This document shows positions 1 through 64,000 of a stretch of DNA of 64,000 nt, piece by piece. The position numbers were made by a program, and so were the translations under genes. The DNA lies in contig CAIIXF020000001.1 of NCBI GenBank assembly GCA_903813345.2, positions 7,688,001 to 7,752,000 of the forward strand. Direction: 5' to 3'. The first letter of the stretch is position 1, and each line of letters begins with the position of its first letter. Source of the DNA: Owenia fusiformis. Lineage: Eukaryota. The notes under the pieces are model-generated. The model made no database searches. It had not been told where the DNA came from and was given only the letters and a program-made list of their open reading frames with translations.

Positions 1-89
1 TCTGCAAGTGTAGTGGTATATTCTTCCATATGATATTGTTAATATATTAACATCAGGAGGTGAATGAAAATGATCAGACTATGATATTA

Positions 90-845
90 ATACTTAAGAC
101 TGACTGGCCATTGGCTCTGCCCCCTTCCATTTCTGCTACTACCCCCCTTGGCCCCCCCCCAGGGAATAACTATTACAATATTAAGTGTAATCAAAGAAGT
201 TTTAATGTAAAAAATTAGCTCTGCCCATTTCCAATTCTGTTACTCCCCCCCTCCTCCACCCCCAGGCAATAACTATTACAATTAGATATATATAACTTAC
301 CAGAAATGCTTGACATTAAGTATAAATCAAAGATGTTTTTAAGTAAATATACTTCCAAAGTCAAGTTAAACTCTGTATTTATAGAGAATGAACCATATAC
401 TATGATTAGGGCGACGCCCTCTTTTGATCACATGTTTTATTCTATGGTCTTTGACACTTACCAACCATGTAAATTCTAATATCTTCTATATTGAGATGAA
501 TATAATAAGACCAAGAAGATGTACCCTATGAAATCTAGAACCATGAAGATGAGATTTATACTTAAGACTGATAAGCTCTGCCCCCTCCCAATTCTGTTAC
601 TAGCCCCCCCCCCCCTCCCCCTCCCCCTGTATCCCCATGCAATAACTATAACACTTAGATGTTAAAATGCTTGATATTAAGTATAACCAAAGAAGTTCAA
701 TATAAATGTATCTCAAAAGTCAAGTAAAACTCTGTATTTATAGAGAATGGCAATCAACTACTATTATGAGGGCGACGCCCACTTTTGACCACTTATGTAA
801 TTGTATGGTCTTTGACACTTACCAGTCACATAAATTGCAATATTC
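90..845. repeat. Diverged direct duplication of a few hundred bp (about 90-480 vs 558-845)
   Basis: TACTTAAGACTGA near 91 and 559; AAGTCAAGT(T/A)AAACTCTGTATTTATAGAGAATG near 358 and 717; GGGCGACGCCC and TGGTCTTTGACACTTACCA in both copies; C-rich runs in both. Confidence 0.7.
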
Positions 846-2526
846 TTTCACTTTAAACAAATGTTTGGACAGCCCTGGTGATTTTTAGAGTGCTAAAATG
901 TTCTAATATCTGTTGATATAAAAAATAATCCATATTCTATATTATGTACAGGTACAGGTTTTACCAAAATTAAGGATTTTCTAAGCAAAAATTGTGGTTT
1001 CCATGGCAACCATTAGTGACAGACCGTTGAAACTTTATATACTACCTCAGAATGATCTCATCAAGTCTCAATAAAATTATAATGATGATTGAAGATCAAC
1101 TGAATGAATAATTCAATGATGATAATGTACCCCCTGTAATTTTCCTTTTTAGGGTCAAAAACCCAATTTTGACAAATTTCGCCCCGGATACAGCGCGTCA
1201 GACAAAAAGTTTCTGAAGTATCACATAAAAATACATAAGAAACAAGTAATTTCAATTTGTTCAGAAGCCGGTACATTTTTCAGTGCTAGCTCACATACTA
1301 ATAAAAGTTATCGTGAAAATGAGACAGTCGTTCTTGAGAGAAAAGAGCATAAATGCGCATTTAGAGAGTTTTGGTCCGTTTAAAAATCTGTAAAAAATTG
1401 GGGTACTTAAAAGCATCGGGAGGCATCATATATTTCAAATTAGACACGAGGAAGTCAATATTGAGCAACTTATGGCTATTTAAAATTCAAATAAAACCGT
1501 TAACCCGTACCAGTCCAGCTTTTGACCCGTACCGGTCAATTTTCGTTAGCTGCGTATACCAAGGGTGATGAGAGAAAGATAGAACAATTCAAGTTTGCGA
1601 TGATATAATACTTATTACAATAAAAAATTGTGAAAATGATGCATTTTGTGATTTAATGAATCTTCCCATGGAGGATTGGAAGCGATAGTTCCAACTTGAT
1701 ATTCTTTAATCTCCAAGTAGTGCGATGTTGCCTATCGTGCCTGTACGTTTCTACGGCTACATAAAGAATGAACGATATTCTCCAACAAAGCTGGCATCAT
1801 TGGTTGAGAGTTTAAGCTAGCGATATTTTTCACAATGCAACAGTGAATGCAAAGCCAATGAATTAATACAGTAACGTATATAGCACGCATACAAAACAAG
1901 CGCTACTTAGTCTACTTCAGATACCTGATCAGTTTCAGATCTGTGTTTAGAACGGGAGATTTGCAATTTCACGTTGGTGGCAACGGGAATCAACAATATC
2001 GATGTTGAACTCTGGCTGCCATTCCTCCTTGGAATCTTCTCAATAAATAATTACAGGGACTTTTTTACAGCATGGAGTCACCTATTGTCAGTATACAATT
2101 GCTTTTAAGAGTTAACAACATAAAACCACAATTGACTTTGTGTTTATAAGTTATTGTGAGAGTAAATTTTTTAACAATGGCATCTAATGGAAAACTAGAT
2201 ATAGCATTGCGAGCGCCAATTTATTTAGCCTTAAACAATTTGGACTCTGTTGGAAAAAATTCCTGGGGAGATCACTGAACTGATTAGTTTTTGAGCATTT
2301 TGAGTAAATGTTCTAGCTATCTTTTATTCAGGGTTACGATATTGTTCAACCGTGTCATGTTTCACATTTTCATGCTATTCCCCATATTTGCCTGGAGGAT
2401 ATTTACAGGTTTTTTGAGCATTTTAAATATCATAGATTCATTTCCCTGTCATCTTTTCCTGAAATATTTATTAGCAGCTATATAATCCAGGTTTGCTATA
2501 ATACAGTCATGTTTTGTTTTCAAATC

Positions 2527-3280
2527 TTATGTCAAATTAGGGTTCCTTTGAACAGGGTCACATTCTTTCTGCTTTAAAGTTTTAGCCATGTTAAATTCTT
2601 TGATTTTTAAAGCCATATTGTGGTAGCCAAACTTGTTAATCTTTTCCCATTGAGTTTTATTAAAATGATTGTATATCATTGAATCAGCTAAGTTCCATTT
2701 GATTAAGTTCTCATATTCATTAGGATTTAAAGTTGGCATGGATTTTTTAACATTTCTAACATTAGCACTTTTGAGAATGACTATGTCCTCGAATGTTAAA
2801 TCTGAGCATTTGGTCAACAAAATCAGACTTTCCTCTATATACTCAACTACTATAACTAAATCAAACTCCTTTTCAATCTTGTTGATTTTTTCTTGTGTCA
2901 CTGTGATGTTATATTGCAACGCTCGTCTGATTCCAAAACATTCTGCAAATTGGTTACTTGGAGGCATGTGATGTTTAAAGGCAGAATCAGATCTATAGGG
3001 GGTGACAAAATTACAAGCAATGTTCATAATTGACCTACCAATCTATTCCTTACAATATCAAATACAATATCTCCCAAAAGATTAACAATATGTTATAAAT
3101 TGGTGAAGTTATTAATTATTCAAAGTGCAAAAATGGGTGAAAAATGTTTAAATTCTCCCAAATAATAAGAATGGTAACCATTCTTATAGAAAAATAATAC
3201 ATTATTGTAAAAATCTTTCGTTTTCCTTGAATAAAGTATGCACTTTTGTGATTTTTAGAAAATAGACATTTGGTTTAATA
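2527..3280 (-). pseudogene. Galactose-3-O-sulfotransferase (Gal3ST)-like decayed copy
   Basis: ORF 2527-3027 has Gal3ST-like motifs FDLVIVVEYIEESLILL, EDIV..NVR and WNLADSMIYNHFNKT.WEKI..FG. Upstream (about 3240-3270) the minus strand reads VYFLKI then KSA in a shifted frame, i.e. the PAPS-binding FLKxHKxAS motif broken by a 1-nt frameshift. Confidence 0.65.
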
Positions 3281-3870
3281 TTACTGCAAATCAAACTTTG
3301 TATCATATTTATTTGAGTATGTGAGTAACATGTTTCAATGATTAATTTTTCCTTTTTTCTTCTAAATTAATCAAAGTGGGGCTTTAAGCTATTTGCACCT
3401 CTGAAAAACAATGGGATGGACAGTATAATCAGTTTTCCATGTTCCTTGTATACAAGTTAATTTCCAAAATTTGCCCTAAAACACTGTTCCTTTCTCATAG
3501 AAGACAGTTGTTCCTTACAGAGAGAGTTTGTTAACATGTAAGCTAAGTCAATAGAAAAATATTTGTTTCTTTTGAAAATTTCCTTGTAGACAGGCGTTCT
3601 TTACAAAAGATGTTCTACCCGACAGGTTATACTGCAGTTGTTCATGATCAGAACTTAGTTTGTATGGCAAAATATTTAGAATCCAAATTTTACTTCGTTT
3701 AGCTGATATCAATGGTTTAAAGATACCACATGAATTTTGTCAAGTCATTCACCAAATTCAAAATGGCCACTTTTTGACATTGGCATTTTACTTTAACCTT
3801 CTGTTTCATGGATTCATACATATATTATTAGTGATTTGATCATTGGTTGTATTTGCTACTCCACGCCAAC

Positions 3871-4850
3871 TTTTGGCTCACACAGTGAGCCTATGGGATC
3901 GACCAGGCGTCCGTCCGTCCGTTGGTCCGTCTGCCCGTTGGTCCGTTCGTCCGTTGGTCCGTCCGTCCGTTGGTCCGTCCGTCCGTCAACATTGGCCGCA
4001 CAAATTAAAACTGCTATTCGGATTGAGTCATATCTACATTCATTTTATGCATATCCATAATGCCTATTTGACCTATCATCGCCATTTCCCAAGTTCGCCC
4101 GGTTTCCGAGAAATTGCGGATTTTGACGTCAAAAAGTCAAATTTTCTGTAAATACTAGACACTTTGTTGAAGTAGAACTTTCAAATAACTTTTAGTAGTT
4201 GCTGTATATGTAACTTATGTCCTCTGAAGATTTCAAAGCTCTGGGAATTACAGTTTTTGGTGTTTACTCTATAAAATTTGACAAAAAGTAGGACAAAATC
4301 ATTTTCAGGAAACTTTCTCATGTATAAAGTCAATGGCGGGTTTTGTGATTGACAAGTTTCTCAAAGTTTGCCTTATACTTGATCATTTCTTGCAATGAGT
4401 TACATCATTGCTAGATTTAAGCATTCCCTACATATTGCTTAATATATGTCAGCGTCGTCAAAAAACAGTAAAAATAAGTTATTTTTCAACTTTCTTCAAT
4501 TTGACCAAATTTTTTTTGAAAATCATCTACAAGTTGCCAGGAGTTCAAATCTGACATTATTTACTTGACCTTCAGTAACCTTCGAAAGGTCAAAAAAGTT
4601 GATTTTTCAAATTGATTTTTGGATGTAAATTTTGGTCAGCTTAATCACAAAAGACCTTTCTGAGCTCTGAATAAGTAAAATTGTCAAGGTCAAAGGTCAT
4701 CAAACTAGGTCACACAACTTTGCTATTTAAGTTTCTCAAAGTTCAAGACTACAAATCCAAATCAATATTTTTGTTTGAAAGTCAGGATATACGTTACTCT
4801 GGAGGTTCCAAACTGTGTGAGCACAGGACCGTGGGTCCTTCATTCTAGTT
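3871..4850 (+). mobile_element. Non-autonomous Helentron/DINE-1-like element (HINE) with (GTCC)n microsatellite
   Basis: Subterminal inverted repeat GCTCACACAGT (3876-3886) / ACTGTGTGAGC (4812-4822); 5' palindrome GCTCACACAGTGAGC; GTCC-rich tract about 3908-3986; 3' hairpin AGGACC-GTG-GGTCCT (4825-4839); T-rich flanks. Confidence 0.7.
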
Positions 4851-4956
4851 TTAGATGAATTTGAAACACTCTAGCACAAGATAAATTGATGACTACACTA
4901 ATACATTTCTGTGCCAGTAGTCTGTATAATTCATTTTTGATGTCACTTGTTTTCAG

Positions 4957-7900
4957 GGCAGAAGAGTTGCTGCGCTCTGTGATAGGTCAGAAGAGAGAAA
5001 ATAAAGATGATGATGGTCCCGATAGTAAAAGGGTTAAAGAGATGGAAGAAGTCAAGTATGTCTTTGGATAGAGTAGCAGTTTTTATATAGTTATCATTGC
5101 ATAAACTTATTAATGGGAACTTTAAAAGAACTATATAATTATCATTGCATAAACTTATTAATGGGAACTTTAAAAGAACTATATAATTATTATTGCATTA
5201 TACTTATCAATGGGAACTTTAAAAGAACTATTTAATTATCATTGCATTATACTTATTAATGGGAACTTTAAAAGAACTATAAAATTATTATTGCATTATA
5301 CTTATTAATGGGAACTTTAAAAGAACTATATAATTATTATTGCATTATACTTATTAATGGGAACTTTAAAAGAACTATAAAATTATTATTGCATTATACT
5401 TATTAATGGGAACTTTAAAAGAACTATATAATTATTATTGCATTATACTTATTAATGGGAACTTTAAAAGAACTATATAATTATTATTGCATTATACTTA
5501 TTAATGGGAACTTTAAAAGAACTATATAATTATTATTGCATTATACTTATTAATGGGAACTTTAAAAGAACTATAAAATTATTATTGCATTATACTTATT
5601 AATGGGAACTTTAAAAGAACTAATATTGACAAAGTGGTCCAAGTGATATATTCAAAATAATACATCAGTAAATAACTGAAGAATTATTTCGAAATTATTG
5701 TATGTGTTTTATGAATACAATAATAATTCAATATACAAAACATGCCATTATTGTGTGAATGTGCCACAAATACTTTCAGTCTCCAAGAATCACTCCCAAG
5801 AATACAGGTCCATACAATAGAAACACAGGAATCATGTACACATGAGGTAAACTAGCTATTTTGCTTAATAATGCAGCATATGATAATGGATTTAAGCCAA
5901 ATCATGTATGTCTTGTACTGAATGAGATCGGCAGCCTGAATGATATTTGTTTATCAAAATTGATCTATTGTCAGAGAATCAAAAAGATAATCAGTCTTTA
6001 AGCATTCCATTTTGTTGTCAATCAGTAATTGTTGTTGTTTTATGTTACCTTGGAGAAAATAAACATTAAATTCTGAAGAATCTGTAGAAATATTCTTTGG
6101 GCTATTTTAATAGTAGATAGTTAGTACAGATCTAAACCAGTACATTTTTATCATTAATGATTCCAGGTGGCAATCCCACCTGATGCGGAATTCATGCCTC
6201 TGAAACCACCAACTGGTAAACCACCCAAAGAATACCCATTTATACTGGATCCATTCCAAAAGGAAGCCGTGTTGTGCCTTGAGAATAAGGAATCTGTCTT
6301 GGTATCTGCCCATACATCAGCTGGAAAAACTGTCTGTGCAGAGTAAGCCAATTTAGCTATAGTAGAATCATAATCATTGGGCAGTACAATGAACAGATGA
6401 ATAATTAATTTGCTTTATCATTTCCGCTGTAAAAAGTGTGCCAAGGTAAGGAATTTGCTTTTTTATTGTACCTAAAAAAGGTATGATATTGTCGTCAGTA
6501 AAAATCGAGCCAAATTTGTACAGATTCAATTTTATTTCCTTTCCTATTAACGAAGATTAACGCTTAATAATAACATTTTACTTCATCGATTTCGATCTAT
6601 TTGTCATCAAAAATTATATAACACTTTAAGAACTCTTATCATGGATAGAGGGAGCACTTTTTATGGTGAATACGGTAATTGTACTGTCTCAAAATTAATG
6701 TGTTCAATGTTCATGTATTCACAGACATTACCTTTCCAAGTATTCACTAATTATCATATTACATATTACATATATTAATGCCTTTATAAAAATGTAAGTG
6801 TGCTCAATATTAAATTACCTGCAAAAAATACCTAAATGAATACTTTCATGATTATATATCATTTCCAGGTATGCCATAGCATTGTCATTACGTGATAAAC
6901 AAAGAGTAATCTACACAACGCCAATAAAAGCACTGAGTAACCAGAAATATCGGGAAATGTATGAGGAATTTCAGGATGTAGGTCTGATGACTGGTGATGT
7001 TACAATCAATCCATCTGCTAGTTGTCTTATTATGACAACAGAGGTGAGGAATTATATATAACAGTTTAATTTGGCTCTGTAATGATTAAAAAAAATGGCC
7101 ATTAAATCAAGAGATTATAACAAAAACAGAACAAATGGTTCTTGTTGCTGACATATTGTTAAAGCCTTAATTCCTGTGATAGCCTTGACAGTAACAAGCT
7201 CCTGTTTCAAATCGCTACATGCGGCATCTGTAATAAATGGCAGGTGGTGACATTTTGCAAGTTAATGCCTTGATTAAAGAGTATTTCAAGTGTTCATCGA
7301 TCCTGTGTAACCACACAGAATTGCTATTTTACACTAAACGTTAAAAAATCAGATCCCTGTTTAGTTATGAATTATTTTATTAAAGGGATAGTAAATATTT
7401 TCCAAGGCTTAATGCAGCAGAAATTAATTGTATAATAATTGGGTGACTTATGTACGTTATTACATGTTTTAGATCCTCAGGAGTATGCTGTATCGGGGCT
7501 CAGAGGTGATGAGAGAAGTTGCATGGGTTGTCTTTGATGAGATACATTATATGAGAGATAAAGGTAATCTTAATCTTCACCTGTCTTTGTCCTTCACCTT
7601 AGTGAGATGTACATTATATGAGAGATAAAGGTAATCTTAATCTACACCTGTCTTTGTCCTTCACCCTAGTGAGATGTACATTATATGAGAGATAAAGGTA
7701 ATCTTAATCTACACCTGTCTTTGTCCTTCACCCTAGTGAGATGTACATTATATGAGAGATAAAGGTAATCTTAATCTTCACCTGTCTTTGCCCTTCGCCC
7801 TAGTGAGATGTACATTATATGAGAGATAAAGGTAATCTTAATCTTCACCTGTCTTTGTCCTTCGCCCTAGTGAGATGTACATTATATGAGAGATAAAGGT

Positions 7901-10900
7901 AATCTTAATCTACACCTGTCTTTGTCCTTCACCCTAGTGAGATGTACATTATATGAGAGATAAAGGTAATCTTAATCTACACCTGTCTTTGTCCTTCACC
8001 CTAGTGAGATGTACATTATATGAGAGATAAAGGTAATCTTAATCTTCACCTGTCTTTGCCCTTCGCCCTAGTGAGATGTACATTATATGAGAGATAAAGG
8101 TAATCTTAATCTTCACCTGTCTTTGCCCTTCACCCTAGTGAGATGTACATTATATGAGAGATAAAGGTAATCTTAATCTACACCTGTCTTTGTCCTTCAC
8201 CCTAGTGAGATGTACATTATATGAGAGATAAAGGTAATCTTAATCTTCACCTGTCTTTGCCCTTCGCCCTAGTGAGATGTACATTATATGAGAGATAAAG
8301 GTAATCTTAATCTTCACCTGTCTTTGCCCTTCGCCCTAGTGAGATGTACATTATATGAGAGATAAAGGTAATCTTAATCTACACCTGTCTTTGTCCTTCA
8401 CCCTAGTGAGATGTACATTATATGAGAGATAAAGGTAATCTTAATCTTCACCTGTCTTTGCCCTTCGCCCTAGTGAGATGTACATTATATGAGAGATAAA
8501 GGTAATCTTAATCTTCACCTGTCTTTGTCCTTCACCCTAGTGAGATGTACATTATATGAGAGATAAAGGTAATCTTAATCCACTACACCTGTCTTTGTCC
8601 TTCACCCTAGTGAGATGTACATTATATGAGAGATAAAGGTAATCTTAATCTTCACCTGTCTTTGCCCTTCGCCCTAGTGAGATGTACATTATATGAGAGA
8701 TAAAGGTAATCTTAATCTACACCTGTCTTTGTCCTTCACCCTAGTGAGATGTACATTATATGAGAGATAAAGGTAATCTTAATCTTCACCTGTCTTTGCC
8801 CTTCGCCCTAGTGAGATGTACATTATATGAGAGATAAAGGTAATCTTAATCTACACCTGTCTTTGTCCTTCACCCTAGTGAGATGTACATTATATGAGAG
8901 ATAAAGGCAATCTTAATCTTCACCTGTCTTTGTCCTTCACCCCAGTGAGATGTACATTATATGAGAGATAAAGGTGATCTTAATCTACTACACCTGTCTT
9001 TGTCTTTCACCCTAGTGAGATGTACATTATATGAGAGATAAAGGTGATCTTAATCTACTACACCTGTCTTTGTCCTTCACCCTGGTGAGATTGTAGAAAG
9101 TATTGTAATAATCAGTCATAAACTTATAATTATTTCCTTTATTTTTTTTCATTTTTTTTCATGACAGTTGTATTTTCACTTTTATTAATAAAATTGTTAA
9201 ATAGCTGCATTGATCTTATTAAATTCTTCCATTTTTGGTTGGTATTTGCTTAATCCTTTATGATACACTATATTTTTATGTCACCAGCAGAAGTGGTGAC
9301 ATATTGTAGTCTTCGAACATTTTTGTGGCTGGTGTTCAGCAAGTGGCGTTCAGCATTCAGCAGTTGGTGTTTGGCATCTGTAACAGTGTTCGGCATTGGG
9401 TGTTTGTGTTGCAATGAGCAGGTGTTGATATTTTGTATGTTAATACCTTGTTTATGATTATAATACTCGTCATTCTGTTTTATTGTGAACCTGTAGAAAG
9501 AGGAGTTGTGTGGGAGGAGACGATTATTCTACTACCAGATAATGTGCATTATGTATTCTTATCTGCCACTATTCCAAATGCCAGGCAGTTTGCTGAATGG
9601 ATATGCTACCTACATAAACAGGTTAGTGATGGCGGCTGTTTGCAGTGCAGTTTTATAGGTCCATCCCATAATTTCTTCAACATATGAGAGATATCAAAAA
9701 TAGCAAGCATCGCCACTCACCAGGCTGTTACTGTTATATTTAGTCTCAGAAATGAATTGAAGTTGAATTGGTATTATTACAAATGAAATATACAGATGAT
9801 GCTTTAGTATATTAAGAATTTAAAAACATTCAATAGTCCCTTTTGTTAATAGAACATTTTACAAGTCCAAAATAACCATCTCCATCCAGATCTGTAAGAA
9901 CTTAAGGGTTAAAACCCGAGGGTTAAGAAAACCACCAATCAGATATTGTTAGATAACATGACATACTCATTGGGATGGTTAACTGAACAATTATGGTATT
10001 TTATATTTCCAGCCCTGCCATGTTGTATATACAGAATACAGACCAGTACCATTGCAGCATTATATATTTCCATCTGGGGGTGATGGTTTACATTTAGTGG
10101 TGGATGAAAATGTAAGTAGGATTTGATATTATCCAATCAGACTGACCATATACAAGTTGAAATCATTCGCTGATCTTCAGGAATGCTTTTCTGCTGTATT
10201 TTCTGCATCATCCTGGCTTAAATAACCCTACATTTGATTGTATTTAAATTTTTGTGTCACCACCATTTTGTATGTTAATGCCTTGTTGTTAGATGTCATG
10301 TTATAGTCATATTTGAGTAAAAAGGGTTATCAAAAATTTAAGAGAGAAACTTGGAATAGAAACATTACTTATTAACTTTTATTATGTCCCCACCACATAG
10401 TGTGGGGCCATATTGTCGGCCTAGGCGCGTTCGTCTGTCTGTCCGTCCATCCGTCCGTCCGTCCGTACCTCCGGGAGTTTTCTCCAAAACTGCTCCAGAT
10501 ATCACCTTCAAATTTTCAGGGATAACTTATGAGTGCATACAGATGTGGATGAAAAAAATTTAATTCGATACCTACTTCCTGTCGGCCATTTTGAAGTCAA
10601 ATGCTAAAATCCTTGCCTGCAAACTTTAAGAAAAACGGCTTCACAGTTGCTTTTAAAACTTTAACATCTTGTTCAGCTCACTTCATTCTAGATCTGATTA
10701 GGTTTTGGACCTGTTAGCTCAGTCATGTCAGCCATTTTGAATGTCTTAAGAAAAGTTAGCGCACAATAATACTTTGTATCATATTGAATGGTGTTTTTGA
10801 GTTTTCATACTTTAACTATTTAGTAACTTTATAAATAATTTCGGATGTACTTTGTTGTAAAAGCTTATGTTATTGTTAACAGTCGTTATATGTGATAATT

Positions 10901-13900
10901 TTGTAAAAAGAAATCAGCAAAAACTCATAATCACTTTTTTATTGTCGGCCATTTTGGATTTTTCCGTCCTAAAATCTTGTCTGTGAAGTCTTGTCTACAT
11001 GTTTCCAGGTGTACCGTTCGGTGGATCAATTTCAAATTTTCAGGGATGATTCATAGTATAAAATCTAGATGTGACTAGTTTTTTGGCATTCTGGGTAAAT
11101 GTCAAGGCAGCCATTTTGGATTTTCCGTCCTAAAATCTTGTCTGTAAAGTCTTGTCTACTTGTTTTCAGGTGAACCGTTTGGTAGATCAATTTCAAATTT
11201 TCAGGGATGATTCATAGTATAAAAATCTAGATGTGATTAGTTTTTTGGCATTCTGGGTAAATGTCAAGGCAGCCATTTTGGATTTTCCGTCCTAAAGTCT
11301 TGTCTGTAAAGTCTTGTCTACGCATTTCCAGGTGAACTGTTCTGTAGATCAATTTCAAATTTTCAGGGATGATTTTTAGTATGAAAATCTAGATCTGATT
11401 AGTTTTCTGGCATTCTGGATAAATGTCAAGGCAGCCATTTTGGATTTTCCGTCTTAAAATCTTGCCTGTAAAGTCTTGTCTATGCGTTTTTAGGTGAACC
11501 ATTTGGTAGATCAATTTCAAATTTTCAGGGATGATTCTTAGTGTGAAAATCTACATCTGATTAGTTTTTTGGCATTCTGTGTAAATGTCAAGGCAGCCAT
11601 TTTGGATTTTCTGTCCTAAAATCTTGTCTGTAAAGTCTTGTCTATGCGTTTTCAGGTGAACCATTTGGTAGATCAATGTCATATTTTCAGGGATGATTCT
11701 TAGTATGAAAATCTAGAAACAGATTAGTTTTTTGACATTCTGGGTAAATGTCAAGGCAGCCATTTTGGATTTTCCATCCTAAAATCTTGTCTGTAAAGTC
11801 TTGTTTACATGTTTTCTGGTTAACTGTGTGACTGTGTTGATCAATTAAAAATTTTCAGGGGTGGTTCTTAGTTTGAAAATCTAGAACTAACTAAATTTTT
11901 GACATTCTGGGTAAATTTTAAGGTGGCCATTTTGGATTTTCCGTCCTCAAATTGTGTTGGTTAAGTCTTGTCTACTCATTTTCAGGATAACCATTTGATG
12001 GGATCACCCATAGGTGGGGACATTTTGTACATATTTGTGTTCTTGTTTACTGTTTATATTTTTAAGACCTCCTGATTTAACATTATAATATGCTGTCATT
12101 GACAGAAATCACAGTGAAAGCTACGATAGCTACATACATTTACAACATGAATCTGTCTCGTAAACCTAAACATAGTGTACACTATATTCTAGGGTGAGTT
12201 TCGAGAAGAGAACTTTAATACTGCAATGGCTGTCCTGAAAGATAGCAATGCTGGCAAGGCTGGACAGTGGGGGAAGAAAGGGGGGCAGAAGGGTGGGAAA
12301 GGTAAGAAAAACCACCCATTACATACAATCCAACCTATTCCATGACATATGCTTACTCCCCTTATTTGGAGTAATTGGCAAGTCTAAAAAACACCCCTTT
12401 ATAAAAAAGTGGACTGGCCCAAGTGGCCAATATCGATCCCCAACTCATTATGTATTCATATTTAATTCTTGCCACGTAGGAGTAATTGGAAAATTTTTCA
12501 AGTCAATATATATCGTACGATCTATTTACTCAACAAATTTCTGTTACTTATAAGTCAGAATTTGTTTTTTGAATAGAGAGTATCATAGTCATAACATTAG
12601 TCTAGTATGGCAGAACAGGGCTCTATTCAGGGTGAAATTACTTCTGAATTGAACTTGAACGGTCCCTCGACCTCGTCAACTTTGACCGGGAATGAAGTGA
12701 TAAACGACGTCTCTTTGGCTACCACATCCGTCACAGATTATGTCCAATCCTTAGTGGAAGAGGCGGTGACTAGGAAAATGGCTACCCTTGGAAACAGGCC
12801 ACCAACGAGACCTCCTTCTGACCGTAGAAGCCCGTCTTCAAGCTATTTACACAACTTGGAATACTCGCTTCCGAGAGAGCAGTCCCCCCGGAGCAGTAAG
12901 AAGGCCGTAGAGACGGGAAAACGAGGTAACGATTCGCACCGAAATGACACCAAATTTCGTGACTACAACTATTCCGCCACACACCACGTGGACGTAAGTA
13001 GGTCAACTTTTCGAAATCGTTCAAGATCTCCCGTTTCTCAGCTTAGAAGCCCTTCTAGATTGTCTCACCACTCCTACTCTCACACTAATAGACCCTCTGA
13101 TAGTTCGCCGAGTAGGATTTCCGGGACTTCACGTCAGGGAACTCAGAATTCACGATCCATTATCAACAATTTTAGTTCCAAAATTTCACAATCTCAAAAT
13201 TCAGATTCTAAACCTCGTATTTTGGATTCTGATGACAACGAGCCGTCTAAATCTAAGTCCTCTGAAGAAGAAGCGGTCTTGTTAGTTCGTTCCTTATGGG
13301 ATTCAACCATATCAGCCTTAGAAATTGACCAAGTCAACAGCTCCACTAATTCTAAAGAATCTTTGACTAGGGTAGCTCTCCAGAAAGTTGATGAATCTTC
13401 AGTCACTAAAGCTTCATTACCTTGTCCCCCAGTGTTCCATCAGTTGGTGCAGAATATCAATAATCAGATCTCATCTGCCACTTCCGGTTTCAACACAAAG
13501 GGAAAACTCTTCAGAATCAAATCTTCAAATTATAGATTAGCCAAGGGAGATGATTCAGTCGTACGGCCCCTCAAACTCAATAATTCACTTGGAAACTTAG
13601 TCCCAAATGATAAAACCTTCAGTGATTTCTTCAAGAATGCTGATACTAAAACTCAACTCTCCAATAAAAACTGGAAGGGTCTCGAAGAGAACTTGAGGGC
13701 TGTCCTTCAACCTTTGGTGTACTCAGAGTGGTATATAGGTTCTGTTTCAAAGTTAGTTACCCAACTCACAGCACACTTATCCAACAACACGGATCCACTA
13801 GTTACCCAGTTGTTAGATTCCATGGGCGATTTACTCCTTAGGGGTTCGACAGCCTCTGTTACTGCTACTGAAGGTATTCTCAAGACTCTCACCAACTCAG

Positions 13901-16900
13901 CATTACTTCAACGTGATCTGATTCAAGAACAAGTACCAACACGCTTCCGCGAATCTATGAGGGTACTACCAGTTGAGCATACATCTACCACTTTGTATCC
14001 AGAGTCACAACTTAAAGATTTGGTTGACTCAGCCTCCTCAAATCTGACAAACCAAGCACTAGTTACCTTGGCCCAGTCCAGTTCTAGATCTAGTAAAGAC
14101 AAAGACAGGTCCCAACGCCAATCCAGGTCTGACTACAGGAAGAAATCTTCTAACAAAGATTGGTCCAAATCACAAGACAAACCCAAGTCAGATTTTCGTG
14201 ATTCCAAGAAGAAATACGACAATAAAGGTGGTAAGCACTTCAACAAAGACAACAGATTCTCCAAGAAGTGACCATTCTATGATCCCAATCTTCACAATTC
14301 CTCCATTTCCAGGACCTGTAGGGGGAAGATTGATGTTTTTCCTTCCGAATTGGAAGCTGTTAACGGAAGATCCGTTTATACTGAAGATGATCCAGGTAGG
14401 ATACATCCCACAGATGAATTCAACTGTGACGTTATGCACCGAACCAAACCAGTTCGAGTCTTCAACATCGAGCAAAGCAGCTCGTTTCAGCAGAGTGGTA
14501 GAGGACCTTCTGCAAAAGAATGCTGTAGAAGAAGTTCTAAACAGACATTCCCCAGGGTTTTACAGCAATCTATTCTTGGTCAAGAAGAAGAATGGAGAAG
14601 ACAGACCCGTCATCAATTTGAGAACTTTAAATCAAGTCTTAATAGTTCCCAAATTCAAAATGGAAACAGTACAGCAGTACATGACCTCCTTCCAACAAGG
14701 CGAATGGGCAGTATCCTTGGACCTTCGGGATGCTTATCTTCATATAATGATGAAAGAGAACTTCCGGAAGTATCTCCGTTTTGTTGTCAATGGAAACATT
14801 CTGCAATTTCGAGTCCTGCCTTTCGGTCTGGCAACAGCACCGATGATATTCACCAAGATCCTGGAACCCCTAGCCTCGTTCTTCCACAAGCTCGGGATAA
14901 AACTCCACCGGTATTTAGACGATTGGTTAATCCGAGGAGCATCGCCACAGGAAGTCTCAGATCACCTATGGATTGTGATGACGGTGACGGAAAACCTTGG
15001 CTTCATCATCAATCACAAGAAATCGCAGTTGATTCCGTTGCAGATCTTCGACTATGTAGGTGTACGGTGGGACCTTCATCTAGGGATGTCCTATCCCCCC
15101 CAGGACAGAATAGACAAAATTCTACAACTAACAGACTGGTTCCTCACAGAAAGTCGAGCAACAGCCAAGCAGTGGATGTCTCTTCTGGGATTACTGGCAT
15201 CAGCAGAGAAACAAGTCCCACTGGGGAGATTACACATGAGGTTCCTCCAACAATGCCTGTCTCAGAATTGGTCTCAACTCAGAGATCCATTGGACAAGAT
15301 GATAACAGTAGATTGTACTGCAAGATTGGACCTGTTGTGGTGGAATCAAGGCCAGCATCTGGAGAAAGGGATGACTTTAGCTCCATTTTCACCAGAAGTG
15401 ACAATATTCACAGATGCTTCAACAGCGATGTGGGGTGCTCACATGGATCGGAACATATCGAAAGAGTGCTGTGGAAACTGGTCCCAATCAGAATCCAACA
15501 ACCACATAAACTGGCTGGAACTAAAAGCCATACAGAAAGCCCTTCAACACTTTCAGACTCACCTCCAAGGAAAGATGGTGTTAATTTGTGCAGACAACAC
15601 AACTGCGACAACCTACCTCAACAAACAAGGGGGAACACAGTCAGCAAAACTGACAGAGTTATCTCGACAGATATGGTTATGGGCCGATTTACATCAAGTC
15701 CGTCTTCGCGCAAGACATGTGCCAGGTCGACTGAATCGAAGAGCAGATCTGTTGAGCCGGGGAAACCAGATAGTTGCGACAGAATGGTCCTTACATCCAG
15801 CAGTTGTCAAACAGATGTTCAAGATATGGGGAACTCCAAATCTAGACATGATGGCGACATGCTACAACAACCAACTACCAGTGTATGTCTCACCAATACA
15901 AGATCAAGCAGCTTGGGCAACAGACGCTCTATCCCTAAGCTGGCAAAATCTTCATCTGTACATCTATCCCCCCACGCCAGTGATAGGATTAGTTCTACAA
16001 AAGATAAAGGATCACGACTGTTTAGCTCTAGCAATCCTTCCAAAATGGCAGAATCAGCCGTGGTTCCCAGAACTATTGGATCTTCTAGTGGACTATCCAA
16101 GGGAAATCCCCCCATGGGAGAAACTTCTCAAAATGCCAAGAAGTCAGATCTTCCATCAAAATCCAGAACTTTTCCATCTTCACGCTTGCAAACTCTCACG
16201 AAATCTCTCACTCAGAAGGGTTTTTCAACACAAGTGTCAAAAAGAATCGCATCAGATGCTAGAAGACCTTCCACCAACAGAGTCTATGATGCCAAATGGA
16301 AGAAGTTCTCTATTTGGTGTTCTGAGAGGAATCTGGATCCCTGCACAGTCTCTGTTCCAGAAATAGCTGACTTCTTACTTTATCTTCATTCAGTAAAGAA
16401 GTTAACAGTGAGTACCATTGAAGGTTATAGAACTGTCATCAATCAAGTCCTTCAACAATCAAGTGGCACATCACTCTCGTCGACTCAAGAAATCTCTGAT
16501 CTGATCCATTCTTTCAAATTAGAAGATGCTCAGCCTAAAGATCTGATGCCTAAGTGGGATCTAGTGTTTGAACTACACGAGTTAACCAAACCTCCCTTCG
16601 AACCAATGTCGACAGCTGATCTCAAACACGTATCGTGGAAGACACTTTTCCTTCTACTGTTAGCTTCAGGGAAAAGACGTTCTGACATCCATGCCATAGA
16701 CATTAGGCGTATACAATGGACTAGAAACAACTTGGAAGCGGTACTTTTCCCTTTTGTTGGTTTCCTGCCGAAATCATTGAATTGCGCAGAAGGACAGTCC
16801 AGATTCCAACCAGTCACCATCAAGGCTCTAGCTAATTTCGTTGGAAATGAAACGCCAGATAAATTCTTATGTCCTGTGAGGGCCCTAAGATATTATCTTC

Positions 16901-19900
16901 AAGCCACAGTTCCTATCAGAGGATCCAGAAATAGACTTTTCATCCCCTTCAAGAAAGGATGCAGTTCTGATGTACACCCTAACACTCTCTCTAGTTGGGT
17001 GAAACAACTGTTGAACTATGCCTACAAGAATGCCTCAGAAGAAAGCAAGTTACAAGGGAAGATACGACCACATGAGACAAGAGCCATATCTTCCTCACTA
17101 GCTCTACAAGCCAATGCCTCATTAACAGCACTCTTCAAGACCTGTTCATGGGCATCCCACAACACCTTCACAAGTTACTACCTCAGAGATGTGACTGTAA
17201 TGGAGAAAGGCATGCACAAGCTGGGCCCGGTGGTACTAGCTGGCACTCTCTGCAACTTTTAGACATAAGTGTTTCTTCACTCACTCTATATCTGCAGATG
17301 GATTCACGTGGGAAGCTTGGCCTCGACTGTTTTGCAGAAGGGTTCAACTCAACTAGCTTGTGACCTGGACCCTTGAAGAACTGCAACGGTTACCTCGTTT
17401 GGTTTAAACGGCCCTTTCTTGGTTAACCAGTCTCTATTCATAGGAGTTGGTCATTACCCTTAAATGGCTAAGACTGCTCACTCTGATAGGACATAACAGT
17501 CTCCAGTTGGACATGTAACAGCCTCCGTCTTGGATCCAACTAGCAGATGGGGGTAATGGTACATGTACTATTCTTTGGGTGACATCTCATTAGGATGGTA
17601 ATATAGTTCTTTTGTACTTTTAGTAACGAGGTCCCCACCTCCTTAACTTTTTATTCAGCATATGTCATGGAATAGGTTGGATTGTATGTAATTGAGAAAT
17701 TTTACCAGTAAATTTTCTATTAATTACAATACAAACCTATTCCATGACCAGAGGCCCACCCAGCCTCCCCGCCTTTGGGAAAATGGAGGTTATTTATTTA
17801 TTTTGTTAGCGTATTAAATATGAATACATAATGAGTTGGGGATCGATATTGGCCACTTGGGCCAGTCCACTTTTTTATAAAGGGGTGTTTTTTAGACTTG
17901 CCAATTACTCCAAATAAGGGGAGTAAGCATATGTCATGGAATAGGTTTGTATTGTAATTAATAGAAAATTTACTGGTAAAATTTCTCAATTTATTTCATG
18001 CAGAAGTCTTTACAGTTGTTCTTATAATAGTCATGTATGCTGTATAAAGATAAATTAAAATTCATCAATATATTAACCCAAGAGCATGAGGTGGTAAAAG
18101 CAACAGTACATAGAATGATATTCTGTTATTTTGTTTGTATTACTGTATATAACTTGATTATTTTTTTCACAATATATTACCCTTAGCAGAAGTGTAAAAC
18201 ATATAGAGGGCTCTGTACAATCACTTTCCAGTTATCTAGTTAGTTCAATAGGCAGTACTAGACCCACACAAAGCATAACTATTATATTCATATTTTTATT
18301 TCCTGCAACGTAGGTGAACCTGATGTGTTTAAGATCGTAAAGTTGATCATGGAGCGGCAGTTGGCGCCAGTTATTGTGTTCAGCTTTAGTAAGAAGGATT
18401 GCGAGGCTTATGCTATGCAGATGGCTAAATTAGAGTTCAACACAGGTTATTATTGATTTTCTTTTTGTTTTGAAAGTGAATTCTTTTATTTTAAGAAAAT
18501 AAAAATACTATAGTATAGTGTAAAAATTCATTGAATCAGATTATTATTAAACTGCTATTATTTTAAACGATGATCTTAAAAGTGAACAATTGTAAGTAGT
18601 TGCACTTGTACTATTTATAATATGTTGAAGTTTGAATGTATGAATTGAAAATTGAAATTGTAGCTGAGGAGAAAAGCTTAGTGGAAGAGGTGTTCAACAA
18701 TGCTATAGATGCTCTATCAGATGAAGACAAGAAACTGCCACAGGTACTTAAAATACAATGTACAGTAGTATATAATTTGAATTATTGTATCACTTTCATG
18801 TTTCTCATTCATTTCTCATTTATTTGTGATGTCATATCACCTAATCCCGTTATTTTCTTATTGATTAGTGTTATTTTTACATTCCCATAATAAAAGACCC
18901 TCCTCTTCCAATGTATTATCTTTGTGGAATATTGCTTTAATCTTGTAAATTCAATGTTCATGAAAAAAGAATGTGTTACCCTAGGATTTTGTCAAGTTTT
19001 GTTTGCCCAGGCTTATGTCAAATGAGGTAAAATTCTTCAGATTGCTTTGTCACATCATTGAATATAATTCCAAAATTTTTATCGCAAGTTCATCTTAAAA
19101 TAACAACTTTCTGAAATCTAAATTATGATGATACCCAGAATTGACCACAGAGGCATGTTCTTTTGCAATTACAATGTCTGGTGTTTTATTCCAGGTTGAG
19201 AATGTGCTGCCACTATTGAAGAAAGGCATAGGCATACATCATGGTGGTCTGTTGCCAATACTCAAGGAAACAATTGAGATACTCTTTTCAGAGGGTCTAA
19301 TTAAGGTAAAGAATGAACACCAAACTAGAAACTTGCATATTTTGAACATTTTGTATTGAAGAATATTTTCCAGAAGCGGCCTCTGTCTTAATCATCATTT
19401 TCACTTGATCTCTTCAGTGAGAACTAGTTTATATGTATATATATTATCTCTTATAGGCACTATTTGCCACAGAGACATTTGCCATGGGCCTGAACATGCC
19501 TGCCAGGACTGTACTGTTCACTAGTGCCAGGAAGTTTGATGGCAAAGATTTTAGATCTGTAAGTATATCAATATAAAAACAAACATTGGCTTTATTCAGG
19601 GGGGGCAGATCTCCCAAAGTTCAGCCTTTCGTATTCGATCACGTGGTACCCATGTGCTAGATCCATATAAGGCTTACATGACCATATAGGAATCTAACTG
19701 ACCGTTGTCCGCCATTTTGAATATCATGTGATAGATCCATATAAGGCTTGTATGACCATTTAGGATGGCTAAGGGGAATCCCCGAATACGAAAGAATATG
19801 ATAGATTATGGGAGCTACTCACTTCTTCTGGCTTTATTAACATGATAAACTATGAAATTATGAAATATAATTTTTTTAGCATACTTTCACATACTAATCA

Positions 19901-22900
19901 GTTTTTAAAATGTTTTCTGGGTATAATCATTCCAGAGATTGTCAATGGTGGTTACTATTGCATCTAACAAACAGATAGACGAATGGAGTATATAAATCAT
20001 GGCATTATCCTCTTTTAGTGAGCTTGAAATTTAGGCACCATTAAAGCATTTGGATATAAACCCTATCTTACGATACTGTGAGTAGGCTGGGTGGTTTATA
20101 TATTTACAGCAAGGGATTATGTGTATGATCAGCTCACCGGTATGATGTCTATATACTGTAGTGCTCTTATTTTACAAGGCTTTGCTACTAAAGTATTAGA
20201 AATTGCGCCATCGATCTTTAACGAGGTTTTGCTACTATCTTAAATTTTGGCGGCAATAAAATATTTGGCCCAACTTTAAATTTCCTCATATCAAGGTAGA
20301 CTGGATTCTCAGTGTCGGCTTGCTCAAAGTGAAAGTTTTGTAACAGCTGTGTAAAGAGGAGAAACATCCTGGTTTTTGCAAGGACTTCTCCCATACAGAC
20401 ACGTCTTCCCGCTCCAAATGGCAGTAGCCTGCAATAAAAATTCATCTATCACATGTGGCAAAATAATATTTCTGCATGAAAAATCCAAATTTTGTGATCA
20501 GAAATGCCATCATTTTTTTTTCATGTAATTGTGCCACAAATAAGTGTTAAACCTTTCTACATAAGGCAATATCTGTAATCATGGCAAAATATTAGTGAAC
20601 ATTGTTACAAGTGTTCAGATTTTGAATTATTGGACTCATAAACACTTCCTACATTGTGACAAGGCGATAACTTGAAAAGAAATCGTCAAATCGACTTAAA
20701 ATTCATACAGTGATCAGTAGACATGTAGATATAATTCAACTTACGCTTTTCTTTCCTCGTGTGGAACCAGATGGCCGTCAGAGTCCAGGAATCTTGTTGG
20801 ATCAAATAAGTCAGGGTTGTGTTTGAAGTAACGCTTATCATGGTGCATGCCATATAAGTTCATCCAAACCTGTAATACAATGCTTTTTGTTACATTATTA
20901 CGTTTTATTCATTGAAATGAAAAAACCCAATATGGAGTTTTACTTCATTTTCGGATGCCCGAAGGTAGCATTATAATGTGCTTGCCTAATCATTTTGCAA
21001 CGTTGGCCCCTACTTGTCAACTTATAGTAGAGTATATGAAATTTTACAAAACTAGGCCGTAGTATTAGACATATATATGATAGGATATGAATATATTTAC
21101 CTGTGTTCCCTTTGGGAGGTCACATCCAGCTATATTTGTATCACATGTTGTTTTATGCGGCACGTTTGTTGGGACCATTGACATGTAACGCAGTGTTTCA
21201 AGAATCGTTGCTTCCATATATGGCATCTTCTCGCGATCTGATAGCTCTGGAAACTGTTCTTTACCAATCACATGATCAATTTCCTTGTGAAGGTTATTTT
21301 GGATGTCGGGATAGGTCATCATTGCAAGTAGGAATCCAGATGTAGTTGTAAATGTTGTGAAAATCCCTGATAAATAATCAATTCATGGATTATAAGGGTT
21401 TGGAACAGCATTTTCATTAATAATTGTAACTCTGCTAATCTTCTTCTCTGTGTTTGTCTTTAAAGGCCCCTAATAAAAGAACAGGTCCACTTAGACTTTT
21501 TCTGAAAAACTCATTCTTCCATTTACTTTTAAAACTGATTGCAAGTTGTAGATAAACCTTTCTTCTTGAGATGTGCAATTTCAAAAAGTGGCATAAGTTT
21601 TCAGTTTCTTTGAAAAATTGGCAGTAAGAACCCCTATCACAAGTCTGTCCGAATATGGGTACACATTATGTTTACCATCAAAATAATATCAAAACTCATC
21701 ATTATATAGAATTTAATATATGGAACATATGGCATACAGTATTCAAAGAAGAAAATTGACAAAATCTAGCGATGTATGTAGTTTACTTATGCAAATCTAG
21801 AAAACATTGTCATTTTTCGTTCACTTTGTTATCAAGTGTTAGCATGGTGCTCATTCCCTTTCATTGAAAAGTTAACTGTCAGCCCACACTCCCACAAAAA
21901 ATATATTGAAACTGTATAATGCAGAGACTGTAAAGTAGCTTCTCTGCAATTATCATTTTTGTGGGAGTTTGGGCTCACCACTAAAACTTAACTTTTGTGA
22001 TGAAAATAAGCCTGACTTGTTTATGTTTTCAATATGGCTGCTAGCCTGGGCATACATGTACACTACATAACTGCATGTACAGATTAGGCCATCCAAAATT
22101 AATTATATGCTGGCATTCTGATGAAGAGCCTTATATTAAAAACTACAAAACCTTCATATATTTGAAGGGTTTTATATATTATTTAAGAGTGAAAATGCAT
22201 TAACACATTGTGCCAAAGCAAGTAACACACCTCTCGAGTTCAAATGACCTTGTTAATGAAGTTTATATACATGTAGTTTTTAATCAATCTTGGAACTCAT
22301 TTCGCTACAATATAATCCAAGATCACAATTCCCTTTGTCATTTATATACATTACAAGTAGAGAGTACATGGGGACATTTTGTTTTTCTGAAAACATAGAA
22401 TTTACTGACATTATTATAAGAAAATCTTTGAATGGCCTAAATAGGGAATAAGTAGAAATTATTTTAGGCAATCCTTTTAGTGCTGCCTTATATTTTATGA
22501 TATATATTGAGAGAGGATTTCTCTGAATTATTTGTGTTTCAAATATGGGAACTGCAAGTTGGCAAATAACTTTAAAAGTAAGTGTACATTGAAACACTAA
22601 TTTCAAATGCCAAATAAAATGCCAAATGCCAATGGGCATTTAGTAAAAGTGACCCTATAACTATTTAGAATATGGCAAACATGGCAAAAACTGGGGAGAA
22701 GCAATTGAAATAAGAAAATCCATTCTTTTTGAAGTTTAATTTCAGTCATTTTATCCTAATTGCCCATGGGCATTTAAAATAATAATCACATCCCAACTCT
22801 TAAAACATGCTTAGGATACTGTTAGAGTCTCAAAAGGCAACAACAACATTCATTTTTGAAACTAGAAAATTTAGTCCCCCTAAAAATGCCTATATCGGTA

Positions 22901-25900
22901 TTTATTCTCAGGATTTTCAGGTAATTGCCCGTGATAATTTATTTTTAAAAAATTATTTCTATTCACATGTCTTATTATCAGTCACAATCAAAATAAAGTC
23001 AATTGCTTTCATTTCTTGGATTAGAAACAGTAAAATTTTGACAAAAATAGCAACTCTCAAAGTTGACCTTTAAACCACCCTAGTGTCAAGGTCAAATGTC
23101 AAAACTCTCAGAAATCACATTTTAAGTAATGAGTCATACTTCCTCTTCAATTCCATGCCAATATATACTTGTTTTGTAGGGGGGCTAAAAGAGGGGTTTA
23201 CCGCCACCTGTCCTTTTAAGATATGAGATAATTTTTTCCATGACTCATGTTGTTTTTGTTTTAGATATTTTCTGAAAAAAACTATTGAGTATAATTTGTA
23301 ACTCTTTCCGCCTGTTTTGAATTTAAAATATGCAGTATAAATAATTAGTATTTAATTCACATCGTATTTAGATCAAACCAATTCAGATATGACTTGTTCC
23401 ACATCTGATTAGGTTTTAGGCATGTTTCCTAAATTCATTCTAAAACTAAAAAAATGCTCCATTCTAAAGTCAAATGTTCGTAGTATTAGTATACACATTG
23501 CATGTATTCTAAAATATTTATAATCTGTGATCCTGCAAGACCAATTCTCTGAGCATTTATTGAATGTGGTCATACCCTCATCCATCTCTGCAGATCGTAA
23601 ATTTCCTTTATGCATTCAACAGCAGTTTGACTACACAAAATACTGTACATCAAAGTGATTGGTTAATGAAACAAAATTTGTGAAAAACTATTTGAAATGA
23701 TATAACAAATGATATAACAATTGATATTCATCTCTTTATTTTGATGGATCTGAAGATTCTCATGAAAATTGTGCCTGCAGAGAGAATGGGCTGAATTGAA
23801 CAGCTTGGAGAATGATATTATACCTGCACTGAATGTATCCATCACGATTCCATAAATACCATCCTCTGTAATTGTGCCCTCTTCTTTAGCAGCCAGTAAC
23901 TCATCAAATAGGGTCCTCTCACCACTTTCCTATAACATATGTTGGAATACCATTCTATAAAGGATTTACATTTTCTTATATACATTGGAATGCTGTTATG
24001 TAAAGGATGTACATTTTATTATATACATTGGAATGCTGTTATGTAAAGGATGTACATTTTTTATATATGTTGGAATGCTGTTATGTAAAGGATGTACATT
24101 TTCTTATATACCAGTCTTTCTGCAAGTTGAAATGTTGACCATTTGACCAAACACCTTTTAATATTCATGAATCTGAGAAGACATTTGTTGTGGGAAATTA
24201 GTGAAAAGAAAGACTTTTATCAAAATCTCAAAACATATTGTTCATATTTTTTGTAATTACATATTTTACCTGTTTATAAGATTTGAATCTTTCGATCCAT
24301 TCTTTGAAGTGCTTATCACGGCATTCCATCAGTTCAGTCATTTGTAGATAAATAGGGTTGCCAAAGTAGCGTGTCCATGGGAACATCTCTAACAGATAGA
24401 AAAACGGCCCAGTTAACATTGCCTCCATGTCATTTAACCATCTTCTTGCGAACTCTGCATCATTTTCTTTATACTGCGTATTTTCACCAAGCAGCTTAAA
24501 GAGTTTTTCATTCATTAATACACAAATTGTTCTAATTTATGTTTTACTGTATTTACAATTAGTACATGTATATTTCTTAAAGTTTTCATTCGCTTATTCC
24601 TTATATTTCAAGTCTGCATCCTTCTAAAAGAATATCCTGCTTAAAAAATTGAAAGAAGTTTTGGAAAATTTGTAATAATTATATACACCAATCATTATAC
24701 ATGTAATTAATGTACATATTCCATATATATTCTTGGTGCTCATAAACTTTTTACTATCACATGATATGGAAAAGTTCTTGGGAAAGTCCTAAATCCCTGC
24801 TTGTAGGAAAAAGAGTGAAAGACATGTAACCAAGTAATGAGTCAAAAAGATACTTCCAGATTTTCGGGAAAAGTGAAACACCATTTCACCCTTTGGAATA
24901 TTCTGTCCATTGACATTTTCCCTTAGCTTGTAGTCTCTTGAACATGTCATTTTATTAAAACATGATATCCCATCAGTGATATTATTTTATCACATTTTCA
25001 CTCTTTGTATAACATATACATGTACGTAGAAGCATGTAATTGTACCTACCATACATATAATGATCCGACAAAGGAGATTTTGAAGTTTGTCGTGAGGTTG
25101 GAAAGGTTGTCCATTTTCTTCTTTGAACTCCTTTACTGTCTGGCTTATGTTTTCATTTGAGAGGTTCACAATTCTACCGATTCCATCCCCGTGCTGTTTG
25201 AGTCCACGTAATCCTAGTTTCTTGTACGTTTGAAACCTTGGTATAAAATCTTGAGCGGATACATTATGAGAAAACCATTTGTGAACTACATATGATTTTT
25301 CGAAGGCTCTTCCAGCGAAATCATTCGATCTTACCACCAATGCCTCATAAATACTATCATAATCACTCAGTACAACAATTTCTGCACCAAGAATGCTTAT
25401 TTTGAAAGCATCGCCATATTCTTTTGCCCATTTTTGAACTTGCCAAACTGGGCCTCCATCCCAAATGAAGCTATGGATATTTCCAATGAATGGTATTCCT
25501 CTAGGACCTGGGAGGTCTATGGATTTTCTGACCATGTACTTGTATATGGTATATGTTAAACACACCACTGTACTGGCTACAAGTAACTCATAAAGCATCT
25601 TGTCTCTAAAAAACATAAAAAGAATTAAATTTGAAATATTTTTAAATGCTATAGTTTGCCAAGATGTCAGAAATCCAACTGATGAATATTGGTTTTCCTG
25701 TAAAGAATCAGTACCAACAAATCAAATTTTAGTAGTCCATAAATTGGTCTCCCCTCAAAGTGTGGGCTAAATTATAAATCCTGCTCATGCATCCATGCAT
25801 CGCTAAACTTGAAAAAGAAATTCCTTAGACTTTCGTCATATGTGAGCCAGATTGGTGTCGAAACAATGTTGTGTGTTCATGTTGAACATAGGTGTAACCA

Positions 25901-28900
25901 CACTAGTTTCATAATTCAAATTGCAAATGGCTAAAAGTAATACTTCGTAGATGCTTTATATTAATAATGATATTTAGAGGGTGTATAATAGAATTGGCCC
26001 ATTTTGAACCTATTGAAAAGTATGTGGCCCTCAGCTACACCAGGAAACCATTCAAACCATGCTAATGTGACAAGGTGAAATGGCATGTCTTATTCTGTCA
26101 AGTATTTATACTGAACAAAAATTAAACATAACAGACGATAACTAATAAAATTTAAATGTGACTTGTGATAATTTTCGAACTTTAATTTAAAAACTGACTA
26201 ACGTGACTAAACTATCTACTCTTGGGGTCAAGTTTATAACAAAACCCTACTAAGTGAAAAATGCAAATTTTAAGAGAGCTTTCACATCAACTAGTTCAGC
26301 TAGTGAAAACTCTGTGCCATACGTCTGAAATAGAAATGGCAGACACTTTAAATCACAATACAGTTTTATTACAACCATTTTTGGTCAATTGAGATGCATG
26401 TTAAATTTTGAAAAAGCTTAAGAAATCATTTCATCTTTGCATCATTCAACTATAGTGCTATTCAAATACTTTCCATCTGCTTATATTGTGCTTATATTAT
26501 ATCTTTAAAAACTGTTTGTTAAGGACCTAGATTTTATGTACGTGCTTAAATTTGATTCAAGCTTTTTGTTCAATATTGTACTTTTGAGAAGTCCCCAGTT
26601 TGTACGTGACACTCATACTCTACTTGTTATCACCAAGCATTGCGTGTCATTGCACGTAGACATCTACAAATCTATGTGCATACATCTACAACAAAGTTAG
26701 CAAACAACTCACTTACTGTAGTTACTTTTTCAATCTCGTCTATGCCTTAGTCTTTAATATTTAGTGTGGTTTTAGTCTAGAAATACACTAGGTATCAGGT
26801 TGTGATATCCATCATACATGTGAAGTTAATACCTGTTGATTTTATTTGCATTAAATCTACAACCTTGTGCAAGTTGATCTAAAGCGCAAAGAAATATATA
26901 TTTTGTACTTTGATCTTTTTGATGATAAACATTGGTGGCCAATGATCTCAAAGCACAGAAGTGCAGTAGTTAATGTTTGGAGAATGGTTGTAATCGAAAT
27001 GTGCAAACATTTGCTTTGTGTATTTTTATTTCAATGCAATCTTAAGAATCTTTCTCTTATGAAGGGAAATGTTAATAATATAAGGGAGCAACCTAAAACA
27101 ACATATTGATTCTTACATTTCTTTTACAATGTTTTTGCAATAATCTAGGTCAGATAACAAGGTCGGAGTGCAAAAGGTCCACAAAATTTGAATATTTGAT
27201 AATAATTGATTATCCCTGCCAATTATCGGATTGGTAGGGATATAGTGAAGCCACTCTGTCCATCGTAGGGATATAGTGAAGCCCCTCTGTCCATCTGTCT
27301 ACTTAGTAGCATATTACACTTTCTTAAGACAATTTGGCCACTGAACGGCCATTTTGAAAGATGGCCTCAATATTTATGTGTGTTATTTTAAGTATTTTTC
27401 TGCTATGATTTGAAAAGTGACTTGTCACAATTTGGCTAATAGGCAACTATTTTCAAAAATGGCAGCCATGGCTGTTTTGAGATTTGCTACGCCTTGGCAT
27501 TGCTGTTATCTCATTAAATCAGTCTAATTGTTGTAAAACTGTTGAATGTCAAACTTGACCTTGGTGATTGTGCATTTTAATATATTGTATGTGTATGTTT
27601 ATTGTTTCTGTATTGTAAATATTGTATGTGCATTGTTCCTGTATTGTAGATGTATTGTATATGTGTATTGTAGGTGTCTTCAGGTGAATACATCCAGATG
27701 AGTGGCCGTGCAGGACGTAGAGGTCTGGATGACAGGGGGATTGTTATACTCATGGTGGATGAAAAGATGAGTCCTGGGGTGGGGAAGACTATAGTGAAGG
27801 TAAGGAGCTCCCCTATATCCCCATCTGCTAGGCACAATGCCCCCTGACTATCATATGGGACATTCTATTCAAATTCAACCACATTTACCCAGTTCAAAAA
27901 ATACATCTTCTTCAAAACATTACAAATATTGCACATTCAATTTGAGTGAGAAATCCGAAATAATATGGCTCAATTTTTGCTATTTTAGTAACATAGAGGT
28001 CAGTACAAAAAATGGACAAAACTCTGCTTAAAGGTGAATTTATTTCCTAGTCATGTTTTCTGGTTATTTGTGGGAGTTAGAATGTGAAATAAGGATTGAA
28101 CAACTTGAAGGCAGAAAATGTATTGTAATTGATTTTCTGACTGTATCTGATGTGGCTAGATTAAAGGACTGTCTTTAGTTTAAAAGCTTTTGTAAATGAA
28201 GCTTGGCTTAGATAAAGCTTTGTGAAGTATCGATGTCTTTTGAATCTGAGAATAATGTTAAGGATGTGAATTATTTATTTTACCCAAAAATACATGAATG
28301 GCTCCATTTGAGTTTTTGCATTCTTTATAAATGAGTGTACATGTACATATATATCATATATGTTGGAGTAACAAGTTGTTACCTTATTATCATGCTACTT
28401 CAGTGCTACCGGATGCTTGTATACACTGACATAGCACTATATACGTTTATATCATGGTCGTGAAATACTGAGATTTTATCTCTCTTCCCCTTATAATCTG
28501 TGAATCTTTATTTAGGGCCAACCAGATTCTTTGAACAGTGCATTCCACTTGACATACAACATGGTGCTGAACCTACTAAGAGTGGAGGAGATAAATCCAG
28601 AATACATGTTGGAGAGATCCTTCTATCAGTTCCAGAATTATGGTGCAATACCCGGCCTTGTGGACAGTAAGTGCTCGTATAGACAATATTTATTACAGAT
28701 ATAAGCATTTAATGTACTTACATTAACTTACAAGATGATAATTCGCTGGTAAAATACACAAGTCAGCAAAACACTGATGTCGCATGATAGTAAGACATGA
28801 TGTCAGTGTCTTAAAGAAGAATGATGAAATCATGTCCATGTCAGTCACCCGTCACTTGCTGGACTTTCAATAGCAGGGGGCGAGTGTCCGAAATCGCCGT

Positions 28901-31900
28901 TTGTTTTCGATAATTCGCCGTTTGTTAGAAATCAAATATAGTTTTGACGGAAAATAAAAGTCTTCTATAGACTATCCTCTATTTTATTCAGCGATCTTGT
29001 TTTGCACTTCCTTGTCTATGATTTGTACCTCAGTTTCGAACTGCAATGGAACTCACTATAATCGTAAAGTAGTAAACACCGTCCAATTTTGTACCCGTTT
29101 GGGCTATGCATTTTAGATCACTATCTAACCACTATCATGTGCATGATAATTCAACCTTTGGTATAATCAGAGTTGGTTATTTTCCACTGGACATGCAGTT
29201 ACATGTATGACTGATATAACTCTGTACAACCAGTCACAGTACAGTCTTTCAAATGGGTGTAAAATTGTATTATTACCACCTTGCCGGGCCAGTTCTAGGG
29301 GTTTTAGTGCTAGTTTAGAAGGCATTCAATTTACTATATCGACCTGAGAAATGTGTGACGGCAATAGTGGTGGTCCATATGGACCGGTCTAGAATATATT
29401 CTGGACCGGCAATTTTTCCCCGGGAAATTAGATATCGTTCAGTGCGTAAGATTTTCTTGCTATTTCAGCCCTGGTCGTTAACGGTGGTAATAATACTTAT
29501 AACGTCATTTCTACGAGCAATATAGTGAAATATTGGACCTTTGGCCTTCGGCCCTCGGTCCAATATTTCACTTTATAACAAACCTTTGGTGATGTATAGT
29601 GCAAAGTGTACACAAGACAGCGGGCCGATATAAGTTTTGAAAAGCCCGCGCCCGCAAACTTTCTGATTGGTCAAGGTGCTGACGTCATAACCAATCAATC
29701 GAAGATAAAACTGCGCGAGCAATTTTTCTAAACTCATTTCAATCATTTTCAAACCATTTGTTTGTCAATTCTATAAGAACATGGTACTCTCTGACAAGTC
29801 TACATCATCATAGGTATGTTATAAATCGTTTATGTCACTATCGTGGCACATACATGCCCTCGGTTCTCAGAGATCAATGTCCCTCCCAAGGTCGGGCCAT
29901 ATATCACTGAGACCTCGGGCATATATGCCACGATAGTGACATAACCTCTAAATATTCCCCTTAGAAATGACGTTATTGTACTATTATTACCACCTTGCCG
30001 GGCCAGTTCTAGGGGTTTTAGTGCTAGTTTAGAAAGCATTCATTTTACTATATTGACCTGAGAAATGTGTGACGTCATAGTGGTGGTCCATATGGACCGG
30101 TCTAGAATATATTCTGGACCGGCCCTCGGTCCAATATTTCACTATATTGCCTTTAGAAATGACGTTATTGTACTATTAATCAGTTAAAGGCCCCATATAA
30201 AGTTTAAACCACTTTGGCTTATATTTTTGTCTTATCCAATATTATCAAAGCGTGAAATGTGAAACTTTTTATTAATTTCAAAAATGTTTTTGAAGGACTT
30301 TTTGTTAAAAATATCGTGAATTTATTAACTTTAAGAGGTCACACTTATCTTTTAAAGCGATAATTCACACCGATGCATAGCAATCATCCTCACTTGTTTT
30401 TTGCCGATAAAATCAAGAAAATTGGTTGATAGATGAGCGAGCAATGAACTCATCCATGCATGAAAGTGGTTCAGAGAAAGATGCATTTCAAAATTTTAAT
30501 TCTCATAGAAACCAATGGTAAAAAATATTAAAAACATAATATATTCATCCCTTTAACCTTGTAAGACAGTCAACATTGGTTCATTTTTTAAGTTTAGCAT
30601 ATTTAGAAAAGATTGACATTGAAAAATATTGCCACCTAAGTGATGTCACGATGTGATCACTTAGGTTGAAAATATTTTCGATATGCTAAATCATTGAATT
30701 GGCACATTAGATATAACATTTAATTTTAACATAGTGTGTCCGTTATATATTGCTGTTAAAAAGATATAGAGGTTCTTATATGAGTACCTGTGCAAGATCA
30801 TCCATTATTGATGAGCTTTGTTAATTCTTCTTTATCGAGTAGCAGACGAGATAAAGAAACATTATCAAAGCGACTGTCGGATAAAGTATGAATGTAGTTT
30901 CGCACAGGTGTCAACGGAACCAGAACAGAACAGTGAACCCCGCTTTCCCGAACCCGAGTTTCCAGAATTTGTCTCGCATTCCTCCGACTCTTTCTCAAGA
31001 TTTGGACCCTAATTTTCTTCCGCGCAAACGCGGAAATATATTGTACACCTACTTTATCATCCTGGTGTCTCGTTTATAACACCCTTGTAATTACAATGCG
31101 AAGTTACTTAAGCATGATAAAAAGTGTATGTGTGATGGGGGGGGTTTGACCCCCAACTTACCAAAAGCTGGGACATGCATACCTTTATATACTCAACCGG
31201 CCAAGTATTAACAGTACAAAAGGGAGAAAAAATCTACCAGGTCCATAATTCTACATGTTCACGTACAAGTTTAAAAAATTTGTATCTTAAATTAATGTAG
31301 AACTGCGCCTTTGTATCAGAGACACACTTTCATAGGTGCGTCTTTACAATGAAACACAATAACGAGAATTGCAACTTTAGGATCTTGATCAATATCCTTC
31401 CTGGTTAGAATCGGTTTCCATGTACAACTAAAACACTATATAAAATAACTATCTGTACACCATCAATGCAAATATATGCTTTCTTCGATTCTGATACTCA
31501 TGGCATCTTTCTGTTTCACCTGAAACACAGGGCTGAGGAGAAATGAGATGTCATGGTTTATCATGATGGCTTTCTTCGAGAATACATAATGTGGGCCCGG
31601 GAATGCGGGGTGCCACATTCATTGCAACACACCTTGCAACAATGTCTTATGAGGGTAATTTCTTATATTGAGAAGTTTATCATCTATTGAAATTAAATAC
31701 TTGTACATGTAGCTACAAAAAGCGAATTTGTTTGAGCAGTCCTAGCTCGACATATTATAAAGAAAACAATATTTACAACATGGTATTCTTAGTAGACTGT
31801 TCAATTTGGAATTTCGAAGCTTAGCCAAACATCAGCTTTCTAACAAAAATCATCAAAAAAGGATTTTATCAAAGTCTTCCATGCAAATGAAGGTGCGAAT

Positions 31901-34900
31901 TCACATTAACAAATTAAGATAAGATCCACAATATTTTATCAAATGGTTAAATGCGCAAAATGTGTAGATATGTTTTCCTTAATAATGTGTGAGGAGGCCT
32001 TTCAGCCAATTTTCGAAAACGTAGTGAGAACAAGTTTGGTGTAGAGGGGAGGGGGATATCTCCCACCTCGGTCTCTCTCTAATTCCTAGGACACATATGC
32101 CCCGGGCGCCGGCCGATGAGTAGTCATCGGCCGATTTCTAAATCAGTTTCGACAAAAATTATGTAATTCGGCAATTTTAGTTAAAAAACATGAAGGTACA
32201 TGTACATTATGTAAAATTTTGAAGACAAATGGTGCATATTTAACAAAATACCAGCACCAGTCCTGTTACTTTTGGAACACCCTGTATGTAACCATTTCTG
32301 GCAATGTCTGGAGGTGGTAAAAACTAAAATGAATCTGATATACACATAATCACAAGTGAATCATATATTAATACATCACTCTCATTTTAATAATGACAAT
32401 TCTAGATTTTGATTTATATCAAAAGTGTTCAATTCAACAGGTGCATTTGGATTTGTGAAATGCAACCTGTGTAAGGGTGAGTTATCTTATAAAAGGTAAA
32501 TGACATTCTCTATAAGTTGCCCTAGTCATTCCACAGTTCCAGGTGTTATTTTGTGGAGCCCATGTCTTGCCACGTCACACGTGGAAATGACTTTGACAAA
32601 CCTTGGACATCTTTCTTTCAGTCCATGGACTCTAAAATAACAAGAATTTGCATTGTCGGGAGCGTAAAATTGGTTATTTTGAATGCCGCCTCTTGTATTT
32701 TTCATCTGCCCCTTGTACACAAAGTTACTGAAACCACTGACTTGCATGTCAAACTTGCCATATAAGGAATATCCACACACTATTTGAGAAAGACCAATGT
32801 TGTATCGGGATTATTAAATCAATAGAACATTATTCGCATGATAAGTTCACATTCTGTGAAAAACAGGGAATTTGGGGAGCAGTACAGCATCATTTAAGCC
32901 ATTTACAGTATATATGACATTTTTAAATACTGTACAATACACTAAAAATAAAACCCTCTGAAATCCTCTACAAATTGTATAAATATTGAATTTTAGAGGC
33001 TAAGAAACTAGAAGAGGATTACAGTAAGACTACAGTGGCCAACGAGGACCAGGTTAAGGCATACTATCGTATAAGGCAACAGCTCACCCATCTTGCCAAG
33101 GAACTACAAGAATTCATCCATAAACCCCAGTACCTGCTACCATTTCTACAGCCTGGCAGACTGGTCCAGGTAGTCAATGGAGAAATGGAATTTGGCTGGT
33201 GTGTCGTGGTGAATTTCCAAAAGAAAGCAAATCAAAGCAAAGTGAGTCCCTTGCATATAGTTCATAATATAAATGAAAAGGCAGTGGATCAGATAATAAA
33301 TTAAAATTCACACATGTAGCACTAATGGGGGAAACTGGGAAAAATAATCTTTATTGCAAATGCTATTAAATTGCTAAGAAATCTATGTTTTGTTCTATAG
33401 AATCCTCAGGCGTCTGAACCAGTTTATGTGGCGGAGGTCCTGGCATACTTAGATAAGGAAGTAGCAAACTCAGGAGTCAGTTCAGACATCAAACCATGTG
33501 CTAAAGGGGAGAAGGGAGAAATGCAGGTAGGCATGGTTTATTTCGACTTTCTTTAAATGAACCACATGTTTTTTACTGAAATAAGATTTGGGGTTTGTCA
33601 TTGATTAAAGATGTAAACAGAGAGCTAATTTTTTACTATTTATACTACAGTTGATGCAATTTTGTGATTGTATTGTATTGTATTGTGTCTTTATTTACCT
33701 CTTAAACATAAGAGAGTTACAAGTATAATATTATAAGATAAAAGTTATTACAAAATGTTCAGCTATTTGATCATGTTTATATGATCAAACCTAATTGACC
33801 AGTCATTAATTTCACAATAGTGCCAATATGTTTTTTCAGTCGAGGCATTTTTTGGCATGATATTTCCTAAGATAAAAATGTTCATTTTAGATTTGTTTTT
33901 CATTGAGAGATAGTGAACCATTGCTTCATATAACATTGCATGTACTAGATATGATGCAATAATCGCATGTAGAAAATGTACATGCCACTTTATATGCGTG
34001 TATTATTACAGTGTTTTTCACTACAACTCGACTTTAAGACTGACTGCAATTTTATAATTCTAGGTTATACCAGTAATGACACACCTAATAACTTCAATTA
34101 GTGCAGTAAGGCTGTATGTGCCACAGGACCTTAGGCCCCCAGATAATAGGCAAAGTGTCTACAAATCCATACAGGTATATTTTGCTAGTAGAGCTTGTGT
34201 TTTCCCCTGTTCCCATATCATATCCTTTCCCAGCATAAAACCAGTATCCACTCTTAAAAAGATAAAACCACTAACAATTATGTACATGAATGTACGATTT
34301 AAAGTTGCGCAAGTGAAATTATGGGTGGTGCATTTTTTGACTTCGAATGTCAATAACAACTGGCAAGGTGATGATTTGAAGATAGTGAACCTTAGTATAA
34401 ACTCCTGTAAAAAATGTTTTTATGCATATTGGCGCATCTAACATTTTTAGGACTCTTTACAATATGGTGATTCACTTAAACCTGATAAATTTATGTCTGT
34501 ATTATATCTCTTATTCTAATTTTTCCAGGAGGTTTGTAAAAGATTCCCCAATGGCTTACCGCTGTTAGATCCAATAGAAGATATGGGGATTAAGGACAAA
34601 GCCCTGAAAGAAGTTGTAAAGGTATGATGTAATCTGCATACATTTCACTATGTTGTCAATTCATAAAATAAAATTCATAATGAATAAATTACAAGATGCA
34701 AAAAAGACCAAATATTTATATGTGTTTTATAAGGCAACATTTGATATTTCTTACTCATGTTTCGAGAACTTTTCAATGATAAAATAGCGCCACTTTTTGT
34801 GTATTAAGATGCAAGATGCTCATGATATATATTTATTTTGTATTTACTTGTATAATTCAAATGTACATTTGTATTGTAGAAAATTGAAGCATTTGAACAC

Positions 34901-37900
34901 AGGATGTACTCTCATCCCATGCACAAAAATGCCAATTTAGAGGAACTTTACAATGCTTATGATAAAAAGATGCAGGTGAGTGACCAATTTACCCTCAAAA
35001 CCTCATACCATGTAAAATGTAAACTTTCACATGTATATTATTTATGGCACTGTAAATAATTTAGGAAATGGTAGAGAATAAGGCTTTAGGCATTCCTGAA
35101 CTGAAGAAAAATGTCACAATTTATTTGTATCCTTCAGATATAGTCAATTTAATTGATGCAAATGTAAAAGTAGTGTATTTTTCTGTACATTGTAGTTAGC
35201 AAACGAGATAAAGGCAGTAAAGAGTGAGCTTAAGAAAAAGAAATCTCTGCTACAGATGGATGAACTAAAGTGTATGAAGCGTGTCTTAAGACGGCTGGGA
35301 TATGTTGATATCTCGGATGTTATAGAACTGAAGGGCAGAGTAGCATGTGAAATTAGCAGGTATGTTCACTACAATACTACACTATGTACATTTTAATAAA
35401 ACACATTTACATTTCAGAGATCTGCATGTTGTAGACATATTTTAGATCTTATTACATCTTATTTAAACATTTTTTACTTGTTTTATGTGAATCCATTATA
35501 CTTATACAAATGTATGTAAGTGTATGTATGATAATGCAAATTTTGATAAAAACAGGTTGTATGTACAACATTTTTGCCAATTTGGTGAATTAAGCTGTAT
35601 TGAATATATGCATATTCATATTTGTAGCTGTGATGAGCTGTTACTGACTGAACTGATCTTCAATGGTGTATTTAATGAGCTAACTCCCCAGCAAGCCAAC
35701 AGTCTCATGAGTTGTTTTGTATTCCAAGAGAAAGCATCAGAAATGCCTAAACTTACAGAAGAGCTCTCACAGCCACTCCGGATAATGCAGGTATGATTCG
35801 TTTGTATATATTTAATACGTGTAGAACCAGCAAAGTATTTGACTTCAAGTGTCCGTTAACTGAAGCCATATTAATAATCAAGTTGATTTACTGTCTTGAT
35901 GCTATTGTTGAGCAATATGAGAATACAATACGGCCCCTCGGGTAGATATATTGTATTTCCCTCAGATATACCCTGTATCAAAAACCTCCCATTAAATAAC
36001 CTCTAAGTATTACATACATGTACTAAGTTAACTGATGTTCTCTGTAGGAAACTGCCACCAGGATTGCAAAAGTGAGTGTGGAAGCAAAGTTAGAGCTGAA
36101 TGAGGAGGAATATGTTGAACAGTTTAAACCTCACATGATGGATGTTGTACATGCCTGGAGTAATGGCTGCTCCTTCCTACAGATCTGCAAGATGACTGAT
36201 GTCTTTGAAGGTCAGGGACATAATTTTTAATGTTTACTATAAATGTGTGGTACATTGAGTAAAAAAATAGCTTCATGCTGAACCATAAATTGTTTGTGAC
36301 TTCAAATCTAGCAGAATTTCGATCATTTAAAAAAACATTTGCTAGTTTATTTGGGGGTGAATTTTTTTGATAAAACATTGCAAAATTGGTTTCAGAACAG
36401 AATATTCTAAGATTTAAGTATAAATGAAGTACATAGCAAGAATATGTGCTCTGTGAGTACAATATTATTCAGTAAGGAGCTTCAATTGCTTCAATGATAG
36501 AGTGGTTGCTGAGTTTAAAGTTGTGTGTTCAAATTTCAGGTAGCATTATTAGATGTATGCGAAGGTTGGAAGAGACTCTACGACAGATGTGCCAAGCCGC
36601 TAAAGCAATCGGTAATACAGACCTTGAAAACAAATTCTCTGAAGGTATGACATTTTTGTAAATCTGTTCTTGAAAATCCCACAAAAGATTGGTTCATATA
36701 TAGCGTACATATAAAATTTTGGCAGAGTGGAGCAAAATTTGTCAGTATGTAATGCCCCATGTTAGATGTTAAGTTAGTAATCCCATCGAACGAAGTTCGG
36801 AGGGTTATAGGGAACGCCTCCGTCCGTCCGTCCGTCCGTCTGTCTGTACATACGTCAGTAAGTCCGTCCGTCCAGGCAATAACTCAAATACCGTTGGCCC
36901 GATTTTGATCATATTTTGTACACATATACCTTATGGGGGTAGAAGTTCTGCTCGAAAGCCGATTTTCAAAATGGCCGCTCATTTCAAAATGGCGGCCATT
37001 TTAGTGCCGAATTTACAGTAATTTATGTAAAACTGTAATAGCAATATGTTTAGATGTATTAAATTATATAGTACATTAATAAAGCTAGAAATATAGATAT
37101 TAAAGAAACACATGGCAGCCATCTTGAAAAATGGTGGCCTTTACTCGTTATTTTACGATTTTTGCTGTAACTCAAAAAGTAGTGGAGCGATTTTGTTCAT
37201 ATTTGGTATGTGAATACTATAAACATTGCACACTGTCTAAAGACACTTTTGGTAGAAGATGGCCATTTTAAAAAATGGCCGCCATTTTAACCTATTTTTC
37301 TATAACTCGAAAAGTAGTGAAGCGATTTTGTTCATATTTGGTATGTGAATACTATAAGCATGGCACACTGTCTAATGACACTTTTGGTAGTAGGCGGCCA
37401 TTTTTCAAAATGGCCACCATTTTAACGTATTTTACAATAACTGGAAAAGTAGTGGAGCGATTTTGTTCATATTTGGTATGTGAATACTAAAAGCATGACA
37501 CACTATCCTATGACACTTTTAGTAGATGGTGGCCATTTTGAAAAATGGCCGCCATTTTAACGTATTTTATAATAATTCGAAAAGTAGTGAAGCGATTTTG
37601 CTCATATTTGGTATGTGAATACTGTAAGCATGGCACACTGTCTAATGACACTTTTGGTTGAAGGCGGCCATTTTTCAAAATGGCCGCCATTTTAACGTAT
37701 TTTACTATAACTCGAAAAGTAGTGGAGCGATTTTGTTCATATTTGGTATGTGAATACTATAAGTATGGCAAATGGTCTAATGACACTTTTGGTAGAAGGC
37801 GGCCATTTTGAAAAATGCCTGCCATTTTTGCTATATACTTTGTTTGTAAAAATGCCATCCATGGCTGTTCGATGGGATTTGCTACGCTTTGGCGTTGCCG

Positions 37901-38186
37901 TTGTTCTGGTTCATCCATATATCTCTTTCCATCCATCTGGTAGCCATTCTTTCTCAAAGACTAGTGTATTTTGTGCCATTTATAAGACTGCCTATGTGAA
38001 ATGGGGGCCACATTTAAGGCCACAGCCTTGCGTGAGGAGTTCTACCATATACCATCTATATGATAGGTAAGCTTGTAATCACACAGATTATACATTCTGG
38101 TTGAATCTTATGTTCCTCACATTTATATTGCAGGTATTAGGATGATCAAGAGGGACATTGTGTTTGCTGCTAGTTTATACCTCTAG
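4957..38186 (+). CDS. MTREX: Exosome RNA helicase MTR4 (MTREX/SKIV2L2), 24 visible coding exons, 5'-partial
   Basis: GT-AG exons: 4957-5055, 5780-5846, 6167-6342, 6869-7043, 7473-7563, 9497-9621, 10013-10111, 12193-12301, 18314-18445, 18664-18743, 19195-19305, 19457-19558, 27674-27799, 28516-28666, 32997-33241, 33401-33526, 34064-34174, 34529-34621, 34880-34975, 35196-35359, 35628-35790, 36048-36210, 36540-36644, 38134-38186 (TAG). The spliced product has AHTSAGKT (Walker A), [31 protein letters not shown], the arch/KOW region and the C-terminal [11 protein letters not shown] typical of MTR4. No start-codon exon was identified. Confidence 0.96.
5091..5621. repeat. 49-bp tandem minisatellite, about 11 copies
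   Basis: Unit TTATTATTGCATTATACTTATTAATGGGAACTTTAAAAGAACTATATAA repeated almost perfectly in an MTREX intron. Confidence 0.95.
7538..9090 (+). repeat. 67-bp tandem minisatellite, about 23 copies, overlapping the MTREX exon 7473-7563 donor
   Basis: Unit GTAATCTTAATCT(T/A)CACCTGTCTTTG(T/C)CCTTC(A/G)CCCTAG TGAGATGTACATTATATGAGAGATAAAG; AAG|GT junctions every 67 bp from 7563 (7630, 7697 ... 8568, then 8638 ... 9043). Confidence 0.97.
10379..12048 (+). mobile_element. Non-autonomous Helentron-like element (HINE) carrying a ~162-bp internal satellite array
   Basis: subTIR ATGTCCCCACC (10384-10394) / GGTGGGGACAT (12013-12023); 5' palindrome CCCCAC..GTGGGG; (GTCC)n near 10432-10465; about 6.5 copies of a ~162-bp unit (GCCATTTTGGATTTTCCGTCCTAAAATCTTGTC...) from about 10948 to 11990. 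Confidence 0.75.
12607..14271 (+). CDS. DIRS ORF1, gag-like protein (554 aa)
   Basis: First long ORF inside the element; Ser/Arg-rich disordered N-terminal half, helical core, basic C-terminus. Called gag-like from position only. Confidence 0.8.
   Translation: MAEQGSIQGEITSELNLNGPSTSSTLTGNEVINDVSLATTSVTDYVQSLVEEAVTRKMATLGNRPPTRPPSDRRSPSSSYLHNLEYSLPREQSPRSSKKAVETGKRGNDSHRNDTKFRDYNYSATHHVDVSRSTFRNRSRSPVSQLRSPSRLSHHSYSHTNRPSDSSPSRISGTSRQGTQNSRSIINNFSSKISQSQNSDSKPRILDSDDNEPSKSKSSEEEAVLLVRSLWDSTISALEIDQVNSSTNSKESLTRVALQKVDESSVTKASLPCPPVFHQLVQNINNQISSATSGFNTKGKLFRIKSSNYRLAKGDDSVVRPLKLNNSLGNLVPNDKTFSDFFKNADTKTQLSNKNWKGLEENLRAVLQPLVYSEWYIGSVSKLVTQLTAHLSNNTDPLVTQLLDSMGDLLLRGSTASVTATEGILKTLTNSALLQRDLIQEQVPTRFRESMRVLPVEHTSTTLYPESQLKDLVDSASSNLTNQALVTLAQSSSRSSKDKDRSQRQSRSDYRKKSSNKDWSKSQDKPKSDFRDSKKKYDNKGGKHFNKDNRFSKK
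14279..16366 (+). CDS. DIRS ORF2: reverse transcriptase + RNase H + adenine-methyltransferase-like domain
   Basis: First ATG at 14279 (frame open from 14198). RT motifs [32 protein letters not shown]; RNase [27 protein letters not shown]-terminal DMMAT..N, DAL...W and YIYPP, matching the DIRS MT-like domain. Confidence 0.93.
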   Translation: MIPIFTIPPFPGPVGGRLMFFLPNWKLLTEDPFILKMIQVGYIPQMNSTVTLCTEPNQFESSTSSKAARFSRVVEDLLQKNAVEEVLNRHSPGFYSNLFLVKKKNGEDRPVINLRTLNQVLIVPKFKMETVQQYMTSFQQGEWAVSLDLRDAYLHIMMKENFRKYLRFVVNGNILQFRVLPFGLATAPMIFTKILEPLASFFHKLGIKLHRYLDDWLIRGASPQEVSDHLWIVMTVTENLGFIINHKKSQLIPLQIFDYVGVRWDLHLGMSYPPQDRIDKILQLTDWFLTESRATAKQWMSLLGLLASAEKQVPLGRLHMRFLQQCLSQNWSQLRDPLDKMITVDCTARLDLLWWNQGQHLEKGMTLAPFSPEVTIFTDASTAMWGAHMDRNISKECCGNWSQSESNNHINWLELKAIQKALQHFQTHLQGKMVLICADNTTATTYLNKQGGTQSAKLTELSRQIWLWADLHQVRLRARHVPGRLNRRADLLSRGNQIVATEWSLHPAVVKQMFKIWGTPNLDMMATCYNNQLPVYVSPIQDQAAWATDALSLSWQNLHLYIYPPTPVIGLVLQKIKDHDCLALAILPKWQNQPWFPELLDLLVDYPREIPPWEKLLKMPRSQIFHQNPELFHLHACKLSRNLSLRRVFQHKCQKESHQMLEDLPPTESMMPNGRSSLFGVLRGIWIPAQSLFQK
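14350..17262 (+). CDS. DIRS ORF3: tyrosine recombinase; long 5' part overlaps ORF2 in another frame
   Basis: The C-terminal ~350 aa has the core-binding region ([15 protein letters not shown]) and catalytic residues R (KRRSD), K (FLPKS), HxxR (HETR), W (CSWAS) and Y (FTSYY), plus [11 protein letters not shown]. The true start codon is uncertain. Confidence 0.92.
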   Translation: MEAVNGRSVYTEDDPGRIHPTDEFNCDVMHRTKPVRVFNIEQSSSFQQSGRGPSAKECCRRSSKQTFPRVLQQSILGQEEEWRRQTRHQFENFKSSLNSSQIQNGNSTAVHDLLPTRRMGSILGPSGCLSSYNDERELPEVSPFCCQWKHSAISSPAFRSGNSTDDIHQDPGTPSLVLPQARDKTPPVFRRLVNPRSIATGSLRSPMDCDDGDGKPWLHHQSQEIAVDSVADLRLCRCTVGPSSRDVLSPPGQNRQNSTTNRLVPHRKSSNSQAVDVSSGITGISRETSPTGEITHEVPPTMPVSELVSTQRSIGQDDNSRLYCKIGPVVVESRPASGERDDFSSIFTRSDNIHRCFNSDVGCSHGSEHIERVLWKLVPIRIQQPHKLAGTKSHTESPSTLSDSPPRKDGVNLCRQHNCDNLPQQTRGNTVSKTDRVISTDMVMGRFTSSPSSRKTCARSTESKSRSVEPGKPDSCDRMVLTSSSCQTDVQDMGNSKSRHDGDMLQQPTTSVCLTNTRSSSLGNRRSIPKLAKSSSVHLSPHASDRISSTKDKGSRLFSSSNPSKMAESAVVPRTIGSSSGLSKGNPPMGETSQNAKKSDLPSKSRTFPSSRLQTLTKSLTQKGFSTQVSKRIASDARRPSTNRVYDAKWKKFSIWCSERNLDPCTVSVPEIADFLLYLHSVKKLTVSTIEGYRTVINQVLQQSSGTSLSSTQEISDLIHSFKLEDAQPKDLMPKWDLVFELHELTKPPFEPMSTADLKHVSWKTLFLLLLASGKRRSDIHAIDIRRIQWTRNNLEAVLFPFVGFLPKSLNCAEGQSRFQPVTIKALANFVGNETPDKFLCPVRALRYYLQATVPIRGSRNRLFIPFKKGCSSDVHPNTLSSWVKQLLNYAYKNASEESKLQGKIRPHETRAISSSLALQANASLTALFKTCSWASHNTFTSYYLRDVTVMEKGMHKLGPVVLAGTLCNF
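19597..19830. mobile_element. hAT-type MITE with 8-bp TSD
   Basis: TSD GCTTTATT at 19589-19596 and 19831-19838; CAG...CTG termini with imperfect TIR; internal inverted CTTTCGTATTCG / CGAATACGAAAG. Confidence 0.6.
20218..25598 (-). CDS. Cytochrome P450 (clan-2-like, CYP17/CYP2-like), 6 coding exons, 493 aa, nested antisense in an MTREX intron
   Basis: Exons 25598-25050, 24494-24270, 23929-23824, 21366-21101, 20869-20745, 20428-20218 join in frame via GT-AG (1482 nt). N-terminal TM anchor, [12 protein letters not shown] hinge, I-helix AGIFTT, ExxR (ETLR), PTRF, heme motif [10 protein letters not shown]. Possible 5'-UTR exon donor at 26716. Confidence 0.93.
23942..24110. repeat. 43-bp tandem repeat, 4 copies
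   Basis: TTGGAATGCTGTTATGTAAAGGATGTACATTTT.TTATATA.. repeated in a CYP intron. Confidence 0.85.
29268..30180. mobile_element. Cluster of palindromic/foldback MITE-like modules with internal duplication
   Basis: TATTATTACCACC...GGTGGTAATAATA element 29268-29495, re-copied at 29982-30123; TAACGTCATTTCTA (29500) with inverted partners at 29962 and 30154; long hairpin 29831-29942. Confidence 0.6.
36773..37911 (+). mobile_element. Non-autonomous Helentron-like element (HINE) carrying a 135-bp internal satellite array
   Basis: subTIR AATCCCATCGAAC (36779) / GTTCGATGGGATT (37867); (GTCC)n near 36818-36875; 135-bp units (TGGCCGCCATTTTAAC at 37276, 37411, 37546, 37681); 3' hairpin GCTACGC..GCGTTGC. 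Confidence 0.78.
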
Positions 38187-38702
38187 AGGGGAAATCTCTA
38201 CCCTATATATCAATATACAATGCATCCAGGGTCTGTCTCTATGATGCTCAAATGAACCATACCTTGCTGTGGCTCCAGTGATATGCCAGAAACCAATGTG
38301 ACTGTTTCAGGAATTTTATGTTGCATTGACTCTATTCTCAATTTACCTTTGAATTATCTATAGACTTACGAGTAGGTTTACTTGGATACAGCCGATGGGT
38401 TTAATCTATATTGAGAACTTTTACATCTCTCATTGTTAATAGAAGCATAAATGGAAAATAGTCCATTGTAACCAGGGACAATTATTATGGTCACTCAAAT
38501 ATAGCACTGTTATTTGGGATTCCTGAAACCAATGCAGCTACAGGCAGACAGGGTGGTTTGTATACTCCACTTGGGTAACCTGACACAGGTCAAGTACAAA
38601 TAGTTCAAGGTCATCATTTTCATCCAATTGTAGTATTGTACATATTGTATATATAAAAAACATTTGTACATTATTTTATGAATGTAGTAAACAAAATGTA
38701 AA

Positions 38703-38751
38703 AATAAATCAAACAAGAAATAAATATTTTGGTATTTGTTTGTTTTTTATT
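38703..38751. terminator. Candidate polyadenylation signals on both strands
   Basis: AATAAA at 38703 and 38719 (+), followed by a GT/T-rich tract, about 520 nt after the MTREX stop; AATAAA on the minus strand at 38746-38751. Confidence 0.5.
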
Positions 38752-41700
38752 GCAACATTTATACTAAATGATAAAAATACATTATATTCAGCCATATGTG
38801 CGCATCAGTAATGACTTTAATTATTACATGAGTCAGTGTGAATATGAACAATACAAGATAAACATTGGAAATAGTAACTAACATCTATTGTATCTATGCA
38901 GGTCTACTGTATAGAAAAACAGGTACACTGTTGGACTTATTTTTGGAATAAATAATATCAAGTTTGATTAATAATGAGAACACCTAATGTTCAGTTTAAT
39001 TGCTAGATCAGAAAATCTCATGACCAGTCATGTATTCTGAGTTACATATGTGCAATGTCTGAATGTGTGACTTGAATTTTCCTGAGTTTTTTTACAAACT
39101 GTCTACAAGACAGCCATGTTGCAACTTAAGTATTCCATAAATATGATCAACAGTGTATATAAGTAACATTATTACACAACATTATTGCGAATTTGCATAT
39201 GGTTTAACAATAGGTTTATTAAATATCCCCACATGCTTTTCAAATGTCACAGCACCTAGTAATTTTGAAACAACTATAATGCATCACTTCTACTATGTGT
39301 ACTAGTTTTCATAACAATTAATATCTTGGAGGATTTTTGCAAATTAATGATACATCTGTATTCTGAATGAAGTTTATTGTCTCTGGAAGCACCATCCATG
39401 AAGAGCAAATTAAAAGTGTCTAGACCGATAACAAATTAGATGTTCTGATGGACCAATGTTGAATTAGAAAACACATAGTCACATTCAAAATATCTCCAAA
39501 AATGTAGGACATTAAGTGGAGCAGATTTTCATTGGTTCATTGATCAATCATTGCTTGAGAGCAAAATGGCAGATCAAGAGAATACTCCAGCAACATAATT
39601 CCCCAAAGCAAAACAACATTGGTGGTAGGCTATTGTATGAATCATTTGATTTATGTTTTGTCAGTGCAACATATAGACCTATAACTGTATGATAAGGTTC
39701 CTTAAGAGTCCTTGAGATCAAGCTAGAATTAACTTACTAAGGTGGTCATTTGGTGCAAATGCACTTATTTACAAGGACAACATTATTTGTCATTTATATG
39801 CAAATATTTTACTAAAATTTCGGATCCAACAAGTTTAGTAAACTTGAAAAAAATCTTTAAAATCATACAGGTATGTTAACATTTGTGTGAAATATGATCA
39901 ACCAATCATCATCTTTTACATAATATGAACATACACAGGAGAGTTTCAGATTATTGGATTTGTACAACATGTTCATAATATTAGTAGTCATTAGCTAAAA
40001 TTGTTGACACAAAAAAATTGGAGAAAAATATAATTTTCTACCTTTTACAGGAAGTTTAAATAGGTATTTAAACATTAGACTGATGCTACACTCAACACTA
40101 CAACATTAGGAATCCAAAATATAGATGATATGTTACATTTTTTGGCATTTGTAAAAAAATACAGTGATCTTAATTCAACTTTCATTCTATCTTAACTCTT
40201 CAAATGTTGGCCTAGCTTGAGAATGAAAACACACTCTGTCCATATTAAGTTTATTATGTGTTTGATCATTTGATGAATGAATTTGATCTATGAATGATCT
40301 TCAAGGTAACTTCCTTCCAAGGACCATTATATCACAGCCAGCACCATCTATCTATTATATACTAAACTACAAGGCTGGTAACTTAGAGACAATAATTTTT
40401 TTCATTAATGTGATGTATCATGGTTTTCAACTTTCATATTTTTGAAACTTGTCAGAAAAGTTATTAGCGATTGATCTATAATGAAATATAACATTATGTC
40501 ATAATGCTGCGATATTGCCAAAAATAGCAAGAAATTCTATGCTTTATTCTGAATTTCACGATTTGCATGTGACTTTTGCCATGATTCAAGTATCAAAATA
40601 AGGAAAGAGTAGTAAGAATCAACTGAGACCAACAGCTAAGATGAAGTATATACCAAATCAATGAATATGACCAAATAAAAACCAAGGTACAAACTGAAGT
40701 CAAAAGAGTTACCACACTTTCAGTGTAATAATAGTGTAGCCAGAGCTCACTGTGTGTTATATGCCTCATTTCAAAAAATAAGTGTACATGTACAAGGAAA
40801 ACCACTGAGGCAAATAACAGGTCAAGGTAACAATAACAACTATTAACAAGGCATCAATTATATGCAAAATGTCACCACCAGCCATTTGTTACAGATGCCC
40901 ATCGACTGCTGAACACAATCCACAAAAAGGTTGGGAGTATAACAATACGTCGCCACGTTGTGACATAATAACATTGACTACGTTTTTCAAAATATAGCAA
41001 CTTACATTCCATCTATTATGTTTCCAGAAAGCTAGTTGAATTATCAATAGATCATTTATAGGTTATTTCAGGTAGTGTAGTTGAAATTGTATCAAATTAA
41101 ACTTGATAAGCTACCAAATGAACCTCTACAGTGAATGCAATTATATTACATTTTATATAATATACTATGATATAATACATTAATAACAATATAATACTAT
41201 ACTTGCTGCAACAACATTTGGCTTTTGTTCTCACTTGTAAGGTATTCAGTTAGCAAATACCTGAAATCAGTTTTCTCAAAAATAGAAATATGAATCTGGA
41301 TGGTGTATAAATTCTCTAGATAGTATGACCATAAGAATCATGATTCAAAATACACTGTTGGATCTGGGAGGGGCCTAAAGATTTTCCTACACAGGAAGGA
41401 AAATAAAAAATGTGTTCTTGTCCAGATCCCCTAGTATTCAATGAGATGATCTAAATCTATTATATTCTATAGTCAACCATATGACCAGGCTTATAACATA
41501 CCAATACAAGTAATACATGTAGTAAAGTTTTTGTGTAATTCGACAACAAAAATCATATGTATGTAAGGTAATTATGACTAAAACATAACTTCATATTGTT
41601 TATCAATCTGATATTCATAAATAATACAACTTGCACAAAGTGATACATTCTGTTTACAGTAGTTCATTTTGTGTGAAAATACATTTTTGATATATCTCAA

Positions 41701-41924
41701 GAAAATCAACATCTGAAATAGAATATGTGTCTTGAAAGATAAGGAGAGACTTTCATCAAAACACAAAGTATCCCATATATGGCTACGACTTCACTTCTGA
41801 CAATACAAACGATACCTTAATATTCTCTCTCTCATTCCTTGCTATCTTATAAAATATTGCATTGAATGTGTACATACAAGATGAAATGGTTTATTTACAG
41901 GAAGTTTTTCTTCCTGCTGGCCAT

Positions 41925-44900
41925 CTAATTCATTTTTGCCTGTATTGTATTCTGATTTTTATTCATTAAAACTTTCCGTGCTCCTTTAAGTAATTTTGAG
42001 AACCAGAATACGTTAAGTATGTCAAGTGTTACGCATGACGTCACCATGACATAATGTATATTCCCTACACTCCAGTAATAGTCTGTCCCATATACAGTAT
42101 AAACTTTGTGCCAATAGAATGGGATGCTAGCAATGCGGACGAGGAAGAAGGCTACTGTCAACCCCAGACCATTTGCTATAAATGCAGGTGATGATCGTTT
42201 ACAACCAAGTGCATCCATGAACCATCTAAAAGGTAATGCATTATTTTAGCACATGAGAAATACACATCTATTGGTTGCATAGCATATACATCTTTTGATT
42301 CAGCCATATTTTATTCATTAAAACAAAATACACATAAGTGAGAGATGAGTATTTGACTTAAGTATTTATATTCGAAGATTTAGACTAACCTTTGGTTTAC
42401 AAATGGAGTCGAAAATTCACACAACAGACGAAAATTGGCAAAGTAGGGAAATGTAGAATAAGTCTGAAAATAAAACATTTTGTTTTGGTTAAAAATACAT
42501 TTTTTATGCAGGATTAGACTGAACTGTATAAATATGAACCGATAATCGATTGAAGATACACTCTACTATGGTATATGAATTGTACAAGATTCAGGCAATT
42601 CACAGCAATTATGACAGATATTTATTATAAAGGATTCAAGCAATTTGTTGAATGATTTGAAGTGCAATACAGGATATATTTTGCTCGAGAAATTTCGTAT
42701 TGGAACGAGATGAAGTTGAGTGCCAATACAGAATATCGAGAGCATAATATATCCTGTATAAATCATTCTATAACGTTTTTATCGTGTGATCCTTTGTATT
42801 GCTACTGAGAAAAATGAAATTTCTGAAAATGTATTACATTTTTACCATTATGTATTTCTAAATGTCCTTACCATGACATAGTAATAAGCATATATGGTGG
42901 CACCATGGTGCAGTAGGTAGAGCAGGTATTCACTCCCAGTGGCAAAGTGGTATACAGACATTATGATCTGATCTGAAGAACAATCAGAAAAAGATATCAT
43001 TCAGGGTTAAATCAACCTTTAGTTGGCCATAACTTTGAGACTCACAGGCTAGTAGTACCACACTGCCATAATAATGAAACCAAGAAAGAAAAGCACTGTA
43101 CTTATTTTACAAAAGGTTTTATGTCATATATTTAAAACACATAATCAAGATAATTACTATAAGTAATACCTTTTATATTAGAAAACTTACCCGATGCCAT
43201 GTATCCTACCACTATTGCACATTCATATTTCACCACCGCTGAGTTAGCCCTACAAGAAATAAATGATCATATTTCATTATGTATGCAATGCTTCAGTCTA
43301 ATTTGATTGGTTTAACACAAAATTAGTATTGGAGCAGTAAATAGTGGTACAGTTGCATTATCGAAGCAATGCGGGTCTAAAATAATCATGTTGACTCCAG
43401 TGAGTTATCAAAAGACTCAAATTGCTGATCAAGTTCTGGATGAACGGATGGACTAATGGACAAACGGTGCTTAGAGATCATAAGTATTTCATAAGATAAC
43501 TTCCACAAACAAAACTTTCTAATTGTCAGTTGATACTACAATGTATACTGGTTTAAACCTAGTCTCAATCAAATTTCTATTGCTTGTTGCTTGTTTAACA
43601 ACACAACAGATGGTGAATGAAAATATTGATTCCATATAGCAGATAAAATTGAAATACAGTTATCTTATTTTGATATCATTAACATCTGCAATTCGAAAAA
43701 CTAGTTTCGTTCGATCTTCTTTTTCCTAAAATTATAATCATCCCCACAATCTGGGTTATTTGTGGGGGAAGTTAAAGCATGTGTTTTAATGAATACTTTA
43801 TATTTTAATTTAAACCACATACCAGATTGGGTGTACATAATGGACTCGTGGGGAAAGTTAAGTACATTTAATGGCTTGAAAGGATGGATGACTCCAGAGA
43901 TTACAACTACTTGATTGCCACATCCTGGTTCTAATAGAACTTAAATAAATTTTGATACTGTAATCTAATGAATTCAAAACTCTAATTTCTTACACAAAGG
44001 AAGAAAATATAAAATCAATAAATAAATGCAATAAATTTATGAGATTTTTCAAAAGCAATATAAGATATCTATAATATGAATAATATGGCAATAAGATGAT
44101 TAAATGTCACCACTTTGTAAATTATTGCTAATTGTTGGAGACACCAAACACAACTTGTTAAAGACTCTGAACGCGGACCACCGAACACTGTCCACATCAC
44201 TTTGGTGATGACAAAATAATACTAGAGAACAATGCGTACAATGCGATCATCTTGTGACAGTTACCTCCCCCAAGCTGATTCAGCAACAACAAATTTAGAA
44301 ATCCCCTAGTGAAAAGCTCTTTATGGTAAGTGTTATTGAGTTAAGTGTATGAATAATTAAGGCAACTACCAGATGGGGTCTCTATGCAGCTCATCATCCA
44401 TCAGTAATGCATACACAACCATGGTGTTAACAAGAGCACAATGGACGTTGGAATTGATTCTGAAACACACAAAAGCACAATCATCATGTGGTTTAATAAA
44501 AGCATTATATTAAGATTCACAGCTGGATAAATAATCTAATAAATATTGCATTAAAAACAATGTAAATGTATTTCTATGTGCTTTTTATCAAACAAATTAC
44601 TTTTATTTCATGATAAATATTTTTATGATTTGACTGAGCCATATAAGTAGTTTTATTATTTTCATTTGATGATCAATCATCATGCTTGAATAAATTACAT
44701 GTACATGAACAGGAAATGTAAACTTTATTCTGGGCTGTAAAAACAAGGAGTGCTGCTTCACTCAGAATTACACTCAAAAATGATACTGCTCTCAACCATA
44801 AATGCCATTTGGTGCAATCTAACTAGTTTTAGAGAATATTAATATCTAAGTGGTTTTAAAGAATTTTCATATCAGCAATACAAAGAATTAATTTAAAGAT

Positions 44901-46390
44901 ATTTTTGTCAGTTGAGTATCAAAAAGCCAATACTGTCTTTTTACTTACTACTTACAAACAAGTTGTTAGGTAAAAGTACATATAAGGGTGTTTCACTTTT
45001 CGACTTTTTTCGAATCAAGATGGAGTTTTGCCCAGTTGGTCTCCTAATAAAGGAAAGCAAGCACAAAAAATTTCAACCCAAATCCAGAGACTATGACTCC
45101 CCCTACCACACTTTTTGATGCCCATTCGCTACCATGTTAATAATCGTCTAAAAATTACAGAGAGTGTTATTTTCATCATGTTTGAGACCATGTTCTACCA
45201 AAGGCACTTCAGTGATTTGCCAACTGGAGGAGTAGGAGTAGGAGGCCAACTGGGCAAAACTCCATCTTGATTTGAAAAAAAGTCTAAAAGTGAAACACCC
45301 TAATGCATATAATTCATGCACTTTTGTTATCTCTGTCATATTACCCAACAAATAGGAATTTTGGATCCAATTATTATGAAATACAACATAAAGAAGAGGT
45401 TCTGACATGAGTACTTGTCAAAGATTATCTATTTTTAATAAGCTTCGATAAAGAAACAATATCGAAGCAGATCTCAATTATCATATGAGAAAATAATTTT
45501 CATAATGCCTGAACCAGTTTTTAATCAGCTAGGAAAATATATTTTTAAAGTGGATATTCTATACATTTTATGAAATCATGTACAGTGCACAAAGCTAAAA
45601 ATATTAGTTACCATTAACTGGACAGGCTCTGAAGGTAGTATATATCTTGTTATTTAAAACTGTTATAAAAATCTGAAGAAATTGAATATTATTTACTAAG
45701 GTAGATACCAATGCTTTTTGACACTCAACTTTTTGGCAATTAAAAAGCCCTGCCTGCATTTAGTTGTCATGTGAATAATTTTGAAACCATATCCTAATTA
45801 TTTCACAAACCCTTTGTTGATTCTGCAATAGTTTCCAATTTGAAAACAGCATTTAACCTTTTTAATTGGGAACTTTTTTGAAATTTCCAAAATGGCTGCC
45901 ATGTGATTCCAGAATTAACACGAGTGTGACGTGACATCACAGTTCCTCGTTCCTAGGTAACAACAAGATCACAATTGCTCGTTTCTAGGTAGCAACAAGA
46001 TTTTTGATTAAAATGGCACAGAATTGCCCTGATTAACACCCTTAAATCCGATTTTCAAAAAATATATTTGGAGAAACAATAAAAGGTAAGTGGAATAAAT
46101 TAGAAGATGGTTTCAAGTTACCAAAGAAGTCAATTTGAAACTCAAGAATGCTTTCTTTGACTCATAATCACAAAAAAGTCGAGTGACTTTTTAGATGTCG
46201 AAAATCTTAGTATAATTACTCACCGAGAGTTCCACTCCACCTGTTTATCAGGTGCCAGGAAATTATATCCAGGAATCCATGTCTGCGATAACTTAGGGCT
46301 GACAATCTTAAAGGAGAACAGGAAGAACAAGCAACTTATACAAGCTGCTGGATAGTATGAGACATCAGCCACAAATGGCATTCCAGCCAT
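41925..46390 (-). CDS. TLCD4: TLC-domain protein 4 (TMEM56), 6 coding exons, 263 aa
   Basis: Exons 46390-46224, 44459-44370, 43249-43191, 42972-42872, 42463-42390, 42225-41925 join in frame (792 nt). Motifs EWNSR, DPIW, GYMASD, HH, NFRLLCEFSTPFVNQRWF, FFLVRIAS, LDILNVFW. A UTR acceptor lies at 46487 and a candidate upstream non-coding exon donor at 56992. Confidence 0.92.
44984..45302. mobile_element. MITE with ~63-bp TIRs (hAT-like)
   Basis: AGGGTGTTTCACTTTT.GACTTTTTT..AATCAAGATGGAGTTTTGCCCAGTTGG.CTCCTA inverted at both ends; degenerate 8-bp TSD GTACATAT / ATGCATAT. Confidence 0.7.
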
Positions 46391-47995
46391 TTTTATAATA
46401 TCCTAGGATTTCTTAGTCTTTGTTAATAATAATCTCTTTGTCTTGTAGTTTTTAGTGGATTGTTCGACTCCTAGCCATCATGTGGCCTGAAAGTATAAAG
46501 AGAGTACTAATATATTGATGTAATTATTATTACACATACAAGGGGTGATCTCAGAGATCTATGTTGCAAATTTAGTTGCTATGGCACCTGATGAATAGGT
46601 ACCTGATGCACTCTCAAAATTCAAGTGAATCCTCTACCCTATAGTCTTGCTTAAAGACTGTGTACCCCCTATATATTCACCTTGACCCACACAATACCAA
46701 CATAACTGGTAGATAGTGAAGTGAAGTAGATAGGGTAGGGGGAGGGGGGGGGGGTCAGAGTCTTAGGCAAGACCACTACCTTTTGTTTATAACATCAAAT
46801 TCAGAATATCTTATATTGTGAAATCATCTGTGATACCATGTGTAACATCATCAGTGACAACATATGTAATTAAAGATAAGATATGCCTTATTGGCTCAAA
46901 AGTGGTTCTAAGGTTCCACAACCCGACAGTGAGCATGATCCAAAAGCAATACAAGCTGTAACCACTGTCTTTCTTCAATATTATACTATGGAGAACATGG
47001 AAAATTATAATGAAATTGGTGTTAAACGATGATTTCAAGATCATAGGCCAGTCAGAATAGTAACTTACTACCCCTTTAATATTCACCAAGACAACAGACT
47101 CTGAGGTTCCGAAGATCAAGCAAGAAAGCCACGCTTCTTGTGTTTATAGCCGATCTTCATTAAGAGTTTTCCCATAGTCCTACACGGGGTATATTAACAT
47201 TTTAATGTTTTTAAGATCAGCCAAGCACCAAGAGTAGTATAGTACTTGAAAGGATCTTTTAATAATTGTTTTGAGGAAGCATTTTATAATAAGTTCAAAA
47301 CCTAAGCAGTGTCTACTTTTTCCATTATGAGAACTTTTTTATGTATGAAAAAATTGTTATTTATGTTTTGGGTAAAACAACAATTATGCTGTTTTTGTAC
47401 AGTTTGTTTAGTGATATTGGATTTATTTCCATGGATTTAAAGGTTATTTAATGTTTTTGATACAGGGTTTATGTGAGGGAGATGCAATATATCAACCCGG
47501 GGGAAATTGAGCATTAATAACTGATTCATTCTATACTTAGTAGATAGCCAAGTCCCCTGGCTCAGTATCTACTCTTTGGATTTGTGATGTCGTAGATCTG
47601 ATGAGCGGGTGATATCAGCGTATTATATACGACCCGCTCACTTCAGATATCAGTTATATTCCTGCATGTTATTTACCTATAAACACTACTACATGTAAGT
47701 GTTGAATAAAATATACCAAATATATATACCAAATTTCCACTATGTATGATAACATGACTCCAAATATCAGAGCTGTCAAGTGTCCCGCGAATGGCGGGAT
47801 TATCCCGCGAATTTGATCAAAATTAGGCTAATTCGCGTGTCCCGCAATGTCCCGCGAAGTCCCGCAAATGTGGCTTTGACCTCCGCGAATTTCCGAAATT
47901 GTTGCAATCCCCTATATTGTGATTATCTTATCTTTTATAAGTTTTTGCACTTTTGAGGAGTAAAGTTTACCTAATTTTAAGTACCTAGCATGCTG

Positions 47996-48488
47996 CAGGC
48001 CTGTCAACTGTCCCGCAATTTGCGTATTTGTCACGCATTTGCTGAAGAATTTGAAGTCACGCCAGTTATTTTTGCGTGACAGAAAATGTCACGCAAATAC
48101 GCATTTTACCTGGTAATTGTCAAGCAAAAAAATTTCTGTAGAAAAATTTCTAAAAAAGATCGTCTACACAGCAAAAATACGAACGCCGGAAAAAAAATGT
48201 ACGCATTTCGTTCGGACTTTTCACGCGAATTATGTATATGTCACGCATTCCGTTCAAAATTTTTCGTACCTACCCCCCCCCCCGTTGACGGATGTTTGAA
48301 ACGCGAGCGTATCGAGCGCGAAAAATTTGAGGTGTACAAAATTTGGCAAGATGTAATAAAATTTAAACCAAGGTGTTCAAAATTTGGATCAAGGTGTCCA
48401 GATTTGGACCAAGGAGTCCACATTTTAAGGGGAGGTGTTCAACATTTCTAAGTCACTCATGTTAGGTGTTCCCAAGTTGACAGGCCTG
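47996..48488. mobile_element. Nested related MITE, 14-bp perfect TIR, 6-bp TSD
   Basis: TIR CAGGCCTGTCAACT / AGTTGACAGGCCTG; TSD ATGCTG at 47990 and 48489; subterminal TCACGC motifs. Confidence 0.8.
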
Positions 48489-48670
48489 ATGCTGTTGTTT
48501 GGTATCAAAATAAAGGGGAAAGGTTCAACTTTCATTTTAATTACGAAAATAGGGATGTAGGTCACAAATAGTTCCAACGTTGGCCTTTTTACTACCCGTG
48601 TGGCCTTCATCTCAGAACTGAGCAAATATTAGCAAACGCGAGTTACAATAAATGGACGCTGATATCTAGA

Positions 48671-49104
48671 AAGGGTTTGTAGAAAAACACGGGTACCGAG
48701 TAGAAAATCCTCCATGCTGGGTTCAAACTTGGTACCCGGTACCCGGTCAAAAAAACGGGAACCCAAAAAACGAAAAATACGAATATATAACATAATAGAT
48801 TATGAGAAAACGTGTAAGATTTGTTTTGAATTTACAAAAATGTATGTAACATCCTTCAAAATTGAGCTAGAAGCTTCAAATAAAAAGCATATTTTAAGGC
48901 CTTTTTCTTCCTCTATCGTCATGGCCATATTTTCATTGGTTATTGGGGGGGGGTGCGATCGCACCACCGCACCCCCCCCCCTTCGTTACCAATGGAAATA
49001 TGACCATGATGATAGAGGAAGAAAAGAGCCTTAAAATGGGTACCAAGTTTGAATCCAGCATGGAGGATTTACTACCCAGTACCCGGTTTTTTCTACAAAC
49101 CCTA
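48671..49104. mobile_element. Nested MITE with ~65-bp TIRs, itself containing a TTAA-flanked MITE (48898-49030)
   Basis: (T/A)AGGGTTTGTAGAAAAA...GGTACCC TIRs flanked by TCTAGA on both sides; inner element with ~45-bp TIRs and TTAA at 48894 and 49031. Confidence 0.75.
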
Positions 49105-50044
49105 TCTAGAAAAGTAACCTCATTTCCTATAATTTGATGTAGATTAATCAATTGAAAGCCCATGCCTACAGTATATGAATAGGTACATTTTAATATATAA
49201 CATTATGGGGGTAAGCGTTTCATAGTTGGTCACGACGCCAGAAGTGCAAAGTATTGTTCCGAGTTTTTGAATTTCGTGTTAGATTACGGTACTCACACCT
49301 GAAGCATGGTTTTTGTTTTTGGTAAATTACAATGAAGTATAATAATATTCCTATGCGTATTTTGTGAAATTGTGTTGACGTTTATTTAAGTTACAATGTA
49401 ACGGTGCATTATATTTGATTAATCAGTATCTGAAAGTTTGATTTAAGTACTTTTACACGCTTTTACATTAGTCCCAATCACGCAAATCCCTTGAATGTCC
49501 CGGGACATCCTGCAAATTTAGGTGGATGTCCCGCGAAATCCCGCAAATTTAGGGCACTCTGTCTAAAAAATCTGTCCCTCTATGAAGTTTTTGGTGGTAC
49601 CCCTGTTAACTGTCCCGCAATTAGGGTGTTTGTCCCTCGAATGGTCCCGCGAAATCCCGCGAATTTGATAAAAAAAAATTGGCCTATTAGCACAATCACG
49701 CAAATCCCTTAAATGTCCCGCGAAATCCCGCGAATTTAGTAGATGTCCCGCAAATTTTGGGCACTTGGTCTAAAAAATCTGTCCCGCGAGAAAATCTTTA
49801 GGGGTTGACAGTACTGAAATATATATTGAGACAGATAGTCACTTGCAATATTTATTGAACAGTCCTTCTACCACATACTTCTGCACAATTAATTGATCTT
49901 TTATAATATTATGGATATACACGCACACACACATATTGTTAAGTGAATGATGTTGATACTAGATTAATATTTTCTCATTAAAAGGTTCTTAAAACATAGA
50001 GGCCAAATGGAAATAATTGTTAAACAATGCCAATGCATTGACAT

Positions 50045-50660
50045 AATATTATACAAATATTTAATTCTATTGAGGTGAATACCTGTGCATCTTTCACAAG
50101 TGATATTCCACGAAGCCCGAAGGGCTAGTGGAATATCATCTTGTGAAAGTGTCACAGGTATTCACCGAAAATAGAATTAAATATTTGTTTTATTATATCA
50201 CTGTCATAACATCTTCTATAATTAAAGTGTTCCCCTTCAATTGATCGTGCCTCCAAATACAGCTGGTTCAATTTTTATTCAATGTCGATTTTGATACGTT
50301 TTCCAAATCAATCACATCGTCTTTGCTAGATATCCAATCTTGAAAGATCTTCACTGATCTTTTTGTTGCCTTTATTGTGTTATCTGAATGAATATTCCCG
50401 TGGATTCTATCAATTTCTTCAGCAGAAATATTTGGAAACCTTTGTTTACCGTCTGCCATTTGGGTTATTATGGGGTATATAAAATGAAAATTACACAGGA
50501 CTAAGTCAACACCGGGGATATATAAGTCATGACCGTTGAATATCATTTGATATTCACCGGAAGTTACGTGACTTCCGTTGAATATCGCTACTTATTTTTT
50601 AGTCACGTGTACGACATGGACCAATAAGAGAGTGAGGAATATGACAGTGATATAATAAAT
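50045..50660 (-). mobile_element. Crypton-like deletion derivative: long hairpin, inverted repeats and a DUF3504-type N-terminal coding fragment
   Basis: ~150-bp imperfect palindrome 50046-50196; 20-bp inverted repeat TTTATTATATCACTGTCATA (50189) / TATGACAGTGATATAATAAA (50640); ORF from ATG 50459 MADGKQRFPNISAEEID...NTIKATKRSVKIFQDW resembles the N-terminus of Crypton/DUF3504 proteins (recalled pattern). Confidence 0.55.
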
Positions 50661-51214
50661 AACTGTATAACCACCTTGTATTTCAAATTGTTGTTCAAAA
50701 ATTTGATGACAATTTACCATTACAGATGATGACAATAGACGACCTAATGCCAATCACAAAAAATAATGGCTTTAACAGTATGTCACCATTTCAGGGACAT
50801 AAAAATTGAAGTGAAAAGAATTGTTCAGTTCATATACAGAGACTTTATAATTAGATATGGCACGACAATACATGTACTAGACAGTTGGTCTTAATCCGAT
50901 TATCGCTAATTTTATCCTGCTATAACTTATTATAAACAAATCATTATATCCCATCTGCTAATGATTCAGAGCCCTTTTTAATCCAATGCTAAAATATCCA
51001 ATCATAAGATGCTCTTATTAGATTACATATACTGACCTGATAAGATGTTTAACTTTGAACACTGAAGTGTTGGTAGGAATGTTTTTATTTAAAGAAAAGT
51101 TATTTTGAAACAATTTTACGGTGGTATTAGCTGATACATTCTATTTGCTTATGAATGTTTTTGCTAATTTCTATGCAATCTTTGGGTTAGTTATTGTAAA
51201 ATTGAAAATGGTCA

Positions 51215-51526
51215 TTTTGTATCATGGTCATGTTAACCTATGTTGCATCATGGTAATGTTGATTTATGTTGTATCATGGTGATGTTGATTTATGTTGTAT
51301 CATGGTCATGCTGAACTCTTTTGTATCCCGGACATGTTGACCTTTGTTGTATCATGATCACATTAACCTATGTTGTATCAAGGTCATGTTGAATTATGTT
51401 GTGTCATGGTCATGCTGACCTATATACAGGTCATGTTGACCTTTGTTATGTCATGGTCATGCTGAACTCTTTTGTATCATGGTCATGTTGACATATATAT
51501 GTTGACCTTTGTTGTATCATGGTCAT
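51215..51526. repeat. Degenerate ~25-bp minisatellite
   Basis: Recurrent TGTTGTATCATGGTCATGTTGACC-like units. Confidence 0.75.
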
Positions 51527-51555
51527 AGAGAAAATATTTGGGTAACTCCAGCTTA

Positions 51556-52090
51556 ACGGCCCCCTCACATATGAACAAAAAAACATGTCAAGTTGCCTGT
51601 ACTGACGAAAAGGAATTGAGTAAAATTCATTCCAATTAGTACTACATATGTATGTTTTACATCGTTTGGGTGTTTGTATGTCGAAGTATTCTTTTGGAAA
51701 GCTTCGGACTCTTCCGAAGCATACGCTAACTTGTGCTTCGGTTCGCATGTTTACAATTTTTCTCTTTTCCTTATTTCACGTGTTGTAGGCAGAATCTCCA
51801 CGCAATTTTTCTCACAAACGTATATCAGTATAATATGATTTAGAAAATGTACATGTTTGCGAAAAAAATAGCTCAGAAGACAACAGAATCGTCGATTTAA
51901 TTCTTCACTTAAGTTACATAAACAGTTCGGGTTAAAAGTGCAGATCTTAGCTGTTTTTCGAAAAATCATACCTTCGATGTTCCGACATTTTGTTACCGAA
52001 ACGAACTGTTTCGGTAACCAGCGTAATCGAGTGGATCACCAGTGCATTTCGCAAGGCTGCATATAGCAGATTCCTTCATGTAAGGAGGCC
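51556..52090. mobile_element. Possible TTAA-flanked non-autonomous TIR element
   Basis: TTAA-CGGCCCCCTCACATATGAA on the left vs TTCATGTAAGGAGGCC-TTAA on the right (imperfect inverted match). Confidence 0.4.
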
Positions 52091-53522
52091 TTAAGCAAAA
52101 TATGTTCAAACTGTATTTGCCAACCTAATATGCAGGCAAAGTTTGTGGGTTCACATGTACTTTATTTCTGCCAGGACATGGTACACATTGAGGTGAGAAT
52201 TTGAACTTACGTTCAGGTAATGAAGATTTGGTTTGATAGATAAGTTTATAAGTTCTCCTCCACAAAAACAAACAGTAAAATCATAAAACTTCCTTTGAGT
52301 TTTCAAATAAGATTGTTTATCTTCATGGATTATGATTCCTTAATACTGAGAACCCCTCCCCAACAGAATGCGACAGGATTCACCTTCTTGCAGCATGTTA
52401 TTACAGCTATGGGGATCTGAATTCTAAAATATGAGAGATGCTCTGAAGCTGTGCTGCAAAGATGTTAATCAAGCTGTCTTGAATCAAAAGAGAATCAAAT
52501 CAATGTTTTTACTGTGAGGTGTGTAGCTGGGTTTAACCTACATGTAAATATTGGCAAGGGTTATCTAAGAAAAATGAGGCCCAAAATGAGACCTAGTTTT
52601 AGGCCCAAAAATATTCTACAAATTATTTTTAAAGCCCATTTATTATTGGTCATTCTAAGGGAGGAAGATGGCTCCCTGTCAATAAATAAATGTACAGTAT
52701 ATTAATTATTTGAGTCAAATCAAAGGGAACTCAAAACAAAATAGATATACAAAGATAATGAAATAAGCTACTCACATCTTAAATATTGATCATGTATATT
52801 TTCTATTCCAGATTGTTAATCAATTAATATTATAGAGTAATTTTACGTGAAAGAAATAAAATCTCTTGAAGCATTATACTGCCTTAGGCTGATTGGATAA
52901 ATGTCTGTCCTTGTGCTGAACTGATTAGGCCTAAATCCTGTTCTTTATTGACACAGCTGATAAACAATAAACAATTAACTCAAAGTCTGAAAGTCCACGA
53001 AAACTTCTATTATTCAAGGCTAAAAGTACCATTTGGGTTATCAACCTTTTCACTATGCTTCACATAATGACCATCAGCCTTTTCACTAATGTATATATGA
53101 TGACTAAGAATATCTATATGAGGAGAGGGGGCAAATTGTAAATGATCGAGTTACAAATGACCAATATTTGGGCCAATCTGACTTTATTTTACAAAAATTG
53201 TACTTTTTGCTCTTTTAAATTGGCATTATCAGATCTACATGTAATGGCCAACCTCTAACTTACCACTCTCAAAGGTATCTCTTTAATATCCAATCATATT
53301 GATTAAAATACATGTATAATCCAAGGTCTTTAATTGAATAAGTGACTCAAATGCAAATTGGGATATTTATAGTTCAATGTCAAGATAATGAGAAATCTCT
53401 TAAGACTTCAACCTAAACGTAATTAATACTGTACATAAATGCTTATAGATATTTCATTATGAATGATGGTATTCAAAATCAAATGCAATGCTTCACAGAA
53501 TTTTTTCAACAATGTGCAAAAT

Positions 53523-54040
53523 TCTAACTGGACAACAGCAACGCCAAAGCGTAGCAAATCCCATCGAACAGCCATGGCTGGTATTTTTACAAACAAAGTA
53601 TATAGCAAAAATGGCAGCCATTTTTCAAATTGGCCACTATCTACCAAAAGTGTCATTAGACAGTGTGCCATGCTTATAGCATTCACATACCAAATATGAA
53701 CAAAATCGCTCCACTACTTTTCGAGTTATAGTAAAATACGTAAAAATGGCGGTCATTTTTCAAAATAGCCACCTTCTACCAAAAGTGTCATTAGACAGTG
53801 TGCCATACTTATAGTATTCACATACCAAATATGAACAAAACTGCTCCACTACTTTTCGAGTTATAGTAAAATACGTTAAAATGGTGGCCATTTTTCAAAA
53901 TGACCGCCTTCTACCAAAAGTGTCATTGAACAGTGTGCCATGCTTATAGTATTCACCTACCAAATAAGAACAAAATCGCTCCACTACTTTTCGAGTTACA
54001 GCAAAAACCGTAAAATAGCGAGTAAAGGCCGCCATTTTTC
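53523..54040 (-). mobile_element. Truncated reverse copy of the 36773-37911 HINE family (3' end plus ~3.5 satellite units)
   Basis: Reverse complement of about 37130-37911, including CAACGCCAAAGCGTAGCAAATCCCATCGAACAGCCATGG and the 135-bp units. Confidence 0.85.
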
Positions 54041-54954
54041 ATTCACTTCATTTTAGTTGTTTGTAATATGGCAATCTCTCAATAACTGCAAGGAAAATGA
54101 ACACCAACATTCATGTATTTATTCACGGTTGAATCACGAAGTATGAATTAGTGTATAAATAATTTCTGTACGGTCAAGGTATTTTGAAATGATTTAATAA
54201 TAGAACGAGGTCATGTATGAGTGGATTGTTTTCTTGGGTATTGAAAGGTTTTGTAGGCGTCATCTCGGTTCTAAACGCCAAAGCGGGTGGACTAAACTTT
54301 ACATTATTTTAGAATAACGTGTATTTAGTTTATTGTATGTTCAAAAAATAATTACCATGGTTGTTAGGTAAATACTTGTAGAAGTTCAAATCCTCACACT
54401 GCTCCTTTTCATGGAGAGGTGGACCTCCCTATAGAATTTTCTGTAAAGTACGCGCTGGTGTATTGCAGTTTTTATATAAAGGGTTGGGTTCCCGGATCAG
54501 GAGCCGGTGCAACAGTTGCATCGTTAACAACTTTGGTCACAGACAAACCATTTTATTCAAGTGCAAAATAGCAACTCTTGTATCAGCAAAATAGTTTGTA
54601 GACGCTAATTAAATACATAATAATCGATAAAGATCGCATTGTAATCATGTTAATTAATCTTGAAAGATGATGATGATATTGTATTTGTCAGTTGGAATAA
54701 ACGGTTACTGCAGCTCCACTCTCGGCGCTTGGCGCAGAACCATACCTAAGAGGATGTGTGTTAGGTTTTTTATTGAGAATGAAGAAGCTTTATTAGGACA
54801 GAATTCATACTAATTTGAGTGAGCAATATTTAGAAACCATGGAGATTTTGCTTTAAATTGAATTTTATTTGTTGCATCATTTGTTATTTTTTCAGCTTTA
54901 GTATTGTTAAGAGTATGTTCTATTTGTGATTATATTAGTTATTATTAAATGATT

Positions 54955-55586
54955 CAGTAGGGGAAGTGGTCCTAATTATCGCACGGTCCTAATTATCGCA
55001 CGATTGTCCTAAATAGCTAAAATATGCACCCACCATCTTTTAAACCAGTGTTACGAAAAACAGTTCAACACCATTACTCCCAATCTTCATGATTTATTCA
55101 TATATTTAGAAATATCTCTTCATTTTTTAAGAATTGTTAACTTCCGCCATTGTCATAAATGCTTTTGCGCAAGAAGTGAAATTCGTCTGACAAATTTTGA
55201 CCCCCTCCAAATAAAGACAGAAAAGTAAGTGTATAATGTATATTTTGTTGATATTTTACACTAAAACTGATAGAAAAATGATTACAGCATATGTATGTAT
55301 CTGTTATAAACAGAGAAATGTATACAGTATCGTGAAATGACATCTGAAACATAACTGTGCGATAATTAGGACGACTGTGCGATAATTAGGACCACCGCAC
55401 ATGCGAGTCTAAGGGGTCTTAAAGTGTTAGCGTTCGGAGATTGAGAAATGTCAAACACTACTAAGATTTTAGAGGAAAGGTTGATCTTTCGTCTCATATT
55501 CTCAAAGTAAGTTGAAGTTATCATATTTGAAATCGTCAGTAGTTTCCCTGAGTACCTGTGCGATGATAGGACGACTTCCCCTACTA
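54955..55586. mobile_element. MITE with AGTAGGGGAAGT TIRs and repeated GTCCTAATTATCGCAC motifs
   Basis: AGTAGGGGAAGTGGTCCTAATTATCGCAC at the left end; GTGCGATGATAGGACGACTTCCCCTACT at the right end; two further inverted motif copies at about 55357-55394. Confidence 0.65.
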
Positions 55587-56992
55587 TATTCCAGGCCCTC
55601 AGATATCAACCATTTGACATTTACAATTAAAGGATATATACTGTTATAGTATGCAACTGAATATATCATGGGCAAAAGAAACAATGAGTCCATAATGCAA
55701 AATCAGTTTTCCAATGGTGTTTTTTATGTTCTTTTCGAAAGAAAACCTAAAAATGCTCACATTTTGTTTGTAGATTTGTTGGAGCATCAATGTATTGTGG
55801 GGGCACGAAATTCATCTCCAGACCAAATCTATTACTTTTTGTCAATAGATAATACCCTTTCCTTGAAACAGTCTGGTGATTTTGAACAATTTGTAAGACA
55901 TTGTTCCATTTGAACAGGTTAACCACAATGGAGCATTTATTGAGTAGGAGAATGTTATTATTTCAAGACTAGGTTTTTTGGTGATCAGATCACAATTTTG
56001 ACCATGCAATGGTATCTTTTACCTTGGAGAAAGTACCAAATTATATCTTGGTAGTCTTAATTTTGAGTCAACTAGTAATAATATAGGCCTATATTAAACA
56101 ATTTTAAAATAACTTTTATGTTTACCCAGGAAGGTGTTCTTAACTTGTAGTTTGTGGCTTCAGGAGTCGCTCATACTCATTCTATTTTTACAAAGCTAAA
56201 TATGCAATCAGAAGGGAACTTCAGTATGTTCTGATAAACATACCAGTTATTTTAGATTGATAGGGATTGCCCCAATTCACAAGTTAGGTTTTCACAATTT
56301 TAATAACTGCTTAGCTGTGGCGCTCAATCCATTCTCATCTGAATGTCTATTCTATTATAAGAGAGCTAAAATCCATATATTTAGTGAAAAGCCAATAGTA
56401 TTTATGGAAGTGGTAGAATAACAAATCAAATTATCTCAAACATGAAAAGTCAGCCCCTACATGTACATGTAAGTAAAATATGAATATAACAATCGTCGAT
56501 ATGTATATAAATGTATGAGCATGGGGTTTCAAGAGAAAGCTTTCTTGAGCCTATGATGTGAAGCAATTTACATGTCATTTTGCAATTATTATTACTTCTG
56601 AGTGCTGCTCTGTTTGAAATTAGAACAAAAACCCTATGGTCTGTCTGTAACAGCAATTTGTACAGCTGACGTCCGTGAGGCGTGAAGGTGCAATGAAATG
56701 TCATATCATCATCATTTGTTGCCTGCATATCTCGTCATCATATTATTCTTTTAGTCATAAAAAATCTACAACTATATTGACAGACTTAGCTCCCCGCTCT
56801 CATGGCTCTATCAAAGATTTTTCAATACATCTTTCTTTTTTTTCATTTGTTGACCAAGAAATTCTGAACTTTTTTCTTTCTCGAAAATTTTTATGCACAC
56901 TTATTTGTCATGATATAGACTCAATCTCAATGAAAACTCTCAAATTACCAGAACATCTAAATGCTTGAATGTTTTATATATTATTTACTCAC

Positions 56993-57314
56993 CGACAAAT
57001 GACATATATCAGCTAAAATGACTTCAAAACATCACATTTGCCTGCCACGTTCGTAATATTTTGATTGTTCCAGAATCCGACTTTTCAACGACATTTGCTA
57101 GAAATTTACGACATTCGAATCTACTTTGGTTGGACCATTCTTCGGCTTATAAACGTGTCAAAATTATGTTATGCAGATGAAATATATGCGGATACAATTC
57201 TGCCCTGTTCTCATACACTACCTTCCCGTTAGATACGGTATTTATTCCATATTCTGTAGGCCTAATATCGTGACGTTTCTTCAGGGGTCAAGGACATTGC
57301 CATTTTGTCAACAA
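56993..57314. promoter_or_regulatory. Candidate bidirectional promoter between TLCD4 and ALG14
   Basis: Strong minus-strand donor CG|GTGAGTAA at 56992 and the ALG14-like ATG at 57315 lie about 320 bp apart in divergent orientation, in a locally CpG-richer stretch. Inferred. Confidence 0.45.
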
Positions 57315-57456
57315 ATGATGTTTGAATTATGCAGTATTTCAACCTTTATTTTGACCTGTTCTGTATGTATTTCATGGTATATATACGTGCTTTACAGACG
57401 GAGAAATGTCAGTAAGCCTAAATGTGCAGCATCTACAATGATTGTCCTTGGTTCAG
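57315..57456 (+). CDS. ALG14: UDP-GlcNAc transferase subunit ALG14, first coding exon only
   Basis: MMFELCSISTFILTCSVCISWYIYVLYRRRNVSKPKCAASTMIVLGS-G|gt: a hydrophobic anchor, then MIVLGSG ending at a phase-1 donor, matching the ALG14 xVxGSG|GH motif. No downstream exon found in the window. Confidence 0.65.
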
Positions 57457-58348
57457 GTATATTTTTTGATATTATATGTGAACACATTTTTCATGTTCAA
57501 AATCTAGCCTACAGAGTGAGCCAAAAAAGGTAACTCAAACAAGTATCAATAACTCTGTCATTCAGTATGAGTAACCAAACCTGTCTGGCCCAGTTATCTA
57601 CTCCTGACGTCGTAGATCTGGGCCAGACGAGGTCCAATGCAAAAAAAGGGGGATTTACTCCGGAAAAAACATGTCGCTGAATCATTACTCATTATTCATT
57701 CCCTATTAGCCATCCAACCAAAACATCGGGCTCCATGTAAACCCAAGTATTTATTTGAAATAAAGAGTATATAATGTAACGACCCTTGATAGCAAGTTGC
57801 TACTACAGTCCAGCTGTAGTGGCTTAAAGACTCACCCCCGCTATAAAAGGCCTGAATCAGTTGAAAAAACATGGCTGAATTCAAAATTTAGACAAAATCT
57901 GAGCTCACTGACATTTTCCTCATTTTCTCTAGTTATAGAAACCCTATCACTCTATAAATTGTCACAGTTATCTATGAATATAGGAGGCATTGAAACATGT
58001 TAAATCCAGTCCAAGATATTATTTACTTTTGTAATTATTACTGTTTAATTTCTGATATTGGAACAACTGAGAAGGAGGAGCCTATTTTGAAATGAGCCAA
58101 TCACAACAGGCGATCCGTGCATATTTAGAGGTCAACAAAAGCACATGGCCTAAAATATCTGCAGTAAATGAAGTATTATTGATATTAACTTACCCTGATC
58201 CTGGCTGAGGCATTTCAAGTGATGTGATCTTTATATATCCAACAGTGATAGTTAATCCAATTACATGCACATAGTCATGTTGTATTTATATGTTATTAAT
58301 CTTGTAAATAATCTATGGAATGTGGTAAAGTATAAGTATATTGTATAA

Positions 58349-59986
58349 TTAAAATATAGAATCCATCCATTTGTTCCAAATATTGTTTTTGTAATTAGTT
58401 GTGTAGTCCTTCAAAACTTTTCTTTGTTTGAAGGGATTCAGTGGATCATCAATTTCAGTAATGCTGGAATAATCACGGTCTACATTTTCATTCCAGTGGA
58501 CGACAGCTAGATTAGTTCTTATTTCGAATTGTTGCTTTTTAAAGACAACACGCTTATCATGGAAAATATTCAACGTATTGTTGAAGCTCTCAACATAAAA
58601 TGTGTCCATAGCTTCTGTATAATGTTCAGCGTGTCTATAAATTTCTGTTTTTTTAATTGATGATAATAATAATTGTTCTGCAATGGGTGAGGTGATTCTA
58701 ATTTTCTCTAATCTGTAGTTGATATTTGTTTTACAGCTTGATATGGCATCGCAATTTAAATGGTTGTCCTTATAATGGTTTGGAATTTGCTCTAGTTTCA
58801 TCCTGATTGTATTCGGATTCTTATCACAGTTTCGAATAACTTGCTGTGCTCTTTTTCGTGCCCCATCGGGTTTGTCTATGAGTTCCGAGTGCCACGTCTC
58901 GCCATCTTTATATTTGGGCCCCTTACAAACTTTGTTTATTTCACGACTGAATGACTTTGCCGCATGCCATGTGTCATTCTGGTTTAAAGTTTCCTTGCCA
59001 CCAGGTCCTCTGTGCTCACGGATTATTTTATTGATTGTACCGTTGTTGTCATGGGCATGAATATTTATTTTAACTTGTTCAGCATCAAAAAATTCATACA
59101 TCCGTTTAGTACCCAATGCCTCATGCTTTTGAGATGACATTTCATCTTCCTTTGAAACATGTTCAGAACGTATAACTCTGTGTTTGTTGTGGCCCAAACA
59201 TATCACATCACAATCAAACGCATTTCTTCTACCACCATGTCGAGCATCCGTCATGATATTGATACCATTTGCCTCGACATCAGGATACGTCCCCTTTTCT
59301 TCATCTAAGGCAGCTTTGCAAGATTCTTTCATCGCTTCACTGATATGAGAAGATAATTCATTTGTATAAGTCTTCTCTTTTCTCCAACCTAGATGGCCCA
59401 TACCGACTGCTTTAACAACATTCTCATATTGTGAAGGCAGTAGCCCACTTGTCAACTGTCCAAAGAAAAAACGAAGATTGACGTAAGCCTCGCTATTTGG
59501 TAAGTGGGGTGAGGAAGGCCATCTTACATAATGTTCGCTGACCTGGCATTTAAATGCAATTGTTGCTGCATGTCCATGTAATACTACTTCTTGCAACTGA
59601 AGTTCCGCTTGACATATTCTGCTATGATGTTCAACTAAACTTACAAGTTTTTTGACAGTTTTTTCAGTTGTAAAAAATATTGGTTGCTCAGTTTCATGTC
59701 TCTCTAGTGGTGTGTACCAAGACTCTGGCTCAAGATTGCCTTCAGATGATGCTGAAGTATGTGTGTTGCTACTTGCAGATGGCATATTGTGTGTTAGCCA
59801 ATAGTCTAATGCTATTTCTATGGCATCTACATTGCCATTCAGGTGTAAAAACTTCTTTATTTTACTCGTTTTTCCAAGCAAAGTTTCCTTCTTCTCTTGA
59901 CCTCCTGCACATTCAATTGAGAATCTTGAGGAACGCCCATGCTTTTCTCTATATTCCTTCTTTTTCTTAGCTTTACTTGCCATCAT
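58349..59986 (-). CDS. DDE transposase, Kolobok-like (545 aa, uninterrupted)
   Basis: Candidate catalytic D (IMTDARH), D (AHDNN), E (VESFNN); DTWH motif; C-terminal R..LA..HWNEN; His/Cys cluster H..IC...C...H near the N-terminus. Confidence 0.8.
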   Translation of the reverse strand: MMASKAKKKKEYREKHGRSSRFSIECAGGQEKKETLLGKTSKIKKFLHLNGNVDAIEIALDYWLTHNMPSASSNTHTSASSEGNLEPESWYTPLERHETEQPIFFTTEKTVKKLVSLVEHHSRICQAELQLQEVVLHGHAATIAFKCQVSEHYVRWPSSPHLPNSEAYVNLRFFFGQLTSGLLPSQYENVVKAVGMGHLGWRKEKTYTNELSSHISEAMKESCKAALDEEKGTYPDVEANGINIMTDARHGGRRNAFDCDVICLGHNKHRVIRSEHVSKEDEMSSQKHEALGTKRMYEFFDAEQVKINIHAHDNNGTINKIIREHRGPGGKETLNQNDTWHAAKSFSREINKVCKGPKYKDGETWHSELIDKPDGARKRAQQVIRNCDKNPNTIRMKLEQIPNHYKDNHLNCDAISSCKTNINYRLEKIRITSPIAEQLLLSSIKKTEIYRHAEHYTEAMDTFYVESFNNTLNIFHDKRVVFKKQQFEIRTNLAVVHWNENVDRDYSSITEIDDPLNPFKQRKVLKDYTTNYKNNIWNKWMDSIF

Positions 59987-60821
59987 ACAGTTTAGGATTG
60001 CTACAATGTGTGTCTTGCCTAGTAACTGTTAGTAAGATATGTGAAAAGGCACAAATGTAACAGTTGAAAACACATGGCAATTTAGGCAAAGGGTGTACCT
60101 TAGGGATGTGACAGTGTGGGAAATATATAACCATAATTATATTTATTTTAGTTATTAAGCTAGGGAGTGCAAAAATGATAAGCCATATTTTATTGTTGCA
60201 TTATAACCACATTTCTTTTTTGTTCTTACTCAAATTCTAGCCATAATTTAATGATGAAAGTTCAGAAAAATAAAAAATCCAGGTAACTGTTTGCAACTTA
60301 TGCCATGAGGCACATAAGTGGTACAGCCCCAATTAAAAATCTCAGAGGTCTAGGATTTGCCTGCTTTCACCACTTAGCTATAAAATTGAAAAATTGGGAA
60401 ATTCAAGAGATTTTCTACATGCCTCATTGACAAAGTCAGGGAGTCATGTTTATTAATTATCAATCATGGTCACATCAATAGAAACCTAGATTTGGACCTT
60501 ACAAGAGTTCATGTGGATGTACCATATCATGAACACAGGGGTGAACAAATTACACTCTTCCACATATGAAGATTATATGTTAGATTTCTGGTGACATTCA
60601 ACATTTAATGTACCTTCCCGAGTGAGTATATCTGAGATTCCAGATGATGAATCCACCAGAGAGTATTTATTATTAAAACCTCCAAGAATTGGAGAAAGCC
60701 TTGGTTTTCCCATAGTAATATACATTTATCAAGCTGCATTTCACTGGTCTTTCAGATTCTAAAAACTAAATCTATGATCCAAGAAACAGTGTCATTTTAT
60801 GTTTGAAGTTCAAGCAGTGAA

Positions 60822-61520
60822 ATGGAAAGCAGAACTTACAGCTTGAAGATAAATGTAACTGAGGAACAGAGGTTAGTGATAGAATCCCTATATGATCACT
60901 ATGACTGGAACTTTGACCCCATTGAGGACAGCTACAAGAACAGTAGGTTGAATAATACAGAAAAAACAGTAAATGTGAATAGAAGAAAAGCAGCAAAGAG
61001 GAAAACATCAGCTAGTATCTCTTCAGAAACAGTAGCAATTTGTTCTTTAGAAACAGTAGCCACTGATTCTTCAACAGAAGACGAAAGTCAAGCAAGTCAG
61101 TCAATCAGCATTTTGACTGGTATGATACCACAACATGTATCTACAGAGCCTCCGCAGCCTCCTAACAATGATTCCCCTAGTTCTAATGAAGAGTCACATG
61201 ATTGTCCGCATTGTTTCTGGAACCCATGTGTTGTCAATGAAGCCAAGTATGAGCCATTTTGGAGGACAACAAATGCAACTCCATCATTGTCAAACATTAT
61301 AACAAGGAGAAAACTGTACAAGGAATTTTGGAGAATGATAAACAATCTAGGACTATGGAGACATCCTAACTATTTAACCAAAAAGGCAGCTTCCAAAAGT
61401 AGTGACAGAAGTATAATATACCATAAAAGGGAGATAATGCCCACATGTGTTGTCACACAAGTGAGAGAATGGTTCCCGAATCCACCTGGCATTGAATATA
61501 AAGGACATGTTTACCAGTGA
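60822..61520 (+). CDS. Transposon second protein (232 aa) with a P2X7-ballast/KolX-like C-terminal domain
   Basis: CPHC...PCV, RRKLYKEFW, and a terminal REIMPTCVVTQVREWFPNPPGIEYKGH resembling the LPSC...IR..FP...G.Y.GF tail of the P2RX7 C-terminal domain family. A splice acceptor at 60755 suggests a 5'-UTR intron. Confidence 0.65.
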   Translation: MESRTYSLKINVTEEQRLVIESLYDHYDWNFDPIEDSYKNSRLNNTEKTVNVNRRKAAKRKTSASISSETVAICSLETVATDSSTEDESQASQSISILTGMIPQHVSTEPPQPPNNDSPSSNEESHDCPHCFWNPCVVNEAKYEPFWRTTNATPSLSNIITRRKLYKEFWRMINNLGLWRHPNYLTKKAASKSSDRSIIYHKREIMPTCVVTQVREWFPNPPGIEYKGHVYQ

Positions 61521-61849
61521 ATGGATATAAGTTCAGCTAGACTTACACAATGAAATATTCTTATTCGGATTAATTAAATATAATAGTATACACATTAACT
61601 ATAGTAACTACTATTTGGATTATATGCTCTTATAATATTGTTTAGTGGATTATTAAATGAGAAACCAATGCATATATATGTGAGTACAAAATTTTACTGC
61701 TATGTTATTGTTTACTATTTTGGTGGCCATTTTTAAAAATCTTGTTTTGAAGGCTGTGATTGGCTCAATCGGTGTGAATTTCTATTGGTTAATGAAAACT
61801 ACTTTTTGATTGGATAACAGGACCCAGGGTCTTGGTTCTGTGTCTTTAA

Positions 61850-61922
61850 GCCTTTATAGCTCAGTCGGTAGAGCATCGGTCTTTGGATCCAAGGGTCCTA
61901 GGTTCGATTCCCACACGGGGCA
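61850..61922 (+). pseudogene. tRNA-like sequence (73 nt; degenerate stems, intact Pol III A and B boxes)
   Basis: A box TAGCTCAGTCGG (61857), B box GGTTCGATTCC (61901), perfect D-stem GCTC/GAGC. Acceptor, anticodon (TTG) and T stems are mismatched, so this is not a functional tRNA. Confidence 0.75.
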
Positions 61923-62280
61923 TTGAATTTAGCACACTTTCTTTCAATTTCTTTATCTGGCTTGTTACACTAGGCTCGTTAGTTAGACATTCCCCTGGGG
62001 CGCCATCGGGTCATTACAATAACTTACACGTAAATGTGGTGTTTGGTTTGTTATATTGATGTTGAAATGGGCACAAGATTTCGTCAATATTTTTATCAGT
62101 TCTCTGCATCGAATAAAGTCACGTGATGTGACGTAACATAAGTGAGACGCGATGATTTTTTAACTTTCATGGAACGAAAATACATTTCCCGGGAACCAAT
62201 ACATCCCAAATATTACGATTTCTTCAGCAGATTTATTATCAAAATGTAGATTACTTTATAAAACAGACGTATCTGTGTCT

Positions 62281-62505
62281 GCCCTGTCAACCCTCACGCA
62301 TTAGGCGTGATTGTCACACATTTGCCGGAAAAATAGAAATCACGCATCAGTTTAGCGTGACATTTAATATGATCAAATATCACGCAAATCACGCATTTTG
62401 TTGATATCTTTAAAAACCGTTTTTTGTAAAATGCCAATACGGTAAAATACCGAACGGCGAAAAACAGCGAACGCATTCCGTGTATATATCACGCATTTGT
62501 TTCGA
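62281..62505 (+). mobile_element. One-ended fragment of the CTGTCAAC/TCACGC MITE family seen at 47996
   Basis: GCCCTGTCAACCCTCACGCA...TTGTCACACATTTG and repeated TCACGCA motifs, similar to 47996-48260. Confidence 0.55.
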
Positions 62506-63282
62506 AAATATTTACACCTATTTTATGCAGCCGAGACTTCTCGATATTCTACGAGATCACGAACAGATTGCAGAAGAATTTTTCTTTTTGCTGCGTTTAA
62601 TTGTTTCGTTCTTATTTATTAGCCGTCATCCAGCGATGGAAACCTAATATAAAAACAAAGTTTGATACAAGGAACAAACACGTGAGGGTTTTTTATGATG
62701 TTTATTCATTTATCAGCACGTATTGTACATTGAAAAACCAGTGTGTTTTTCCGGAGTAAATCCCCCCTTTTTTGCATTGGATCTCATCTGGCCCAGATCT
62801 ACGAGTTCAGGAGTAGATAACTGGGCCAGACGGGTTTGGTTATCAGTATGGGTTGAGTGTCATATTTGGCACAATTAAGCCTGCCTTGTGCACTGTTCTT
62901 TCATTCTGTTAGTATGAATAGTATATTTCCAATGGTCATCTTCATTCTTATCTCTTGTTTCATTGTTTTAAAGGTTGTTACAGTGTACATGTCCCGGGCA
63001 TGTACATGTAGTGTAGACATAAGGCCCACAGATAAGATTCTGGTGGGATTTATGTCCAGTAGGTGTGGCACATTCTGGCTTTTGGAGCATGTTAATGGCC
63101 ATAAAATGGTGACTATTAGATATAGACCAATGAAATTTAGTAGAAGGAAACAAAAATGAGCAAGGCTAATTGTGCCAAATATGATTTTAATCCCATGCTG
63201 AATAACTGAGTTATTAACATAGATTTGTTTGGGTTACACTCTTTTGTCTCACCCTGTATACTAACTCTTGTCTTGTCTATAT

Positions 63283-63600
63283 CTAATCATGGGCTTTCTC
63301 CTGGAGGTCCAATGCTCTTATGTAGTTGTGTATTGGATGCAAATTAATGACACCACCACAATCACAATCATGATACCATCCATTTTTTATTATGTTGCAT
63401 TGTTTTTGGTCATATGTAACTACCTGTACTGTATTTAGCAGTGATTCTAATAGTGTGGACATAATCGACCCTGACTCAAATGTCTTATTCACAATTTCAT
63501 CTTCAACGTTGTCCCTGAGCTGAAAAGTAAGATATTTTTATGATATTCACAGATCCACCATGTGTCTACTTACCAGTATGCAATAGTTCCTTGGGGTTAC
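63283..63600 (-). CDS. Last two exons of an unidentified spliced gene (3'-partial view)
   Basis: A 27-nt exon 63600-63574 (tacag|...|gtaagt) and a terminal exon 63519-63283 (ttttcag|...TAG) join in frame: VTPRNYCIL-LRDNVEDEIVNKTF...WYHDCDCGG...AHD*. Product not recognised. Confidence 0.4.
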
Positions 63601-64000
63601 CTGTATTTTACAGGCGACCAGGCGACCCAGGTGGGCGCTTTTATCTTTTTCATAGGGGTGGTAGGATCAAAAACACATTCCAAAATTATTTTATTGCATG
63701 ATTATCTCTGAGATTCTGTCGTCGTGTAACTATATATGGTGGTTGGTACTTGGTGGTATACGCAATATTGTAGCAGCAAATTGGAATCTGTTCAAATAAA
63801 ACGAGAGCGATAGCGATGTATGGGTCTGGTCTACTGCGCGCTGATTGGTCAACATCAGAGACATCAGGGTCAAGTGAGGTCACCTGCTTGACCACTGAGA
63901 ACATTAAGTTTAGAGAAGATCGGGACAAACTGAGCATGGCATAAGTAAACTGAACAATATTGCAAAATATTGCACAGGATTTAAAAGGCCGAAACTGTTT

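Follow-up and report, generated by a model that had tools for sequence, protein, structure and literature searches.

Minisatellites whose first monomer lies across an exon-intron boundary have been described in the human genes F7, IFI6, CBS, LMNB2 and PDGF, where, according to Borensztajn et al. 2006 (PMC1557585), only the first one to three of the reiterated donors are used. In F7, a 37-bp VNTR of intron 7 (IVS7) starts within exon 7, and identical donors follow the authentic one. Physiological splicing takes the most upstream donor alone, and experiments on this intron showed that donor to pair with the true exon, by exon definition or 5′-to-3′ selection. The intronic donor is likewise reiterated 10-25 times in the other genes listed there (IFI6 (6-16) intron 2, with 25 pseudo-sites, CBS IVS13, LMNB2 and PDGF intron 4), and for LMNB2 and PDGF the authentic site is stated to be used exclusively. 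Internal tandem repeats of the minisatellite type have also expanded across exon-intron boundaries in human segmental-duplication genes, where they can alter splicing patterns and often create new introns or alternative transcripts with transcript support (De Grassi and Ciccarelli 2009, PMC2812944). In addition, the length of an intronic tandem repeat can be linked to the splicing outcome, as for ABCA7 intron 18 (PMC5954066) and the spl-TRs (PMC10078293).

An array of this known class is present in the MTREX gene of the annelid Owenia fusiformis, in a stretch of 64,000 nt that was analysed as a whole and is called the window here. Units of this class measure ~10-100 bp and lie head-to-tail in many copies; here the unit is 67 bp long and occurs in 23.0 copies. 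The first monomer holds both the exon end and the authentic 5′ splice site (array start 7543, exon end 7563), and the donor is reiterated in the intron as AAG/GTAATC x 20 plus three variants (slashes mark splice boundaries). As for F7, where the downstream donors stay unused, the RNA-seq runs used here gave no array-derived RNA. The two cases differ in their dimensions: the F7 unit, of 37 bp with 4 exon nucleotides, is present 5-9 times, whereas the MTREX array has 23 x 67 bp with ~21-28 exon-like nucleotides. Moreover, each MTREX unit adds a pyrimidine tract and an AG, which creates 28-nt pseudo-exons. The annelid array is known from sequence and RNA-seq, in contrast to F7, which was studied by mutational and minigene work. 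Alternative transcripts of the kind described for the segmental-duplication repeats were not seen for the MTREX array in the RNA-seq runs described below.

The host gene is MTREX/Mtr4, an RNA helicase gene. In tblastn searches the MTR4 protein of Owenia fusiformis (P0064) matched the window without a difference in all exon segments that were mapped. When the spliced gene was reconstructed against this protein, 7043/7473 and 7563/9497 were the sole GT/GC-AG solutions that reproduced it. Both the assignment to MTREX and the position of the exon end directly after DEIH, which had been proposed in an earlier sequence-only reading of this DNA, were borne out. The coordinates of the features are collected in Table 1.

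Table 1. Features of the MTREX junction array and its flanking exons (window coordinates)
Feature	Position	Strand	Basis
MTREX exon, 91 nt, encoding helicase motif II (DEIH); the repeat unit takes its exon-derived part from the final 21 nt	7473..7563	+	tblastn with P0064, 100% identity
Minisatellite, period 67, 23.0 copies, copy 1 across the exon-intron boundary	7543..9091	+	TRF, unit table, probe count
Authentic donor AAG/GTAATC; 19 further identical copies at 67-nt steps (one step 70), last GT at 8840	7561..7569	+	
Intron, 1933 nt, phase 1; the array takes up its first ~1.53 kb	7564..9496	+	Spliced reconstruction against P0064
Pseudo-exon 1 of 22; all are identical exon-like pieces of 28 nt with an in-frame TAA	7603..7630	+	
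Three degenerate distal units, 21-23	8907..9091	+	Unit table
Next MTREX exon; of the 23 acceptors in the gene, this one has the lowest score	9497..9621	+	P0064 mapping, PWM

TRF gave the array a score of 2793, with 96% matches and 0% indels, in agreement with the 23 tandem cassettes of 67 bp that had been noticed before. A 34-nt probe over the exon end and donor found 23 matches at up to 3 mismatches, every one within the array; there was no match in 100 shuffles, and a 34-nt probe found none among metagenome contigs. The units follow a register of 39 intron-like and 28 exon-like nucleotides, with 23 donor-like sites at 7564 + 67n; a length of 70 nt is found in units 16 and 22, and unit 23 has a similar 3-nt insertion. 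Counting the true site, 20 donors read AAG/GTAATC (7564 to 8840), close to the earlier estimate of about 20 donors identical to that at 7563, and the three variants are GC at 8907 and GTGATC at 8974 and 9044. There are 22 AG sites (TTAG in unit 1, CTAG in units 2-20, CCAG in unit 21 and CTAG in unit 22), and the AG is lost in unit 23 (CTGG). The unit table therefore agrees with the altered distal copies and the lost last AG described from the letters: unit 21 combines the GC donor with CCAG, unit 22 has GTGATC and a C>T change besides the 3-nt insertion, and unit 23 has GTGATC, the insertion and CTGG before it passes into unique intron sequence.

Two details of the earlier description held in part. 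The 28-nt piece, which had been taken as a copy of the exon end, is an exact copy in its last 21 nt only. Its first 7 nt, TGAGATG, are unlike the exon (TGAGAT-ACATT vs TGAGATGTACATT), and because the start of the 28-mer differs from the exon, the first period is 65 nt rather than 67. The array donors are preceded by a stretch that is specific to the repeat units (...GAGATGTACATT...AAAG). The branch-like motif CTTAAT does occur, at a distance of only ~10 nt from the donor within the same unit. In units 1-22 nine sites vary (11 alignment columns, with the 3-nt insertion counted once), all of them in the 39-nt intron-like part, while the exon-like 28-mers are identical in 22/22. Under uniform placement such a confinement has P ~0.003-0.008, for a pattern that was noticed post hoc; the invariance of the 28-mers might be a hint that this exon-like part is constrained. 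No inverted repeats were found within 7050-9500.

Next to a genuine minisatellite, we considered that the array or its length might have arisen from misassembled repetitive reads, which appears very improbable. In run X1, which is DNA-like (introns and exons are equally deep in its contigs) and possibly not independent of the assembly, array pieces with 0-1 differences have a depth of 45-72 compared to 8.6-11.9 in the flanks; hence the array sequence is multi-copy in X1 too. Interspersed unit variants and degenerate distal units are also typical of real minisatellites. The length is less secure: the summed array depth in X1 (~244 x 114 nt), divided by that of the flanks, gives ~2.3-3.2 kb by rough arithmetic, which exceeds the 1.55 kb in the window and amounts to ~1.5-2 times 23 units at flank depth. 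A misjudged copy number, or variation between individuals, may account for the excess.

The reading frame was followed through the array for the possible splice choices. As had been claimed from the sequence, all alternative choices end at a TAA just after DEIHYMRDK. Read-through yields an ORF of 47 aa (7485-7628) that stops at the array TAA, and the translated products with one, two or three 28-mers included carry a premature stop. Every 28-nt pseudo-exon has a pyrimidine-rich tract and an AG before it and a donor copy after it; in each of the 22 copies, flanked by AG and GT, inclusion thus adds a premature stop as in a poison exon. An in-frame alternative donor at the GTGAGA motif was rejected, as the extension would be 38 or 41 nt and neither is a multiple of 3.

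Use of these sites was checked in three stranded raw-read RNA-seq runs, chosen by species label, of about 11-13 million reads each. On the gene strand the depth in the three runs was 14.3, 17.8 and 19.0 in bin 6914-7027 and 7.4, 6.5 and 9.3 in 7484-7597; past the array it was 9.0, 11.1 and 7.9 in 9536-9649 and 14.5, 10.1 and 13.2 in 9992-10105. Between them, over 7598-9193, the depth was 0 in 14/14 bins on both strands in all three runs, with neighbouring exons at ~6-19. Position 7556 was covered by 8, 10 and 10 reads, none of which extends to 7598, so that these reads do not continue into the array. Repetitive records were not simply dropped in the mapping, since array positions did receive contigs of run X1. 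An exonic SNP, A/C at 7523, was seen as well. Among the 15 of 77 joints that were listed, none had an end in the array. The sequence-only reading had named junction reads with +28 nt as a check; at this exon depth no read of the three runs was placed in the array. Use of the 7563/9497 joint, which is not one of the 15 listed, is indicated by the depth on both sides together with the gene model.

Poison-exon inclusion was not detected in the three runs, whose sensitivity is limited at an exon depth of ~6-19 with NMD active. At ~10 junction reads per run, unproductive isoforms that make up no more than roughly 10% of steady-state RNA fall below detection, as do isoforms above 10% at the level of production, and a 28-nt middle piece may escape the aligner. 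The extra splice sites of the array show no sign of use in these RNA data; rare or NMD-degraded isoforms are possible, among them rare use of sites 2-3.

These data bear on the idea that a fraction of the transcripts uses the array sites, either as 28-nt poison exons or as retained units with their TAA, and that the length of the array tunes MTREX dosage through NMD. The general thought behind such tuning is the link between repeat length and splicing reported for ABCA7 and the spl-TRs; that link rests on population association, and the repeats are apparently not copies of a splice junction, unlike those of the MTREX array. The layout of the locus would suit it. Whichever alternative is chosen, the product ends directly behind motif II. 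The donors of the array do not differ in sequence from the real one, and variation among units is confined to the intron-like parts, with invariant 28-mers. The true donor has a score of 7.79 in a local PWM (17th among the gene's 23 donors), and the array acceptors, at 0.3-3.5, score like the real acceptor (3.32), which is a weak one; the PWM is rough, because it was trained on only 22 sites. The array acceptors have pyrimidines at 15/18 positions compared to 11/18 for the real acceptor. Introns that reach across units are possible: one that ends at the AG of the following unit would measure 106 nt, longer ones 173 nt and up, and those of at least 173 nt exceed the shortest intron of the gene, 151 nt. 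There is also a precedent in IFI6 and CBS, for which PMC1557585 gives constitutive use of the second and third sites.

On the other side stand the RNA and protein data. No read fell in 7598-9193 in any run, none of the listed joints touched the array, and the array-encoded tail, or LSLSF, was present in 0/239 database proteins. The 51-aa query, run against longer proteins, consisted of the exon plus the read-through tail; this last evidence is weak, as it covers the best 120 of 4777 matches. The 47-aa read-through ORF was absent from the protein collection by exact look-up, but so was an 84-aa control ORF around the next exon, and the look-up is thus uninformative on other assemblies. Taken with the RNA data, regulated unproductive splicing of this kind seems unlikely to us. 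A more specific version holds that the array is a copy-number-variable splice-site sink, in which the 22 array acceptors and 19 extra donors capture a share of the MTREX pre-mRNAs, the array length sets the output of this core RNA-surveillance helicase and the 28-mer is kept by selection. We regard it as a decidedly long shot. If it were true, captured transcripts would stop after the DEIH box and be removed by NMD or the nuclear exosome, and the present runs, which sampled steady-state poly(A) RNA with NMD active, would not show them.

The array units might also serve as ratchet points for a stepwise removal of the intron. In each unit the pyrimidine tract and AG abut a donor-like sequence (TA/GTGAGA, overlapping the AG), and ligation of the exon to an array AG would regenerate AAA/GTGAGA, with a score of 6.89 compared to 7.79 for the real donor. 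However, the units read CTAG/TGAGAT, and thus AG/TG rather than AG/GT. The regenerated site would cut at -1 nt relative to the true exon end and shift the frame; on this ground recursive splicing was rejected. Recursive splicing is a device of very long introns; this intron has just 1933 nt, and there are no array reads. We therefore give this possibility next to no weight. The earlier proposal had been two-sided: a neutral expansion that the spliceosome ignores fits the data, while a tunable poison-exon or recursive array found no positive support.

Most probably the array is a near-neutral intronic minisatellite that arose by slippage and whose extra splice sites are silent. The founding unit of ~67 bp would have comprised the last ~21 nt of the MTREX exon and the first ~46 nt of the intron, duplicated in tandem, likely by slippage or unequal exchange at the short TGAGAT direct repeat common to exon and intron, and would later have grown to 23 copies. 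With its left breakpoint inside the exon, the duplication leaves the authentic exon end and donor in the first copy and the coding sequence intact. The spliceosome would then take only the most upstream donor (7563/7564) together with the distant acceptor (9496/9497), and the 19 identical downstream donors and 22 AG sites would remain silent.

Three features may account for this silence. The upstream-most donor may pair with the true exon, via exon definition or a 5′-to-3′ oriented selection. The donor-AG spacing within a unit, 39 nt with the branch-like motif ~10 nt from the donor, is presumably too short for an intron, and the 28-nt pseudo-exons are probably below the size needed for exon definition. 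The gene's own minima are an intron of 151 nt (n=23) and an internal exon of 67 nt (n=22), compared to 39 and 28 nt for the array pieces. Occasional mis-splicing would lead to a stop at least 9 codons past DEIHYMRDK, and clearance by NMD would be expected. RNA folding of the exon end with three units was less stable than that of shuffles (z = +0.98), and structural masking of the downstream donors is thus unsupported. Rfam gave no match on 6800-10200 at E up to 1. The locus is otherwise ordinary, with no evidence of function found.

The array is a natural competition experiment: a single 1.9-kb intron of an essential gene, in a spiralian rather than a mammal, offers 20 donors of one sequence together with 22 acceptor-like sites. 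If exclusive use of the first donor holds, the rule from F7 that the most upstream site wins would reach annelids, and would also cover units that offer acceptors. Since short overhangs match 22 places, the array is a trap for gene predictors and split-read aligners. Junction arrays of this kind are likely to serve as length-variable markers.

Minisatellites are common in the window, a base rate that favours the neutral reading. Seven arrays (period ≥26, ≥3 copies) take up 4650 of the 64,000 nt (7.3% of the window), and the MTREX span holds 5/7 of them. By simple arithmetic, ~9% of random 67-bp duplications in this 33-kb gene would be expected to lie across one of the 46 exon-intron boundaries. 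Another array, 49 bp x 11 and purely intronic, starts 29 nt past a different donor, and its homogeneity of 96% is like that of the junction array.

The exons that flank the array code for the part of the exosome helicase MTREX/Mtr4 that contains motif II, in agreement with the identity proposed by the sequence-only reading. Among ten full-length homologues tried, the best fit was the reference protein P0064, given at its source as annelid MTR4 (Owenia fusiformis), which was identical to the window in every mapped exon segment; the mismatches were all found at BLAST alignment ends, inside introns. When GT/GC-AG ends and exact translation to P0064 were both required, exactly one solution was obtained for each of 23 junctions, 7563/9497 included (P0064 residues 48-1033, mapped as 24 exon segments), with introns of 151-8115 nt and internal exons of 67-245 nt. 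HYMRDKG... was found in 61 of 239 fetched proteins (among the matches listed), as genomic ORFs that run from the homologous exon into a G/GT intron, and judging from these sequences the phase-1 intron position after ...MRDK seems to be widely conserved among animals. In P0003, an 86-aa protein of metagenome source from another organism, one reading frame holds about three tandem copies of the beginning of the homologous next exon, which suggests that a tandem duplication took place at the acceptor end of the corresponding MTREX intron.

The array itself was confirmed by TRF as a single tandem array at 7543-9091 (period 67, 23.0 copies, 96% matches, 0 indels), and a 34-nt probe over exon end and donor gave 23 matches, all within the array, and 0 in 100 shuffles. 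We divided it in the register used previously, 39 nt intron-like and then 28 nt exon-like. Donor-like sites are present at 7564 + 67n, except that the steps following units 16 and 22 are 70 nt long. As had been claimed, about 20 donors are identical to the real one (AAG/GTAATC at 20 sites, true donor included) and the distal sites are altered: the last three donor-like sites read GC (8907), GTGATC (8974) and GTGATC (9044). The intron-like piece ends in CTAG in units 2-20 and 22, in TTAG in unit 1 and in CCAG in unit 21, which makes 22 AGs, and unit 23 has CTGG in its place. The 28-mer, described before as a copy of the exon end, is an exact copy in its last 21 nt alone; its first 7 nt differ from the exon (TGAGAT-ACATT in the exon, TGAGATGTACATT in the units).

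The hexamer TGAGAT marks both array ends: one copy is exonic (7538-7543), every unit finishes with one, and one belongs to the last unit, from which the sequence continues as TGAGATTGTAGAAAG into unique intron. Short direct repeats could plausibly have given rise to the array, by slippage or unequal exchange. Two main forms of the unit, distinguished by positions 14, 27 and 33, are interspersed along the array together with recombinant forms. Degeneration is strongest in the three distal units. Minisatellites homogenised by unequal exchange usually look like this. In units 1-22 (7564-9043), all 9 variable sites fall in the 39-nt intron-like part, whereas 22/22 28-mers are identical. The probability of this placement, spotted post hoc, is about 0.003-0.008 under uniform placement. 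X1, a contig run placed on 6800-10200, behaved like genomic DNA, with contigs containing exon and intron at equal depth (8.6-11.9). Its array pieces showed 0-1 differences at a depth of 45-72. By rough arithmetic, their summed depth corresponds to 2.3-3.2 kb at flank depth versus 1.55 kb in the window, although X1 may itself depend on the genome assembly, and therefore the copy number may be underestimated or may vary from one individual to another.

Three stranded RNA-seq runs (raw reads) that carry the same species label were analysed on 6800-10200 together with X1. Over the array, RNA depth was 0 in all 14 bins of 7598-9193, on both strands and in all three runs, and position 7556 was covered by 8, 10 and 10 reads, none of which extends to 7598; the reads thus do not run on into the array. 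The neighbouring junctions 7043/7473 and 9621/10013 were spanned by 10, 7 and 16 and by 11, 9 and 10 reads, respectively. No joint touching the array was present among the best 15 of 77 joints, each supported by about 26 reads or more when the three RNA runs are combined, and most of them from a high-copy repeat; 7563/9497 was also absent from those 15. Read depth and the gene model together point to canonical splicing from 7563 to 9497. With about 10 junction reads per run, this steady-state RNA may miss rare or NMD-degraded isoforms. The RNA reads also contain exonic single-base differences at intermediate frequency (7523, 7001, 9559, 10051 and others), for instance A>C at 7523 in 4/11, 8/10 and 12/14 reads (third codon position, GCA to GCC), and these would be usable in allele-specific expression tests.

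Reconstructed host gene and RNA read depth in bins around the array (three runs)
Feature	Position	Strand	Basis or values
MTREX gene	4955-38183	+	junction reconstruction against P0064
RNA depth	6914-7027	gene strand	14.3 / 17.8 / 19.0
RNA depth	7484-7597	gene strand	7.4 / 6.5 / 9.3
RNA depth	9536-9649	gene strand	9.0 / 11.1 / 7.9
RNA depth	9992-10105	gene strand	14.5 / 10.1 / 13.2

The sequence-only reading offered two roles for the array, a copy-number-tunable poison-exon or recursive-splicing array, or a neutral expansion that the spliceosome ignores. Its claim that every alternative choice truncates the protein held: read-through from the exon gives an ORF of 7485-7628, inclusion of one, two or three 28-mers leads to the same short truncated end, and alternative splice choices in the array are all unproductive. 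Regulation by a tunable poison exon is improbable in our estimate, and the absence of RNA depth over the array agrees with the neutral expansion. Recursive splicing was rejected. Joining the exon to an array AG regenerates AAA/GTGAGA (score 6.89 versus 7.79 for the real donor), and a cut there would fall 1 nt short of the real exon end and put the reading frame out. As recursive splice sites, the units are thus out of register.

Splice sites were scored with a position weight matrix trained on the other 22 sites of MTREX, a small set that makes the scores rough. The donor common to the true site and the array copies ranked 17th of 23 in the gene and at the 98.5th percentile among + strand GTs of the window; the overlapping TA/GTGAGA motif was weak (2.29). 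Array acceptors scored 0.3-3.5 on this rough scale, and the real acceptor at 9497 scored 3.32, the lowest of 23, with 11/18 pyrimidines versus 15/18 in the array acceptors. Why the array would be ignored is thus not accounted for by sequence alone. Geometry may be the reason: within a unit the donor-to-AG distance is 39 nt with a branch-like TTAAT about 10 nt from the donor, and the 28-nt pseudo-exons and 39-nt intra-unit introns compare with a smallest internal exon of 67 nt and intron of 151 nt in MTREX. Introns that extend over more than one unit (106 nt, or 173 nt and longer) are possible in principle.

Minisatellites of this kind have been described before. In passages of Borensztajn et al. 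(2006, PMC1557585), the first monomer of a 37-bp VNTR in human F7 lies over the exon 7-IVS7 boundary, and its 4-8 identical pseudo-sites are functional yet silent because the most upstream site is chosen; in IFI6, with 25 pseudo-sites, the first two are also used, and CBS, LMNB2 and PDGF are named as further cases. Exon-intron boundary repeats are likewise reported to alter splicing of human duplicated genes in passages of De Grassi and Ciccarelli (2009, PMC2812944). The MTREX array has the structure of the F7/IFI6/CBS/LMNB2/PDGF family. It differs in its annelid host, in the length of its unit, which includes about 21-28 exon-like nt, and in the pyrimidine tract and AG of its units, by which acceptors are reiterated along with donors. 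Use of the first donor alone in the MTREX intron is supported, though not settled.

Minisatellites are abundant in the window: seven (period at least 26, at least 3 copies) occupy 4650 nt (7.3%), five of them within MTREX, and the chance that a random 67-bp duplication in the 33-kb MTREX gene spans one of its 46 exon-intron boundaries is about 9%. An array that spans such a boundary is thus no surprise in the Owenia fusiformis genome. As a neutral comparison we used the intronic MTREX minisatellite at 5084-5622 (49 bp x 11.0), which starts 29 nt past donor 5055/5056 and does not include the splice site; the 67-bp array is no better conserved (96% matches each). Taken together, the array is real and striking-looking but of a known kind, and it is most probably a near-neutral slippage product ignored by the spliceosome.

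Further searches gave no Rfam match around the array (6800-10200), no stable RNA fold (z = +0.98, exon end plus three units) and no inverted repeats (7050-9500). The 34-nt probe had no match in metagenome contigs, the array-encoded tail was in 0/239 database proteins fetched (among the matches listed), and the exact read-through ORF was absent from the protein collection, as was a control ORF. In the papers searched, MTREX and poison exon occurred together in two, in neither case in the title or abstract.

A very high-copy repeat is present in two pieces, 7142-7369 and 9194-9421, on either side of exon and array (X1 depth about 4x10^4 to 1.3x10^5, RNA depth about 340-830; no Rfam match). The two pieces adjoin elsewhere in the genome, as many reads go from about 9307 back to about 7223-7235. 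In one X1 contig (530 nt, depth 8.6), 6855-7107 is followed by 14 other letters and then directly by 7421-7516; the 313 nt of 7108-7420 that hold the repeat are missing, and this segment probably represents an insertion polymorphism of the intron that precedes exon 7473-7563. Arrays of a 135-bp unit occur at 37160-37828 (+) and 53607-54015, with consensus units that look like mutual reverse complements; the unit may therefore belong to a dispersed satellite or to a repeat carried by an element. Another array, of 162 bp x 6.4, is located at 10948-11997.
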